Of a stretch of 64,000 nt of DNA, positions 1-64,000 are shown piece by piece. The stretch lies in the NCBI RefSeq assembly GCF_013315695.1, contig NZ_CP054353.1. One strand, 5' to 3'. The notes under the pieces were generated by a model that made no database searches, was not told where the DNA came from, and saw only the letters and a program-made list of their open reading frames with translations. Positions within the stretch are counted from its first letter, which is position 1, and each line of letters opens with the position of its first letter. The DNA comes from Escherichia coli. Lineage in GTDB: Bacteria > Pseudomonadota > Gammaproteobacteria > Enterobacterales > Enterobacteriaceae. The position numbers and the translations under genes are program-made.

Positions 1-218
1 ACCAATGCCTGCATTTGTGATCCTGCGCGTGTTAATCCGCTTATGTAAACAATCTTTGGTTTGTGAAATCCGTCGAAACAATTCTTATGGTCAGGCTGGC
101 GAACTAAGCGCCTTGCTATGGGTCACAATGGGCGGTTTCATTTGGCTGACGCTTTGTAGCGGTCATGCGGTTAATACACAGCAGTTGTTAAAACGATAAG
201 AAGTTAGCAGGAGTGCAT

Positions 219-1439
219 ATGTTTAAGTCTTTTTTCCCAAAGCCGGGAACGTTTTTTCTCTCGGCCTTTGTTTGGGCATTGATTGCCGTTATCTTCTGGC
301 AAGCCGGTGGGGGTGACTGGGTGGCGCGTATCACCGGCGCTTCCGGGCAGATCCCGATTAGCGCCGCGCGTTTCTGGTCGTTGGATTTCCTGATTTTTTA
401 CGCTTACTACATTGTTTGCGTAGGACTTTTTGCATTGTTCTGGTTTATCTACAGCCCGCACCGTTGGCAATACTGGTCAATACTCGGTACTGCACTGATC
501 ATCTTCGTCACCTGGTTTTTGGTGGAAGTCGGGGTCGCCGTCAACGCCTGGTATGCGCCGTTCTATGATCTGATTCAAACCGCGCTAAGTTCGCCGCATA
601 AAGTCACCATCGAACAATTTTACCGCGAAGTGGGCGTCTTTCTGGGGATTGCGCTGATCGCGGTAGTGATCAGTGTGCTGAACAACTTCTTTGTCAGTCA
701 CTACGTGTTCCGCTGGCGTACAGCGATGAACGAATATTACATGGCGAACTGGCAACAACTGCGTCATATCGAAGGTGCCGCCCAACGTGTGCAGGAAGAC
801 ACCATGCGTTTTGCTTCAACGCTGGAGAATATGGGCGTCAGCTTTATCAACGCTATCATGACGTTGATCGCCTTCCTGCCGGTGCTGGTAACGCTCTCCG
901 CACATGTGCCGGAGCTGCCGATTGTCGGGCACATTCCGTATGGTCTGGTGATTGCCGCTATCGTCTGGTCGCTGATGGGGACCGGATTACTGGCAGTGGT
1001 AGGGATCAAACTGCCGGGGCTGGAGTTTAAAAACCAGCGTGTAGAGGCTGCCTACCGTAAAGAGCTGGTTTATGGTGAAGACGATGCCACGCGCGCGACG
1101 CCGCCTACGGTACGCGAGCTTTTTAGCGCCGTACGGAAAAACTATTTCCGCCTCTATTTTCACTATATGTATTTCAATATCGCCCGCATTCTCTATTTGC
1201 AGGTCGATAACGTTTTCGGTTTGTTCTTGCTGTTTCCGTCAATTGTTGCCGGTACGATTACGCTCGGCCTGATGACGCAGATTACCAACGTTTTTGGTCA
1301 GGTTCGCGGAGCTTTCCAGTACCTGATTAACTCATGGACCACACTGGTTGAGTTGATGTCTATCTACAAACGTCTGCGCAGCTTTGAACATGAGCTGGAT
1401 GGTGACAAAATTCAGGAAGTAACCCATACCTTGAGCTAA
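219..1439 (+). CDS. sbmA: SbmA peptide antibiotic/microcin transporter (inner membrane)
   Basis: ORF 213..1439; translation from second Met ([17 protein letters not shown]...) matches remembered SbmA, 406 aa. Confidence 0.9.
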
Positions 1440-1451
1440 AAAGGAGAAGTA

Positions 1452-2546
1452 ATGTCGCGCGTCAATCATCTATCTTCGCTGTCATTGTTGGCGGTTCTGG
1501 TTTTAGCGGGGTGTAGTAGTCAGGCTCCGCAACCGTTGAAAAAGGGCGAAAAAGCGATAGATGTGGCGAGCGTCGTGCGGCAGAAGATGCCTGCGAGCGT
1601 GAAAGACCGCGATGCCTGGGCGAAAGATCTCGCCACCACGTTTGAAAGTCAGGGGCTGGCACCGACGCTGGAAAACGTCTGCTCGGTGCTGGCGGTGGCG
1701 CAGCAGGAGTCAAATTATCAGGCAGATCCGGCTGTTCCGGGCTTAAGCAAGATCGCCTGGCAAGAGATTGACCGTCGTGCTGAACGGATGCACATTCCTG
1801 CTTTTCTGGTGCATACCGCGCTAAAAATCAAATCGCCAAACGGCAAAAGCTATAGCGAACGGTTAGATTCGGTGCGTACTGAAAAGCAATTGAGCGCGAT
1901 TTTTGACGATCTGATCAGCATGGTGCCAATGGGGCAGACGTTGTTTGGTTCGCTTAATCCGGTGCGCACCGGTGGGCCGATGCAGGTCAGCATTGCCTTT
2001 GCCGAACAGCATACCAAAGGGTATCCGTGGAAAATGGACGGTACAGTCCGTCAGGAAGTCTTCAGTCGTCGCGGCGGGTTGTGGTTTGGTACTTACCATT
2101 TACTGAATTATCCCGCCAGCTATAGCGCGCCGATATACCGTTTTGCTGATTTTAACGCTGGCTGGTACGCCAGCCGTAATGCCGCGTTTCAGAACGCGGT
2201 CAGTAAGGTCAGCGGCGTGAAGCTGGCACTGGACGGTGATTTAATTCGTTACGACAGTAAAGAGCCCGGGAAAACCGAACTGGCAACGCGCAAACTGGCG
2301 GGAAAACTGGGGATGAGCGACAGTGAAATTCGCCGCCAGTTAGAGAAAGGGGACAGCTTCTCTTTTGAGGAGACGGCGCTGTACAAGAAAGTTTATCAAC
2401 TTGCCGAAGCGAAAACGGGTAAATCACTACCCCGCGAAATGTTGCCTGGCATTCAACTGGAAAGCCCGAAAATCACCCGCAACCTGACTACGGCCTGGTT
2501 TGCGAAGCGCGTAGACGAACGGCGGGCGCGTTGTATGAAACAGTGA
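1452..2546 (+). CDS. yaiW: YaiW lipoprotein
   Basis: 364-aa ORF with lipoprotein signal (LLAVLVLAGCSSQ); position after sbmA as in K-12. Confidence 0.85.
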   Translation: MSRVNHLSSLSLLAVLVLAGCSSQAPQPLKKGEKAIDVASVVRQKMPASVKDRDAWAKDLATTFESQGLAPTLENVCSVLAVAQQESNYQADPAVPGLSKIAWQEIDRRAERMHIPAFLVHTALKIKSPNGKSYSERLDSVRTEKQLSAIFDDLISMVPMGQTLFGSLNPVRTGGPMQVSIAFAEQHTKGYPWKMDGTVRQEVFSRRGGLWFGTYHLLNYPASYSAPIYRFADFNAGWYASRNAAFQNAVSKVSGVKLALDGDLIRYDSKEPGKTELATRKLAGKLGMSDSEIRRQLEKGDSFSFEETALYKKVYQLAEAKTGKSLPREMLPGIQLESPKITRNLTTAWFAKRVDERRARCMKQ

Positions 2547-2603
2547 TCAAACAGGAATGTCATGCCAGATAAAGCGTTTTAGGTCCTATCTGGCAAGTAA
2601 ATC

Positions 2604-2912
2604 TTACTGGCGGCGATGTCGCCAGTGCAGCCATAGCGCCACTACTGCAAAAATGAGGCAGCCAACTAAAAACGGGATCAGCCCGAAAATGGTGCCGACA
2701 CCTAAACCAATTTCCACCCGTGGGCGACCTGTTTCCTGGACCTGCATTAAACGCTCATAGACGCCGGGCGCATGCACTAGCAGGTTCAGCAATTGCGCCC
2801 CAGCCCAAAAGCAAAACAGCACAAACAACGCATAGGCAATATTGCCAGGCGTTGAAGAGGCATTGCGATATTTTCCGCTAAACAGCGATTTTGACAGGGT
2901 GAAATCAGCCAT
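2604..2912 (-). CDS. yaiY: YaiY inner membrane protein (DUF2755)
   Basis: 102-aa hydrophobic ORF, conserved position. Confidence 0.8.
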
Positions 2913-3171
2913 AAAAACCTCCGGAAGTCATCTGCTTCTCTTCTGGTGTGATACCAGCGGCTTATGGCAAGTCTGACAGGTCATTAAGATTGTCAATATC
3001 AGAATCATGGTAAATTGATGTTGGGAATATTCCCGAAGCGTGAATCTTCGTTGTGAGTCACAAAATGGCAACCTTAAGTTAAATTTATTAACAAATGCGA
3101 AAGTGTTGTCTACCCCACAGACAGTTGTTACAGAATATGCAAGGATGTTGTTTTTCGTTAACGGAGCTGCC

Positions 3172-3384
3172 ATGAACTTGCCTGTAAAAATCCGCCGTGA
3201 CTGGCACTACTATGCGTTCGCCATTGGCCTTATATTCATTCTTAATGGCGTGGTGGGGTTACTGGGATTTGAAGCAAAAGGTTGGCAGACCTATGCCGTC
3301 GGTCTGGTGACGTGGGTGATTAGTTTCTGGCTGGCGGGGTTGATTATTCGTCGTCGCGATGAAGAAACTGAAAACGCCCAATAA
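3172..3384 (+). CDS. yaiZ: YaiZ small membrane protein (DUF2754)
   Basis: Internal Met MNLPVKIRRDWHYYAF... gives a 70-aa hydrophobic protein; the longer 114-aa ORF from 3040 is probably an over-extension. Confidence 0.6.
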   Translation: MNLPVKIRRDWHYYAFAIGLIFILNGVVGLLGFEAKGWQTYAVGLVTWVISFWLAGLIIRRRDEETENAQ

Positions 3385-3407
3385 GAATATTACCGGGCGT
3401 TTGAATA

Positions 3408-4502
3408 TTACATTGTGGTTTTCAGTGCGTTATCTGCAGCGTGACGCTCCAGCGCCAGCTCAATCAAACGCGTGATCAGATCGGTGTAACCCAGACCGCT
3501 GGCTTGCCACAACTTCGGATACATACTGATGTTGGTGAAGCCAGGCAGGGTGTTGATCTCGTTGATCACCACTTCGTTCTCTGGGGTTAAAAACACGTCT
3601 ACACGCGCCATGCCTGCGCATCCCAACGTTTGATAGGCCTGAACGGCAATCGCCCGGATCTTATCGTTGATTTCTGGCGCAATGGCTGCCGGAACAACCA
3701 CTTTCGCGCCATCTTCGTCAATGTACTTGGTGTCGTAGGCATAAAAATCGCTGGTTAGTACGATCTCGCCACAGGTGCTGGCTTGCGGATTGTCGTTGCC
3801 CAGAACTGCGCATTCGATCTCACGACCTTTGATCCCTTGCTCAACGATCACTTTATGGTCGAACTCGAACGCCAGATCGACGGCAATTGCGTACTGTTCT
3901 TCACTGGTTACTTTGCTGACACCAACAGAAGAGCCCTGATTAGCCGGTTTTACAAACAGCGGTAACCCCAGTTTAGACTCCACTTCGGCAAAACTGATGT
4001 TGTGACGATTAGCGCGCGTCAGGGTAATAAATGGCGCAATGTTCAGCCCGGCATCGCGCAGCAGACGTTTGGTGACATCTTTATCCATACAGGCCGCTGA
4101 AGCCAGAACATCAGAACCTACAAACGGTAAATTGGCGACCCGCAGCATTCCCTGCAAGGAACCATCTTCGCCCAGCGTACCGTGGACAATCGGGAAAATG
4201 ACATCCACCGTCGGCAACGGCTGACCGTTTTGCGCGTCGATAAGCTGATGTTCATGTTTACCAGGCACCTGCGCAAGGCTGGTCGCCGAAGGGCGCAACG
4301 CAATATGGGCAGGATCGTCTGCATTTAGCAGATAATTGCTGGCATCGCTGACGTGCCATTGCCCTTGTTTATCAATGCCCAGCAGCACAACGTCGAAGCG
4401 ACTTTTATCAATGGCATCGACAATGTTTTTTGCCGATTGCAGAGACACTTCATGTTCCGCTGATTTACCACCAAAAACGATTCCTACCCGCAGTTTTTCC
4501 AT
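3408..4502 (-). CDS. ddlA: D-alanine--D-alanine ligase A
   Basis: 364-aa [27 protein letters not shown]..., ATP-grasp Ddl family. Confidence 0.95.
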
Positions 4503-4964
4503 CTTAAAAACCTATCCCGTCTAACACAAAGTGCATACATTACCACGACAAAACGGGGGATTCGCGGCCTTCTGACAGAATGTTGCAATCTTCTGCTGAC
4601 AAAGCGTGCAACGTACTGGTGAAGAAAGTGCGTTATCTCAATGATGTGCGCAAGATCACAAAAATGATGAACGGGAAGCTAATTTATTCCTGGCTTGTAT
4701 GGCCATGCAGTGAGTTTTTTTCTCTTAATTATAAGTTAACGAAGAGAATATATTTCATAACTTTTATTTATAATAAAGGTTGATAATTAAAAGCCTATAT
4801 TTTGTGTGGGTAATTATTTAAATAAGAGAAACGTTTCGCTGGTAATCAAACAAAAAATATTTGCGCAAAGTATTTCCTTTGTCATAAAAATAATACTTCC
4901 AGACACTATGAAGTTGTGAAACATAATGTTAACTTCTCCATACTTTGGATAAGGAAATACAGAC

Positions 4965-5225
4965 ATGAAAAATCTCATTGCTGAGTTGTTATTTAAGCTT
5001 GCCCAAAAAGAAGAAGAGTCGAAAGAACTGTGCGCGCAGGTAGAAGCTTTGGAGATTATCGTCACGGCAATGCTTCGCAATATGGCGCAAAATGATCAAC
5101 AGCGGTTGATTGATCAGGTAGAGGGGGCGCTGTACGAGGTAAAGCCCGATGCCAGCATTCCTGACGACGATACGGAGCTGCTGCGCGATTACGTAAAGAA
5201 GTTATTGAGGCATCCTCGTCAGTAA
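4965..5225 (+). CDS. iraP: IraP anti-adaptor protein (RpoS stabiliser under phosphate starvation)
   Basis: 86-aa [25 protein letters not shown]..., adjacent to phoA. Confidence 0.9.
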
Positions 5226-5245
5226 AAAGTTAATCTTTTCAACAG

Positions 5246-5263
5246 CTGTCATAAAGTTGTCAC
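5246..5263 (+). promoter_or_regulatory. Pho box (PhoB binding site) of phoA promoter
   Basis: CTGTCATAAAGTTGTCAC about 65 bp upstream of the phoA GTG start; matches the classical phoA Pho box. Confidence 0.8.
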
Positions 5264-5325
5264 GGCCAAGACTTATAGTCGCTTTGTTTTTATTTTTTAA
5301 TGTATTTGTACATGGAGAAAATAAA

Positions 5326-6741
5326 GTGAAACAAAGCACTATTGCACTGGCACTCTTACCGTTACTGTTTTCCCCTGTGACAAAAGCCCGGACACCAGAA
5401 ATGCCTGTTCTGGAAAACCGGGCTGCTCAGGGCGATATTACTGCACCCGGCGGTGCTCGCCGTTTAACGGGGGATCAGACCGCCGCTCTGCGTGATTCTC
5501 TTAGCGATAAACCTGCAAAAAATATTATTTTGCTGATTGGCGATGGGATGGGGGACTCGGAAATTACTGCTGCACGCAATTATGCCGAAGGTGCGGGCGG
5601 CTTTTTTAAAGGTATCGATGCCTTACCGCTTACCGGACAATACACACACTATGCGCTGAATAAAAAAACCGGCAAACCGGACTACGTCACCGACTCGGCT
5701 GCATCAGCAACCGCCTGGTCAACTGGTGTCAAAACCTATAACGGCGCGCTGGGCGTCGATATTCACGAAAAAGATCACCCAACGATTCTGGAAATGGCAA
5801 AAGCCGCAGGTCTGGCGACCGGTAACGTTTCTACCGCAGAGTTGCAGGATGCTACGCCCGCTGCGCTGGTGGCGCATGTGACCTCGCGCAAATGCTACGG
5901 TCCGAGCGCGACCAGTGAAAAATGTCCGGGTAACGCTCTGGAAAAAGGCGGAAAAGGATCGATTACCGAACAGCTGCTTAACGCCCGTGCCGATGTTACG
6001 CTTGGCGGCGGCGCAAAAACCTTTGCTGAAACGGCAACCGCCGGTGAATGGCAGGGAAAAACGCTGCGTGAACAGGCACAGGCGCGTGGTTATCAGTTGG
6101 TGAGTGATGCTGCCTCACTGAATTCGGTGACGGAAGCGAATCAGCAAAAACCCCTATTAGGACTGTTTGCTGACGGCAATATGCCAGTGCGCTGGCTAGG
6201 ACCGAAAGCAACGTACCACGGCAATATCGACAAGCCCGCAGTTACCTGTACGCCTAATCCGCAACGTAATGACAGCGTACCGACCCTGGCGCAGATGACC
6301 GACAAAGCCATTGAATTGTTGAGTAAAAATGAGAAAGGCTTTTTCCTGCAAGTTGAAGGTGCATCAATCGATAAACAGGATCACGCTGCGAATCCTTGTG
6401 GGCAAATTGGCGAGACGGTCGATCTCGATGAAGCCGTACAACGTGCGCTGGAATTCGCTAAAAAGGATGGCAACACGCTGGTCATAGTCACCGCTGATCA
6501 CGCCCACGCCAGCCAGATTGTCGCGCCGGACACCAAAGCGCCGGGCCTCACCCAGGCGCTAAATACCAAAGATGGCGCAGTGATGGTGATGAGTTACGGG
6601 AACTCCGAAGAGGATTCACAAGAACATACCGGCAGTCAGTTGCGTATTGCAGCGTATGGCCCACATGCCGCCAATGTCGTTGGACTGACCGACCAGACCG
6701 ATCTCTTCTACACCATGAAAGCCGCCCTGGGGCTGAAATAA
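5326..6741 (+). CDS. phoA: Alkaline phosphatase
   Basis: GTG start giving [15 protein letters not shown](S)PVTKA signal peptide, 471 aa; ORF 5257..6741 is N-terminally over-extended. Confidence 0.95.
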
Positions 6742-6859
6742 AACCGCGCCCGGCGGTGAATTTTTGCTGTCGGGTGGTTTTTTTGCTGTTAGCAACCAGA
6801 CTTAATGGCAGATCACGGGCGCAAACGCTCATGGTTAAAACATGAAGAGGGATGGTGCT

Positions 6860-7180
6860 ATGAAAATAACATTACTGGTTACCTTGCTTTTCGGACTGGT
6901 TTTTTTAACCACCGTCGGCGCTGCCGAGAGAACCTTAACCCCGCAACAACAGCGTATGACCTCCTGTAATCAGCAGGCGACGGCGCAGGCGTTGAAAGGG
7001 GATGCTCGTAAGACCTACATGAGTGATTGCCTGAAGAACAGCAAGTCTGCGCCTGGTGAAAAAAGTTTGACGCCACAGCAGCAAAAGATGCGCGAATGTA
7101 ATAATCAAGCAACGCAACAATCTCTGAAAGGGGATGGTCGTAATAAGTTTATGAGCGCCTGCCTCAAGAAAGCCGCCTGA
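6860..7180 (+). CDS. psiF: Phosphate starvation-inducible protein PsiF
   Basis: 106-aa protein MKITLLVTLLFGLVF... with duplicated LTPQQQ..CN(Q)QAT motif. Confidence 0.85.
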   Translation: MKITLLVTLLFGLVFLTTVGAAERTLTPQQQRMTSCNQQATAQALKGDARKTYMSDCLKNSKSAPGEKSLTPQQQKMRECNNQATQQSLKGDGRNKFMSACLKKAA

Positions 7181-7281
7181 TACCTGATAGTGCTAACGGG
7201 TGAGCTACGAAAATGGCTCACCCGAAATTTCATACTTCTGCCTTTAGCCCCGTCTCTATAATTTGGGAAAATTGTTTCTGA

Positions 7282-8397
7282 ATGTTCCCAAAAATAATGA
7301 ATGATGAAAACTTTTTCAAAAAAGCGGCGGCGCATGGGGAGGAACCTCCTTTAACTCCTCAAAACGAACATCAGCGATCCGGGCTGCGCTTCGCCCGTCG
7401 CGTCAGACTACCCCGCGCGGTTGGCCTGGCTGGCATGTTCTTACCGATTGCTTCAACGCTGGTTTCGCACCCGCCGCCGGGCTGGTGGTGGCTGGTGTTG
7501 GTCGGCTGGGCGTTCGTCTGGCCGCATTTAGCCTGGCAGATAGCGAGCAGGGCCGTCGATCCGCTTAGCCGGGAAATTTACAACTTAAAAACCGATGCAG
7601 TATTAGCGGGAATGTGGGTAGGCGTAATGGGCGTAAACGTGCTGCCTTCCACCGCGATGTTGATGATTGTGTGTCTGAATTTGATGGGGGCAGGCGGCCC
7701 CCGTCTGTTTGTCGCGGGTCTGGTGTTGATGGTGGTTTCCTGCCTTGTCACCCTCGAACTGACGGGCATCACCGTGTCGTTCAATAGTGCGCCGCTGGAA
7801 TGGTGGCTCTCACTTCCCATTATCGTCATTTATCCTCTGCTGTTTGGCTGGGTCAGCTACCAGACGGCGACTAAACTGGCGGAACATAAACGCAGGTTGC
7901 AGGTCATGAGTACCCGCGACGGTATGACGGGCGTGTATAACCGACGTCATTGGGAAACTATGTTACGCAATGAATTTGATAACTGTCGGCGGCATAACCG
8001 CGATGCGACATTACTGATTATCGATATCGACCATTTCAAGAGCATCAACGATACCTGGGGCCATGATGTGGGCGATGAAGCGATTGTGGCGCTTACCCGA
8101 CAGTTACAAATAACCCTGCGCGGTAGCGATGTGATTGGTCGGTTTGGCGGCGATGAGTTTGCGGTAATCATGTCCGGTACGCCAGCTGAGAGCGCCATTA
8201 CCGCCATGTTACGAGTGCATGAAGGGCTAAATACATTACGTCTGCCGAATACGCCACAGGTAACTTTACGGATTAGTGTTGGGGTTGCGCCGCTGAACCC
8301 ACAAATGAGTCACTATCGTGAGTGGTTGAAATCGGCAGATTTGGCGCTTTACAAAGCAAAGAAAGCCGGACGTAACCGCACCGAAGTGGCGGCCTGA
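7282..8397 (+). CDS. dgcC: Diguanylate cyclase DgcC (AdrA/YaiC), MASE2-GGDEF
   Basis: 371-aa ORF with membrane N-terminus and C-terminal GGDEF motif (RFGGDEFAVI). Confidence 0.9.
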   Translation: MFPKIMNDENFFKKAAAHGEEPPLTPQNEHQRSGLRFARRVRLPRAVGLAGMFLPIASTLVSHPPPGWWWLVLVGWAFVWPHLAWQIASRAVDPLSREIYNLKTDAVLAGMWVGVMGVNVLPSTAMLMIVCLNLMGAGGPRLFVAGLVLMVVSCLVTLELTGITVSFNSAPLEWWLSLPIIVIYPLLFGWVSYQTATKLAEHKRRLQVMSTRDGMTGVYNRRHWETMLRNEFDNCRRHNRDATLLIIDIDHFKSINDTWGHDVGDEAIVALTRQLQITLRGSDVIGRFGGDEFAVIMSGTPAESAITAMLRVHEGLNTLRLPNTPQVTLRISVGVAPLNPQMSHYREWLKSADLALYKAKKAGRNRTEVAA

Positions 8398-8413
8398 CGT
8401 CCGGCAAAAGTCA

Positions 8414-9223
8414 TCAGGATTTACTGAGTTTTTCTGATTTTTCCATACACTTCGTCATCGCTTCGATCACTGCGGCACGGAAGCCTTTCTCTTCCAGTAC
8501 GCGTACCGCCTCAATGGTGGTGCCTCCCGGTGAGCAGACCATATCTTTCAGTGCCCCTGGATGTTCTCCCGTTTCCAGCACCATTTTTGCGGAACCCATT
8601 ACCGCCTGAGCGGCAAATTTATACGCCTGGGCGCGTGGCATCCCGCCCAGCACGGCGGCGTCGGCCATCGCTTCGATAAACATAAAGACGTAGGCTGGCG
8701 AAGAACCGCTCACACCGACCACCGGGTGGATCATCGGCTCGGCAATTACTTCCGCTTCGCCAAAGCAGCGGAAAATATTCAGCACATCAGCGGTATCTTC
8801 TGGGGTTACCAGCGCGTTTGGCGTTACGGAGGTCATCCCGGCATTAACCAGCGCGGGAGTGTTCGGCATGGCGCGGATAATTTTCCGGTCATGGCCCAGC
8901 GCGCGGGCAAGCTGGTCGAGTGTGATACCTGCAGCAATAGAAACGACCAGAGAGTCTTTATTCAGGCTGGAGGTGATTTCGCTAAGCACTTTAATCATGA
9001 TGCCAGGTTTAACGGCGGCAAAAATGATGTCGGCGATTTGCGCTACTTCTTGCGCCGATTCTGCGGCGTTGATGCCGAACTGGTCATGCAGGGCGGTGAC
9101 TTTATCCGGGGAGGGGGTATATACCCAGATTTGCCCTGGAAGCACCTGACCGCTGGCAATCAGACCGCCGAGAATGGCTTTTCCCATATTGCCGCAGCCA
9201 ATAAAACCGATTTTCTTTTCCAT
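8414..9223 (-). CDS. proC: Pyrroline-5-carboxylate reductase
   Basis: 269-aa protein from [20 protein letters not shown]...; ORF track extends 36 codons further upstream. Confidence 0.95.
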
Positions 9224-9342
9224 TGCCTCACTCCTGCCGTGAAATTCATTGTTTTGATAATCGCTGGCAGAAGCATAAACAGAACTATGCCGGAAGGCAA
9301 AAGCGCGACACAATAGAGGATTACCCAACAAAGGATGACTTT

Positions 9343-9801
9343 ATGACAATTTGGGTGGATGCCGACGCGTGTCCCAATGTAATTAAAGAGATTTTGTATC
9401 GCGCGGCGGAACGTATGCAGATGCCGCTGGTACTGGTAGCAAACCAGAGTTTACGCGTGCCGCCATCGCGATTTATTCGTACGCTGCGCGTCGCGGCAGG
9501 TTTCGACGTTGCCGATAACGAAATTGTCCGGCAGTGTGAAGCGGGCGATTTGGTGATCACCGCAGATATACCTCTGGCTGCTGAAGCCATCGAGAAAGGC
9601 GCGGCGGCGCTTAATCCTCGCGGCGAACGTTACACGCCAGCGACCATTCGTGAGCGCCTGACGATGCGCGATTTTATGGATACCTTACGTGCCAGTGGGA
9701 TCCAGACCGGAGGACCAGATAGTCTTTCACAACGTGACCGCCAGGCCTTTGCTGCGGAGCTGGAGAAGTGGTGGCTGGAAGTGCAACGTAGTCGTGGCTG
9801 A
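9343..9801 (+). CDS. yaiI: YaiI (UPF0178 family)
   Basis: 152-aa protein from [23 protein letters not shown]... Confidence 0.85.
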
Positions 9802-9802
9802 A

Positions 9803-9820
9803 TGTAATTTATTATTTACA
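9803..9820 (+). promoter_or_regulatory. TyrR box in aroL promoter region
   Basis: TGTAATTTATTATTTACA fits TGTAAA-N6-TTTACA TyrR consensus, immediately upstream of aroL. Confidence 0.6.
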
Positions 9821-9983
9821 CTTCATTCTTGAATATTTATTGGTATAGTAAGGGATGTATTGAGATTTTCACTTTAAGTGGAATTTTTTCTTTACAATCG
9901 AAATTGTACTAGTTTGATGGTATGATCGCTATTCTCATGATATCGGCTTTCGCCGCATTGCGACCTATTGGGGAAAACCCACG

Positions 9984-10508
9984 ATGACACAACCTCTTTT
10001 TCTGATCGGGCCTCGGGGCTGTGGTAAAACAACGGTCGGAATGGCCCTTGCCGATTCGCTTAACCGTCGGTTTGTCGATACCGACCAGTGGTTGCAATCA
10101 CAGCTCAATATGACGGTCGCGGAGATCGTCGAAAGGGAAGAGTGGGCGGGATTCCGCGCCAGAGAAACGGCGGCGCTGGAAGCGGTAACTGCGCCATCCA
10201 CCGTTATCGCTACAGGCGGCGGCATTATTCTGACGGAATTTAATCGTCACTTCATGCAAAATAACGGGATCGTGGTTTATTTGTGTGCGCCAGTATCAGT
10301 CCTGGTTAACCGACTGCAAGCTGCACCGGAAGAAGATTTACGGCCAACCTTAACGGGAAAACCGCTGAGCGAAGAAGTTCAGGAAGTGCTGGAAGAACGC
10401 GATGTGCTATATCGCGAAGTTGCGCATATTATTATCGACGCAACAAACGAACCCAGCCAGGTGATTTCTGAAATTCGCAGTGCCCTGGCACAGACGATCA
10501 ATTGTTGA
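9984..10508 (+). CDS. aroL: Shikimate kinase II
   Basis: 174-aa [22 protein letters not shown]... with P-loop. Confidence 0.95.
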
Positions 10509-10548
10509 TTTTCGAGCGCCTATACTTAACGTTCATCCCGTGAAATAA

Positions 10549-10749
<201 letters not shown>

Positions 10750-11006
10750 CCGCATCAGACTGCTCGGAAGGGATTCTGAGTACCACCACAAGGGATCTGC
10801 GTCACATTTTTCACAATTCATGTTTTTCAAATAATTAGAATATTAAACAATAACAATCCATTACTGGAATCATTTGGAATCTTTACATTATGCCGTGCAG
10901 GTCTGCTGCTACGCTTTTTGTCATTTGTAGCACAGGTAAGTGTCAGCAGTGGTGCTTAGCGCTTGCCCGGTAATTAACGACGAAATAAAAGTAAGGTGGA
11001 AGAACA

Positions 11007-11684
11007 ATGAGTGCGTCGTTGGCGATCCTGACCATCGGCATTGTACCTATGCAGGAAGTTTTGCCGCTCCTGACAGAATACATTGACGAAGATAATATTT
11101 CCCATCATAGCCTGCTGGGGAAGTTAAGCCGCGAAGAAGTGATGGCGGAGTACGCGCCAGAAGCAGGTGAAGACACAATTCTCACATTATTAAATGACAA
11201 CCAGCTGGCCCATGTTTCGCGTCGCAAAGTGGAACGAGACCTGCAAGGTGTGGTTGAAGTGCTCGATAATCAGGGTTATGACGTCATTTTATTAATGAGT
11301 ACAGCAAACATTAGTAGTATGACTGCGCGTAATACGATCTTTCTTGAGCCGTCGCGAATATTGCCTCCGCTGGTTTCCTCTATTGTTGAAGATCATCAGG
11401 TGGGGGTTATCGTACCGGTTGAGGAGTTGCTGACCGTTCAGGCGCAAAAATGGCAAATTTTGCAGAAACCGCCAGTATTTTCATTGGGTAACCCCATTCA
11501 TGATTCGGAACAAAAAATCATTGATGCCGGGAAAGAATTACTGGCAAAAGGTGCAGATGTCATCATGCTGGATTGTTTGGGATTTAACCAGCGTCATCGC
11601 GATTTACTGCAAAAACAGCTCGATGTTCCTGTCTTGCTCTCTAACGTATTGATTGCACGGCTGGCTGCGGAATTACTGGTGTAA
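11007..11684 (+). CDS. aroM: AroM protein
   Basis: 225-aa [25 protein letters not shown]... Confidence 0.9.
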
Positions 11685-11755
11685 TTTTGCGTGACAGCCA
11701 GCGCCTCTGGCCCCTATAGTGAAGTAGATGTTCAACTACCAGACAGGGCCAGTTT

Positions 11756-12040
11756 ATGCTTCAAAGTAATGAGTACTTTTCCGGCAAAGTGAAATCGATC
11801 GGCTTTTCCAGCAGCAGCACTGGTCGCGCCAGCGTGGGTGTTATGGTTGAAGGCGAATACACCTTCAGCACCGCTGAGCCTGAAGAGATGACGGTAATCA
11901 GTGGCGCGCTGAATGTGTTACTGCCTGACGCGACCGACTGGCAAGTGTATGAAGCCGGTTCGGTGTTTAATGTTCCCGGTCACAGCGAGTTTCATCTGCA
12001 AGTTGCCGAACCCACCTCTTATCTGTGCCGCTATCTGTAA
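11756..12040 (+). CDS. ppnP: Pyrimidine/purine nucleoside phosphorylase PpnP (YaiE)
   Basis: 94-aa [20 protein letters not shown]... Confidence 0.9.
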
Positions 12041-12247
12041 TTTCTCGCCTTCCCCTTGAACGGGAGGGCATTTTTCTGAAATGTCCTCTCTTTAACCCAT
12101 AATAATATTTCCTTTGCTAGGATTTTTTCGATTTCCGATATATTCATAATTCATCAAGGTTGATATAAATATCAGCGAAGATCTCCAGATATTGTTGCGG
12201 AACTGGCGACGATAAAAGATAAATCAGATGATGAATGGTGGCGTGCA

Positions 12248-12526
12248 TTGCTGCAAAGTCGCAATGATCATTTGCGCCAAACGGCATTGCGCAACGCACA
12301 TACCCCGGTGTTGTTAACGACATTGACTGAGTCTCAGGATCGGTCGCTGGATATTAATAATCCACAGCTGGCTGCCGATGTGAAAACGGTGTGGCTAAAA
12401 GAGGAGCCATCATTACTTTTATTTGTCGATCAACCCGCTCTTTCGCAGTTACGGGATTTAGTGAAAACCGGGGCAACGCGGAAAATTCGCAGTGAAGCGC
12501 GTCACCGGCTTGAGGAAAAACAATGA
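12248..12526 (+). CDS. Small hypothetical protein in the position of K-12 ykiA (non-ATG start in ORF track)
   Basis: 92-aa ORF between ppnP and rdgC; no recognisable domain; start codon uncertain. Confidence 0.35.
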   Translation: MLQSRNDHLRQTALRNAHTPVLLTTLTESQDRSLDINNPQLAADVKTVWLKEEPSLLLFVDQPALSQLRDLVKTGATRKIRSEARHRLEEKQ

Positions 12527-12683
12527 CACAACGCCCCTGGAGCAAGTTACAGCGTAAAACGCATAATATTGCTGCGCTAAAAATTATTGCCCGCCGTAGC
12601 GAATAATTATATGCCTGGTGTGGCTTTGTACGCCGGATAAGACGCGGCAGGCGTCGCATCCGGCATTAAAGGAAAATCAGCAA

Positions 12684-13595
12684 TTAACGTTGTGCTTCGC
12701 CACCTAATCCTTCAATCAGGTTTTGAATTAACGCTGCCAGTTCACCAGTCATCAGGATGAAATCGGCATCAAAACGCTGGGCGAAATCTTCACGGTCGAT
12801 ATCTTCGTTTTGATCGCGCAGCTCGTCGCAGAACTTCAGACGCTTGAGCGAACCATCGTCGCACATCACAAACTGAATGCGTTGCTGCCAGTCGAGCGCC
12901 AGTTTAGTCACCACTTTTCCGGCTTCGATGTGGTTGGTGATCTCTTCGCTGGTCAGATCTTGTTTCTTCGCGCGGATCACGCCGCCATCTTCCAGCAGTG
13001 ATTTCAGCTCGGCTTCATCAAGCAGCTGGAAGCCCTGTGCTGCGCTGCCGGAGCGTACCCATTCGGTCAACGTCAGTTCAATCGGGTTTTCCATGCTTAA
13101 TGGTACAACCGGTAACGACCCCAGGCTTTTACGCAGTAATGCCAGCGTGTCTTCCGCTTTTTTGGCACTGGCGCAGTCCACCATAATCAAACCGTTAACC
13201 GTGTCGATCCACATCATTGTCTGGCTAAAACGGCTGAAAGCACGCGGCAGCAGAGAATGCAGCACTTCGTCTTTCAGCGAATCTTTTTCGGTTTTCTTCA
13301 GCTTACGCGCCTGTTCCGCTTCCAGTTTGGCGATTTTCGCTTCCAGCGCCTGTTTAATCACCGGAGACGGGAGGATTTTTTCTTCTTTGCGCGCGCAGAT
13401 AACAATTTGACCATTGGCAACGTGCGTTAACGCATCGCTGTGCGATCCCATCGGAGGAACCCAGCCCATCTTCGCCATGTCCTGGCTGCCGCATGGGGTA
13501 AATGCCATCGAGGCTAGCTGTTTTTCCATCTCTTCTGCACGCAGCGAAATCTCGCGGCTAAGACGGTAAACCATTAAATTTTTGAACCACAGCAT
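12684..13595 (-). CDS. rdgC: Recombination-associated protein RdgC
   Basis: 303-aa protein from [18 protein letters not shown]...; ORF track over-extended by 24 codons. Confidence 0.95.
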
Positions 13596-13719
13596 GATAA
13601 TTTCCACGGCCTTGTCGTTAAATTTAGCGGGCATGATAACGAATTGTCGGCGGGCTTGCATTGCCAATCCGGTTGTCCGTCTCTACGCTATTGATATTGA
13701 AAAAAATAAGGAGAGTACC

Positions 13720-14628
13720 GTGCGTATAGGTATCGATTTAGGCGGCACCAAAACTGAAGTGATTGCACTGGGCGATGCAGGGGAGCAGTTGTACCGCCAT
13801 CGTCTGCCCACGCCGCGTGATGATTACCGGCAGACTATTGAAACGATCGCCACGTTGGTTGATATGGCGGAGCAGGCGACAGGGCAGCGCGGAACGGTAG
13901 GTATGGGCATTCCTGGCTCAATTTCGCCTTACACCGGCGTGGTGAAGAATGCCAATTCAACCTGGCTCAACGGTCAGCCATTCGATAAAGACTTAAGCGC
14001 GAGGTTGCAGCGGGAAGTGCGGCTGGCAAATGACGCCAACTGTCTGGCGGTTTCTGAAGCAGTAGATGGCGCGGCAGCGGGAGCGCAGACGGTATTTGCC
14101 GTGATTATCGGCACGGGATGCGGCGCGGGCGTGGCATTCAATGGGCGGGCGCATATCGGCGGCAATGGCACGGCAGGCGAGTGGGGGCACAATCCGCTAC
14201 CGTGGATGGACGAAGACGAACTGCGTTATCGCGAGGAAGTCCCTTGTTATTGCGGTAAACAAGGTTGTATTGAAACCTTTATTTCGGGCACGGGATTCGC
14301 GACGGATTATCGTCGTTTGAGCGGACATGCGCTGAAAGGCAGTGAAATTATCCGCCTGGTTGAAGAAAGCGATCCGGTAGCGGAACTGGCATTGCGTCGC
14401 TACGAGCTGCGGCTGGCAAAATCGCTGGCACATGTCGTGAATATTCTCGATCCGGATGTGATTGTCCTGGGGGGCGGGATGAGCAATGTCGACCGTTTAT
14501 ATCAAACGGTTCCGCAGTTGATTAAACAATTTGTCTTCGGCGGCGAATGTGAAACGCCGGTGCGTAAGGCGAAGCACGGTGATTCCAGCGGCGTACGCGG
14601 CGCTGCGTGGTTATGGCCACAAGAGTAA
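13720..14628 (+). CDS. mak: Fructokinase / manno(fructo)kinase Mak (ROK family)
   Basis: GTG start, [14 protein letters not shown]... ROK sugar kinase, 302 aa. Confidence 0.9.
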
Positions 14629-14640
14629 AAAACCCAGGCA

Positions 14641-14730
14641 ATTGGCGCATCATGCCTGATGCGACGCTTGCCGCGTCTTATCAGGCCTGCAAAATGTGCC
14701 GGAACCGCAGGCCGATAACGCGTTCATGCC
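14641..14730. repeat. REP (repetitive extragenic palindromic) elements
   Basis: GCCTGATGCGACGCTTGCCGCGTCTTATCAGGCCTGC and GCCGCATCCGGCA-type palindromes between convergent mak and araJ. Confidence 0.55.
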
Positions 14731-14767
14731 GCATCCGGCAATAAGCAACGCGCAACGTGACTGCAAT

Positions 14768-15209
14768 CTACCCCAGTGGTTTCGCCAGCACCGGACTATC
14801 CGCCGCTTGCTGGCGCTTATAGCGACCATACAGCAGCAACGACGACATCGCAGCAAACGAAAGCAGGGCGGCAGGCAGCGCCACGTAATTATATGCCATC
14901 CCCAGCGTCAGCATCATACCACCGCAATATGCGCCGACGGCGCTACCGAGGTTAAACGCTATTTGCCCACCTGCGGCACCTAATAACTCTCCGCCTTTTG
15001 CGTTTTGCAGTAACAATATTTGCAGAGGTGCTGAAAGGGCAAATAATCCCGCGCAACAAATAAAAGCAAAAATAAGCGACGTTATTTTCATGCCGCCGAA
15101 GAAAAAGAGCATCAACAGTGCCAGTACAATGATAAAGTCAGTCACTGCTGCAATGCGCAGTGGTGAATAACGTCCTGAAATCCGGCCACTTAGCACATTC
15201 CCCAGCACC
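14768..15209 (-). pseudogene. araJ: araJ, C-terminal portion (gene split by IS1)
   Basis: Encodes ...VLGNVLSGRISGRYSPLRIAAVTDF... to the AraJ C-terminus; the ORF reads into the IS1 end. Confidence 0.85.
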
Positions 15210-15264
15210 GGTGATGCTGCCAACTTACTGATTTAGTGTATGATGGTGTTTTTGAGGTGCTCCA

Positions 15265-15540
15265 GTGGCTTCTGTTTCTATCAGCTGTCCCTCCTGTTCA
15301 GCTACTGACGGGGTGGTGCGTAACGGCAAAAGCACCGCCGGACATCAGCGCTATCTCTGCTCTCACTGCCGTAAAACATGGCAACTGCAGTTCACTTACA
15401 CCGCTTCTCAACCCGGTACGCACCAGAAAATCATTGATATGGCCATGAATGGCGTTGGATGCCGGGCAACAGCCCGCATTATGGGCGTTGGCCTCAACAC
15501 GATTTTACGTCACTTAAAAAACTCAGGCCGCAGTCGGTAA
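15265..15540 (+). CDS. insA: IS1 InsA
   Basis: 91-aa [43 protein letters not shown]... Confidence 0.95.
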
Positions 15541-15962
15541 CCTCGCGCATACAGCCGGGCAGTGACGTCATCGTCTGCGCGGAAATGGACGAACAGTGGG
15601 GCTATGTCGGGGCTAAATCGCGCCAGCGCTGGCTGTTTTACGCGTATGACAGGCTCCGGAAGACGGTTGTTGCGCACGTATTCGGTGAACGCACTATGGC
15701 GACGCTGGGGCGTCTTATGAGCCTGCTGTCACCCTTTGACGTGGTGATATGGATGACGGATGGCTGGCCGCTGTATGAATCCCGCCTGAAGGGAAAGCTG
15801 CACGTAATCAGCAAGCGATATACGCAGCGAATTGAGCGGCATAACCTGAATCTGAGGCAGCACCTGGCACGGCTGGGACGGAAGTCGCTGTCGTTCTCAA
15901 AATCGGTGGAGCTGCATGACAAAGTCATCGGGCATTATCTGAACATAAAACACTATCAATAA
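15459..15962 (+). CDS. insB: IS1 InsB (expressed as InsAB' by -1 frameshift at the A6C motif)
   Basis: 167-aa ORF overlapping the insA 3' end; TTAAAAAAC slippery run at the overlap. Confidence 0.95.
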
Positions 15963-15977
15963 GTTGGAGTCATTACC

Positions 15978-16729
15978 CCCAGCACCATCCCTAGCCCCAC
16001 TAACATCATAATAAAGGTCATCGCCGTTTCCGAAAAACCGGAAATAAACATCATGTATGGCTTTACGTAGCTGAACCAGGCAAACACACCTGCGTTGCCA
16101 AACATCGTAGCGGCGAAAATTAACCACGGGGCAGGGCTGCGTAAAAAGTGAAATTGTTCGCGTAGTTTTCCTTTCGCCTCGTCGCGAATATCCGGCACCC
16201 AAAAATAGACCGATGCCATCACCGCAATATTAAAAACAGCGATCAACAAAAAGGTGTAGCGCCAGCTAAATTCCTGACTTAAATACGTTCCCAGTGGAAT
16301 GCCCAGCAAATTGGCGACTGTCATCCCGGAAACCATCCCTGCCACGGCGGCGGTGACTTTGCCGGGTTTGATAATTTTTGATAACACGATCGCTCCGACG
16401 CCAAAAAATGCGCCATGCGGAAAGCCGGATACCAGCCGACCAATGGCGAGCATCAGGTAAGACGAAGAGAGCGTGAACATGGCGTTGCCAATGACGCACA
16501 ACGCCACCAGAAACAATAAGATATGTTTGAGTGAGTAGCGACTGGAAAAAAGCGCGATGATTGGCGCACCGACCACCACCCCCAGCGCATAATACGAGAT
16601 CATATGCCCGGCGGCAGGAATCGAAATTCCTACGTTATGCGCCAGCTCCGTGAGCACGCCCATAATGCCAAATTCGGCCATCCCCAAACCAAACGTGCCC
16701 AGAGCCAAAGATAAAATGACTTTTTTCAT
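15978..16729 (-). pseudogene. araJ: araJ, N-terminal portion (gene split by IS1)
   Basis: Starts MKKVILSLALGTFGLGMAEFGIMGVL... (MFS transporter); with the C-terminal portion and minus the 9-bp duplication it reconstitutes 1185 bp (394 aa). Confidence 0.85.
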
Positions 16730-16854
16730 ACCACCATCACAACCACCAGAACGGCTACTAATCACCGTAGCCAATAAAGTGATAGCTTGCAGGATAACGA
16801 CCAGCGAGGCCAAGAGATAATTCGCCCCTCTGTATTCATTATCCTGCTGAATAG

Positions 16855-19800
16855 TTATTTCACTGCAAACGCACTTTCCAGTTTGCTGTAGCCCAGTCCA
16901 TTGATCTTTTTCACTTTGATCTGCACCGGAATACGCTCTTTCATCGCTTCAACGTGGCTAATCACACCGATGGTTTTGCCACTGGCATTCAGGGCATCCA
17001 GCGCATCAAGGGCGGTATCCAGCGTTTCGCTATCCAGCGTGCCAAAACCTTCATCAAGGAACAGCGAGTCAATACGCGTTTTATGGCTGACCAGATCCGA
17101 AAGCGCCAGCGCCAGCGCCAGACTGACGAGGAAACTTTCGCCGCCGGAAAGGGTACGGGTATCGCGTACCGCATCTGCCTGCCAGGTATCAACAACCTCG
17201 ACTTCCAGCGCCTCGCTGGCTTTGCGCTGTAACAGATAGCGCCCGTGCAGCCGGGTAAGTTGCTGATTAGCGAGATGGACTAAATTATCCAGCGTCAGCC
17301 CCTGGGCAAACTTGCGGAATTTATCGCCCTCTTTGGAACCTATTAGCGAATTCAGATATCCCCAGTCCTCAACCTGCTGCGTCATTTGAGCAATTTGCTG
17401 CATTAAGGTTTGTTGTTGCTGACGGTTGTCTGCATCCTGCTTCAGCTGCTGGCGAATCTCGCCCTGACTGGTGGTATTTTCACGCAACTTTTGCTGAGTT
17501 TGCGCTAACTCTTGCTGAATCTGCTCCACCGTCACACTGAGATCCAGGCCGTCAGGTCGGTGTTGCTGATGCTGTGCCAGCGCTTCTGCTGTCTGAGTGA
17601 CCAGCGTTTGCGCCTGACGGCGCTGGTTTTCCAGATTCTGCTTGAGCTGTTCCAGTTGCGTTAGTGTTTGTTCATCCATTAGCGCCGCAAGGAACGCCTG
17701 CTGATCGTCAAAGACGCTGGCCTGTAGCGCGGTGTCAAACTGCGCCTGGGCTTTTTGCAGACTTTGCGCCGCCAGAATGTCCTGTTGCTGTAACGTCTGC
17801 TGCTGGCTGTGTAATGCGAGACATTGTTCATGAACCTGCCGCCAGTTTTCCAGCACCACAGTTTCTTCGCTGTGCGGGAGTTCATCACTTTGCGGCAACG
17901 TTTCCAGAATCGGCGTCAGTTGCTGAATACGGTTTTGCAGCGCGGTTAATTCGTTCTGGCGTTGCTGCCAGCGCTGCGCTTCTTGCTGACGCGCCGCCAG
18001 CCAGCTCTCTTCTTCATCTTCCTGTGGCAATGTCAGTGCATAACCCGCCAATGCCGTTAAGAGCTGCTGCTGGCGTTGTTCAATTTGCTGTTGATACTGG
18101 ATAATTTGCTGATTATGCGCGGCAATCTGCCCTTGTAATTCATGCCGTTGGCTGAGTAACCGCAGCTGGCGTTCGTGCTCATCTTGTGCATCCAGCCACG
18201 GTTGAATATCGTCCTGTGGCTGCAAGGTGATATTGAGGCTGGCCATGACGGCTTGCCATTGTTGAGTAAGTGCTTGCTCATCTTGTCGGAGGCTTTGCGC
18301 TTCGTTTTCATCACGCTGAAGTTGCTTTGTTAAGGCGTCCAGTTGCCCACGTAGCGTCGCACCTTCTTCACCGAGCTTTTTAACTTCGTTTTCCAGCGCC
18401 AGTAATCGAGACTGATTAACGCCAGGCTCCAGCGCCTGATACGCCTCGACCGCCGGGTGGCTGGTGGAACCACAAAGTGGACAAGGCTGACCCGCCTGTA
18501 ACTGCGCGCGCTGGGCTTCCAGCGTTTTGATGCGTGCTTCCTGCTCGCAAATGGTTTTGACATCGGCAAGTTGCTGCATCTTTTCTTTATAACGCTGGCG
18601 CATTTCGTTAAGTGCGGCGTTACGTTGCGTCTGTTCCAGAGTGACATTCTGGATAGCGACCTGTAACTGCGCCAGACGTTTTTGTTGGGGAACAATCTGT
18701 CCATGCAGCGCGACCAGGCGCTGACGCAGTGGGCGTTGCTCGGCATGTTGCGCCAGGGCGGTAGCAACTTCATCGGTGGTTAACGTCAACGTAATCGCCG
18801 CAAGCGCATTAAGTTTTTGCTCTGCATGGGTTAACTGTTGCTGCCATTGCCGCAGATGCTCGCGATCGCTGGTTTGTTGGGAGAACTGCGCACGCCAACC
18901 CGCCAGTTCGTTGTTCCACTGACGGAAGCGGTCGTGTTCCTGTAGCCAGGCATTCAGACTTTGTTGCTGCTGCTGTAATTCTGCTGACTGCTTCGCCGCG
19001 TGGTGGCGAATGCTCGCGCGAAGCGCCATTGTGCTCTGTAAGCGAGTATTTACTTCTTCAATCTGCTGGCGAGTATGCGCCAGCGCCGCGCTGTGTTCTG
19101 CGATGCGTTCCCAGTGCGGACGAAGATTTCGTGCCGGTTGTGCCAGACTGAGCGCCGCAAGTTGAGGTTGCGCTTTTTCTTCTTCGGCTAACGCCTGTTG
19201 CAATGCCTGTTGACGGCAGCTGGCTTCTTGCTGCAATTCGTCCAGACGCGTTAACCAGTTTAGTGATTGTTGTTCTTGCTGCTGCGCGGTAAGTAACTGT
19301 TTTTCTTCGTCAGTAAGTACCTGCAAACTCGCTGTCAGCGATTGCACTTGTTCTGGCGTGAGCAACGCGACGCCGCTGGCCTGCGCTTGCAGCTTCTCCA
19401 GCTCTGTGCGGGCCGATTTGTGCTGCTCAAAAACCATCGACGAGATTTGCCCGTAGATTTCAGTGCCAGTTAACTCCTCGAGCAATTCCGCGCGTTCTTT
19501 GGGTTTGGCATTCAGGAAGGCAGCAAATTGCCCCTGCGAAAGCAGCATCGAACGGGTGAAGCGCCCGTAATCCAGTCCGGTTAACGTCGCCGTCAGTTCC
19601 AGCTTATCTTTCACTTTGTCGGCGAGAATTTTGCCGTCTGCGCAGCGCGCCAGCTCTACGCGTGGCACCTGCAAATTACCGTCCGGCTGGTTACGCGCCC
19701 GATTCTGGCTCCAGAACGTGCGATACGCTTCACCTTTGACTTCAAACTCCACTTCCGCCAGACATTCGGCGGTATCGCGAGTCATGAGATCATTTTGCGA

Positions 19801-19998
19801 TTGTGAAACGTTAGAGAGGCGCGGGGTTTCGTGATACAGCGCCAGACAAATGGCGTCCAGCAGGGTGGTTTTCCCCGCACCGGTTGGGCCGGTAATAGCA
19901 AACAGCCCGTTGCTGGCGAACGGCTCGCGGGTGAAATCAATCTTCCATTCGCCTTTTAATGAGTTCAGGTTTTTCAGGCGCAGGCTGAGAATTTTCAT
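16855..19998 (-). CDS. sbcC: SbcC exonuclease subunit (SMC-like ATPase)
   Basis: 1047-aa ORF with Walker A ([13 protein letters not shown]), long Q-rich coiled coil, CPLC zinc hook. Confidence 0.95.
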
Positions 19999-21197
19999 GC
20001 TTCGTGTTCTCCGGCGAGGCTATGCAATGTCGTGGCGAAAAGATGCTGCAGACGTTGCTGCTGCGATTCATCCAGTTCTTCCAGTGCCAGACGGCGATTG
20101 AACACCTCTTCGACGCTGAGTTCGCTGAGGGTTTCACGCTGTTGGCTGGCTAACACACGCTCGCGCTGTTCACGACTCCGGCGTACCAGCAATACTTCAA
20201 CGGGCAATGATTCGGTTAATGCCTGGATTTTGCGCTGAATATCATGCAGATACTCATCAGTAGTGATTTCGATATCCAGCCAGACAGGTGGCTCCTGTGA
20301 TACATCGCGCCACTGTTCCAGCTGTGCGGTAATCGACGCCAGATCGCCTTTCAGCACCGCCATGGGTTGCGTTACCGGTACGTTCAGGTTTTCCACGTTC
20401 TCTAATTTGCCGTTTGAAAATGTCACCAGATGGACATATTTACTCTTACCGCATTCATCAAAACTCAGTGGTATGGGGGAACCGCAATAGCGAACATGTT
20501 CCATGCCGCCAATAATCTGCGCGCGGTGAATATGCCCGAGCGCGATGTAGTCGGCTGGTGGAAAGTTTTGTGCCGGAAACGCGTCCAGCGTGCCAATATA
20601 AATGTCACGCACGGCGTCACTTTTACTGGCACCCACGGTCGTTAAATGTCCCGTGGCGATGATGGGCAGAGGCTGATCGCCGCGCAGTTTGCAGGCATCG
20701 GCATAATGTTGTTGATAATAATCAGTAATAGCCGCCAGCAAATGCTGCTGTTTTTCAATACCGTTAAGCCCCGCCTGGCTGGTAATAATGTCACGCGGGC
20801 GTAAAAAAGGTATGGGACACAGCACTGCGCCTGGCGTCCCGTCGCGACGAGGCAAGATTTGCGGCGCATGTCCGGCGCTGGCGACCACGGTAGTATTGAG
20901 GAACGCCATGATATCGCGCGATTCATTCAGCGTGGCGACCGAGTCATGGTTTCCTGCCAGTACCACCAGATGACAGCCAGTTTGCTGTAAATTGACAACA
21001 AAACGGTTGTATAACGTGCGGGCGTAACTGGGCGGCGAGCCGGTATCGAAAACATCACCGGCAACAATAATCGCATCCACCTGATGGGCTTGTGCTGTCT
21101 CCAGCAGCCAGTCAAGAAAAGCCTGATGTTCGGCTTCGCGGCTCTTACTGTAGAAGTTCTGGCCGAGATGCCAGTCTGAGGTGTGAAGGATGCGCAT
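19995..21197 (-). CDS. sbcD: SbcD nuclease subunit (Mre11-like phosphoesterase)
   Basis: 400-aa protein from [16 protein letters not shown]...; 4-bp overlap with sbcC. Confidence 0.95.
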
Positions 21198-21304
21198 AAC
21201 GGTTCCCTGGCGAAAAAGCATGGGCGCGATTATACCCAAACAGATGTGCCATTTGCTTTTTTCTGCGCCACGGAAATCAATAACCTGAAGATATGTGCGA
21301 CGAG

Positions 21305-21346
21305 CTTTTCATAAATCTGTCATAAATCTGACGCATAATGACGTCG
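21305..21346 (+). promoter_or_regulatory. Pho boxes of the phoBR promoter
   Basis: TTTTCATAAATCTGTCATAAATCTGACGCATAATGACGTCGC, tandem CTGTCAT-like repeats about 50 bp upstream of phoB. Confidence 0.75.
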
Positions 21347-21386
21347 CATTAATGATCGCAACCTATTTATTACAACAGGGCAAATC

Positions 21387-22076
21387 ATGGCGAGACGTAT
21401 TCTGGTCGTAGAAGATGAAGCTCCAATTCGCGAAATGGTCTGCTTCGTGCTCGAACAAAATGGCTTTCAGCCGGTCGAAGCGGAAGATTATGACAGTGCT
21501 GTGAATCAACTGAATGAACCCTGGCCGGATTTAATTCTCCTTGACTGGATGTTACCTGGCGGCTCCGGTATCCAGTTCATCAAACACCTCAAGCGCGAGT
21601 CGATGACCCGGGATATTCCAGTGGTGATGTTGACCGCCAGAGGGGAAGAAGAAGATCGCGTGCGCGGCCTTGAAACCGGTGCGGATGACTATATCACCAA
21701 GCCGTTTTCGCCGAAGGAGCTGGTGGCGCGAATCAAAGCGGTAATGCGCCGTATTTCGCCGATGGCGGTGGAAGAGGTGATTGAGATGCAGGGGCTCAGT
21801 CTCGACCCGACATCTCACCGGGTGATGGCGGGCGAAGAACCGCTGGAGATGGGGCCGACAGAATTTAAACTGCTGCACTTTTTTATGACGCATCCTGAGC
21901 GCGTGTACAGCCGCGAGCAGCTGTTAAACCACGTCTGGGGAACCAACGTGTATGTGGAAGATCGTACAGTCGATGTCCACATTCGTCGCCTGCGTAAAGC
22001 ACTGGAGCCCGGCGGGCATGACCGCATGGTGCAGACCGTGCGCGGTACAGGATATCGTTTTTCAACCCGCTTTTAA
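21387..22076 (+). CDS. phoB: Phosphate regulon response regulator PhoB
   Basis: 229-aa [21 protein letters not shown]... Confidence 0.95.
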
Positions 22077-22133
22077 CGCCTTGCTCATCGGACGCAGAGC
22101 AGGGCTTATGAATTCTTAACTGGAGTATCTTAC

Positions 22134-23429
22134 GTGCTGGAGCGGCTGTCGTGGAAAAGGCTGGTGCTGGAGCTGCTACTTTGCTGCCTCCCGGCTTTCA
22201 TCCTGGGTGCATTTTTTGGTTACCTGCCCTGGTTTTTGCTGGCATCGGTAACGGGACTGCTTATCTGGCATTTCTGGAATTTATTGCGCCTTTCATGGTG
22301 GCTGTGGGTGGATCGTAGTATGACCCCGCCACCGGGGCGTGGTAGCTGGGAACCGCTGCTATACGGATTACACCAGATGCAGTTGCGAAATAAAAAACGC
22401 CGCCGCGAACTGGGCAATCTGATTAAACGCTTTCGTAGCGGCGCGGAGTCGCTGCCTGATGCGGTGGTGCTGACCACGGAAGAGGGCGGTATTTTCTGGT
22501 GTAATGGTCTGGCGCAACAAATTCTTGGTTTGCGCTGGCCGGAAGATAACGGGCAGAACATCCTTAATCTGCTTCGTTATCCGGAGTTTACGCAATATCT
22601 GAAAACGCGTGATTTTTCTCGCCCGCTCAATCTGGTGCTCAATACCGGGCGGCATCTGGAAATTCGCGTCATGCCTTATACCCACAAACAGTTGCTGATG
22701 GTGGCGCGTGATGTGACGCAAATGCATCAACTGGAAGGGGCGCGGCGTAACTTTTTTGCCAACGTGAGCCATGAGTTACGTACGCCATTGACCGTGTTAC
22801 AGGGTTACCTGGAGATGATGGATGAGCAACCGCTGGAAGGCGCGGTACGTGAAAAAGCGTTGCACACCATGCGCGAGCAGACACAGCGGATGGAAGGGCT
22901 GGTGAAGCAATTGCTGACGCTGTCGAAAATAGAAGCCGCACCGACGCAGTTGCTCAATGAAAAGGTTGATGTGCCGATGATGCTGCGCGTTGTTGAGCGC
23001 GAGGCTCAGACTCTGAGTCAGAAAAAACAGACATTTACCTTTGAGATAGATAACGGCCTCAAGGTGTCAGGCAACGAAGATCAGCTACGCAGTGCGATTT
23101 CGAACCTGGTCTATAACGCCGTGAATCATACGCCGGAAGGCACGCATATCACCGTACGCTGGCAGCGAGTGCCGCATGGTGCCGAATTTAGCGTTGAAGA
23201 TAACGGACCGGGCATTGCACCGGAGCATATTCCGCGCCTGACCGAGCGTTTTTATCGCGTTGATAAAGCGCGTTCCCGGCAAACCGGTGGTAGCGGATTA
23301 GGGTTAGCGATCGTGAAACATGCGGTGAATCATCACGAAAGTCGCCTGAATATTGAGAGTACAGTAGGAAAAGGTACACGTTTCAGTTTTGTTATCCCGG
23401 AACGTTTAATTGCCAAAAACAGCGATTAA
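22134..23429 (+). CDS. phoR: Phosphate regulon sensor histidine kinase PhoR
   Basis: 431-aa ORF with H-box ([11 protein letters not shown]) and ATPase domain. Confidence 0.95.
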
Positions 23430-23456
23430 TTCGCCTTTGTCATCTTTTATTGCCAT

Positions 23457-23485
23457 AAGCCAGCCGATGCTGGCTTATTTTCTTT
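23457..23485 (+). terminator. Rho-independent terminator after phoR
   Basis: AAGCCAGCCGATGCTGGCTT hairpin followed by a T-rich run. Confidence 0.6.
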
Positions 23486-23835
23486 GCAGTCGAAATACGG
23501 GCGTTAGATTTTACAATGGTTGGTGATTTTTTGTTCGCATGATTAGCCATGTCTTTTTCATTGAAATAGTGTTTTATACTGGTTGGTGATTTCTTATCGC
23601 TATATACCTCTGGTTTTTAGATCCCTTCTTGCTTTAAAACGTTATAAGCGTTTAAATTGCGCTTCAGGTGCTGTCATACTGACTGCATTTACGCGGTAAA
23701 TCGAAAAACTATTCTTCGCCGCGCCTGGTTGGGAGTATTTCCCGCTAAAATTGTTTAAATATACCGCTGTATCATCCCCAGGGATTGGCACAAAAATTTA
23801 ACGTTACAACACCACATCCACAGGCAGTATGATTT

Positions 23836-25155
23836 ATGACCCATCAATTAAGATTGCGCGATATCATCGCTCTGGGCTTTATGACATTTGCGTTGTTCGT
23901 CGGCGCAGGTAACATTATTTTCCCTCCAATGGTCGGTTTGCAGGCAGGCGAACACGTCTGGACTGCGGCATTCGGCTTCCTCATTACTGCCGTCGGTCTG
24001 CCGGTATTAACGGTGGTGGCGCTGGCGAAAGTTGGCGGCGGTGTTGACAGCCTCAGCACGCCAATCGGTAAAGTCGCTGGCGTACTGCTGGCAACGGTGT
24101 GTTACCTGGCGGTGGGGCCGCTTTTCGCTACGCCGCGTACAGCTACCGTTTCTTTTGAAGTGGGCATTGCGCCGCTGACGGGTGATTCCGCGCTGCCGCT
24201 GTTTATCTACAGCTTGGTTTATTTCGCTATCGTTATTCTGGTTTCGCTCTATCCGGGCAAGCTGCTGGATACCGTGGGCAACTTCCTTGCACCGTTGAAA
24301 ATTATCGCGCTGGTCATCCTGTCTGTTGCCGCAATTATCTGGCCGGCGGGTTCTATCAGCACGGCGACTGAGGCTTATCAAAACGCTGCGTTTTCTAACG
24401 GCTTCGTTAACGGCTATCTGACCATGGATACGCTGGGCGCGATGGTGTTTGGTATCGTTATTGTTAACGCGGCGCGTTCTCGTGGCGTTACTGAAGCGCG
24501 TCTGCTGACCCGTTATACCGTCTGGGCTGGCCTGATGGCGGGTGTTGGTCTGACTCTGCTGTACCTGGCGCTGTTCCGTCTGGGTTCAGACAGCGCGTCG
24601 CTGGTCGATCAGTCTGCAAACGGCGCTGCTATTCTGCATGCTTACGTTCAGCACACCTTTGGCGGCGGCGGTAGCTTCCTGCTGGCGGCGTTAATCTTCA
24701 TCGCCTGCCTGGTCACGGCAGTTGGCCTGACCTGTGCTTGTGCAGAATTCTTTGCCCAGTACGTACCGCTCTCTTATCGTACGCTGGTGTTTATCCTCGG
24801 CGGCTTCTCGATGGTGGTGTCTAACCTCGGTTTGAGCCAGCTGATTCAGATCTCCGTACCGGTGCTGACCGCTATTTATCCGCCGTGTATCGCACTGGTT
24901 GTATTAAGTTTTACACGCTCATGGTGGCATAATTCGTCCCGCGTGATTGCTCCGCCGATGTTTATCAGCCTGCTTTTTGGTATTCTCGACGGGATCAAAG
25001 CATCTGCATTCAGCGATATCTTACCGTCCTGGGCGCAGCGTTTACCGCTGGCCGAACAAGGTCTGGCGTGGTTAATGCCAACAGTGGTGATGGTGGTTCT
25101 GGCCATTATCTGGGATCGCGCGGCAGGTCGTCAGGTGACCTCCAGCGCTCACTAA
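23836..25155 (+). CDS. brnQ: Branched-chain amino acid transporter BrnQ
   Basis: 439-aa membrane [34 protein letters not shown]... Confidence 0.95.
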
Positions 25156-25176
25156 ATCACTGAACATTTGTTTTAA

Positions 25177-25207
25177 CCACGGGGCTGCGATGCCCCGTGG
25201 TTTTTTA
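25177..25207 (+). terminator. Rho-independent terminator after brnQ
   Basis: CCACGGGGCTGCGATGCCCCGTGG hairpin followed by TTTTTTATT. Confidence 0.75.
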
Positions 25208-25230
25208 TTGTGTTGATGGGTTAGGAATTG

Positions 25231-26604
25231 ATGGAAAGTAAGAACAAGCTAAAGCGTGGGCTAAGTACCCGCCACATACGCTTTATGGCACTGGGTTCAG
25301 CAATTGGCACCGGGTTGTTTTACGGTTCGGCAGACGCCATCAAAATGGCCGGTCCAAGCGTGTTGTTGGCCTATATTATCGGTGGTATCGCGGCGTATAT
25401 CATTATGCGCGCGCTGGGGGAAATGTCGGTACATAACCCGGCCGCCAGCTCTTTCTCGCGTTATGCGCAGGAAAACCTCGGACCGCTGGCAGGTTACATT
25501 ACCGGCTGGACCTACTGCTTTGAAATCCTAATTGTCGCCATCGCCGATGTGACCGCTTTTGGTATCTATATGGGTGTCTGGTTCCCGACGGTGCCGCACT
25601 GGATTTGGGTACTGAGCGTGGTGCTGATCATTTGCGCCGTAAACCTGATGAGCGTGAAGGTATTCGGTGAGCTGGAGTTCTGGTTCTCGTTCTTTAAAGT
25701 CGCCACCATCATCATCATGATTGTCGCCGGTTTCGGCATCATCATCTGGGGGATTGGCAACGGCGGGCAACCGACCGGTATTCATAACCTGTGGAGCAAC
25801 GGCGGCTTCTTCAGTAACGGCTGGCTTGGTATGGTGATGTCGTTGCAAATGGTGATGTTTGCTTACGGTGGGATCGAAATTATCGGGATTACCGCCGGTG
25901 AAGCGAAAGATCCTGAGAAATCGATTCCGCGTGCGATTAACTCCGTGCCGATGCGTATTCTGGTGTTCTACGTCGGTACGCTGTTCGTCATAATGTCTAT
26001 CTACCCGTGGAATCAGGTTGGCACTGCCGGTAGCCCGTTCGTGCTGACGTTCCAGCATATGGGCATTACCTTTGCCGCCAGCATTCTTAACTTTGTTGTG
26101 CTGACCGCTTCGCTGTCGGCAATTAACAGTGACGTATTTGGCGTAGGCCGTATGCTCCACGGTATGGCAGAGCAGGGCAGCGCGCCAAAAATTTTCAGCA
26201 AAACCTCGCGTCGCGGTATTCCGTGGGTTACGGTGCTGGTGATGACTACCGCGCTGCTGTTTGCGGTGTATCTGAACTACATCATGCCGGAAAACGTCTT
26301 CCTGGTGATCGCTTCGCTGGCAACCTTCGCCACGGTGTGGGTGTGGATTATGATCCTGCTGTCGCAAATCGCCTTCCGTCGCCGTTTGCCGCCAGAAGAA
26401 GTTAAGGCGCTGAAATTTAAAGTGCCGGGTGGGGTCGCAACCACCATCTGCGGTTTGATTTTCCTGCTCTTTATTATCGGGTTGATTGGTTATCACCCGG
26501 ATACGCGTATCTCGCTGTATGTCGGTTTCGCGTGGATTGTTGTGCTGTTGATTGGCTGGATGTTTAAGCGCCGCCACGATCGTCAGCTGGCTGAAAACCA
26601 CTAA
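25231..26604 (+). CDS. proY: Proline-specific permease ProY (APC family)
   Basis: 457-aa protein from [30 protein letters not shown]... Confidence 0.9.
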
Positions 26605-26762
26605 TCCTTGCGTTCTGTAAGCCGGTTCAGGAGGAAATCCTGATCCGGCTATTCCGAAAGTTATCCGCCCCCGTCCTCCTCCCCCAAATATCCTTCAGAT
26701 GATGAGTGATCCTGCATTAGGCTATGGCAAGGTGATCAGATTTTCATCACAGGGGAATTATG

Positions 26763-28577
26763 ATGTTAAATGCATGGCACCTGCCGGTGCCCCCATTTGT
26801 TAAACAAAGCAAAGATCAACTGCTCATTACGCTGTGGCTGACGGGCGAAGACCCACCGCAGCGCATTATGCTGCGTACAGAACACGACAACGAAGAAACG
26901 TCAGTAGCGATGCATAAGCAGCGCAGTCAGCCGCAGCCTGGCGTTACCGCATGGCGGGCGGCGATCGATCTCTCCAGCGGGCAACCTCGGCGGCGTTATA
27001 GTTTCAAATTACTGTGGCACGATCGCCAGCGTTGGTTTACACCGCAGGGCTTCAGCCGAATGCCGCCAGCACGACTGGAGCAGTTTGCTGTCGATGTCCC
27101 GGATATCGGCCCACAATGGGCTGCGGATCAGATTTTTTATCAGATCTTCCCTGATCGTTTCGCCCGTAGTCTTCCTCGTGAAGCTGAACAGGATCATGTT
27201 TATTACCATCACGCAGCCGGACAAGAGATCATATTGCGTGACTGGGATGAACCGGTCACGGCGCAGGCGGGCGGATCAACGTTCTATGGCGGCGATCTGG
27301 ACGGTATCAGCGAAAAACTGCCGTATCTGAAAAAGCTCGGCGTGACGGCGCTGTATCTTAACCCGGTGTTTAAAGCCCCCAGCGTACATAAATACGATAC
27401 AGAGGATTATCGCCACGTCGATCCGCAGTTTGGCGGCGACGGAGCGTTGCTGCGTTTGCGACACCATACGCAGCAGCTGGGAATGCGGCTGGTGCTGGAT
27501 GGCGTGTTTAACCACAGTGGCGATTCCCATGCCTGGTTTGACAGGCACAATCGTGGCACGGGTGGTGCTTGTCACAACCCCGAATCGCCCTGGCGCGACT
27601 GGTACTCGTTTAGTGACGATGGCACGGCGCTCGACTGGCTGGGCTATGCCAGCTTGCCGAAACTGGATTATCAGTCGGAAAGTCTGGTGAATGAAATTTA
27701 TCGCGGGGAAGACAGTATTGTCCGCCACTGGCTGAAAGCGCCGTGGAATATGGACGGCTGGCGGCTGGATGTGGTGCATATGCTGGGGGAAGCGGGTGGG
27801 GCGCGCAATAATTTGCAGCACGTTGCCGGGATCACCGAAGCGGCGAAAGAAACCCAGCCGGAAGCGTATATCGTTGGAGAGCATTTTGGCGATGCACGGC
27901 AATGGTTACAGGCCGATGTGGAAGATGCCGCCATGAACTATCGCGGCTTCACATTCCCGTTGTGGGGATTTCTTGCCAATACCGACATCTCTTATGATCC
28001 GCAGCAAATTGACGCCCAAACCTGTATGGCCTGGATGGATAATTACCGCGCCGGACTTTCTCATCAACAGCAACTGCGTATGTTTAATCAGCTCGATAGC
28101 CACGATACTGCGCGATTTAAAACGCTGCTCGGTCGGGATATTGCGCGCCTGCCGCTGGCGGTGGTCTGGTTGTTCACCTGGCCTGGTGTACCATGCATTT
28201 ATTACGGTGATGAAGTGGGGCTGGATGGTAAAAACGATCCGTTTTGCCGTAAACCGTTCCCCTGGCAGGTGGAAAAGCAGGATACGGCGTTATTCGCGCT
28301 GTACCAGCGAATGATTGCGCTGCGTAAGAAAAGTCAGGCGCTGCGTCGTGGCGGCTGTCAGGTGCTGTATGCGGAAGATAACGTGGTGGTATTTGGCCGC
28401 GTGCTGAATCAGCAGCGTGTACTGGTGGCAATCAACCGTGGAGAAGCCTGTGAAGTGGTGCTACCCGCGTCACCGTTGCTTAATGTTGCGCAATGGCAAC
28501 GCAAAGAAGGCCATGGGCAACTGACAGACGGGATTCTGGCTTTGCCTGCCATTTCGGCTACGGTGTGGATCAACTAA
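26763..28577 (+). CDS. malZ: Maltodextrin glucosidase
   Basis: 604-aa GH13 [18 protein letters not shown]... Confidence 0.95.
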
Positions 28578-28763
28578 AGCATCTGTTTTATTTATTACGT
28601 CGTAGTCACCAGCCCTGACACTACGCAGCGCAAAAAAGCTGCTCAATGTCAGGGCTGAGTTTGTTAAATATTTGTCCCGTTCGATATGAGCGATTTTTGG
28701 TATTCTTTGCCCATGAGGTTATGTACAACATGCTCCAGGATAACCCTGTAGTGGAGCAAAGAT

Positions 28764-30209
28764 ATGACAATTTCAAATTCGAATTTATTGAAACCGTTTA
28801 TTCCTGGTACTGAGTTGCCACCTTTTAAAGAGGATGTTTTTTCTAAAACAGAAGAACAATTTAAAAAAAGCCCCCATGGCAAATTGCTTTTCATTTCCGG
28901 AAATGAAAACTTAGTAAACATTTCAGCGGAAAAAATCGATGAAATAAAAAATAGCAAAGATTTCTTTTCAAATATTGTAAATATAATAATTTTAATCATT
29001 AAGCATCCTGATAAAATTCTGCCCATTCTTCATGGTTGTCCTGCAGAGTCCATCGAACTCATTAAGAATGCGAAACGAACGGGGCAATGGTCATATGAGA
29101 TGACTGATAAGAACGGGCAGAATATTGAAGTGTCCTATATTTTCACTGATACCATAGATGATAAATCTGATGGAAAATTATGCTTAAAAATCTGTAACTC
29201 TTGCAACCAAAATGATTCTAGTACACATGAATATAAAATAGATCATCAACAGTTGAAAAATCACATAAGGCAACTTGAGGAGTGGGCCCTTCTTGAAAAG
29301 TTTTATGATAACAACGCTTATTATTCTAAACGTACAAAACAATTAGAGAAGAAAATTGCCGATGCGGGGTTTATAACAGGGAAGGTTAATGCCGATAACT
29401 TTAATGTAAAAGAGTTTAAAGACGATATAGCCTCGATGCTTTGTGAACAGCCCCCCATGCGTACACACCAGATTTCTTCATCCGGATACTTATCTGCCGA
29501 TAAAGTGCCTGATCTCTATAAGACAAATTTGAAAGACGCGCAGAGAGATCTGAAAACAACACCGGTTGACATCGATGGTGTTAGTCTAAAATCAAAAACT
29601 CGGGAAAAAATTGCGGAAAAAATTGCGAAAAAAACTGAGGAAAAAATTGCGAAACAAAATGCGAAGACCATTGAGGAGAAGAATAGTGAAAAAAACAAGA
29701 AAGAAACAAATCCTGAGGATAATTTTGTCTTAAAATTCTCACCGGACGAAATCAATGAGATGCTCCTGGATTACAGCGATGAAGAACAAAAAAAATTAAG
29801 ACCTTTTTTCACTAGTGATCACATCTATTGTTTGTTTGATGCTTTTAGTCAGGGTTTGCATAATGTTGCTCGTAATGGCAGTCCACGGTATGCAGGTTTA
29901 CTACATCAAATAGCATCCAACTCTGAGATATTACAAGATTTTGATCAACAATTGTTCTGGCGCACGTTTTCAGGAGGAGTCTTCCATCGACGTATCTCTG
30001 TGAACAGCGAGCCAGAAAAGACAGATGTATGGCGATTCAGTACACAATTTGATTTTCCACATATAAATGACAACGGGGAGTTGTCCAGAACGGTACTCAT
30101 GTTCGAGGGGGTTGCTGAAAGCAACTTTAAAGATATCGCCAATCATTCCAGCGAATGTTTTTCTTACAGTTGTTATGCCGCTCCGCTGGATGCGAATGCT
30201 AAAAAATAG
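28764..30209 (+). CDS. Hypothetical 481-aa protein in an AT-rich islet; internal Lys/Glu-rich repeat; C-terminal region with a candidate papain-like (OTU-like) cysteine peptidase Cys motif
   Basis: Long uninterrupted ORF with GGAG 8 bp upstream of the ATG; visibly AT-rich codon usage unlike flanking genes; not part of the K-12 malZ-acpH junction as I recall it; motif SDHIYCLFDAFSQGL (Cys356) and downstream FPHIND (His433); function is inference only. Confidence 0.7.
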   Translation: MTISNSNLLKPFIPGTELPPFKEDVFSKTEEQFKKSPHGKLLFISGNENLVNISAEKIDEIKNSKDFFSNIVNIIILIIKHPDKILPILHGCPAESIELIKNAKRTGQWSYEMTDKNGQNIEVSYIFTDTIDDKSDGKLCLKICNSCNQNDSSTHEYKIDHQQLKNHIRQLEEWALLEKFYDNNAYYSKRTKQLEKKIADAGFITGKVNADNFNVKEFKDDIASMLCEQPPMRTHQISSSGYLSADKVPDLYKTNLKDAQRDLKTTPVDIDGVSLKSKTREKIAEKIAKKTEEKIAKQNAKTIEEKNSEKNKKETNPEDNFVLKFSPDEINEMLLDYSDEEQKKLRPFFTSDHIYCLFDAFSQGLHNVARNGSPRYAGLLHQIASNSEILQDFDQQLFWRTFSGGVFHRRISVNSEPEKTDVWRFSTQFDFPHINDNGELSRTVLMFEGVAESNFKDIANHSSECFSYSCYAAPLDANAKK

Positions 30210-30229
30210 TGACGCCGGAGCTTGAAGTT

Positions 30230-30811
30230 TCAGAGCGCCTTGCGTGACGCCTGCGCCATCATCCGCGGATAAAACTGCCAGAAGCGGGTTTCGAGGGCGG
30301 CATAATGTGCGTTTAAATCGTACCAGGAGTCACGCAGGGCATCCAGACGTGGGCGACGGCTTGCCATGCCGTTTAACACGTTCTGGATGAAATCCATATC
30401 GCGATAGCGCACCAGCCACTGCTCTGACCACAAGTAATTGTTCAGATTGATAAAACGTGGCGGTGAGTCCGGCAAAATCGTCATCACTTGCTCGCGGGCA
30501 TAACAGACAAATTCCTGTAGCGGAAAGTCCGGCGACAGCTGCGACCAGTGGCGGGAAAGAAAGTGATCCCACATGACATCCAGCGTAATAGGCGCAACGC
30601 GGCGCGTTTCACTACGAAACCATTCCCGTGCTTCGCGGACTTCCGGCAGATTGTCGGTTAGTACATCAATGCGCCGATGCATATGAATGCCAGCCACGAC
30701 GTCGGGCGGAAAACTTTCTTCAGGATTTCCGCGTACGAAATCAGCCAGTAAATTGCCGGAAAGCGAGCTTTCCGCGAGATGGGCTAAATGCAGGTGAGCT
30801 AAAAAATTCAT
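30230..30811 (-). CDS. acpH: Acyl carrier protein phosphodiesterase AcpH (YajB)
   Basis: 193-aa [28 protein letters not shown]... Confidence 0.9.
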
Positions 30812-30903
30812 CGATTATATTCTATCCAAAGGGGGGTAAAGGTTGCAGGGAGAGCGCCCCGGCACTAGACTACCCGCCTCTTATTTTAGTCTGAGTCAGT
30901 GTC

Positions 30904-31974
30904 ATGCGCGTTACCGATTTCTCCTTTGAATTGCCCGAATCCCTGATTGCCCACTATCCCATGCCTGAACGCAGTAGCTGTCGTTTACTGTCGCTGGACG
31001 GGCCGACGGGCGCGCTGACGCACGGTACTTTCACCGATTTACTCGATAAGCTCAACCCCGGCGATCTTCTGGTTTTTAATAATACCCGTGTGATCCCGGC
31101 GCGCCTGTTTGGGCGTAAAGCCAGCGGCGGCAAGATTGAAGTGCTGGTTGAGCGTATGCTCGACGACAAACGCATTCTTGCGCATATTCGCGCCTCGAAA
31201 GCGACAAAACCTGGCGCAGAACTGTTGCTGGGCGATGACGAAAGTATTAACGCAACAATGACCGCGCGCCACGGCGCACTGTTTGAAGTCGAATTTAATG
31301 ATGATCGTTCGGTACTGGATATCCTCAACAGCATCGGCCATATGCCGCTGCCGCCGTATATCGACCGTCCGGACGAAGACGCTGACCGCGAACTTTATCA
31401 AACCGTTTATAGCGAAAAACCGGGCGCGGTTGCAGCCCCGACCGCTGGTCTGCATTTTGACGAACCTTTGCTGGAAAAATTACGCGCCAAAGGCGTGGAG
31501 ATGGCGTTTGTCACCCTGCACGTTGGTGCGGGCACCTTCCAGCCGGTGCGCGTCGACACCATTGAAGATCACATCATGCACTCAGAATACGCTGAAGTGC
31601 CGCAGGATGTGGTTGACGCAGTGCTGGCTGCGAAAGCGCGTGGAAATCGGGTGATTGCGGTTGGCACCACCTCTGTTCGCTCGCTTGAGAGCGCGGCCCA
31701 GGCGGCGAAAAACGATCTCATCGAACCGTTCTTTGACGATACCCAAATCTTTATCTATCCCGGCTTCCAGTACAAAGTGGTCGATGCGCTGGTGACTAAC
31801 TTCCACCTGCCGGAATCGACGTTGATTATGCTGGTTTCGGCCTTTGCCGGTTACCAACACACCATGAATGCCTATAAAGCAGCAGTAGAAGAGAAATATC
31901 GCTTTTTTAGTTACGGTGATGCGATGTTTATCACGTACAATCCGCAGGCAATTAATGAGCGCGTCGGGGAGTAA
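30904..31974 (+). CDS. queA: S-adenosylmethionine:tRNA ribosyltransferase-isomerase
   Basis: 356-aa [22 protein letters not shown]... Confidence 0.95.
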
Positions 31975-32014
31975 TTCCGCGGCGCTGGTTTAAAACGTTG
32001 GACTGTTTTTCTGA

Positions 32015-33157
<1,143 letters not shown>

Positions 33158-33179
33158 TATTAATAATGAGGGAAATTTA

Positions 33180-33512
33180 ATGAGCTTTTTTATTTCTGAT
33201 GCGGTAGCGGCAACGGGTGCACCGGCGCAAGGTAGCCCGATGTCTTTGATTTTGATGCTGGTGGTATTCGGTCTGATTTTCTATTTCATGATCCTGCGTC
33301 CACAGCAGAAGCGCACCAAAGAACACAAAAAGCTGATGGACTCCATTGCCAAAGGTGATGAAGTTCTGACGAACGGTGGCCTGGTTGGTCGCGTAACCAA
33401 AGTAGCGGAAAACGGCTACATTGCTATCGCGCTGAATGACACCACTGAAGTAGTTATTAAACGTGACTTCGTAGCTGCCGTCCTGCCGAAAGGCACCATG
33501 AAGGCGCTGTAA
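33180..33512 (+). CDS. yajC: Sec translocon accessory subunit YajC
   Basis: 110-aa protein from MSFFISDAVAATGAPAQGSPMSLILMLVVFGLIFYFMILRPQQKR... Confidence 0.9.
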   Translation: MSFFISDAVAATGAPAQGSPMSLILMLVVFGLIFYFMILRPQQKRTKEHKKLMDSIAKGDEVLTNGGLVGRVTKVAENGYIAIALNDTTEVVIKRDFVAAVLPKGTMKAL

Positions 33513-33539
33513 TTAAAATTTTTCCCTAAGGGAATTGCC

Positions 33540-35387
33540 GTGTTAAACCGTTATCCTTTGTGGAAGTACGTCATGCTGATCGTGGTGATTGTCATCGGTC
33601 TGCTGTATGCGCTTCCCAACCTGTTTGGTGAGGATCCGGCTGTTCAGATCACTGGTGCGCGCGGAGTCGCCGCCAGTGAGCAAACGCTGATCCAGGTCCA
33701 GAAAACGTTACAAGAAGAAAAAATAACTGCTAAGTCTGTGGCACTGGAAGAGGGCGCTATTCTTGCGCGCTTCGACTCCACTGACACCCAGCTGCGCGCT
33801 CGTGAAGCATTAATGGGCGTTATGGGTGACAAATACGTCGTGGCGCTTAACCTTGCCCCGGCAACGCCGCGCTGGCTGGCAGCTATTCACGCTGAGCCGA
33901 TGAAGCTCGGCCTTGACCTGCGTGGCGGCGTTCACTTCCTGATGGAAGTGGATATGGACACCGCGCTTGGCAAACTCCAGGAACAAAATATCGATAGCCT
34001 GCGCAGCGACCTGCGTGAAAAGGGCATCCCGTATACCACCGTTCGTAAAGAAAACAACTACGGCCTGAGCATCACTTTCCGCGATGCTAAAGCTCGTGAT
34101 GAAGCCATTGCGTATCTGAGCAAGCGCCATCCGGACCTGGTGATTAGCAGCCAGGGCAGCAACCAGCTGCGTGCGGTAATGAGCGATGCTCGTCTGAGTG
34201 AAGCGCGTGAATATGCGGTGCAGCAGAACATTAATATCCTGCGTAACCGTGTAAACCAACTTGGCGTGGCGGAGCCGGTGGTTCAGCGTCAGGGTGCTGA
34301 CCGTATCGTTGTTGAACTGCCAGGTATTCAGGACACCGCGCGTGCGAAAGAGATTCTGGGTGCGACGGCAACGCTGGAATTCCGTCTGGTAAACACCAAC
34401 GTTGATCAGGCCGCTGCGGCATCCGGCCGCGTACCGGGCGACTCTGAAGTGAAACAGACCCGCGAAGGTCAGCCGGTTGTGCTGTACAAACGCGTAATTC
34501 TGACCGGTGACCATATCACCGACTCCACTTCCAGCCAGGACGAATACAACCAGCCGCAGGTTAACATTTCGCTCGACAGCGCAGGTGGCAACATTATGTC
34601 TAACTTCACCAAGGACAACATCGGCAAACCGATGGCGACCCTGTTTGTGGAGTACAAAGACAGCGGCAAGAAAGATGCTAACGGTCGTGCGGTTCTGGTG
34701 AAACAGGAAGAGGTGATTAACATCGCTAACATCCAGTCTCGTCTGGGTAACAGCTTCCGTATCACCGGTATTAACAACCCGAACGAAGCCCGTCAGCTTT
34801 CACTTTTGCTGCGTGCCGGTGCGTTGATCGCGCCAATTCAGATTGTTGAAGAACGTACCATTGGCCCGACTCTGGGTATGCAGAACATTGAACAGGGGCT
34901 GGAGGCTTGCCTTGCCGGTCTGCTGGTTTCTATTCTGTTTATGATCATCTTCTATAAGAAGTTTGGTCTGATTGCGACCAGTGCTTTGATTGCCAACTTG
35001 ATCTTGATCGTCGGCATTATGTCGCTGTTGCCAGGCGCAACGCTGAGTATGCCAGGTATCGCGGGTATCGTCTTAACCCTTGCGGTAGCGGTCGACGCGA
35101 ACGTACTGATCAACGAACGTATTAAAGAAGAGTTGAGCAACGGACGTACTGTTCAACAGGCAATTGATGAAGGTTATCGTGGCGCATTCAGTTCCATCTT
35201 CGATGCGAACATCACCACGCTGATTAAAGTCATCATCCTGTACGCAGTGGGTACCGGGGCAATTAAAGGGTTCGCGATTACTACCGGTATCGGTGTGGCG
35301 ACGTCGATGTTTACCGCGATTGTCGGTACGCGTGCCATCGTAAACCTGCTATATGGCGGCAAGCGCGTCAAGAAGCTGTCAATCTGA
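33540..35387 (+). CDS. secD: Protein translocase subunit SecD
   Basis: 615-aa [34 protein letters not shown]... Confidence 0.95.
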
Positions 35388-35397
35388 GGAGTGCGAT

Positions 35398-36369
35398 GTG
35401 GCACAGGAATATACTGTTGAACAACTAAACCACGGCCGTAAAGTCTATGACTTTATGCGCTGGGACTACTGGGCTTTCGGCATCTCTGGTCTGCTGTTAA
35501 TCGCCGCTATCGTTATTATGGGCGTGCGCGGCTTTAACTGGGGGCTGGATTTCACCGGTGGTACGGTTATTGAAATTACGCTCGAAAAACCGGCTGAAAT
35601 TGACGTAATGCGTGATGCATTGCAAAAAGCCGGTTTTGAAGAGCCGATGCTGCAAAACTTTGGTAGCAGCCACGACATCATGGTCCGTATGCCGCCTGCT
35701 GAAGGCGAAACCGGCGGTCAGGTGCTGGGCAGCCAGGTTCTGAAGGTGATTAACGAATCCACCAATCAGAATGCGGCAGTGAAGCGTATTGAGTTCGTCG
35801 GTCCGAGCGTGGGGGCAGACCTTGCGCAAACCGGTGCGATGGCGTTGATGGCGGCGCTGCTGTCTATCCTCGTGTACGTAGGTTTCCGCTTTGAGTGGCG
35901 ACTGGCGGCAGGGGTTGTTATTGCGCTGGCGCACGACGTTATCATTACGCTGGGTATTTTGTCGTTATTCCATATCGAGATTGACCTGACCATTGTGGCA
36001 TCGTTGATGTCAGTTATCGGTTACTCGCTTAACGACAGTATCGTGGTATCGGACCGTATTCGTGAAAACTTCCGCAAGATCCGTCGCGGTACGCCTTACG
36101 AAATCTTTAACGTGTCCTTGACCCAGACGCTGCACCGCACCTTGATCACATCCGGTACTACCTTGATGGTTATCCTGATGCTGTACCTCTTCGGTGGTCC
36201 GGTACTGGAAGGCTTCTCGCTGACCATGCTTATCGGTGTTTCCATCGGTACTGCATCTTCCATCTACGTAGCATCGGCGCTGGCTCTGAAACTGGGTATG
36301 AAGCGCGAACACATGCTGCAGCAGAAAGTGGAAAAAGAAGGGGCGGATCAGCCGTCAATTCTGCCTTAA
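35398..36369 (+). CDS. secF: Protein translocase subunit SecF
   Basis: GTG start, (M)[18 protein letters not shown]..., 323 aa. Confidence 0.9.
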
Positions 36370-36398
36370 GGGTGTTTTAAATCCGTTCATTTAAAAAA

Positions 36399-36428
36399 CC
36401 GTGGCGTATTTGCGCTGCGGTTTTTTTT
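36399..36428 (+). terminator. Rho-independent terminator after secF
   Basis: CCGTGGCGTATTTGCGCTGCGG hairpin followed by TTTTTTTT. Confidence 0.7.
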
Positions 36429-36489
36429 CGATTGTTGATTATTTTACTGAATACAGCTTTGGTTGTAGAAAGAGTTCTGACATATACTT

Positions 36490-36508
36490 TGTATTAATAG
36501 TTAATACA
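36490..36508 (+). promoter_or_regulatory. Palindromic candidate operator upstream of the parD-like antitoxin
   Basis: TGTATTAATAGTTAATACA (perfect 8-bp arms, 3-bp spacer) ending 2 bp before the GGAG RBS of the antitoxin. Confidence 0.45.
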
Positions 36509-36520
36509 TGGAGATCGCTT

Positions 36521-36763
36521 ATGCGCAAAATTACCTCAGTAAGCGTTGGCGAACAATTAGATAGTTTTATTACCCGGATGGTCCAGTCTGGTCGTTATGG
36601 CTCGGCCAGTGAAGTGATGCGTTCAGCGCTTCGTCTATTGGAACAACAAGAATCCCGGGATGAAGCTGTCAGAAATGCAGTTATTGAAGGTCTTGAGAGC
36701 GGTGAAAGTTCGATGACGCTTCGTGATATCGCAGCAGAAAGGAAGCAAAAACATCGTGTATAA
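36521..36763 (+). CDS. ParD-like (RHH/CopG family) type II antitoxin
   Basis: 80-aa protein MRKITSVSVGEQLDSFITRMVQSGRYGSASEVMRSALRLLEQQE...; RBS GGAG upstream; ORF track start at 36401 would run through the secF terminator. Confidence 0.75.
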   Translation: MRKITSVSVGEQLDSFITRMVQSGRYGSASEVMRSALRLLEQQESRDEAVRNAVIEGLESGESSMTLRDIAAERKQKHRV

Positions 36764-37037
36764 GCTTAGCGGAAAAGCTGTTGAAGATTTCAGAGGGATC
36801 TATGACTACACGCTGGGAAAGTTTGGTGAGGAGCAGGCGGATCGCTATACCGACTCTCTCGGCATTTTTTTGGATACACTCTCTCAAATGCCCGAGATTG
36901 GTCAAGACTATGATGCGATTCCAGAGGTAAAGAAGATCGCATTTAGGTTTCACACTGTTTATTACGTTATAAGAGTCGATGACATTCTCATTGCGCGCAT
37001 TCTTCATCAGCTGATGGAACCTCGCCGTCACTGGTAA
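36753..37037 (+). CDS. ParE/RelE-superfamily type II toxin
   Basis: About 94 aa from GTG 36753 ((M)YKLSGKAVEDFRGIYDYTL...FHTVYYVIRVDDILIARILHQLMEP); overlaps the antitoxin stop; start codon uncertain (36723 or 36753). Confidence 0.7.
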   Translation: MVYKLSGKAVEDFRGIYDYTLGKFGEEQADRYTDSLGIFLDTLSQMPEIGQDYDAIPEVKKIAFRFHTVYYVIRVDDILIARILHQLMEPRRHW

Positions 37038-37124
37038 TGTGAGAATTTCTTGACTCAGGATTGCGAAAATCCCCGCATCTTGGGAAACTGCGCGTAACCC
37101 TACATTTCATCCAGGTAACTTTTC

Positions 37125-37472
37125 ATGGCTATAATCCCAAAAAACTATGCGCGGTTAGAAAGCGGTTATCGCGAAAAAGCATTAAAAATCTATCCGTGGG
37201 TCTGCGGTCGCTGTTCTCGCGAGTTTGTTTATTCCAACCTGCGTGAACTTACCGTTCACCACATTGATCACGACCATACCAATAACCCGGAAGACGGCAG
37301 TAACTGGGAGTTATTGTGTCTTTATTGCCACGATCACGAGCATTCAAAATATACCGAAGCAGATCAGTATGGTACGACCGTTATCGCAGGGGAAGATGCG
37401 CAGAAAGATGTCGGTGAAGCGAAGTACAACCCATTCGCTGACCTGAAAGCGATGATGAACAAGAAGAAGTGA
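37125..37472 (+). CDS. yajD: YajD, HNH endonuclease-family protein
   Basis: 115-aa ORF with HHIDHDHTNNP...CLYCHDHEH motif. Confidence 0.9.
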   Translation: MAIIPKNYARLESGYREKALKIYPWVCGRCSREFVYSNLRELTVHHIDHDHTNNPEDGSNWELLCLYCHDHEHSKYTEADQYGTTVIAGEDAQKDVGEAKYNPFADLKAMMNKKK

Positions 37473-37477
37473 TAAAA

Positions 37478-37502
37478 AATGCCGGATATGAAATCCGGCA
37501 TT
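37478..37502. terminator. Bidirectional rho-independent terminator between yajD and tsx
   Basis: AATGCCGGATATGAAATCCGGCATT perfect hairpin with A-run on one side and T-rich on the other. Confidence 0.7.
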
Positions 37503-37509
37503 CTCACAA

Positions 37510-38394
37510 TTAGAAGTTGTAACCTACTACCAGGTAACCACCCCAGCCGGTAGAGCGAACGTTGAAGTTGCCGTTGCCGAAGTTCAGTTCTGCATCGTCG
37601 TTCCACTGACCACCGTCGTGCCAGTAACGAGCTACGACAGAGTAGTGCCAATGATCGTAGTTCAGAGCCAGAATATGGCTGGAAGCGATAGAGTTATTAG
37701 TACGGGTCTTAATACCGTTGATTGCGTTACCGCTGTCATCCCCTAAATCGGAACCCCAGTCGAAGTTGGTGAAGCCGATGTAGCTCAGCTGACCGCCCCA
37801 CAGATCGGTAATCGGCACAAAGTATTTAATTTTGAAACGGTAACCGTCCCACTCGTTTTCGTTCGCTGCGCCATAGTTCTGCCACTGGTATTTCGCATAG
37901 ACGTTCATGGACAGGCTCATCGGCAGGCCAGTATCGATATCGGTACCCAGACCCATGTACCAGGTGCTCTGGCGACCATCTTTATTACGACCCATGTCGT
38001 AAATGTAGTTGTTCGCGAAGTACCACTCTTTGAACGGACCAAAGCTAAGGTCAGTATTGGTCAGCTTGTCGATGGAGAAACGTGGTTCGATTTCCATAAA
38101 CAGCGGAGAACCGTGGTTCCAGATACCTTTTGCATCGGAGTTACCGCCGAAGAATACCGGCGCATCCGCATAACCATAGAAGTCGAACCAGTCTTTTTTA
38201 GCGAATGCTTCGTACTCAAGGTAGGTATCGTTGCGGATCTGCGGTCCGAAACGGGTGTGATAGCTTCCGACAACGTTAACGCTCTGGTGCCACCAGTCGG
38301 AAAGATACTGCGGTTTGTCGTTTTCAGCTGCGTTGACAGTAAAAGACGAAGAGAGCGCCAGTACCGCACCGGCTGCCAGTAATGTTTTTTTCAT
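37510..38394 (-). CDS. tsx: Nucleoside-specific outer membrane channel Tsx
   Basis: 294-aa protein from [22 protein letters not shown]...; ends ...GYLVVGYNF. Confidence 0.95.
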
Positions 38395-38692
38395 ATGTAT
38401 GCCACTGTTTGAAAATCCCTTGCGGGAGTGAAAAAGGCGCAAATTGCGTTTCTAAATATTTCGTATACAGAGGAGCCTATTATAAAAATCATTGCTCACA
38501 AAAATATGTTTCGTTTCACAGTTCTATCATTTACGTAATCGATTGCGTTCACGTTTACACACATTCGGGCGGGGATTGTACTGACTTTCACCCTTGTTGC
38601 AAACTTTTACTATCAATCCAGGTGATGTAAGCGGAGTAACAAAATGACGGGAAAAGATGTTGCGGGACGCACAAAATCGCCCCGCTATACGT

Positions 38693-39103
38693 TTACTGCA
38701 TAACAGGTTGAATGTCGTGGATACGTACAAAGTCTAACTGTTCTACAGAAATCCCCTTTAACTGTAACGGAATATCAACATCGCTGGGGACGAGGACGCT
38801 GGCAGGGGCATTAATCAATTGATTCTGCAAATTGATTTCCTGAAAGTTGTCTATTGTTCCCTGAATTTGCCCATATTCAACAGTTCCGCTGAATGCGGGC
38901 AAGGGGTCATTCGACTCGCCCTGAATACGTAGCGTCAGGGTGGTGCCATCTGTATCATGCGTAATATTCACTAGCGACATACGTAAAGTACCGATCTGGC
39001 TTTCCAGTCTTGCCGGTGTTTTCGCTCCAGGCAGAAGGTAAACCCCACTGCTGGATTTTGCATTCAGCCTGTTTTGCTGAGTGATTTTGACGGTTTCTTT
39101 ATC
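38693..39103 (-). pseudogene. yajI: yajI lipoprotein gene, C-terminal portion (split by IS200/IS605-family insertion)
   Basis: Frame encodes ...DKETVKITQQNRLNAKSSSGVYLLPGAKTPARLESQIGTLRMSLVNITHDTDG...VMQ; boundary placed so that both parts sum to 179 aa, the YajI length as I remember it. Confidence 0.7.
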
Positions 39104-39582
39104 CGGTGCGCCGTAAAACCCCGTCCTTCAGGGCGGGGATATAAGGCGCGGTTTTCCACCTGACCAGGTGTTTGCTGTTGTTCAATGTATTGGCGGATGA
39201 CGGATATTGGCGCACCTCCGCAGCTACTGGCAAAATAGCCAGGACTCCACAAAACGCCTTTGTAGTAATACCTGACTGCAATATCTGGTCGATCTCGTCG
39301 CAGTCACCTACCCGATACGCCTTTGAGGCTGTTTACCAGACTGGATATCGCCAGTTTGGGAGGATAGTTAATTAACAAATGGACGTGATCTGGTTCGCCA
39401 TCCATTTCAACCAGTTCAGCTTCAAAATCAGCACATACATTTGAATAGTAAGTGCGTAGTTTTTCTGTCGCGTCATGGTCAAAAATCTGGCGTCGGTATT
39501 TGGGACAAAGACCAGGTGAACATGCATCAGGAAAACACAATGCCTTCCACGCCGGATATCGGTTTCTTTTTTCACAGACCAA
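39064..39582 (-). pseudogene. tnpA: IS200-type tnpA (HuH transposase), apparently frameshifted
   Basis: N-terminal ORF 39304..39582 has CPKYRRQIF and the HuH motif DHVHLLINYPP, then stops; the C-terminal part (WSPGYFASSCGGAPISVIRQYIEQQ) continues in another frame (39064..39252). Confidence 0.6.
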
Positions 39583-40850
39583 AGTATCATTTGACCTGTG
39601 AAACGATTACAGGCATTTAAATTCCAGTTAAGACCAGGTGGTCAACAGGAGTGTGAAATGAGGCGCTTCGCAGGCGCATGTCGTTTCGTTTTCAATCGTG
39701 CTCTGGCGCTTCAGAATGAGAATCATGAGGCCGGTAATAAATACATCCCTTACGGGAAAATGGCTTCCTGGCTGGTTGAGTGGAAAAACGCCACTGAAAT
39801 GCAATGGCTTAAAGATTCGCCCTCACAGCCATTGCAACAGTCACTGAAAGACCTTGAGCGGGCTTACAAAAACTTCTTCCAGAAGCGGGCTGCTTTTCCC
39901 CGATTCAAAAAGCGGGGACAGAATGATGCATTCCGCTACCCGCAGGGCGTTAAGCTCGATCAGGAAAACAGCCGTATTTTTCTGCCGAAACTTGGCTGGA
40001 TGCGCTACCGGAACAGCCGTCAGGTCACGGGTGTTGTGAAAAATGTCACTGTCAGCCAGTCCTGCGGTAAGTGGTACATCAGTATTCAGACAGAAAGTGA
40101 AGTATCCACTCCGGTTCACCCTTCAGCATCAATGGTCGGGCTGGATGCTGGCGTGGCTAAACTCGCCACGCTGTCAGATGGCACAGTCTTTGAGCCTGTA
40201 AACAGTTTTCAGAAAAACCAGAAGACGCTGGCGAGACTTCAGCGACAGTTAAGCCGCAAGGTCGAATTCAGCAATAACTGGCAGAAGCAGAAACGCAAAA
40301 TACAGCGACTGCATTCCCGTATCGCAAATATCCGCAGGGACTACCTTCACAAAGTCACAACGACCGTCAGCAAAAACCACGCAATGATAGTCATTGAGGA
40401 TTTGAAGGTCAGCAACATGTCAAAGTCAGCAGCGGGTACGGTCAGCCAGCCGGGGCGCAATGTCCGGGCAAAATCAGGTTTAAACCGTTCGATACTGGAT
40501 CAGGGCTGGTATGAAATGCGCCGCCAGCTTGAGTACAAGCAGCTCTGGCGTGGCGGTCAGGTGCTTGCTGTTCCGCCAGCGTACACAAGCCAGCGTTGCG
40601 CGTGCTGTGGTCATACAGCGAAAGAAAATCGCCTGTCACAAAGTAAATTCAGATGCCAGGCATGTGGATATACAGCGAACGCTGATGTAAATGGCGCTCG
40701 TAACATTTTAGCGGCGGGGCACGCCGTTCTTGCCTGTGGAGGGATGGTGCAGTCAGGCCGCCCGTTGAAGCAGGAACCCACCGAAATGATTCAGGCGACA
40801 GCCTGAACGTAGCAGGGATCCACGTCCTTCAGGGCGTGGAGGATGTCAAT
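39104..40850 (+). mobile_element. IS200/IS605-family insertion sequence (IS609-like), about 1.75 kb
   Basis: Divergent tnpA (HuH Y1 transposase, degraded) and tnpB; near-identical subterminal imperfect hairpins at both ends; interrupts yajI; no terminal inverted repeats, as expected for this family; boundaries inferred. Confidence 0.75.
39598..40806 (+). CDS. tnpB: TnpB (IS605 OrfB family RNA-guided endonuclease; InsQ-like)
   Basis: 402-aa [20 protein letters not shown]... with RuvC-like motifs ([24 protein letters not shown]) and CxxC...CxxC zinc finger. Confidence 0.9.
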
Positions 40851-40979
40851 GAGTTGCGTCATCTCCTGGTTCAGTGTGCTGACGCTGTGTTTCATCTGCC
40901 GCACTTCGCTTTGCTGCACACAGGCGCTAAGGCTGAACAGGCTTCCCAGCAGGAGCAGTCGAAAAACGTTAGTATTCAT
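40851..40979 (-). pseudogene. yajI: yajI lipoprotein gene, N-terminal portion
   Basis: MNTNVFRLLLLGSLFSLSACVQQSEVRQMKHSVSTLNQEMTQL (lipoprotein signal peptide with lipobox LSAC), then the frame runs into the IS right end. Confidence 0.7.
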
Positions 40980-41093
40980 AGGTCGTCCCTTTCTCGTCGC
41001 AATTAGCCTAATGGTAGAGGGTAAAAGCAGTGAAAGCATCGATCCTTTATCTCAAAAGCGTTGCGCCTTTGTTGTATCGTCAGTTCAGGGTAA

Positions 41094-41579
<486 letters not shown>

Positions 41580-41582
41580 GCC

Positions 41583-42686
41583 GTGCAGGACGAGTATTAC
41601 ATGGCGCGGGCGCTAAAGCTGGCGCAACGAGGACGTTTTACCACGCATCCCAACCCGAATGTCGGGTGCGTCATTGTCAAAGATGGCGAAACTGTCGGTG
41701 AAGGTTACCATCAACGAGCGGGTGAACCGCATGCCGAGGTACACGCGTTGCGCATGGCCGGCGAAAAAGCCAAAGGCGCAACGGCGTATGTCACACTCGA
41801 ACCCTGTAGCCATCATGGTCGTACGCCACCGTGTTGTGATGCATTAATTGCTGCGGGCGTGGCGCGCGTGGTTGCTGCAATGCAAGACCCCAATCCGCAG
41901 GTCGCTGGGCGTGGACTTTACCGTCTACAACAGGCTGGTATTGACGTCAGCCACGGGTTGATGATGAGTGAAGCCGAGCAATTGAATAAAGGCTTTCTCA
42001 AGCGGATGCGCACCGGCTTTCCTTATATTCAGTTAAAACTTGGCGCATCGCTTGATGGCCGCACGGCGATGGCGAGCGGCGAAAGCCAGTGGATCACTTC
42101 GCCTCAGGCGCGGCGCGACGTACAACGACTGCGCGCACAAAGTCATGCCATTTTAACCAGCAGCGCCACGGTGCTGGCGGATGATCCAGCCTTAACAGTG
42201 CGTTGGTCTGAACTGGATGAACAAACTCAGGCGCTCTATCCGCAACAAAATCTCCGTCAGCCGATACGTATTGTGATTGATAGCCAAAATCGCGTGACGC
42301 CGGAACATCGCATTGTGCAGCAGCCCGGCGAAACTTGGTTCGCGCGTACTCAGGATGATTCTCGTGAGTGGCCGGAAACGGTGCGTACCTTGCTGATTCC
42401 AGAGCATAAAGGTCATCTGGATCTGGTTGTACTGATGATGCAACTGGGTAAACAGCAAATTAACAGCATCTGGGTGGAAGCGGGGCCAACGCTCGCTGGC
42501 GCATTGCTACAGGCGGGGTTAGTCGATGAGCTGATTGTCTATATCGCACCTAAACTATTAGGCAGCGACGCCCGTGGATTATGCTCGCTGCCAGGGCTTG
42601 AGAAATTAGCCGACGCCCCCCAATTTAAATTCAAAGAGATACGTCATGTAGGCCCGGATGTTTGCCTGCATTTAGTGGGTGCATGA
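41583..42686 (+). CDS. ribD: Riboflavin biosynthesis bifunctional deaminase/reductase
   Basis: 367-aa ORF with CMP/dCMP deaminase motif (HAEVHAL...[11 protein letters not shown]). Confidence 0.95.
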
Positions 42687-42774
42687 TCTCCCGGCTCGAA
42701 AGGGAAGCAGAGCACGAAATATTATGCTAAAATCCGCCCCCCTGCGGGGCCATACTCGAACCCGAAGGAAGAAA

Positions 42775-43245
42775 ATGAACATTATTGAAGCTAACGTTGC
42801 TACCCCGGACGCTCGCGTCGCCATCACCATCGCGCGTTTCAACAACTTTATCAATGACAGCCTGCTGGAAGGTGCAATTGACGCACTGAAACGTATCGGT
42901 CAGGTAAAAGATGAAAACATTACCGTTGTTTGGGTGCCTGGTGCCTATGAGCTGCCGCTGGCGGCGGGTGCACTGGCTAAAACCGGTAAATACGACGCGG
43001 TGATTGCGCTGGGTACGGTTATTCGTGGTGGCACTGCCCACTTTGAATATGTCGCTGGTGGTGCAAGCAACGGCCTGGCGCATGTTGCCCAGGACAGCGA
43101 AATTCCGGTTGCTTTTGGTGTTCTGACCACTGAAAGCATTGAACAAGCGATCGAACGTGCTGGCACCAAAGCTGGCAACAAAGGTGCAGAAGCTGCACTG
43201 ACCGCGCTTGAAATGATTAATGTATTGAAAGCCATCAAGGCCTGA
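42775..43245 (+). CDS. ribE: 6,7-dimethyl-8-ribityllumazine synthase (RibE, also called RibH)
   Basis: 156-aa protein from [26 protein letters not shown]... Confidence 0.95.
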
Positions 43246-43264
43246 AATTAGTAAGGGGAAATCC

Positions 43265-43684
43265 GTGAAACCTGCTGCTCGTCGCCGCGCTCGTGAGTGT
43301 GCCGTCCAGGCGCTCTACTCCTGGCAGTTGTCCCAGAACGACATCGCTGATGTTGAATACCAGTTCCTGGCTGAACAGGATGTAAAAGACGTTGACGTCC
43401 TGTACTTCCGTGAGCTGCTGGCCGGGGTGGCGACTAACACCGCATACCTCGACGGACTGATGAAGCCATACCTGTCCCGCCTGCTGGAAGAACTGGGCCA
43501 GGTAGAAAAAGCAGTACTGCGCATTGCGCTGTACGAGCTGTCTAAACGTAGCGATGTGCCATACAAAGTGGCCATTAACGAAGCGATCGAACTGGCGAAA
43601 TCGTTCGGCGCAGAAGACAGCCATAAGTTCGTCAACGGCGTACTCGATAAAGCAGCACCTGTGATTCGCCCTAACAAAAAGTGA
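43265..43684 (+). CDS. nusB: Transcription antitermination factor NusB
   Basis: 139-aa [29 protein letters not shown]... Confidence 0.95.
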
Positions 43685-43690
43685 TATCCA

Positions 43691-43742
43691 GGCCGGTAGA
43701 TTCACGGAAGACCGTTCCGCGATCGCCGGCCTTTTCTTTTTT
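43691..43742 (+). terminator. Rho-independent terminator after nusB
   Basis: Long GC-rich hairpin (GGCCGG...CCGGCC) followed by TTTTCTTTTTT. Confidence 0.55.
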
Positions 43743-43761
43743 ACCTGCTGAGGCATAACGT

Positions 43762-44739
43762 ATGGCATGTGGCGAGTTCTCCCTGATTGCCCGTTATTTT
43801 GACCGTGTAAGAAGTTCTCGTCTTGATGTCGAACTGGGCATCGGCGACGATTGCGCACTTCTCAATATCCCCGAGAAGCAGACCCTGGCGATCAGCACTG
43901 ATACGCTGGTGGCGGGCAACCACTTCCTCCCTGATATCGATCCTGCTGATCTGGCGTATAAAGCACTGGCGGTGAACCTAAGCGATCTGGCAGCGATGGG
44001 GGCCGATCCAGCCTGGCTGACGCTGGCATTAACCTTACCGGACGTCGACGAAGCGTGGCTTGAGTCCTTCAGCGACAGTTTGTTTGATCTTCTCAATTAT
44101 TACGATATGCAACTCATTGGCGGCGATACCACGCGTGGGCCATTATCAATGACGCTGGGTATCCACGGCTTTGTTCCGATGGGACGAGCCTTAACGCGCG
44201 CTGGGGCGAAACCGGGTGACTGGATCTATGTGACCGGTACACCGGGCGATAGCGCCGCCGGGCTGGCGATTTTGCAAAACCGTTTGCAGGTTGCCGATGC
44301 TAAAGATGCGGACTACTTGATCAAACGTCATCTCCGTCCATCGCCGCGTATTTTACAGGGGCAGGCACTGCGTGATCTGGCAAATTCAGCTATCGATCTC
44401 TCTGACGGTCTGATTTCCGATCTCGGGCATATCGTGAAAGCCAGCGACTGCGGCGCACGTATTGACCTGGCATTGCTGCCGTTTTCTGATGCGCTTTCTC
44501 GCCATGTTGAACCTGAACAGGCGTTGCGCTGGGCGCTCTCTGGCGGTGAAGATTACGAGTTGTGTTTCACTGTGCCGGAACTGAACCGTGGCGCGCTGGA
44601 TGTGGCTCTCGGACACCTGGGCGTACCGTTTACCTGTATCGGGCAAATGACCGCCGATATCGAAGGGCTTTGTTTTATTCGTGACGGCGAACCTGTCACG
44701 TTAGACTGGAAAGGATATGACCATTTTGCCACGCCATAA
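43762..44739 (+). CDS. thiL: Thiamine-monophosphate kinase
   Basis: 325-aa [37 protein letters not shown]... Confidence 0.95.
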
Positions 44740-45235
44740 AGATGTCGCGAAAAGTCGCCTGAAGATGAGTAATCCGTGGCATCTGCTTGCTGTCGGATTC
44801 GGAAGTGGATTAAGCCCAATCGTTCCTGGCACGATGGGATCGCTGGCAGCGATTCCGTTCTGGTATCTGATGACTTTTTTGCCCTGGCAGCTCTATTCGC
44901 TGGTGGTGATGCTGGGGATCTGTATCGGCGTGTATCTTTGTCATCAAACGGCGAAAGACATGGGTGTGCACGATCACGGCAGCATTGTCTGGGACGAATT
45001 TATCGGTATGTGGATCACGCTCATGGCGCTGCCGACCAATGACTGGCAGTGGGTTGCCGCCGGGTTTGTGATTTTCCGTATTCTGGATATGTGGAAGCCG
45101 TGGCCGATCCGTTGGTTTGATCGCAATGTACATGGCGGCATGGGGATCATGATTGACGATATTGTCGCCGGGGTGATTTCCGCAGGCATCCTGTACTTTA
45201 TTGGACATCACTGGCCGCTGGGTATTCTGTCGTAG
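44717..45235 (+). CDS. pgpA: Phosphatidylglycerophosphatase A
   Basis: 172-aa ORF, overlaps the thiL 3' end by 23 bp. Confidence 0.95.
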
Positions 45236-45242
45236 TTGTGCA

Positions 45243-45285
45243 CCGATGCCTGATGTGACGCTTGTCACGTCTCATCAGGCCTGCA
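45243..45285. repeat. REP-like palindromic element
   Basis: GATGCCTGATGTGACGCTTGTCACGTCTCATCAGGCCTGC between convergent pgpA and yajO. Confidence 0.45.
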
Positions 45286-45288
45286 TAC

Positions 45289-46263
45289 CTATTTAAATCC
45301 TACGACCGGATGCGGTTTATACGGCGTTTCCAGTTCAGCAATCTGTTCCGGCTTCAAGGTGATATCCACCGCGTTCAGCAATTCATCAAGTTGTTCTTCC
45401 CGCGAAGTACCAATAATCGGCGCGGCAATGCCAGGTTTGCTCAACAACCATGCCAGCGCGACTTGTGCTCGCGTTGCCCCCAGTTCTTCACTGACGTCCG
45501 TTAAGCGTTCTGCAATCTGCGCGTCATTTTCATCGCTTTCTTGGTAGAGATTTTTCCCCACTTCATCCGACACCAGCCGCGCGGTGGTTTCTCCCCACGG
45601 ACGCGTCAGACGTCCCCGCGCCAGCGGGCTCCACGGAATCACCGCTACGCCTTCCTGATAACACAGCGGCAGCATCTCGCGCTCTTCTTCACGATAAATC
45701 AGATTGTAGTGATCCTGCATACTGACAAACTGCGCCCAGCCGTGCTGTTTTTGTAGTTCCAGTGCTTGAGCAAACTGCGAAGCGTGCATGGATGACGCGC
45801 CGATATAACGCGCTTTCCCGGCTTTTACCACGTCGTTGAGGGCTTCCAGCGTCTCTTCGATCGGCGTGTTGTAATCCCAGCGATGAATTTGCAGGATATC
45901 GACATAATCCATGCCGAGACGGCGCAGGCTGTCGTCGATAGAGCGCAAAATTTGTGCACGGGATAATCCTTCCGGTAAATCACCAACGCGATGGAACACT
46001 TTGGTCGCAACGACCACGTCTTCACGACGGGCGAAATCCCGCAGTGCGCGACCGACGATCTCTTCGCTGCTGCCATCGGAATAGCTATTGGCGGTATCAA
46101 AGAAATTTATGCCGCCTTCCAGCGCACGTTTAATAATGGGACGGCTGCTCTCTTCCGGCAGTGTCCATGCGTGATTACCGCGATCTGGCTCGCCAAAGGT
46201 CATACAGCCGAGGCAAAGTCGGGAAACGCGAAGGTCGGTTTTTCCTAAGGGCTTGTATTGCAT
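45289..46263 (-). CDS. yajO: Aldo-keto reductase YajO
   Basis: 324-aa ORF MQYKPLGKTDLRVSRLCLGCMTFG... Confidence 0.9.
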   Translation of the reverse strand: MQYKPLGKTDLRVSRLCLGCMTFGEPDRGNHAWTLPEESSRPIIKRALEGGINFFDTANSYSDGSSEEIVGRALRDFARREDVVVATKVFHRVGDLPEGLSRAQILRSIDDSLRRLGMDYVDILQIHRWDYNTPIEETLEALNDVVKAGKARYIGASSMHASQFAQALELQKQHGWAQFVSMQDHYNLIYREEEREMLPLCYQEGVAVIPWSPLARGRLTRPWGETTARLVSDEVGKNLYQESDENDAQIAERLTDVSEELGATRAQVALAWLLSKPGIAAPIIGTSREEQLDELLNAVDITLKPEQIAELETPYKPHPVVGFK

Positions 46264-46317
46264 GCTGCCACTCCTACCATGAATAATTTCTTAAGCATAG
46301 CAGGAGTGGAGTAGGGA

Positions 46318-48180
<1,863 letters not shown>

Positions 48181-48204
48181 CAGGGGCCTATTAATACTTA
48201 TTGT

Positions 48205-49104
48205 TTATTTATTACGCTGGATGATGTAGTCCGCTAGCGCTTCCAGTGCCGAGGTATCGAGTGACTGTTCAGTCAGTTGTTTCAGCGACTGACGGGCATC
48301 GTCGATCAGATCCCGGGCTTTCTTCCGGGCTTGCTCAAGACCCAGAAGTGCAGGGTAGGTACTTTTACCAAGTTGCTGGTCGGCACCCTGGCGTTTTCCC
48401 AACGTTGCAGTATCTCCCACCACATCCAGGATGTCATCCTGAACCTGGAAGGCAAGGCCGATGCTCTCTGCGTACTTGTCGAGTACAGGCAGAGCACGAC
48501 GTCCTTTATCTCCGGCGCTTAATGCACCAAGGCGAACGGCGGCGCGAATCAATGCGCCGGTTTTATGACGATGAATACGCTCAAGCGCCTCCAGAGGTAC
48601 GTGTTTGCCTTCCGCGTCTAAATCTAATGCCTGACCACCGCACATTCCGGCAATACCGCTGGCGCTCGCCAGTTCAGAAATCATCGAAATTCTGTCGCGA
48701 TCCGACACTTCCGGCATATCAGCATCGCTTAAAATCGAGAACGCCAGCGTTTGTAAAGCGTCACCAGCGAGAATCGCGTTCGCTTCGCCAAACTTCACAT
48801 GGCAGGTCGGCAAACCGCGACGCAGATCGTCATCATCCATCGCCGGTAAATCATCATGAATTAATGAGTAAGCGTGGATACACTCAACGGCGGCAGCGGG
48901 TGCGTCCAGCGTGTTTGTGCTAACGCCGAACATATGACCGGTGGCATAAACCAGGAAAGGTCGCAGGCGCTTACCACCTAATAATGCGCCATACTGCATG
49001 GTTTCGACCACGGGAGTGTTCTGAAAGGGCAGTGGGGCGATAAAACGGCTCAGCGCCTGGTTGGCCTGCTTAACGCAGGCTTCGAGTTGCTGCGGAAAGT
49101 CCAT
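48205..49104 (-). CDS. ispA: Farnesyl diphosphate synthase
   Basis: 299-aa ORF with DDLPAMDDDDLRRG (FARM) motif. Confidence 0.95.
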   Translation of the reverse strand: MDFPQQLEACVKQANQALSRFIAPLPFQNTPVVETMQYGALLGGKRLRPFLVYATGHMFGVSTNTLDAPAAAVECIHAYSLIHDDLPAMDDDDLRRGLPTCHVKFGEANAILAGDALQTLAFSILSDADMPEVSDRDRISMISELASASGIAGMCGGQALDLDAEGKHVPLEALERIHRHKTGALIRAAVRLGALSAGDKGRRALPVLDKYAESIGLAFQVQDDILDVVGDTATLGKRQGADQQLGKSTYPALLGLEQARKKARDLIDDARQSLKQLTEQSLDTSALEALADYIIQRNK

Positions 49105-49346
49105 TACTCATTGTCCGGTGTAAAAGGGGTTAGAGAGGCGTCTTCATTGTCAGACAGCAGAATTTGCACGCGCTGTTCGGCTTGTTGTAATTTGGCCTGC
49201 CCCTGACGTGCCAGTTGCACGCCGCGTTCGAACTCGTTCAGCGCCTCTTCCAGCGGCAGGTCGCCACTTTCCAGACGGGTTACAATCTGTTCCAGCTCGC
49301 TCAGCGCCTTTTCAAAGCTGGCGGGCGCCTCATTTTTCTTCGGCAT
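49104..49346 (-). CDS. xseB: Exodeoxyribonuclease VII small subunit
   Basis: 80-aa [39 protein letters not shown]... Confidence 0.95.
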
Positions 49347-49551
49347 AATGAATGTCTGACTCTCAATATTTTTCGCCCCGTCATGGTAACGGACTCAGGG
49401 CAAATAGCAAATAACGCGCAATGGTAAGGTGATGTGCGCAGCAAAGCGATGTTAGTGGTATACTTCCGCGCCTGGATGCAGCCGCAGGTGTGGGCTGCTG
49501 TATTTTTCCCTATACAAGTCGCTTAAGGCTTGCCAACGAACCATTGCCGCC

Positions 49552-51000
49552 ATGAAGTTTATCATTAAATTGTTCCCGGAAATCACCATCAAAAGCCAAT
49601 CTGTGCGCTTGCGCTTTATAAAAATCCTTACCGGGAACATTCGTAACGTTTTAAAGCACTATGATGAGACGCTCGCTGTCGTCCGCCACTGGGATAACAT
49701 CGAAGTTCGCGCAAAAGATGAAAACCAGCGTCTGGCCATTCGCGACGCCCTGACCCGTATTCCGGGTATCCACCATATTCTCGAAGTCGAAGACGTGCCG
49801 TTTACCGACATGCACGATATTTTCGAGAAAGCGTTGGTTCAGTATCGCGATCAGCTGGAAGGCAAAACCTTCTGCGTGCGCGTGAAGCGCCGTGGCAAAC
49901 ATGATTTTAGCTCGATTGATGTGGAACGTTACGTCGGCGGCGGTTTAAATCAGCATATTGAGTCCGCGCGCGTGAAGCTGACCAATCCGGATGTGACTGT
50001 CCATCTGGAAGTGGAAGACGATCGCCTCCTGCTAATTAAAGGCCGCTACGAAGGTATTGGCGGTTTCCCGATCGGCACCCAGGAAGATGTGTTGTCGCTC
50101 ATTTCCGGTGGTTTCGACTCCGGTGTTTCCAGTTATATGTTGATGCGTCGCGGCTGCCGCGTGCATTACTGCTTCTTTAACCTCGGCGGCGCGGCGCATG
50201 AAATTGGCGTGCGTCAGGTGGCGCATTATCTGTGGAACCGCTTTGGCAGCTCCCACCGCGTGCGTTTTGTCGCTATTAATTTCGAACCTGTCGTCGGGGA
50301 AATTCTCGAGAAAATCGACGACGGTCAGATGGGCGTTATCCTCAAACGTATGATGGTGCGTGCCGCGTCCAAAGTGGCAGAACGTTACGGCGTACAGGCG
50401 CTGGTTACCGGTGAAGCACTCGGCCAGGTGTCCAGCCAGACGCTGACCAACCTGCGCCTGATTGATAACGTCTCCGATACGCTGATCCTGCGTCCGCTGA
50501 TCTCTTACGACAAAGAGCACATCATCAACCTGGCTCGCCAGATTGGCACCGAAGACTTTGCCCGCACGATGCCGGAATATTGCGGCGTGATTTCCAAAAG
50601 CCCGACGGTGAAAGCGGTTAAATCGAAGATTGAAGCGGAAGAAGAGAAGTTCGACTTCAGCATTCTCGATAAAGTGGTTGAGGAAGCGAATAACGTTGAT
50701 ATCCGCGAAATCGCCCAGCAGACCGAGCAGGAAGTGGTGGAAGTGGAAACCGTCAATGGCTTCGGCCCGAACGACGTGATCCTCGATATCCGTTCTATCG
50801 ATGAACAGGAAGATAAGCCACTGAAAGTCGAAGGGATTGATGTGGTTTCTCTGCCGTTCTATAAACTGAGCACCAAATTTGGCGATCTCGACCAGAACAG
50901 AACCTGGCTACTGTGGTGTGAGCGCGGGGTGATGAGCCGTCTGCAGGCGCTCTATCTGCGCGAGCAGGGCTTTAACAATGTGAAGGTGTATCGCCCGTAA
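49552..51000 (+). CDS. thiI: tRNA sulfurtransferase ThiI (s4U synthesis / thiamine)
   Basis: 482-aa [29 protein letters not shown]... with PP-loop (SGGFDS) and C-terminal rhodanese domain. Confidence 0.95.
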
Positions 51001-51053
51001 TATGTGGTTGTAACGTCGCATCTGGTCAGATGCGACGTTTGCCGCATCCGACA

Positions 51054-52518
<1,465 letters not shown>

Positions 52519-52685
52519 TGTTCCTCCTCACCCGCAACCACTCCGGGTGTTCAATAAGGCTATCCCTTAATTGTGCATGCTGTTGCGACTATGCACAATT
52601 AAGGGATACGTCCTGGTGCAGGACTGTTGGTTATTTAACTTTGCAGGTATTATGCTTCGCATCAAAAATGAAGGTAGAGGAAAAG

Positions 52686-53177
52686 ATGCCATCTTTCGAT
52701 ATTGTCTCTGAAGTTGATCTTCAGGAAGCACGTAACGCGGTCGATAACGCGAGCCGCGAAGTGGAGTCCCGTTTTGACTTCCGTAATGTTGAAGCCTCAT
52801 TTGAGCTGAACGACGCCAGCAAAACCATCAAAGTGTTGAGCGAGTCCGATTTCCAGGTCAATCAGTTGCTGGATATTCTGCGTGCCAAGCTGCTGAAGCG
52901 CGGCATTGAAGGCAGTTCACTGGATGTACCGGAAAATATCGTTCATAGCGGTAAAACCTGGTTTGTGGAAGCGAAACTGAAACAGGGCATTGAGAGCGCG
53001 ACCCAGAAGAAAATCGTCAAGATGATTAAAGACAGCAAACTGAAAGTGCAGGCGCAAATTCAGGGCGATGAGATCCGTGTAACGGGTAAATCTCGTGATG
53101 ATTTGCAGGCTGTCATGGCGATGGTACGTGGGGGCGATCTCGGTCAGCCGTTCCAGTTCAAAAACTTCCGCGATTAA
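52686..53177 (+). CDS. yajQ: YajQ nucleotide-binding protein (UPF0234)
   Basis: 163-aa protein from [26 protein letters not shown]...; ORF track over-extended. Confidence 0.9.
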
Positions 53178-53199
53178 TCGCGACAACCTGCGCTTTGTT

Positions 53200-53320
53200 C
53201 ATGTCAGATGCGGCATGAACGCCTGATTTGGCCTACAAAGGTTTATAACTCAGGAACTTTGTAGGCCTGGTAAGCGTAGCGCAGCAGGCAATTTCGCCTC
53301 GCTTTTATGCCTGGCGAATT
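53200..53320. repeat. Palindromic extragenic repeats (REP/IRU-like)
   Basis: GCCTACAAAGGTTTATAACTCAGGAACTTTGTAGGC palindrome plus flanking GC-rich palindromes between yajQ and yajR. Confidence 0.4.
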
Positions 53321-54669
53321 GCCTGTTCAACCTCAAAGCGATTCGTCACTTTGCTGTCGATTTTCACATACGCTGAATGTTCTTCTTCTGCAATCAACAC
53401 TTCTTTGACGCCTTCAGTTTCCAGCAAACGTACTTTTAACGCTTCGTTTGCGGCAATGTCCGCCGGGATTTCAATGCGCAAGCTGCTGACATACGGCGGT
53501 TCTTTCATGGTACTGGCGACTGCCAGCCACACTGCGGCCAGCATTGCGCCAGCGAGAAATACGCCCTGACCGTCAAACATGCCGTCAATCCAGCCGCCCA
53601 GCGAACCGCCAATCGCCACGCCAAGAAACTGGCTGGTGGAGTAAACACCCATCGCCGTACCTTTGTAACCTGCTGGCGATTCTTTACTGATAAGTGAAGG
53701 CAGAAGGGCTTCCATCAAATTAAACGCCACAAAGAAAAGCTGCACGCCGACCACCAGTTGCCAGAACTGCGTTTGTGCGTTCCACAACACAATTTCCGCA
53801 ACCACGATCAACCCGACGCAAAAGACAAAGACTTGCTTCATTTTGCGCTTAACTTCAGCGTAGATAATGAAAGGCACGACCGAGCCAAAGGCGATTAACA
53901 TCGTTGCCAGGTAGACCTTCCAGTGTTCAGCCGCCGGGAACCCCGCATCAGCCATCTGTCCGGGCAGGGCAACAAAGGTCGACATCAGCAAAATATGCAG
54001 ACACATAATGCCAAAGTTGAGTTTCAGCAGCCGCGGTTCCGCCAGCACTTTACTGAAACTGCCTTTCACCATTCCGGACTCACGATTAAGTACGTGAGTG
54101 CTACTGTTGGGCACAACCCAAATGGTCAACGCAATGCCGGTTGTTGCCAGAATAGCGATCATCCAGAACAGCGCGTGCAGCCCAAGTTTGTGAGTGATGA
54201 TCGGGCCAAGTACCATCGCAATGGCAAAGGTAATGCCAAAGCTCACGCCGATAAACGCCATCGCTTTGGTGCGGTTTTGTTCGCGCGTAAGATCGGAAAG
54301 CAGCGCCATAACGGCAGCGGCAATCGCACCGGAGCCTTGTAGCGCCCGGCCCAGAATAATTCCCCAGATGGAGTCAGAGAGCGCAGCGATAACGCTACCG
54401 GCGGCAAACACCGCCAGCCCACCGACAATTAATGGTTTGCGACCAATGCGGTCTGAAAGCAGGCCAAACGGAATCTGAAAAACGGCCTGCGTCAGACCAT
54501 AAATACCAATGGCAATACCGATTAATGCTTCGCTGGCACCTTGCAGAGCCATGCCGTACGTGGTCAGAACCGGCAGAACCATAAACATGCCCAGCATGCG
54601 CAACGAGAATACGGTGCCTAAACCCCAGGTCGCGCGCCGCTCACCTGGCGTCATTTTATAATCGTTCAT
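53305..54669 (-). CDS. yajR: YajR, MFS transporter with C-terminal YAM domain
   Basis: 454-aa protein from MNDYKMTPGERRATWGLGTVFSLRMLG... Confidence 0.9.
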   Translation of the reverse strand: MNDYKMTPGERRATWGLGTVFSLRMLGMFMVLPVLTTYGMALQGASEALIGIAIGIYGLTQAVFQIPFGLLSDRIGRKPLIVGGLAVFAAGSVIAALSDSIWGIILGRALQGSGAIAAAVMALLSDLTREQNRTKAMAFIGVSFGITFAIAMVLGPIITHKLGLHALFWMIAILATTGIALTIWVVPNSSTHVLNRESGMVKGSFSKVLAEPRLLKLNFGIMCLHILLMSTFVALPGQMADAGFPAAEHWKVYLATMLIAFGSVVPFIIYAEVKRKMKQVFVFCVGLIVVAEIVLWNAQTQFWQLVVGVQLFFVAFNLMEALLPSLISKESPAGYKGTAMGVYSTSQFLGVAIGGSLGGWIDGMFDGQGVFLAGAMLAAVWLAVASTMKEPPYVSSLRIEIPADIAANEALKVRLLETEGVKEVLIAEEEHSAYVKIDSKVTNRFEVEQAIRQA

Positions 54670-55075
54670 TACCACCTCTTAAAAAAATGCCCACATAGTG
54701 TAGTGCGGAGCGCATGTTGGGTAAACAGAGTGTTAATGAGAAAATATTACAGAGGAGAATAGTTTGTGTGTCAGGTATGTTTATTTTGCATTCATAAAAT
54801 GAATGCTCTATATGTTGAAAAAATTATTCTTAAAGCTAAATAGTTTTACATCAAAAGTAATAATATTATTTCTTGATTGCTATGTGCATTTTTTATCTTG
54901 CGAACATGCTATTTTTATCTCACTAAATAAACGATTTGGTGACATCGATGATAATGTTTCAGGTTAAATGTGTGCTTATTACTTGGGCCTTTATTGTACT
55001 GTATTTATTCATTAAATGGATGTTTGGTGGTTAATTATCATGGAAATATATGACAGAGAGAGCATAAAGGTATAC

Positions 55076-56011
55076 ATGTTAACTAAAAGAATATTATTTT
55101 CTTTAATGCTAATAGTTTCACCATGCGTGGTGGCAAGCGAGAAAGCGCATGAATTGTATGACAGCATATACGGTGGTCAACCTGCGCCCGATGTTATAAA
55201 TAGACTGCATAAAATGGCTGAATTGGGAGATGTCGACGCGCAGAGCCTGTTAGGCTGGGAATATTATCAGCCTCGCTTTGATACCAAACCTGATGTTCAG
55301 GAAGCGATTAAATGGTTTGAGTTAGCCGCTAAACACGGTGATAGAGAAGCTCCGTTAGCGCTGGGGAGTATCTACTACGACGGTGAGCTGGTGCGGGTGG
55401 ATTATGCCAAAGCGTATGCACTATTTAATCAGGCCGCGCAATACGGTGTGAATTTAGCATGGTCCAGGTTGGGCATGATGTACGCCAATGGTCAGTATGT
55501 TGAGGTCGATTGTAAGAAAGCGAAGGAATATCTTGATAAAGGTGTCCACATTTATGGTGGTCCGGAAGACTTTCTGGCTACATGTCGAAAAGACATGATT
55601 GACAGAAAAATGGTTGACGATACGTTACCCGTGATCACGGTTACCCGTTCTGGGATGCGGGATAATTTTTTAGATAAAGGTTTTTCCTGCATGGATAGCC
55701 TCTTCGCCACCACCAATAAATTAGGCGAAGTGGCCAATCTTCGCGTGACATTCAGCATTCGTAGCCCATCCGGTAAGGAGATTAACCAAACGGTTGGCTT
55801 CGCGCCTTTCGGTTTAAACCGGCTGAATATTAGCTTTACTGATTACATATTTGATTCATTTACCAGTAATTCGTCTCTAATTCTTTATAAACCGGAATTT
55901 GAGCGAAAATCTTGTGCAACTGTAAGGACCACAATCGTTGCCGCAACGGCAACCATTAACGGCAAGGATGTGGAGTTGCTGAAAGCGGGGGCAATTGAAC
56001 AAAAGTGGTAA
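55076..56011 (+). CDS. Secreted Sel1-repeat (SLR/TPR-like) protein with an uncharacterised C-terminal domain
   Basis: RBS AAAGG 6 bp upstream of ATG 55076; signal peptide MLTKRILFSLMLIVSPCVVA; repeated ...A..W...AA..G...A...LG..YY.G... Sel1 motifs; not part of the K-12 yajR-cyoE junction as I recall it. Confidence 0.7.
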   Translation: MLTKRILFSLMLIVSPCVVASEKAHELYDSIYGGQPAPDVINRLHKMAELGDVDAQSLLGWEYYQPRFDTKPDVQEAIKWFELAAKHGDREAPLALGSIYYDGELVRVDYAKAYALFNQAAQYGVNLAWSRLGMMYANGQYVEVDCKKAKEYLDKGVHIYGGPEDFLATCRKDMIDRKMVDDTLPVITVTRSGMRDNFLDKGFSCMDSLFATTNKLGEVANLRVTFSIRSPSGKEINQTVGFAPFGLNRLNISFTDYIFDSFTSNSSLILYKPEFERKSCATVRTTIVAATATINGKDVELLKAGAIEQKW

Positions 56012-56066
56012 CGCTGCTCAGTCCCCGGCTGAGGCAAAACTAGCCCTGGCCGGAGGCGATAATAAT

Positions 56067-56609
56067 CTAAGCCGCGAGAATATGCTGAATCGCTAAAAAC
56101 ATCGGTACAGCACCGAAAACATTGGGCCTCGCTGAAAGCTGAACAAAGCCGAGGCGAGTATAAAAGTTAATGGCGGCAGGGTCAGCATCAAGATAAACCC
56201 CTTTAATTGGTAATGCACGGTGAATTATTTTTACATGTTCAAAAAAATCACATAGTAGGTCCTGACCAAAGCCCCGCTTTTGATATTTCCGCGCTACCCC
56301 TAACATGACTAATCTGACAACACCAATCTCTGAAGGTTGTGAACCCTGAAGGACGCCAGAAACGCGTTGTTTTTCCAGCGAATATGCCGTAAAAGTACAG
56401 ATGCCAATCAGTTCACCACTTTGTCTGTCAATAAGAGCTTTAGCAGCACAGTCGCTATTACGCACACTTTTCTTTAGCGATGCGCGTACAAATTTATCGA
56501 TAACAGGGTTACCGCAATCAAACTGTTTTTGCCCAGGATAAGTAATATCAGACTGATAATTACAGGAGAGGACTATGGGCAGAGTAATCTCTTCATGCTT
56601 GTCGACCAT
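56067..56609 (-). CDS. GNAT-family acetyltransferase toxin (TacT/AtaT/ItaT-like type II toxin)
   Basis: 180-aa ORF with N-terminal FDCG motif (QKQFDCGNPVIDKF), cf. QRFDCGEEALN remembered from AtaT; GNAT acetyl-CoA signature (RGFGQDLLCDFFE); immediately downstream of and overlapping a DUF1778-type antitoxin. Confidence 0.75.
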   Translation of the reverse strand: MVDKHEEITLPIVLSCNYQSDITYPGQKQFDCGNPVIDKFVRASLKKSVRNSDCAAKALIDRQSGELIGICTFTAYSLEKQRVSGVLQGSQPSEIGVVRLVMLGVARKYQKRGFGQDLLCDFFEHVKIIHRALPIKGVYLDADPAAINFYTRLGFVQLSARPNVFGAVPMFLAIQHILAA

Positions 56610-56904
56610 CGCTGTTTTTCCTTTTCATTAACGCCTTGAGGGCGAGCGTCGGTTGAGCAGGTTCAGCGATGAGTTGGTTCATCAGTTCCCAGCTTTGATT
56701 CGAAAGCTCACGGCGACGTTGGTTATCAAGCACACTTTCGGCGCGTTCCATAGCTGCGCTCAAAATAAAAGCGCTTAAATCTACCCCAACGGCTTGCGCA
56801 GCTTCACGAAGTTTGTTTTTGGCGTCGGGACTGGTTTTGAGTTCAACCCGCGCATTTTTCAGCGTTTTATCGATATCGGGTAGAGCGACTGTTTTTCCAG
56901 GCAT
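56593..56904 (-). CDS. DUF1778 (RHH) antitoxin partner of the GNAT toxin (TacA/AtaR-like)
   Basis: 103-aa protein from MPGKTVALPDIDKTLKNARVELKTSPDAKNKLREAAQAVGVDLSAFILSAAMERAE...; RBS AGAGG upstream of ATG at 56904; ORF track start at 56970 is probably over-extended. Confidence 0.7.
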   Translation of the reverse strand: MPGKTVALPDIDKTLKNARVELKTSPDAKNKLREAAQAVGVDLSAFILSAAMERAESVLDNQRRRELSNQSWELMNQLIAEPAQPTLALKALMKRKNSDGRQA

Positions 56905-57052
56905 TATGACCTCTTTGATTAACTGAATGAAATCGTAGGGAGTCGATCTCATGCATAATACGGCTATCAACCGTGTGATTAATTTATGTGCATATGCTCA
57001 CTCTGTCAAGAGATACGGTTATTAGCCGTATCTCTGATCTCAGACAATAAAA

Positions 57053-57075
57053 AAGGTGCCGTAGCACCTTTTTTA
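57053..57075 (-). terminator. Rho-independent terminator of the cyoABCDE operon
   Basis: AAGGTGCCGTAGCACCTT hairpin flanked by A-run and T-run (reads as a terminator on both strands). Confidence 0.75.
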
Positions 57076-57088
57076 TAGAGAGGTTGTA

Positions 57089-57979
57089 TTACCACACAGC
57101 AGCCAGCAGCGTATGCGAGTTCGGCACCATAAAATCAACGGACATCATCACCGAGAGGGCAGTGATGGCGATGATAGAGAAGCCGAACAGCTTGCGCGCC
57201 CAGATTCGATCATCAGCAACTTTATAGCCGCGCAGAGCCATGCCTAACCACCAGACGCTCACCGCAGCGGCGACCACCAGATATTTATACCCAGCGTAGC
57301 CGCCAAGAGAGAGCATCAGCGTGGCAACGGCAAAGGCGATGATATACAGCGTGATGTGATTCTTCGCCACCGAAATGCCTTTCACCACCGGCAGTACCGG
57401 AATGTTTGCCGCCTGATAATCCTTAAAGCGGAAAATGGCGATGGCATAAGAATGAGGCATCTGCCACAGGCTGAAGATAGCCAGCAGGATCGCTGCGCCG
57501 CTATCGAACTCGCCGGTTACCGCACAGTAACCGATCACCGGAGGCGCAGCGCCGGAGAGCGAACCAATCAATGTGCCGTAGACAGAATGACGTTTCATGT
57601 ACAGGCTATAAACGCCGACATAAACCACAAAGCCCATCACCCCCAGCCAGCAGGCCAGCGGATTCGCGCCAAACCACAGCAGCATAAAGCCAGCAAAGCC
57701 TAGCAAGGTGGCGTACACCAGCGAGACAGCAGGAGAGATCAGGCCTTTAACCAGCACCCGATTCTTCGTCCTTTCCATCTTTCTGTCGATATCCCTGTCG
57801 ATGTAGTTGTTAAACACACAACCCGACGCCACAACCAGTGACACCCCAACCAGCGTGTAGATAAACAGGGGATAATCAATGCTGCCCTTTGAGGCCAGCA
57901 GGAATCCCCCAATCACCGAGATCAGGTTGCCAAAGATGATGCCTGGTTTCGTTACTTGCAGGTATTGCTTAAACATCAT
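57089..57979 (-). CDS. cyoE: Heme O synthase (protoheme IX farnesyltransferase)
   Basis: 296-aa protein from [25 protein letters not shown]... Confidence 0.95.
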
Positions 57980-57990
57980 AACCGCCGCTC

Positions 57991-60927
<2,937 letters not shown>

Positions 60928-60936
60928 TCAACCCCT

Positions 60937-61884
<948 letters not shown>

Positions 61885-62343
61885 TTAACGACCTCAATTC
61901 CACGGGATCTGGTGGCGTTTAAAGTGTGTGGGCATTTTACGGGAAGGTTACATTACTGTAAACATGATTAAATTCCTGTTACTTGGATTTGGCTTCCAGG
62001 TCACATATGTTGCAAAACATATCGGATTGATTTTAAGAAGCTGTTGCAAAAGGGCGTTATAACAAAAGGGGAGTGCAGAAGGAGTCTGGGCGGGCAATTG
62101 GTATAACCAATGCGAAATAAAACAATTATTTAACAAATAATTATCATTAAAGTGACAACTTGGTAGTGAGAAAATAAAGCTTCATTAGCTGAATCGTGTA
62201 AGAAAAATAGAATTCATAAATGGCGTCAATAATTTCCAAACGCTAAGCCGCACAAAAGAACAAATATTAATAAGCGATGCTGATGTTTATTTAGCCGTAA
62301 TAATTACGGCGAGTGATTACTACAGCTAAATAATATTTACAGA

Positions 62344-63819
62344 TTACGTCAGATGTGTTTTTCGTAGCGCCAGATAATCCAGTAAACCACCAAGCACGAC
62401 GCCAGAAAGGGCGACTAAAACCCCGACTTCCAGCAGAGCAGGCAGGAAAGAGAAGTGCGTCAAATCCAGCGCGTCCATCGTCAACAGCAGTAACCACACG
62501 GCCAACAGGCTGACGCCCGCCGCCAGTGTCCACATGGCAAAGGCATAACCTGCCGGATATTCGGTACGGGAGATAAAGTTGTCATTTACTCGTGTATATT
62601 CAAGCGTCTGGCGACAAATCAGCAGTAAAATAAGCCCTGGTACGGCAGCGGCGACGGAGAACAGATAGAATGTCGACCAGCCGTGTGCTTCAACAAACCA
62701 ACCCGCCACGGGGCCGACATAAACTCGCCCTACAGCAGAAAGCGCTGAGAGCAGGGCAAATTGAGTAGCGGAAAATGACTTATTACACAGCGTCATTAAC
62801 AGCGCGACAAAGGCTGATGTACCCATCCCGCCACAGAGGTTTTCGAAAAAGACGGCTGCACCCATGCTGTAGAGATGCTTATCAGTAATCGACAGCAGCC
62901 AGTAACCGGCGTTAGATGCACCTTGTAAAATGCCGAAAATCAGCAGTGCACGGAACAGCGACAGGCGCTGCATCAAAATCCCACCGTACAATGCGCCAAC
63001 AATGGTCGCCAGTAAGCCAAGCGTTTTGTTAACCACGCCTACTTCACCCGCATCAAACCCGACGCCGCGAATCAAAAACGTGGTTGTCAGGCTCATAGCG
63101 AATGCGTCGCCCAGCTTATACAGCACGATAAGAAGCAAAATAAGCCAGGCATTATTGCGACCAAAGAAATCGCGCAGAGGTGCAACAACCGCTTGTTCCA
63201 GCGTTTTGGGCACAGGAATGGTGTCGGTGGGTTCTGGTGCAAGCAACGTCGCGATAATACAGGGGATCAACAGCGCCGCCATCAACCAGTACATGCCCTG
63301 CCAGCCCAGCCATTTATCTGCCAGCCACAGGGCTAAGCCGCCGGAAACCAGCATCCCTAAACGGTAACCCAGCACGCTGATTGCCGCGCCCGCACCACGT
63401 TCTTCTGCCGGGAGCACATCGGTTTTCCACGCATCGAAGACAATATCCTGGGAGGCAGAGCAAAAAGCGATCACCACCGCCAGTGCCGCCATCCAGCGGA
63501 GCTGGGTGCCTGGTTCGAGAAAACCCATCGCCGCAATGGCGACTAATAACAGAATTTGCGTGGCGAGCAGCCAACCGCGCCGCCGCCCGAAAAATGGGGG
63601 CGTGTAGCGGTCCATCAGTGGTGACCAGAGGAATTTAAAAACGTAAGCCTGGCCTACCAGAGAGAAGAAACCAATGGTTTTGAGATCGATATTCTCGACC
63701 GTCATCCAGGCCTGTAAGGTGCCGGACGTCAGGGCGAGCGGTAGCCCGGAAGCAAAACCCAGAATCAGCAATATGGCTGAACGTGGCTGTTGAAAAATAC
63801 GTAAATATTGACTGGACAT
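62344..63819 (-). CDS. ampG: Muropeptide (anhydromuropeptide) permease AmpG
   Basis: 491-aa MFS ORF MSSQYLRIFQQPRSAILLILGFASGLPLALTSGTLQAWMT... Confidence 0.95.
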   Translation of the reverse strand: MSSQYLRIFQQPRSAILLILGFASGLPLALTSGTLQAWMTVENIDLKTIGFFSLVGQAYVFKFLWSPLMDRYTPPFFGRRRGWLLATQILLLVAIAAMGFLEPGTQLRWMAALAVVIAFCSASQDIVFDAWKTDVLPAEERGAGAAISVLGYRLGMLVSGGLALWLADKWLGWQGMYWLMAALLIPCIIATLLAPEPTDTIPVPKTLEQAVVAPLRDFFGRNNAWLILLLIVLYKLGDAFAMSLTTTFLIRGVGFDAGEVGVVNKTLGLLATIVGALYGGILMQRLSLFRALLIFGILQGASNAGYWLLSITDKHLYSMGAAVFFENLCGGMGTSAFVALLMTLCNKSFSATQFALLSALSAVGRVYVGPVAGWFVEAHGWSTFYLFSVAAAVPGLILLLICRQTLEYTRVNDNFISRTEYPAGYAFAMWTLAAGVSLLAVWLLLLTMDALDLTHFSFLPALLEVGVLVALSGVVLGGLLDYLALRKTHLT

Positions 63820-63862
63820 GGGCGTCTACAGGCCCGGCTTGCACCGGGCCAGAGGGCAGAAA

Positions 63863-64000
63863 TTAACGCGCGTTCTGCTTGATGAATTCGTGGATGCTGG
63901 TGTCCTGAGACATATCAGCGATGGTATCGGTCAGCACACTGTTAACCGCATCGGCGATATTTTTGTTGGAGGCCTGGAACGCACCTTCAACGTTGTAGCT
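63863..64000 (-). CDS. yajG: YajG lipoprotein, 3' end only (gene continues beyond the window)
   Basis: Reverse-strand frame open to the window edge, ending ...SIHEFIKQNAR-stop; position after ampG as in K-12; identity by synteny, the C-terminal sequence is not independently remembered. Confidence 0.6.
   Translation of the reverse strand, partial: SYNVEGAFQASNKNIADAVNSVLTDTIADMSQDTSIHEFIKQNAR

What the first reader, a model, noticed from the sequence alone, without database searches (positions are those of the whole stretch)
54670..57088. About 2.4 kb accessory islet between yajR and cyoE: secreted Sel1-repeat protein convergent with a GNAT toxin-antitoxin pair
K-12 has only a short intergenic region between yajR and the cyoABCDE terminator, as I recall it. 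Here the gap holds an AT-rich leader of about 400 bp, a signal-peptide-bearing Sel1-repeat protein (55076..56011) and, convergent to it, a DUF1778-antitoxin/GNAT-toxin operon (56904..56067). The module lies between the cyo terminator (57053..57075) and the yajR promoter region, with no integrase or IS attached. Whether the Sel1 protein and the toxin-antitoxin pair are one functional unit or independent cargo is open.
Basis: partly seen in the sequence, partly recalled or inferred. Interest (0 to 1): 0.6.

Follow-up and report, generated by a model that had tools for sequence, protein, structure and literature searches.

The report
ItaRT toxin-antitoxin beside ancestral Sel1 gene
The gap between yajR and cyoE holds the already characterised ItaR/ItaT toxin-antitoxin pair next to an old, uncharacterised exported Sel1-repeat protein gene; the two are independent neighbours rather than one system, so the finding is largely ordinary.

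Summary
Window 54670-57088 holds three intact genes that K-12 lacks, with no integrase, IS or tRNA.

The toxin-antitoxin pair is not new. It is ItaR/ItaT, characterised in E. coli HS and BL21(DE3). ItaT matches wild-type ItaT at 176 of 180 residues, and all tested catalytic and pocket residues are intact.

The same three-gene block sits at this site in 1367 of 5426 complete E. coli genomes.

Relatives of the Sel1 gene lie beside cyoE in Salmonella, E. albertii, cryptic Escherichia clades and Pseudocitrobacter, often without the TA pair. ItaRT-like pairs occur on Citrobacter and Serratia plasmids without the Sel1 gene.

Synonymous divergence of the three genes matches that of the flanking genes. 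This is therefore an old, eroding variable locus, not a recently inserted islet and not a combined system.

Modest new points:
- the IrmA-like domain of the Sel1 protein;
- two conserved palindromes flanking the itaRT promoter;
- a scar left by a lost second Sel1 paralog.

Interest is low.

The parts
54670..55075 (.). AT-rich divergent control region between yajR and the Sel1 gene. The first ~95 nt is the yajR leader, homologous to K-12's. Positions 55050-55067 (ATG ACA GAG AGA GCA TAA) look like the scar of a deleted 499-aa Sel1 paralog.
   Evidence: 30-31% G+C. It is 77% identical to the leader upstream of the long Sel1 paralog in L020/L021/L023, and the alignment ends at that gene's start codon. 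Leader alignment.
55076..56011 (+). Sel1S, an exported 311-aa protein. It has a signal peptide (residues 1-20, VVA|SEK), Sel1-like repeat helices (about 21-178) and an IrmA-like beta-sandwich (about 187-310). Four cysteines are invariant (C146, C170, C205, C280).
56012..56066 (.). 55-bp spacer between the convergent stop codons of Sel1S and itaT. It forms a stable hairpin with no T-tract.
   Evidence: RNAfold gives -20.3 and -20.5 kcal/mol on the two strands.
56067..56609 (-). [quoted passage not shown]
   Evidence: 175/180 identical to PDB 7BYY, which is the G115D crystal mutant. It therefore matches wild-type HS ItaT at 176/180, with G115, Y150, V36, I37, F40 and M102 intact.
56593..56904 (-). 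itaR, an RHH/DUF1778 (TacA-family) antitoxin. It overlaps itaT by 17 nt.
   Evidence: KacA matches at E 3.5e-11 and AtaR at 8.6e-9. RefSeq names it a 'TacA family antitoxin'. Orthologs carry Pfam TacA1.
56958..57031 (-). itaRT promoter: -35 TTGACA at 57009-57004 and -10 TAAATT at 56986-56981. It is bracketed by two palindromes (57013-57031 and 56958-56976), which are candidate ItaRT operators.
   Evidence: Promoter scan scores 10/12. Inverted repeats I1 and I3. Both palindromes are invariant from E. coli to Pseudocitrobacter and L005 while the spacer around them diverges. A 172-bp upstream fragment was shown to be an ItaRT-repressed promoter (PMC6125619).
57047..57076 (-). cyoABCDE intrinsic terminator. 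The right edge of the K-12 indel abuts its T-tract.
   Evidence: 13-bp perfect inverted repeat I2. K-12 homology resumes at 57046. Pseudocitrobacter and L005 keep the hairpin through compensatory changes.

Best explanation
The segment holds two independent units that became neighbours in an old variable locus. Unit 1 is the itaRT type II toxin-antitoxin operon. ItaT uses acetyl-CoA to acetylate the alpha-amino group of charged Ile-tRNA (and less efficiently Val- and Met-tRNA), which blocks translation. ItaR binds and neutralises ItaT, and the complex represses the operon's own promoter. That repression probably acts through the two conserved palindromes that bracket the -35 and -10 (inferred). 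Unit 2 is Sel1S. It is made from the AT-rich divergent region shared with yajR and exported by the Sec pathway (inferred from the signal peptide). It folds in the periplasm, probably with two disulfides. It acts as a protein-binding adaptor through a Sel1-repeat solenoid and an IrmA-like FNIII beta-sandwich; its ligand is unknown. Sel1-family genes were already beside cyoE before Escherichia and Salmonella diverged. itaRT was inserted once between Sel1S and the cyo terminator. A longer paralog (Sel1L) was later deleted in the lineage of this window. K-12-type strains carry a different, empty allele of the whole gap.
For: ItaT identity and intact residues. Published biochemistry: PMC6125619 and PMC7367177. 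Antitoxin homology. Promoter and palindromes. All three genes are under purifying selection, and their dS (0.04-0.13 against BL21) is similar to that of yajR and cyoE (0.10-0.12). Sel1 gene without TA at the same site: E. albertii, Escherichia sp. E4930, MOD1-EC7003, L008 and Salmonella. Sel1 gene elsewhere without TA: Pectobacterium and Affinibrenneria. TA without Sel1: a Citrobacter phage-plasmid, a Serratia plasmid and a Rahnella megaplasmid. In L005 the toxin has decayed while the Sel1 genes stay intact. The genes are convergent, each with its own promoter. There are no PADLOC hits.
Against: Within E. coli the Sel1 gene and the TA pair are almost perfectly co-inherited (1369 against 1368 genomes). 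The same Sel1-TA arrangement is kept in Pseudocitrobacter, a second genus. A functional tie therefore cannot be excluded by genomics alone. The function, localisation and ligand of Sel1S are inferred only. No expression data were examined.
Confidence: 0.8

Rival explanations
1. The Sel1 protein and the GNAT/DUF1778 pair form one three-gene system, for example a defence or stress module in which the exported Sel1 protein senses a signal and releases the toxin.
For: They are tightly co-inherited in E. coli. The same arrangement is found in Pseudocitrobacter and in Escherichia sp. E4694.
Against: All co-occurrences are syntenic at one locus, so they count as one event. Each part occurs alone in many taxa. 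Sel1S has a signal peptide while ItaR and ItaT are cytoplasmic. The genes are convergent. ItaRT alone reproduces full TA behaviour in K-12, which lacks Sel1S (PMC6125619). PADLOC finds nothing. Sel1S evolves much faster than the TA pair: 58% against 86-89% amino-acid identity to Pseudocitrobacter.
Confidence: 0.04
2. The segment is a recently acquired mobile islet, inserted as a block into a K-12-like empty site.
For: It has lower G+C than the flanks, a patchy distribution in E. coli, and ItaRT relatives on plasmids.
Against: There are no mobility genes, tRNA or target duplication. The dS of the islet genes equals that of the flanks. Orthologous Sel1 genes occupy the same site in Salmonella, E. 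albertii and Pseudocitrobacter. The empty K-12 allele has its own diverged leader, 58% identical to the window's but 85% identical to Citrobacter's. The polymorphism is therefore an old allele replacement, not a clean insertion.
Confidence: 0.08
3. itaRT acts as a local addiction module. Its only link to Sel1S is that it disfavours deletions spanning the locus, which helps to retain the neighbouring gene.
For: Of the 1369 E. coli genomes with any match to the Sel1S gene, 1363 keep at least 80% of it, and the TA pair is found in 1368 genomes. TA-free relatives show more varied cargo next to Sel1S. Stabilisation of chromosomal regions by TA pairs is an established idea, cited in PMC6125619 for the superintegron.
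Against: In L005 the toxin decayed while both Sel1 genes survive. Salmonella and E4930 keep Sel1 genes with no TA pair.
Confidence: 0.15

Closest known systems
ItaR/ItaT of E. coli HS and BL21(DE3) (Wilcox et al. 2018, PMC6125619; Zhang et al. 2020, PMC7367177; PDB 7BYY)
   Same: Same genes at the same chromosomal site. ItaT matches wild type at 176/180 residues. The acetyl-CoA loop QKRGFG (110-115), the general acid Y150 and pocket residues V36, I37, F40 and M102 are all conserved. ItaR has the same length and overlaps itaT. The promoter region is the same.
   Different: Four conservative ItaT substitutions (Q131R, A151T, T161R, A164V) and about 3% DNA divergence. This allele is found at 99% identity or more in only ~85-103 of 1367 carriers.
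TacAT (Salmonella), AtaRT (E. coli O157:H7) and KacAT (Klebsiella), all GNAT/RHH toxin-antitoxin systems
   Same: Same architecture and chemistry: a DUF1778 antitoxin upstream of a GNAT toxin that acetylates aminoacyl-tRNA. PDB hits have E of 1e-5 to 1e-9 for the toxin and 1e-8 to 1e-11 for the antitoxin.
   Different: Only about 25-35% identity. According to the cited papers, these systems have different aminoacyl-tRNA specificities.
EsiB/c5321 and other bacterial Sel1-like repeat proteins (PDB 4BWR, 1OUV HcpC, 6DEH LpnE)
   Different: Sel1S has only 3-4 repeats and carries an extra C-terminal beta-sandwich that these proteins lack.
IrmA (c1275), the interleukin-receptor mimic of uropathogenic E. 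coli (PDB 5EK5; Pfam PF18673; PMC4807369)
   Different: 17% identity, and the window protein itself scores E = 1.6 against Pfam IrmA. The profile does not retrieve IrmA from the PDB. The domain is fused to Sel1 repeats rather than standing alone. The strand-swapped dimer and cytokine binding are untested.

Membership tests
ItaRT (GNAT/RHH type II toxin-antitoxin) | The toxin is a GNAT with the acetyl-CoA loop Q/RxxGxG/A and the catalytic Tyr150. | tested here: met
   QKRGFG at 110-115 and Y150 are present. The roles of G115 and Y150 come from PMC7367177.
ItaRT (GNAT/RHH type II toxin-antitoxin) | Orthology to the characterised ItaT, including the aminoacyl pocket V36, I37, F40 and M102. | tested here: met
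   175/180 identical to 7BYY (the G115D construct), which is 176/180 to wild type. All pocket residues are identical.
ItaRT (GNAT/RHH type II toxin-antitoxin) | An upstream, overlapping DUF1778/TacA-type RHH antitoxin gene. | tested here: met
   17-nt overlap. KacA and AtaR match at E 3.5e-11 and 8.6e-9. RefSeq name.
ItaRT (GNAT/RHH type II toxin-antitoxin) | An autorepressed promoter upstream of the antitoxin gene. | tested here: inconclusive
   The sequence features are present: a -35/-10 promoter-like site and two cross-genus invariant palindromes. Repression was shown only for the HS allele (PMC6125619).
ItaRT (GNAT/RHH type II toxin-antitoxin) | Toxicity of the toxin alone and its neutralisation by the antitoxin. 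| not testable with these tools
   Shown experimentally for the HS allele, which is 98% identical (PMC6125619).
Sel1-like repeat (SLR) proteins | Tandem Sel1 repeats forming an alpha-solenoid. | tested here: met
IrmA family (PF18673) | Significant sequence match to the family profile. | tested here: inconclusive
   The window protein scores E = 1.6. Two of 23 relatives score E <= 0.001 and six score <= 0.1. The reverse profile search does not find 5EK5.
IrmA family (PF18673) | The IrmA FNIII-like fold. | tested here: met
IrmA family (PF18673) | A domain-swapped dimer that binds IL-2, IL-4 and IL-10. | not testable with these tools
   These properties are known only for IrmA itself (PMC4807369).
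Anti-phage defence systems (PADLOC) | A match of any of the three proteins to a defence-system model. | tested here: not met
   There are no hits for ItaT or ItaR. Sel1S gives one sub-threshold repeat match (PtuA, 17 bits, no stretch passing).
Mobile genomic island | An integrase, transposase, tRNA target or flanking direct repeats, and younger than the flanks. | tested here: not met
   None of these was found. The dS of the islet genes is about that of the flanks. The site is occupied by orthologs in other genera.

The most novel reading that the evidence does not exclude
Probability: 0.1. Interest if true: 0.55.

Novelty: already known. Interest (0 to 1): 0.2.

Why it matters
It matters little for discovery. 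The toxin-antitoxin pair is a textbook-level characterised system, and the block is present in BL21(DE3), HS and a quarter of E. coli genomes.

The useful outcomes are three:
- A clear answer that the Sel1 gene and ItaRT are independent neighbours.
- A documented example of how an apparent 'islet' relative to K-12 is really an ancestral locus eroded to different degrees.
- A pointer to an uncharacterised, conserved exported protein family with an IrmA-like domain that could be tested cheaply in BL21 or HS.

Tried and rejected
- **Defence-system reading.** PADLOC gave nothing usable.
- **NCBIfam naming.** All three proteins gave only sub-cutoff hits.
- **Non-coding RNA in the AT-rich leader.** There was no Rfam hit at E <= 1.
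- **Sequence-level link of the C-domain to IrmA or any solved structure.** A profile search of the PDB gave only noise, with hemocyanin at E = 0.14. Homology to IrmA therefore rests on fold plus weak Pfam hits.
- **A second, independent Sel1-TA association in Pectobacterium.** One locus (L014) has an unrelated GNAT/DUF1778 pair 2 kb away. None was seen in the sequence retrieved for the other five Pectobacterium loci, one of which (L018) ends within the Sel1 gene. I treat this as coincidence.
- **A loose global alignment of the K-12 spacer against the whole islet.** It scattered across the islet and was discarded in favour of the multiple alignment.
- **Literature search.** Searches for the Sel1 gene by locus tag, accession or gene neighbours found only the ItaT paper.
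Full report
**1. Observation**

The ORF list and sequence confirm three intact genes in the yajR-cyoE gap:
- a 311-aa ORF on the + strand (55076..56011);
- a 180-aa ORF on the - strand (56067..56609);
- a 103-aa ORF on the - strand (56593..56904) that overlaps the 180-aa ORF by 17 nt.

The RefSeq record that is 100% identical to the window is E. coli AF3, a blood isolate. It annotates the same three genes as 'tetratricopeptide repeat protein', 'GNAT family N-acetyltransferase' and 'type II toxin-antitoxin system TacA family antitoxin'. They lie between yajR and cyoE.

G+C falls to 30-31% in the 400-bp leader and to 42-50% over the three genes. The flanks are 52-56%.

K-12 has 148 bp between yajR and cyoE. 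BLAST homology breaks at window 54679 and resumes at 57046.

A multiple alignment shows that K-12's 95 'unique' bases are a diverged homolog of the first ~95 nt of the leader. The conserved blocks are TAGTGTA, GCGG, GGGTAAAC and AAATATT. The real indel is therefore about 54775..57045, roughly 2.27 kb.

No integrase, IS, tRNA or flanking direct repeat is present. No Rfam family matches.

**2. The toxin-antitoxin pair is ItaR/ItaT**

The GNAT protein matches PDB 7BYY at 175/180 residues, E = 1e-115. 7BYY is the ItaT(G115D) crystal construct (PMC7367177). The window protein has the wild-type G115, so it differs from E. coli HS ItaT at only four positions: Q131R, A151T, T161R and A164V.

The following residues are intact:
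- the acetyl-CoA loop QKRGFG;
- the general acid Y150;
- the aminoacyl-pocket residues V36, I37, F40 and M102.

The antitoxin matches KacA (E = 3.5e-11) and AtaR (E = 8.6e-9).

Published work shows four things (PMC6125619 and PMC7367177):
- ItaT alone arrests growth of MG1655 and ItaR neutralises it.
- ItaT acetylates Ile-tRNA(Ile), and more weakly Val-tRNA and Met-tRNA.
- The ItaR-ItaT complex, but not ItaR alone, represses a 172-bp upstream promoter fragment.
- A virtually identical pair is present in BL21(DE3).

I confirmed the same three-gene arrangement in BL21 and found the TA pair in strain HS.

**3. Promoter anatomy (sequence shown, function inferred)**

On the - strand, directly after the cyo terminator (57076-57047), there is a -35 TTGACA (57009-57004) and a -10 TAAATT (56986-56981). 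It scores 10/12 and is the best promoter-like site in the region.

Two related palindromes bracket it:
- 57013-57031, immediately upstream of the -35;
- 56958-56976, immediately downstream of the -10.

Both palindromes are invariant in E. coli, Escherichia sp. E4694, a Pseudocitrobacter MAG and a metagenomic enterobacterium (L005). The surrounding spacer diverges. They are the obvious candidate operators for the RHH antitoxin complex. The ItaT paper does not use the words operator or palindrome.

**4. Distribution within E. coli**

Counts among 5426 complete genomes:

| Query | Genomes with a match |
|---|---|
| Whole block, >=80% coverage | 1367 |
| Sel1 gene alone | 1369 |
| TA pair alone | 1368 |

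Carriers include BL21, C43(DE3), HS and O104:H4. Non-carriers include K-12, O55:H7, O127:H6 and APEC O1.

Most carriers are about 96% identical to the window. Only 85-103 share this allele at >=99%. A 99% identical UniProt entry comes from strain IAI39.

The near-perfect co-occurrence reflects one linked block at one locus. It is not independent evidence of a functional tie.

**5. Beyond E. coli the two parts separate**

Content of the gap between yajR and cyoE:

| Taxon or locus | Content |
|---|---|
| E. albertii | Sel1S (81%) plus an unrelated 325-aa secreted ORF; no TA |
| Escherichia sp. MOD1-EC7003 | Sel1S plus other cargo; no TA |
| Escherichia sp. E4930 | 499-aa paralog (Sel1L) plus Sel1S, converging on cyoE at one bidirectional terminator; no TA |
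| Escherichia sp. E4694 and E. coli CP057686 | Sel1L, Sel1S and itaRT |
| Pseudocitrobacter MAG | Sel1L, Sel1S (58%), ItaT (89%), ItaR (86%) |
| Metagenomic relative L005 | Sel1L, Sel1S, a 79-residue ItaT remnant, intact ItaR |
| L008 | Sel1L only |
| Salmonella enterica | Two Sel1L-type genes, both with the same C-terminal domain; no TA |
| Citrobacter | Two DUF1493 genes |
| Kluyvera | A hok-family gene and a phage-type integrase |

This gap is therefore a general variable hotspot.

In Pectobacterium and Affinibrenneria the family sits elsewhere, next to an AraC/DJ-1 regulator.

ItaT relatives of 63-77% identity, each with a DUF1778 partner, occur without any Sel1 gene on:
- a Citrobacter freundii phage-plasmid, among tail and baseplate genes;
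- a Serratia plasmid, next to repB.

A 71% ItaT relative also lies on a Rahnella megaplasmid, but its neighbourhood was not inspected.

The only plasmid-database hits to Sel1S are megabase-sized E. coli records.

**6. Age**

Nei-Gojobori estimates for the window against BL21:

| Gene | dS |
|---|---|
| Sel1S | 0.07 |
| itaT | 0.13 |
| itaR | 0.04 |
| yajR | 0.10 |
| cyoE | 0.12 |

The block is therefore as old as its flanks within E. coli.

All three genes are under purifying selection. dN/dS is 0.2-0.3 for Sel1S, 0.03-0.2 for ItaT and 0.1-0.4 for ItaR.

The window's leader (54670-55052) aligns at 77% with the leader upstream of Sel1L in the four-gene haplotype. The alignment ends exactly at Sel1L's start codon, and homology resumes at the Sel1S start codon.

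The remaining ATG ACA GAG AGA GCA TAA (55050-55067) looks like the scar of an almost complete deletion of Sel1L. E. albertii shares the same scar.

The proximal yajR leader falls into three types that ignore the species tree:
- K-12 and Citrobacter, 85% identical;
- the window and L005, 81% identical;
- Salmonella and Kluyvera, 88% identical.

K-12 and the window are only 58% identical. The empty and occupied states in E. coli are therefore old, distinct alleles. They were probably exchanged by recombination and do not reflect a recent insertion or deletion.

**7. The Sel1 protein**

Pfam finds three Sel1 repeats. PDB Sel1 proteins, with EsiB/c5321 first, match the N-terminal half.

The N-terminus is MLTKRILFSLMLIVSPCVVA|SEK. 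It has the form of a Sec signal peptide. The cysteine in it is not conserved in orthologs, so a lipoprotein is unlikely.

An AlphaFold model built from 26 homologs has pLDDT 86.6 and pTM 0.83. It shows:
- disordered residues 1-19;
- paired helices over 17-178;
- an eight-strand beta-sandwich over 187-310.

Four cysteines are invariant across the family: C146, C170, C205 and C280. This fits an oxidising compartment (inference).

Sequence support for homology to IrmA is weak. Pfam IrmA hits 6 of 23 family members at E <= 0.1 and 2 at <= 0.001, but the window protein itself scores only E = 1.6. The family profile does not retrieve IrmA from the PDB.

The domain family is small. It has 34 representatives at E <= 0.001 among 1.84 billion proteins. 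Wherever a full-length protein is seen, the domain is fused to Sel1 repeats. It occurs in Escherichia, Shigella (fragments only), Salmonella, E. fergusonii, Pectobacterium, Proteus, Morganella and Achromobacter.

I found no paper on this gene.

**8. Verdict**

The interpretation as a combined module or an inserted islet is not supported. The TA pair is the already characterised ItaRT. The Sel1 gene is an older resident of a hotspot, and the two separate freely outside this locus.

The remaining unknown is the function of the exported Sel1/IrmA-like protein. My best-supported guess is a periplasmic or secreted protein-binding adaptor; the ligand is unknown.

Interest is low (0.2). The case is 'already known' for the system, with minor new annotation-level insights.

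Noticed in passing
window 56958-56976 and 57013-57031: Two related palindromes (ATACGGnTAnnAnCCGTnT) bracket the itaRT -35 and -10. They are invariant from E. coli to Pseudocitrobacter while the spacer around them diverges. They are candidate ItaR-ItaT operators and are not mentioned in the ItaT paper.
   Followed up: partly
window 54680-54775 versus L001 1581-1675, L027, L026, L028: The proximal yajR leader comes in three types that ignore the species tree: K-12 and Citrobacter (85%), the window and L005 (81%), and Salmonella and Kluyvera (88%). K-12 and the window are only 58% identical. The empty and occupied E. coli alleles look like old, recombined haplotypes.
   Followed up: partly
window 55050-55067; L020 2491-3990: A six-codon mini-ORF (ATG ACA GAG AGA GCA TAA) appears to be the scar of a deleted 499-aa Sel1 paralog (Sel1L). 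That paralog is still present in a few E. coli, cryptic Escherichia clades, Pseudocitrobacter and Salmonella. E. albertii carries the same scar.
   Followed up: partly
L003 6048-7025 (E. albertii); split into two ORFs in L004: In E. albertii a 325-aa signal-peptide ORF with no Pfam hit occupies the position where E. coli has itaRT. It is disrupted in a second strain.
   Followed up: no
L005 6984-7544 and L006 2992-3552: In a metagenomic enterobacterium the ItaT gene is reduced to a 79-residue remnant. ItaR (82% identical) and its promoter palindromes remain intact, making it an orphan antitoxin.
   Followed up: partly
L024 (Citrobacter freundii plasmid NZ_CP145667.1) 3706-4546: An ItaRT-like pair (toxin 77% identical) sits among baseplate, tail and morphogenesis genes and near parA on a 97-kb plasmid, presumably a phage-plasmid.
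   Followed up: no
L014 8448-9173 (Pectobacterium carotovorum): An unrelated GNAT/DUF1778 pair (25% identical to ItaT) lies 2 kb from the Sel1L ortholog, in convergent orientation. It was seen in only one of six Pectobacterium loci, so it is probably coincidence.
   Followed up: yes
window 55016-56011: In-frame upstream ATGs at 55016 and 55040 give a 331-aa model. The UniProt entry for the 99% identical IAI39 protein uses this longer form and is labelled 'putative zinc-dependent hydrolase'. No result here supports that label.
   Followed up: partly
window 56012-56066: The 55-bp spacer between the convergent Sel1S and itaT stop codons folds into a stable hairpin (about -20 kcal/mol on either strand) with no T-tract. 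It may insulate convergent transcription.
   Followed up: no
L028 3423-3578 and 390-1925 (Kluyvera intermedia); L027 2900-3750 (Citrobacter): In other genera the same yajR-proximal gap carries a hok/gef toxin plus a phage-type integrase, or two DUF1493 genes. This site is a general hotspot for small accessory cargo, including other toxin systems.
   Followed up: no
P0014 (Shigella sonnei, 193 aa, 377 member sequences); AFDB entries F5NQI4 and A0AAU8WCJ5: Shigella carries only truncated versions of the Sel1S gene, which suggests pseudogenisation in that lineage.
   Followed up: no

Follow-up and report, generated by a model that had tools for sequence, protein, structure and literature searches.

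A predicted exported protein of Escherichia coli joins Sel1 repeats to a C-terminal domain with an IrmA-like fold

The DNA analysed here, referred to as the window, is a stretch of 64,000 nucleotides from an E. coli chromosome in which the gene order runs thiI-yajL-panE-yajQ-yajR, a 2.3-kb segment, and cyoEDCBA. The segment contains three genes, namely a Sel1-repeat gene on the plus strand and, on the minus strand, a GNAT toxin gene and a TacA-family antitoxin gene (Table 1). The Sel1 gene (55076-56011) encodes 311 amino acids followed by a stop codon and is identical to the RefSeq CDS WP_001571021.1 of a 100% identical genome, where the product is labelled "tetratricopeptide repeat protein". 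An alternative upstream ATG is listed for this open reading frame at 55016. We prefer the start at 55076, since it is preceded by an AAAGG Shine-Dalgarno-like site (55066-55070), is common to all homologues and places a signal peptide at the N-terminus of the protein.

Table 1. Features of the Sel1 gene and its immediate neighbours, in window coordinates
Feature	Position	Strand	Basis
AT-rich intergenic region between the divergent yajR and Sel1 genes	54676-55075	.	GC content and alignments
Predicted signal peptide, Sec-type (signal peptidase I), residues 1-20, predicted cut after VVA	55076-55135	+	Sequence reading
Sel1-like repeat alpha-solenoid, residues 21-180	55136-55615	+	Pfam PF08238, AlphaFold2, Foldseek
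IrmA-like beta-sandwich domain (predicted), residues 181-311	55616-56008	+	Conserved motifs, cysteines
Stop codon TAA of the Sel1-IrmA-like gene	56009-56011	+	
itaT, GNAT toxin	56067-56609	-	PDB 7BYY (E 1.3e-115), Pfam GNAT domains
itaR, TacA-family antitoxin	56593-56904	-	Pfam PF08681 (E 1.1e-17), RefSeq annotation

The promoter of the Sel1 gene presumably lies in the intergenic region that separates it from yajR. Across 54700-55150 the GC content drops to 30%, from 52-56% on either side, and the 2.3-kb segment as a whole is low in GC. With so AT-rich an upstream region, silencing by H-NS or Hha is plausible. The intergenic region aligns with E. albertii at 84% identity and, at 77% identity, with the region upstream of a long-form paralogue of the gene in Escherichia sp. 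E4694. A promoter scan upstream of the Sel1 gene returned a number of sites no higher than that in shuffled sequence.

Given that the neighbouring toxin matches the ItaT structure 7BYY, we identify the minus-strand pair as ItaRT, a module published from E. coli HS and BL21(DE3), in which ItaT acetylates Ile-tRNA and acts on cytoplasmic aminoacyl-tRNA (PMC6125619). itaT is convergent with the Sel1 gene and forms a separate transcription unit. When the window was compared with Escherichia sp. E4694, dS was 0.08 for itaT (56070-56609) and 0.35 for the adjacent Sel1 gene, which suggests that the segment is a mosaic or has undergone recombination.

The product of the Sel1 gene had been described in the original prediction as a secreted protein with an N-terminal signal peptide, and this description agrees with the features of its N-terminus. 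A basic n-region (MLTKR) is followed by a hydrophobic core (ILFSLMLIVSPCVV, mean Kyte-Doolittle value 2.6) and a small-x-small cleavage site (VVA/SE). The -1 residue, Ala20, does not vary among 15 homologues, and in the AlphaFold2 model the N-terminus appears disordered, with pLDDT below 50 at residues 1-19 only. From its sequence, the protein would be exported by the Sec pathway and cleaved by signal peptidase I. A lipoprotein was considered and is unlikely, since there is no lipobox and Cys17 is not conserved. The mature protein contains exactly four cysteines, all of them invariant or nearly so across the family: C146 and C170 are invariant in the homologue alignment (n=15), and C205 and C280 are at least 90% conserved among 23 family members. 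Four conserved cysteines in the mature protein argue for two disulfides, probably C146-C170 and C205-C280, and for a location outside the cytoplasm. The compartment would be the periplasm, or the protein may be released from the cell, as is IrmA.

The N-terminal half of the mature protein is a solenoid of Sel1 repeats, which are alpha/alpha units of ~36 amino acids arranged in tandem. Three or four repeats had been proposed; Pfam recognises three (PF08238, 63.9 bits over 3 stretches, against a cut-off of 30.7), and inspection by eye adds a single helix from an incomplete fourth repeat on their N-terminal side, so that the proposed count is fair. The solenoid consists of an N-terminal cap helix, the three Pfam repeats (~residues 54-157, bounds set by eye, as Pfam gives the best stretch alone, 54-89) and a linker helix (166-178) that holds the conserved Cys170. 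In the AlphaFold2 full-length model helices are assigned and pLDDT exceeds 90 for most of residues 40-160. Foldseek matches the model to 6ORK, 6OK3, SEL1L, LpnE, LceB and EsiB (E ~1e-7 to 1e-6 over ~145 alignment columns), and the model agrees with the right-handed alpha-solenoid of Sel1 proteins. By sequence, the best PDB match is EsiB/c5321 (4BWR; E 3.5e-39, residues 42-146), followed by Sel1-repeat proteins from Oxalobacter and Legionella, SEL1L and those from Helicobacter. The search returned 25 Sel1-repeat chains at E <= 0.03, and every PDB sequence and fold match to residues ~26-170 is a Sel1-repeat protein.

Invariant residues fall into three clusters, the first in the last repeat (MYxNGQxVxxDCxKAxxY), the second in the linker helix (C170, D173 and R177) together with Leu-Pro 184-185 just after it, and the third in the first strands of the beta-sandwich that follows. 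Between three and six Sel1 repeats are recognised among relatives of 283 to 598 amino acids. A constant last repeat, linker and C-terminal domain combined with a variable repeat number point to the N-terminal solenoid being a variable extension.

Beyond the solenoid, a distinct C-terminal domain had been anticipated, and the model contains a beta domain of ~130 amino acids from ~residue 181. The earlier view that this region is unassigned survives in part. Past ~residue 170 there is no Pfam, NCBIfam or PDB sequence match at threshold, single-sequence and profile searches with the isolated domain against these three databases gave nothing at threshold, and IrmA was absent from the profile search against the PDB even at E <= 10. 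No curated model covers the domain at threshold, but its best fold match is IrmA, and this is accompanied by sub-threshold Pfam matches and by aligned cysteines.

To place the domain in a family we used residues 163-311 in an exhaustive HMMER search of 1.84 billion cluster representatives, which returned 23 proteins at E <= 0.001. In these the domain always lies C-terminal to Sel1 repeats, once short fragments are set apart along with P0049 and P0053, two long proteins of repetitive sequence whose matches cover short stretches only. Conserved features of the domain are the Cys205/Cys280 pair and the motifs TNKLGEVANLRV, FxPFGxN and AATATINGK (family alignment A2).

Structure prediction and fold search had been suggested as checks on the C-terminal region, with disorder as the finding that would count against it. 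AlphaFold2 instead predicts a well-folded, all-beta sandwich (pLDDT 82.6). By two methods the closest structure to this model is IrmA (PDB 5EK5), and in the Foldseek search two IrmA chains were the only matches at E <= 0.001. The predicted domain is, like 5EK5, a fibronectin-III-like beta-sandwich, and the assignment of the IrmA fold is solid for a predicted model. The full-length model (pLDDT 86.1, pTM 0.83) is consistent, at this pTM, with two domains that sit in a fixed position relative to each other. Among the PDB fold matches there is no solved structure spanning both a Sel1 and a beta domain.

We then asked how far sequence comparison supports common ancestry with IrmA. Against the IrmA family profile (PF18673) the domain from the window scores 12.7 bits (E 0.12), below the Pfam threshold of 25 bits. 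The same profile is listed, sub-threshold, for 12 of the 23 family members, with E 9.2e-6 for the best of them, whereas every other Pfam family is listed for at most 2 of the 23. The relatives listed with a PF18673 match cover most of the profile; P0022 scores 22.0 bits over profile positions 15-102 of 109, and P0046 scores 16.9 bits. With the CFT073 protein as the IrmA query, hhalign gave E 0.075 (probability 0.75%) against the single IrmA sequence and E 8.6e-4 (probability 23.5%) against an IrmA alignment, and it places C205 on IrmA Cys21 and C280 on IrmA Cys80. A narrow HMM of our own, built from 19 IrmA sequences, scored the real C-terminal domains no better than shuffled ones, and the reverse comparison gave the same result. 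In view of this failure we claim no sequence-level proof of homology, and the two proteins may have converged on a common beta-sandwich. Because the score against PF18673 is 12.7 bits, the hhalign probability 23.5% and our own HMM at the level of shuffled sequence, we grade homology with IrmA as probable.

IrmA (interleukin receptor mimic protein A, c1275 of CFT073; PDB 5EK5, PF18673) binds IL-2, IL-4 and IL-10 in vitro, is present in culture supernatant and has one intradomain disulfide, Cys21-Cys80 (PMC4807369). Both proteins have an N-terminal signal peptide and a fibronectin-III-like beta-sandwich of similar size. The single IrmA disulfide, C21-C80, is aligned with the predicted C205-C280 bond, and the two domains have in common an FG after strand 4 and the pattern C..V.T..I..AT...NG. 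In contrast, IrmA is a stand-alone protein of ~150 amino acids, whereas the window protein is a 311-residue fusion in which the domain sits behind Sel1 repeats. irmA is carried by mobile islands, where it follows agn43-yeeR, and is under OxyR control; the Sel1 gene occupies a fixed site between yajR and cyoE, and no OxyR-type consensus site was found in the window. IrmA is acidic (pI 4.7) where the window domain has a pI of 8.0, with a family range of 4.7 to 10. The hinge and tail of IrmA (SLPLSVFDPQDYHP...LLITVSG) make a domain-swapped dimer and have no apparent counterpart in the sequence of the window protein: the alignment with IrmA stops before the hinge, and ~15 residues follow the NG motif here against ~28 in IrmA. 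In the monomer model of the C-terminal domain the last strand is folded back, so that the predicted sandwich is closed within one chain. Among the best 120 matches listed, no two IrmA proteins fall below 57% identity.

The other half of the protein can be compared with EsiB (c5321, PDB 4BWR), an E. coli Sel1-repeat protein that binds secretory IgA (PMC3735183). Both have the Sel1-like solenoid fold and both are encoded by accessory E. coli genes. EsiB contains 11 repeats and lacks a beta domain, whereas the window protein has 3 or 4 repeats and the IrmA-like domain, and EsiB is enriched in ExPEC, which the window gene is not. Comparison by eye of the SIgA-binding peptide of EsiB (244-VLFSQSAEQGNSIAQFR-260) with ALFNQAAQYGVNLAWSR in the window protein gives 7/17 matching residues, with E251 of EsiB facing Q. 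The matches are consensus positions of the Sel1 repeat, and on this sequence comparison the SIgA-binding peptide does not appear to be specifically conserved. HcpB and HcpC (1KLX, 1OUV) from Helicobacter, LpnE (6DEH), LceB (8SXQ) and AlgK (3E4B) are further Sel1-repeat solenoids (E 1e-22 to 4e-3). They bear signal peptides or are secreted, they bind partners instead of catalysing reactions, and the Hcp proteins carry disulfides. They differ from the window protein in lacking a C-terminal Ig-like or IrmA-like domain and in repeat number, partners and loci.

A common core gene of uninformative function had been named as the outcome that would speak against the prediction; the gene is in fact accessory. 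It was found in 1371 of 5426 complete E. coli genomes, and an uninterrupted empty site in 4053. Across these 5426 genomes the yajR-cyoE interval showed no third state and no other insertion. The empty site is a 148-bp gap (L002:2396-2543), and the filled segment corresponds to ~54760-57040 of the window. Every E. coli copy lies between yajR and cyoE and adjoins ItaRT. Carriers include the commensal HS, E. coli B (ATCC 11303), STEC O121 and the strains IAI39, CE10 and SMS-3-5. The last three, which we take to be phylogroup F, carry the same allele as the window. The site is empty in K-12, O157 and UPEC 536. In Shigella sonnei (P0014, 377 member sequences) the gene is on record solely as a C-terminal fragment, which opens with the foreign residues PSYTKSVSWQHH at ~residue 131; this suggests that the gene there has been disrupted by an insertion element near that residue.

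The same position is filled in E. albertii, in an Escherichia cryptic clade and in Pseudocitrobacter. In E. albertii, and likewise in one Pseudocitrobacter-like contig, the Sel1 gene is present without ItaRT. The place of ItaRT in E. albertii, between the Sel1 gene and cyoE, is taken by a 325-residue open reading frame with no Pfam match (L017:4048-5025). Escherichia sp. E4694 and Pseudocitrobacter have, directly upstream of the short form, a long-form paralogue of 494-499 amino acids (L018:1491-2990, L010:3946-5430) with an IrmA-like C-terminal domain of its own, and ItaRT is also present there. E. coli and E. albertii lack precisely this long form, and in them the region upstream of the long form has come to lie ahead of the short form.

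Divergence at the locus was measured against the same relatives. Between the window and E. albertii, dS is 0.39 for the Sel1 gene, 0.29 for cyoE and 0.24 for yajR. Within Escherichia the Sel1 gene has a pairwise dN/dS of 0.2-0.3, compared with 0.03-0.07 for the neighbouring genes, a ratio 3-10 times that of the neighbouring core genes; against Pseudocitrobacter the value is 0.12-0.13. The Sel1 gene is under purifying selection that is looser than on its neighbours. As the site is common to cryptic clades, E. albertii and Pseudocitrobacter, the gene looks inherited and repeatedly lost. We had considered a recently acquired island as the main reading and set it aside on account of these filled positions and of a dS like that of cyoE and yajR; old residence with repeated loss fits better.

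More distant members of the family occur in plant-associated Affinibrenneria, in Stenotrophomonas and Achromobacter, and in E. fergusonii. The E. fergusonii members (P0184, P0052) are divergent Sel1 plus IrmA-like proteins of 283 amino acids with ~30% identity in the C-terminal domain; this species also contributes many short-fragment database entries, and the gene may be decaying there. Only four loci were recovered when 100,044 species-representative genomes were scanned for a sequence pattern, a strict one that misses divergent copies. No conserved neighbour gene was found in the distant relatives, and it is on this ground that the protein probably acts alone.

What the analysis shows directly is the gene itself with its conservation and selection, the domain composition and fold assignment, and the distribution and synteny. 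As to role, we consider it likely that the product is an exported, disulfide-bonded, non-enzymatic binding protein, made up of a Sel1 solenoid and a closed IrmA-fold sandwich. Binding is what we infer by default from two non-catalytic folds, and as no catalytic signature was detected in the protein it is the most likely mode of action. Under this model the Sec pathway would carry the protein across the inner membrane, signal peptidase I would remove residues 1-20, and a mature protein of ~32.6 kDa would result. The C146-C170 bond would tie the last Sel1 repeat to the linker helix, and C205-C280 would form inside the C-terminal domain. Recognition probably falls to the constant module of the family, in which the linker helix joins the last Sel1 repeat to the IrmA-like domain; the N-terminal solenoid of three to six repeats probably serves as an adaptor or extension. 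The protein would act in the periplasm, or outside the cell after a release like that of IrmA. The original prediction had placed any function in the C-terminal domain. This is plausible from the sequences, as conservation across the family is strongest in the motifs of the C-terminal domain, of the last Sel1 repeat and of the linker, whereas N-terminal repeats differ in number between members.

A more specific form of binding is suggested by the identity of the nearest relatives. For each half, the closest characterised relative is an E. coli protein with reported binding to host immune proteins: EsiB, the best PDB sequence match, binds SIgA (PMC3735183), and IrmA, the best fold match, binds IL-2, IL-4 and IL-10 in vitro and occurs in the supernatant (PMC4807369). 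The window protein could accordingly be pictured as a decoy for host immune factors that is released and dampens mucosal immunity, its IrmA-like domain binding cytokines and its solenoid binding SIgA or another host protein. The occurrence of the window allele in the ExPEC strains IAI39 and CE10, and the faster evolution of the Sel1 gene relative to its neighbours, also agree with such a role. We nevertheless regard it as unlikely. Host interaction had been raised in the original prediction together with a check of pathotypes, and the distribution gives it no backing: the gene is found in commensal HS, E. coli B (ATCC 11303), STEC O121 and phylogroup-F ExPEC alike, is missing from UPEC 536, O157 and K-12, is apparently disrupted in S. 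sonnei, and has relatives in Stenotrophomonas, Achromobacter and plant-associated Affinibrenneria. BL21(DE3) would be a further carrier, judging from the virtually identical itaRT pair there (PMC6125619). The acidic surface of IrmA is also not kept (pI 8.0 against 4.7, in a family that ranges from 4.7 to 10), the hinge and tail of its receptor-like swapped dimer have no apparent counterpart, and the part that resembles the SIgA peptide of EsiB (7/17 by eye, with Q for E251) is generic Sel1 consensus.

Binding might instead be directed at proteins of other microbes. Some periplasmic Sel1-repeat immunity proteins counter type VI phospholipase effectors, and the window protein, predicted to be periplasmic and non-enzymatic, could be an orphan immunity or protective protein that binds and blocks toxins or envelope-targeting proteins. 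Its patchy presence and absence, the tandem long and short paralogues of Escherichia sp. E4694 and Pseudocitrobacter, a dN/dS 3-10 times that of neighbouring core genes and the lack of a conserved operon partner in distant relatives would all suit a protein of this kind. No effector, T6SS, CDI or bacteriocin gene adjoins any copy examined, however, no known immunity family was matched in the Pfam, NCBIfam and PDB searches, and the synteny beside cyoE is stable, which is not the pattern of a variable immunity array; we think this role improbable. Far less probable still is a functional role for the Sel1 gene as a third member of the ItaRT module. At least 80% of the whole segment is covered in 1367 of 1373 matching genomes, and the trio stands beside cyoE in Escherichia sp. 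E4694 and Pseudocitrobacter as well. Yet the Sel1 gene and itaT are convergent, and their products would work in different compartments, ItaT acting on cytoplasmic aminoacyl-tRNA (PMC6125619). The Sel1 gene stands without ItaRT in E. albertii and one Pseudocitrobacter-like contig and has no toxin-antitoxin neighbour in the distant relatives, and the divergence histories of the two genes differ (dS between the window and E4694 of 0.08 for itaT against 0.35 for the Sel1 gene).

Both folds were already known. What appears to be new is their fusion, in a divergent branch of the IrmA fold whose C-terminal domain is unannotated in Pfam. Among the open-access papers searched, none linked Sel1 repeats to IrmA. 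Papers on the yajR, cyoE and Sel1 context included none on a Sel1-IrmA-like gene, and guessed locus tags around itaRT in HS, BL21 and REL606 gave no match in the searched papers. The finding by itself reveals no new mechanism. It gives a structural identity and a testable hypothesis to a "hypothetical" exported protein of ~25% of E. coli strains, and it extends the IrmA fold from a narrow mobile-island group to a fused family in enterobacteria, Stenotrophomonas and Achromobacter.

The relation between the two groups allows a bolder reading, in which the stand-alone, mobile IrmA is a derived offshoot of an old, sparse proteobacterial Sel1-IrmA family of exported binding proteins. We hold this to be unlikely. 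Were it true, the fusion protein carried by roughly one E. coli strain in four, commensals and E. coli B included, would recognise a host or microbial protein with a binding site built jointly from Sel1 repeats and beta-sandwich, and the "cytokine receptor mimicry" of IrmA, itself a vaccine candidate, would be one case of a general ligand-binding module.

For the exported binding protein that we favour, the locus amounts to a natural experiment, with two clean states, empty and filled, and a second, longer paralogue in some relatives, and these features make comparative and knockout experiments straightforward. As a separate observation, PAI-serX of CFT073 encodes a 378-residue SEL1-like repeat protein consisting almost wholly of repeats (L003:24724-25860), which lies ~11 kb upstream of irmA and is followed by a gene for a protein of 180 amino acids.

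Follow-up and report, generated by a model that had tools for sequence, protein, structure and literature searches.

The closest described relative of the gene pair considered here is the ItaR-ItaT system of Escherichia coli HS (EcHS_A0501 region), which was described in 2018 (Wilcox et al., PMC6125619) and followed by a toxin structure in 2020 (PDB 7BYY; Zhang et al., PMC7367177) and by in-vivo targets in 2022. The itaR and itaT genes partially overlap each other, and their products have published sizes of 11.4 kDa (ItaR) and 19.8 kDa (ItaT). When produced alone, ItaT arrests growth and blocks translation; ItaR neutralises it, and the pair co-purifies at a roughly stoichiometric ratio. The ItaR-ItaT complex represses a reporter driven from the 172-bp upstream region, whereas ItaR alone does not (PMC6125619).

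The toxin is an acetyltransferase that modifies the isoleucine of Ile-tRNAIle (PMC6125619), with Val-tRNA and Met-tRNA as further, secondary substrates (PMC7367177). Its activity depends on G115, Y150, V36, I37, F40, M102, L133, K46/K47, and K80, and mutagenesis assigned the preference for Ile, Val, and Met to V36, I37, F40, and M102 (PMC7367177). The same study defined the acetyl-CoA motif of GNAT toxins as Q/R-x-x-G-x-G/A, and its structure, 7BYY, is that of ItaT(G115D). In ribosome profiling, ItaT causes pauses chiefly at AUU and AUC codons, and peptidyl-tRNA hydrolase counters its toxicity; elongation is therefore the step that ItaT hits (PMC9177977).

More distant relatives share the same plan. 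KacA-KacT of Klebsiella pneumoniae (PDB 5ZGN, 5XUN) has the GNAT plus DUF1778 architecture in common with ItaRT. AtaR-AtaT of E. coli O157:H7 and TacA-TacT of Salmonella (PDB 6AJM/6GTS and 5FVJ/7AK8, respectively) belong to the same family, in which aminoacyl-tRNA undergoes N-alpha-acetylation; their toxins are also dimeric, and their antitoxins combine a ribbon-helix-helix region with an inhibitory segment at the C-terminus. In contrast to ItaT, AtaT and TacT prefer other substrates (Gly- or Met-tRNA) and fall into separate phylogenetic clades (PMC9177977).

The pair under study lies in a 64,000-nucleotide stretch of E. coli DNA, referred to here as the window, and its features are collected in the table below. 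Judged by sequence and position, this pair is almost certainly the chromosomal itaRT type II toxin-antitoxin operon of E. coli, acting as the HS pair does. Of the 180 toxin residues, 176 (97.8%) agree with wild-type ItaT from E. coli HS, and 100 of the 103 antitoxin residues (97.1%) agree with ItaR. The 5.1 kb around the locus are collinear with the HS chromosome at 96.7% identity, and both chromosomes have the gene order yajR - Sel1/TPR gene - itaT - itaR - cyoE. Because of these identities, the collinear alignment, and the common gene order, the pair is best regarded as the positional orthologue of itaRT, beyond mere family membership. It matches the HS system in its site, protein lengths, 17-nt overlap, promoter hexamers, and operator-like boxes. 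The differences comprise four toxin substitutions, of a conservative or surface type, and three changes in the N-terminal tail of ItaR.

Features of the itaRT locus (window coordinates)
Feature	Position	Strand	Basis
Low-GC accessory islet, ~2.3 kb, with Sel1-repeat gene and itaRT, between yajR and the cyoE terminator	54780..57045	.	K-12 and HS comparison
Sel1-repeat protein gene, 311 aa, the other gene of the islet	55076-56011	+	Annotated start
itaT, 180-aa GNAT acetyltransferase toxin, ATG start	56067..56609	-	7BYY match, HS identity, Pfam GNAT
Overlap of itaR 3' end and itaT 5' end, 17 nt, ATGGTCGACAAGCATGA	56593..56609	-	Sequence reading; RefSeq annotation
itaR, 103-aa antitoxin; N-terminal ribbon-helix-helix region and C-terminal DUF1778/TacA toxin-binding region	56593..56904	-	Pfam, PDB, HS identity
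Shine-Dalgarno AAAGAGG, 5-nt spacer to the itaR ATG	56910..56916	-	Sequence; identical in E. coli HS
Proximal candidate operator, ACGGTTGATAGCCGT(A) in gene orientation	about 56958..56974	.	Second core copy
Candidate itaRT promoter: -35 TTGACA (57009-57004), 17-nt spacer, -10 TAAATT (56986-56981)	56981..57009	-	Consensus match
Distal candidate operator, 27-bp palindrome AGAGATACGG-N7-CCGTATCTCT, abuts -35	57009..57035	.	Inverted repeat

The first-pass annotation of this DNA had described two overlapping genes for a GNAT toxin that would acetylate aminoacyl-tRNA and a DUF1778 antitoxin, and this reading holds, now on the basis of orthology to the characterised itaRT of HS. Both minus-strand open reading frames and the 17-bp overlap were recovered by direct reading of the sequence, and the RefSeq annotation of a genome with 100% identity across the 2.4-kb region compared has both coding sequences, their ends unchanged. 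The FDCG motif noted earlier sits at toxin residues 30-33 (QFDCGN spans residues 29-34), and the reported DUF1778 pattern is present in the antitoxin as LSAFILSAAMERAES...QSWELMNQL or SAFILSAAMERAES...QSWELMNQL. The label "AtaT/TacT/ItaT-like" stands insofar as it names ItaT; mere likeness understates the relationship, given 97.8% and 97.1% identity and the same site between yajR and cyoE. The locus can thus be named precisely as itaR/itaT, which is of little importance beyond correct annotation. The itaRT system is already known in detail, and the sole new item here is a modest prediction of operators.

Profile and structure searches are consistent with this assignment. A profile search had been proposed as a check, and in it the toxin (calculated mass 19.9 kDa, in line with the published 19.8 kDa) exceeded the cut-offs of three GNAT families in Pfam: Acetyltransf_7 (1.1e-7), Acetyltransf_10 (2e-6), and Acetyltransf_1 (4.3e-6). 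Against the PDB, the toxin aligns from end to end with chain 7BYY_A (E = 1.3e-115). In the acetyl-CoA loop, the single difference from that chain is the engineered G115D change, where the window protein carries the wild-type glycine. All other PDB matches, to KacT, AtaT, TacT, and related toxins, are far weaker (1e-9 to 1e-3). For instance, KacT is a distant match that aligns with the window toxin over residues 29-159 (E ~1e-6), and AtaT and TacT show weak sequence similarity (E 1e-5 to 1e-3).

The residues of ItaT that are tied to function are retained. The acetyl-CoA motif QKRGFG occupies residues 110-115 and agrees with the family definition. Y150, the general-acid catalytic tyrosine of ItaT, is present within INFYTRLGF and is invariant in homologues, and the aminoacyl-pocket residues V36, I37, F40, and M102 are all identical to those of ItaT. 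In fact, every residue with importance proven by mutagenesis is kept (V36, I37, F40, M102, G115, Y150, L133, K46, K47, and K80).

The four substitutions relative to HS ItaT are Q131R, A151T, T161R, and A164V. Two of these adjoin functional residues: Q131R lies next to the dimer-interface residues I129, A132, and L133, and A151T is next to the catalytic Y150. With GNAT toxin specificity known to drift between relatives (PMC9177977), the locus could be read as an itaRT orthologue with shifted or weakened toxin activity, attributable to A151T and Q131R, to which the published target list would not be exactly transferable. If true, this would make the window allele a natural case of specificity drift inside one species. 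The four substituted positions, however, also vary among homologues that are 62-77% identical (R/Q/Q/N at 131, T/A/A/K at 151, R/T/P/A at 161, and V/A/A/P at 164), while the pocket, catalytic, and other functional residues are invariant there. Since the changes occupy such naturally variable positions, a shifted-activity allele is improbable. The low dN/dS of itaT also disfavours it, and the allele group to which the window belongs (at least 99% identical in DNA) is intact in ~100 genomes.

The antitoxin, with a calculated mass of 11.37 kDa, matches the Pfam family TacA1 (PF08681, formerly DUF1778) at 1.1e-17, scoring 64 bits where the cut-off is 21. The closest solved antitoxin is KacA (E = 3.5e-11), and DUF1778 chains of the AtaR type follow at ~1e-8. 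Matches to other ribbon-helix-helix families are weak and sub-threshold; these include NikA-like in Pfam (25.2 bits, cut-off 27) and MobA and RelB in NCBIfam. Compared with KacA, ItaR has ~11 additional N-terminal residues, and the three differences from HS ItaR, at positions 6, 7, and 11, fall in this extension, ahead of the KacA-aligned region. The itaR gene is the first of the operon, and the start codon of itaT lies inside its 3' end on the same strand. A 125-aa form of the antitoxin with a TTG start, present in the list of open reading frames, was passed over in favour of the 103-aa ATG form on the grounds of the ribosome-binding site, the RefSeq annotation, and the published size of 11.4 kDa.

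Database names are less specific than these matches. In RefSeq, the toxin carries just the name "GNAT family N-acetyltransferase", and the label of the antitoxin varies between "DUF1778 domain-containing protein" and "TacA family antitoxin". An NCBIfam scan found no specific model for ItaT or ItaR and returned only sub-threshold matches (RimI, PaiA, and MshD for the toxin; MobA and RelB for the antitoxin). The RefSeq product names are generic because NCBIfam has no dedicated model, and the scan is uninformative; it takes nothing away from the toxin-antitoxin reading. Taken at face value, the bare RefSeq name and the weak matches would suit a housekeeping acetyltransferase of the RimI or PaiA type beside an unrelated small DNA-binding protein, with no toxin-antitoxin pair at all. 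The RimI, PaiA, and MshD scores are nevertheless far under their cut-offs (17-19 bits versus 86-250), and the partner gene encodes a TacA1/DUF1778 antitoxin. Above all, a housekeeping role is excluded for practical purposes because the window toxin is near-identical to one whose toxicity has been demonstrated and whose structure has been solved.

What the itaRT operon of the window would do can be proposed step by step, by orthology from the 97-98% identical HS pair. Free ItaT would be a dimeric GNAT enzyme. Its expected targets are Ile-tRNAIle first, followed by Val-tRNA and Met-tRNA; Ile-tRNAIle is expected to be the main one because the pocket, catalytic, and acetyl-CoA residues are identical to those of ItaT. 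The earlier statement that the target tRNA cannot be read from the sequence was too cautious in this respect, as Ile-tRNAIle can be inferred by orthology. Ribosomes would then stall at the affected codons and growth would stop, with the damage reversible by peptidyl-tRNA hydrolase. ItaR would bind ItaT tightly and so neutralise it, and the ItaR-ItaT complex, rather than ItaR by itself, would repress the promoter of its own operon. To this scheme may be added that repression would act via two TACGG-N7-CCGTA palindromes: the first adjoins the -35 hexamer, and the second lies a short way downstream of the -10 hexamer.

The candidate promoter is sigma-70-like and represents the top consensus match (10/12) in the 185-bp gap between cyoE and itaR. 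It lies within the ~172-bp upstream fragment with published promoter activity, which ItaR plus ItaT repress (PMC6125619). E. coli HS has the same two hexamers. The core of the distal box, TACGG-N7-CCGTA, spans 57014-57030, and the 13-nt arms of the 27-bp palindrome are 92% complementary. The proximal box holds a second copy of the core at 56960-56974, begins 7 nt downstream of the -10 hexamer, and is 55 bp from the distal one. The looser core ACGG-N7-CCGT matches the 64-kb window exactly twice, at these two boxes; this core is not rare alone, with 0.95 matches expected per window, whereas 0.02 chance occurrences of the strict core TACGG-N7-CCGTA are expected.

Conservation of the boxes extends beyond this allele. 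Between the window and HS, 8 of ~185 upstream positions differ (~96% identity), and the hexamers and boxes are kept. Twin boxes are also found upstream of the plasmid homologues of Citrobacter freundii (55-bp spacing) and Serratia marcescens (61-bp spacing), where they hold the same place relative to a -35 of the TTGAC type, while the DNA between and around them has diverged. The ribbon-helix-helix region of ItaR is likewise nearly invariant across these homologues. Because the boxes bracket the promoter and are conserved in homologues, and because this region of ItaR is near-invariant, the twin palindromes are proposed as candidate operators, probably bound by ItaR-ItaT. The 2018 ItaT paper makes no mention of operators, palindromes, or inverted repeats (PMC6125619), and the prediction is testable. 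There is a slim chance that the window allele differs measurably from HS ItaT in aminoacyl-tRNA range or potency; separately, the twin boxes would be the first defined operators of the ItaRT clade.

The itaRT operon belongs to an accessory islet carried by roughly one in four complete E. coli genomes: the full-length locus occurs in 1367 of 5426 (~25%), with one copy per carrier genome in all but one. The carriers fall into two identity groups, one of ~100 genomes at 99% identity or above, including IAI39 and CE10, and one of ~1265 genomes at ~97%, of the HS type. The window allele is the one usual in strains like IAI39 and CE10. BL21(DE3) is also among the carriers of itaRT (PMC6125619). K-12 lacks the islet, and the gap between yajR and cyoE measures 148 bp there. 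GC content is 31-47% within the islet versus 50-55% in the flanks. The left edge of the islet is approximate, while the right edge falls exactly at the cyoE terminator hairpin in the junction alignment.

In comparisons between the window and HS, itaT has a dS (0.126) close to the values for its core neighbours cyoE (0.122) and yajR (0.095), and a dN/dS of 0.087. For itaR, dN/dS is 0.29, a value derived from six differences only. Because itaT has a dS like that of these two genes together with a low dN/dS, these data fit a locus that has long been inherited vertically at this site and kept by purifying selection. They also bear on whether the locus is the remnant of a decaying module that has lost its toxin activity in this lineage. 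Decay is frequent among chromosomal toxin-antitoxin modules, and itaRT has no known physiological role (PMC6125619). Against this, conservation extends to the promoter, the boxes, and the ribosome-binding site, and a decayed remnant is very unlikely because both frames and the QKRGFG and Y150 motifs are intact and itaT dN/dS is low.

Two homologues of the pair from other species are plasmid-borne. The Citrobacter freundii p2-S1-CHI-03-B homologue is 77% identical in its toxin and 79% in its antitoxin, while that on plasmid P1 of Serratia marcescens is 62% and 61% identical, respectively. Both share the overlapping gene order with itaRT, and neither has a Sel1 neighbour; the Sel1-repeat gene was rejected as a third component of the system since these homologues are without it. 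The Citrobacter homologue (NZ_CP145667.1, a 97-kb plasmid; locus L004, 2706-3546) lies between baseplate and phage tail genes, a context that suggests carriage by a phage-plasmid and perhaps a role as an addiction or defence module. A PADLOC scan of the window toxin and antitoxin gave no match to any defence-system model, so there is no support for filing the pair as a catalogued anti-phage system.

Two sets of database matches were set aside as evidence for a phage origin or for plasmid carriage of the window allele. The only close matches in the phage collection are two unannotated fragments labelled "Escherichia phage", OR845150.1 (6.5 kb) and OR844664.1 (2.3 kb), which carry itaT at 98-100% identity and are most likely E. 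coli chromosomal fragments deposited as phage. The matches in PLSDB (97.8%) are to records of 1.2-4.8 Mb (CP061270.1, CP099174.1, and NZ_OL790696.1), which are probably chromosomal sequence mislabelled as plasmid.

Several smaller observations concern the remainder of the islet and its edges. The N-terminus of the Sel1-repeat protein resembles a signal peptide (MLTKRILFSLMLIVSPCVVASE), and the C-terminal half of the protein (~130-150 aa) has no family match in Pfam or NCBIfam. This gene is less constrained than its neighbours (dN/dS of 0.31 versus HS), and a longer, 331-aa form proposed by the ORF finder (start at 55016) differs from the annotated start. Beside the left edge of the islet, the ~100 bp nearest yajR (54676-54780) are homologous to K-12 at only ~65-70% identity, versus ~97% for the flanking genes, and this diverged patch is possibly an old recombination junction. 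At the right-hand boundary, the cyoE terminator (57047-57076) is a perfect hairpin with 13-bp arms (ATAAAAAAGGTGC/GCACCTTTTTTAT) and T-runs on both strands. This terminator is kept in K-12, and in the window it would also shield itaRT from cyo read-through.

Follow-up and report, generated by a model that had tools for sequence, protein, structure and literature searches.

A candidate operator palindrome at the itaRT toxin-antitoxin promoter of Escherichia coli

The palindrome located upstream of the itaR-itaT toxin-antitoxin genes, in the 64-kb window examined (the whole stretch of Escherichia coli DNA that was analysed, 64,000 nucleotides), most probably represents O1, the upstream one of two operators through which ItaR-ItaT represses its own promoter. 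We give this reading a probability of about 0.88. An operator for the RHH/DUF1778 antitoxin had been among the proposals of the initial annotation, and this proposal was strongly supported by a sequence resembling the KacAT site, by a partner site across the promoter, by conservation in other genera and genomic contexts, and by the location of the palindrome inside a fragment repressed by ItaR plus ItaT. Judged from its sequence, O1 is a palindromic operator of a known class, that of the DUF1778 antitoxins, with a modest architectural twist, and the general understanding of the class is unchanged.

Two genes on the minus strand follow the palindrome. The first, itaR (56593-56904, 103 aa), encodes a ribbon-helix-helix (RHH) antitoxin of the DUF1778/TacA family (annotated as DUF1778; Pfam TacA1, E 1e-17; KacA, E 3.5e-11). 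The second, itaT (56067-56609, 180 aa), overlaps itaR by 17 nt and encodes a GNAT acetyltransferase toxin (Pfam GNAT), which matched PDB 7BYY with an E value of 1e-115 over 180/180 residues. The 7BYY structure is that of ItaT(G115D) from E. coli HS (PMC7367177), and this pair of genes is located at the same place in E. coli HS, between cyoE (57089-57979 in the window, minus strand) and yajR. The module was identified as the published ItaR-ItaT system on the basis of this match and of this shared position. Wilcox et al. (2018) cloned the region from -183 to -11 of E. coli HS itaR (172 bp) before galK, and the expression obtained was approximately 40-fold that of the promoterless control (PMC6125619). 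Expression was repressed to near background by ItaR plus ItaT, with either active or inactive toxin, and was not repressed by ItaR alone (PMC6125619). That study mapped no operator, promoter hexamers or start site for itaRT (PMC6125619), and no itaRT operator mapping was found in the literature searched. Alignment of HS to the window showed that the published fragment holds the cyo terminator, O1, both promoter hexamers and O2, with few base differences. The locus and the autoregulated promoter are therefore those of Wilcox et al. (2018), and the operator sites are assigned here computationally.

The palindrome had been described as a 9-bp perfect inverted repeat at 57010-57034, and was present there exactly, reading GAGATACGG-TTATTAG-CCGTATCTC on the plus strand. 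With the extra pair A57009/T57035 the repeat is perfect over 10 bp (arms 57009-57018 and 57026-57035) around an AT-rich centre of 7 bp, and the arms reach 13 nt if one mismatch is allowed. The candidate operator O1 comprises these 27 bp (57009-57035, no strand assigned; AGAGATACGG-TTATTAG-CCGTATCTCT), as defined by repeat finding and by the comparisons with the KacAT duplex and with homologous loci given below. Its conserved core is ATACGG-N7-CCGTAT, which covers 19 bp (57013-57031). The distances reported earlier also agreed with the sequence: 106 bp separate the palindrome from the itaR ATG (56904), where about 105 bp had been given, and 19 nt, as given, lie between it and the GGTGC stem of the cyo terminator. 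The distance to the full A/T-extended hairpin (57047-57076) is 12 nt.

A script counted all perfect inverted repeats in the 64-kb window that had arms of 9 bp or more and a loop of 3-10 nt, with dinucleotide-preserving shuffles as the control. Eight distinct repeats, corresponding to 19 nested hits, were found, compared with 2.6 +/- 1.9 nested hits in the shuffles, so one such repeat is by itself only mildly unexpected. The motif ACGG-N7-CCGT was present in exactly two copies in the 64 kb (0.95 expected), both in the 184-bp gap upstream of itaR and 55 bp apart. The presence of a second copy of the core in the same intergenic region argues that the palindrome is non-random.

This related palindrome was also returned by the repeat finder (ATACGGCTATCAACCGT at 56958-56974, 55 bp from ATACGGTTATTAGCCGT at 57013-57029). 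It forms the second candidate operator, O2 (56958-56976, no strand assigned; ATACGG-CTATCAA-CCGTGT on the plus strand), which was defined from the repeat finder, the homologue loci and the position of the KacAT site. A promoter scan predicted one sigma-70-like promoter on the minus strand, with TTGACA as the -35 (57009-57004), a 17-nt spacer and TAAATT as the -10 (56986-56981); TTGAC is conserved in homologues, and TAnAnT is found in them at the same distance. Read in the itaR sense, the order is O1, the -35 hexamer (which overlaps O1 by 1 bp), the spacer, the -10 hexamer, 5 nt and O2, which spans the predicted transcription start (~56974-56976). The two sites thus bracket the promoter, with O1 at the -35 and O2 on the predicted start. 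O1 has the promoter-region position of the operator class, adjoining the predicted -35 of an operon for a DUF1778 RHH protein and a GNAT protein. The initial annotation was correct regarding the palindrome itself, but had overlooked both O2 and the promoter hexamers directly adjoining the palindrome. The boxes of MetJ, NikR, TrpR, PurR and Cra are not known to match TACGG-N7-CCGTA. The arrangement of O1, -35, -10 and O2 provides a precise candidate map for the ItaRT module, the autoregulation of which has been known since 2018 without its sites.

The KacA4KacT2 complex of Klebsiella pneumoniae was crystallised on a 27-bp duplex, 5'-AAATGTACGGTTATTAACCGTACATGA-3' (PDB 5ZGN; Qian et al. 2019, PMC6698736), and the counterpart of this duplex in the window is AGAGATACGGTTATTAGCCGTATCTCT. 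Over the half-sites and the centre the two are identical at 16/17 positions (TACGG-TTATTAG-CCGTA in O1, TACGG-TTATTAA-CCGTA in the duplex), and both have the same 27-bp extent and an AT-rich centre, with two half-sites that fit one A4T2 hexamer. The duplex used for the crystal is an "adapted" form of the natural site (PMC6698736), and a near-identical KacA locus (99 %) carries TGTACGG-AAAATAA-CCGTACA. The match is therefore robust in the arms, and the identity of the spacer is partly an accident of the construct. In the KacA4T2 hexamer, R8, D10 and R12 of each RHH dimer make the contacts to one arm, and the minor groove is compressed at the centre (PMC6698736). When ItaR was aligned to KacA, R19, E21 and K23 were found at these three positions. 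R19 (KacA R8) was invariant in nine ItaR-clade and three KacA-clade proteins, E21 and K23 are conservative changes, and the strand KNARVELKTS was invariant in the ItaR clade. The residues of the base-reading beta-strand are thus conserved or conservatively changed in ItaR.

The kacAT and itaRT operons are of the same type, a DUF1778 RHH antitoxin with a GNAT toxin, and have the same TACGG/CCGTA half-sites, although ItaR is only ~33 % identical to KacA and ItaT is <24 % identical to the Klebsiella toxins. The outer base differs, being TGTACGG in kacAT and A/G-TACGG in itaRT. The arrangement also differs: in each of the three kacAT-type loci examined, one site spans the start immediately behind the -10, which is the position of O2, and no site is located upstream, whereas itaRT has the additional O1 upstream of the -35. 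This promoter-bracketing layout with two sites is a departure from the single-site kacAT model. Two sites for the toxin-antitoxin complex have also been described in the promoter region of tacAT of Salmonella enterica, at -81 to -46 and -46 to -6 from the ATG, and there too the complex was needed and not the antitoxin alone (VanDrisse et al. 2017, PMC5449658). The likeness between tacAT and itaRT was drawn from the positions of the sites; those of tacAT are adjacent and, unlike the itaRT pair, have not been reported to flank the -35 and -10. For ataRT of E. coli O157:H7 (Jurenas et al. 2019, as summarised in PMC8138530 and PMC6698736), which is likened to itaRT by mechanism only, an AtaR4AtaT2 complex with two antitoxin dimers flanked by toxin monomers is described as binding a palindromic operator tightly, and the antitoxin alone as binding weakly. 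To the extent of these summaries, the lack of repression by ItaR alone fits the AtaRT/KacAT model, in which the antitoxin alone is weak and the T-A2-A2-T hexamer is tight.

Ten loci with ItaR homologues were chosen by protein similarity alone, and none by DNA motif. Four originated from a protein-pattern scan with one genome per species (Pseudocitrobacter, Edaphovirga, Trabulsiella and Serratia; ItaR 63-86 % identical), and six from a protein database search followed by contig look-up (Klebsiella, Dickeya, Providencia, Salmonella, Xenorhabdus and an E. coli paralogue, 66 %). O1, in the form TACGG-N7-CCGTA placed three bp upstream of the -35, was present in 10/10 of these loci (11/11 with the window), and TTGAC followed the O1 core after 3 bp in 10/11, counts which were obtained from homologous loci of common ancestry and are not independent events. 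O2 was present in nine of the ten homologue loci (10/11 with the window), at 55-60 bp from O1 and just after the TAnAnT -10, and in Xenorhabdus only O1 was intact. An anchored alignment of the 11 loci showed conservation of TACGG, CCGTA, TTGAC and the -10, with an essentially random 17-nt spacer and random flanks, so the site is kept with the module while its surroundings drift. Only the Pseudocitrobacter locus had cyoE as a neighbour, and the other nine were in unrelated contexts. As a single homologue locus adjoins cyoE, the site travels with the toxin-antitoxin module and not with cyo.

A scan of metagenomes for the pair of sites returned 120 loci. ItaRT-like genes were located directly downstream in 16 of them (some with ItaR only 40-44 % identical), one further locus had a distant DUF1778 gene, and all 17 gene-bearing loci had the same layout. 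In these loci the fixed distance of 3 bp between O1 and the -35 was kept down to 40 % ItaR identity. They were selected by the motif itself, and for this reason serve as illustration and not as independent evidence. The other hits were mostly tandem repeats of G+C-rich TACGG/CCGTA units, apparently tyrosine/glycine codon repeats (frames unverified), or members of an AT-rich repeat family without nearby ORFs. Because most hits were repeats, the scan is no clean specificity test. For annotation purposes, TACGG-N7-CCGTA pairs 55-60 bp apart mark this promoter type.

The palindrome might instead have arisen by chance, or be a degenerate copy of O2, and be functionless in itself, with all regulation passing through O2 as in kacAT. 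About one or two perfect inverted repeats of 9 bp or more would be expected in 64 kb, and the O2-position site is the only one in KacAT-type promoters. A repeat without function would, however, be difficult to reconcile with a core that was invariant in all 11 protein-found loci between random flanks, with the retention of O1 as the sole site in Xenorhabdus, or with its fixed distance to the -35 in the motif-selected loci, and we consider this explanation very improbable.

Two further features were observed. The AT-rich family consists of pairs of longer palindromes (TTACATACGGATnnnATCCGTATGTAA) with the same TACGG/CCGTA core, some of them in arrays (L017, L032, L046, L047, L052, L054, L070, L073, L110 and L116). 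Nine of these loci originated from the metagenome samples Ga0123341/Ga0123342, and L116 from another contig series. Eight were checked, and most had no ORF of at least 50 codons starting within ~350 bp; those found in L017, L047, L054 and L073 were unconvincing. Secondly, most ItaRT-clade loci have a leader of 145-231 nt between O2 and the antitoxin start. All 11 leader loci (L006, 1288-1500; L008, 1301-1474; L129-L132 and L134, ~490-700; L016, L076, L095 and L108) contain a small ORF of 15-21 codons with its own Shine-Dalgarno sequence. This ORF ends with (F/V/Y/H)RC-x-x-stop in about 7/11 (for example MKFTANVFNLNRFRCIF and MRYFDNALNLNRFRCFL), other endings being found in L008, L095, L131 and L108. 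The same four loci lack the hairpin of the form GCGTAAGAAACACGC that precedes the ORF in the other seven. The product could be a leader peptide sensing translation. In the window locus, L005 and L007 the leader is short (~50 nt) and has no small ORF.

With O1 and O2 as operators, repression of itaRT could proceed as follows. By analogy with the KacA4KacT2-DNA and AtaR4AtaT2-DNA complexes, an ItaT-ItaR2-ItaR2-ItaT heterohexamer would place its two RHH dimers in successive major grooves, where they would contact the two TACGG half-sites on either side of the AT-rich 7-bp centre, the midpoints of the half-sites being 12 bp apart. O1 would lie at about -61 to -35, touching the -35, and O2 at about -2 to +17, so that the two sites, when occupied, would bracket the core promoter and exclude RNA polymerase, which would result in the negative autoregulation measured for this promoter. 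We infer direct binding of ItaRT to O1 and O2, as well as the stoichiometry of the bound complex and any cooperation of O1 with O2. As the published fragment also contains O2, this site alone could in principle account for the repression, and O1 is not obviously required, given that one site at the O2 position suffices in KacAT-type promoters. The spacing between O1 and O2 was 55-60 bp, and mostly 57 bp, which corresponds to ~5.4 helical turns. A simple in-phase loop is disfavoured, since the modal spacing of 57 bp is not face-aligned and the spacing varies.

It is conceivable, although we think it rather unlikely, that in the ItaRT clade the promoter-bracketing pair of ItaR4ItaT2 hexamers communicate, and that paralogous GNAT-RHH modules cross-regulate each other. 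ItaT-type toxins are active as dimers. If the hexamers communicate, their terminal ItaT monomers might associate with each other over the 55-60 bp that separate the sites, and the resulting clamp would be sensitive to the toxin ratio, a different basis of conditional cooperativity. As very divergent DUF1778 antitoxins share TACGG-N7-CCGTA, itaRT, ataRT and plasmid kacAT-like modules in one cell may cross-regulate their promoters. A TACGG half-site common to antitoxins of such low identity (~33 %) bears on cross-talk in many enterobacteria, which have several GNAT-RHH modules.

The length of the palindrome varies among E. coli alleles. The exact 57-nt sequence (at least 99 % identity over 56990-57046) was found in ~85 of 1,362 islet-bearing genomes (~6 %), and the outer GAG/CTC bases of the O1 arms were restricted to the same number, ~85/1,362. 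Position 57012 is polymorphic and differs in strains 165, DL21 and HS. In the common alleles O1 is ATACGG-N7-CCGTAT with an interrupted outer arm, and O2 is a perfect ATACGG-N7-CCGTAT. The outer arm is incidental, as its outermost bases are not conserved among E. coli alleles. Going by this allele comparison, the "9-bp perfect" appearance is partly incidental, and the functional unit is the 19-bp core.

This variation is relevant to a second proposal made for the palindrome, that of an extra terminator stem, which as RNA would provide further termination or insulation and halt read-through of the cyoABCDE operon, itself strongly expressed, ahead of the toxin-antitoxin promoter. The repeat, 12 nt past the cyo terminator, forms a fold of -15.2 kcal/mol (z = -5) when read as cyo-sense RNA. 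The stem is, however, followed by UUGACAGAG and not by a U-tract, the terminator scan made no call there, and the long stem is specific to the allele found in ~6 % of islet-bearing E. coli. In the other genera only 5-6 bp can pair, at loci which are not downstream of cyoE, and the partner site O2 showed no significant fold (z = -0.6). A terminator stem is very unlikely on these observations, and the proposal was not retained. Both strands were folded and scanned for terminators, and the combination typical of an intrinsic terminator, a G+C-rich stem with a U-tract directly after it, was not found at the palindrome. In an Rfam scan of 56500-57400 (E <= 1), only sub-threshold noise was obtained.

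O1, O2 and the promoter are part of an islet of 2.3 kb between cyoE and yajR (54740-57046, no strand assigned), as defined by alignments to islet-free strains, together with itaR, itaT and a Sel1/TPR ORF on the plus strand (55076-56011), the third islet gene. On the right the islet has a sharp edge, which directly follows the T-run of the intrinsic terminator hairpin of cyoABCDE (57047-57076, minus strand; A-run, GGTGC stem and T-run), the last sequence in common with islet-free strains, and homology to K-12 ends at ~57040-57046. The left edge, near yajR, is fuzzy (54740-54770). Among 5,419 E. coli genomes that matched the cyoE end, 1,368 had the full region and ~4,051 matched only from 57046-57049 onward. 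The initial annotation had suggested a comparison with the K-12 yajR-cyoE sequence, and had named the occurrence of the palindrome in islet-free strains as the finding that would count against it. The palindrome was absent from K-12, and from all islet-free genomes except one deletion derivative; it belongs to the islet, and the objection therefore does not apply.

The location of the palindrome only 11-12 bp inside the right edge, and the fact that the islet deletion in strain TR01 ends inside its left arm, might suggest that it is a boundary or recombination element of the islet, for instance a terminal inverted repeat or a site of the attachment type, remaining from the insertion. This was the third proposal for the palindrome, and we consider it extremely unlikely. 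No related sequence was detected at the left edge, or elsewhere in the window beyond the promoter pair, and the islet encodes only the Sel1/TPR protein, ItaT and ItaR, with no integrase or transposase. The same site, its partner and the promoter accompany itaRT homologues in unrelated genomic contexts, and the TR01 junction is a single event with a 2-bp microhomology. A terminal repeat or attachment site of a mobile element was also looked for by alignment of both edges to K-12 and by a motif search of the window, and no copy outside the promoter was found.

In TR01 (E. coli O157:H7, NZ_CP033605.1, ~516,74x-516,81x; L138, 2470-2545) the whole islet is deleted (2,274 bp). The junction corresponds to window positions 54739|57014, the microhomology being GA, and this arrangement was the sole case among 5,426 E. 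coli genomes. The O1 core TACGGTTATTAGCCGTA persists in this strain as an orphan site ~70 bp upstream of yajR. A Pseudocitrobacter MAG (L005, 424-3292) has the whole cyoE-itaR-itaT-Sel1/TPR arrangement, and the TTTTTTATTGTCTG junction after the cyo terminator, with identities to the window of 93 % for CyoE, 86 % for ItaR, 89 % for ItaT and 58 % for the TPR protein. As the arrangement is common to Pseudocitrobacter, the islet is either old at this site or moving with its flanks. The Sel1-repeat/TPR protein kept with the module in Pseudocitrobacter has 311 aa and an N-terminal signal-like segment in the window, where its gene is convergent with itaT. The ~100 bp upstream of yajR (window 54670-54770 compared with K-12, L001 3168-3260) were only ~65 % identical between islet-bearing strains and K-12, with flanking genes at ~93-97 %, which suggests an old polymorphism spanning the yajR promoter. 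One of the ~1,362 matches to the promoter region was on a record labelled as a plasmid and not as a chromosome.
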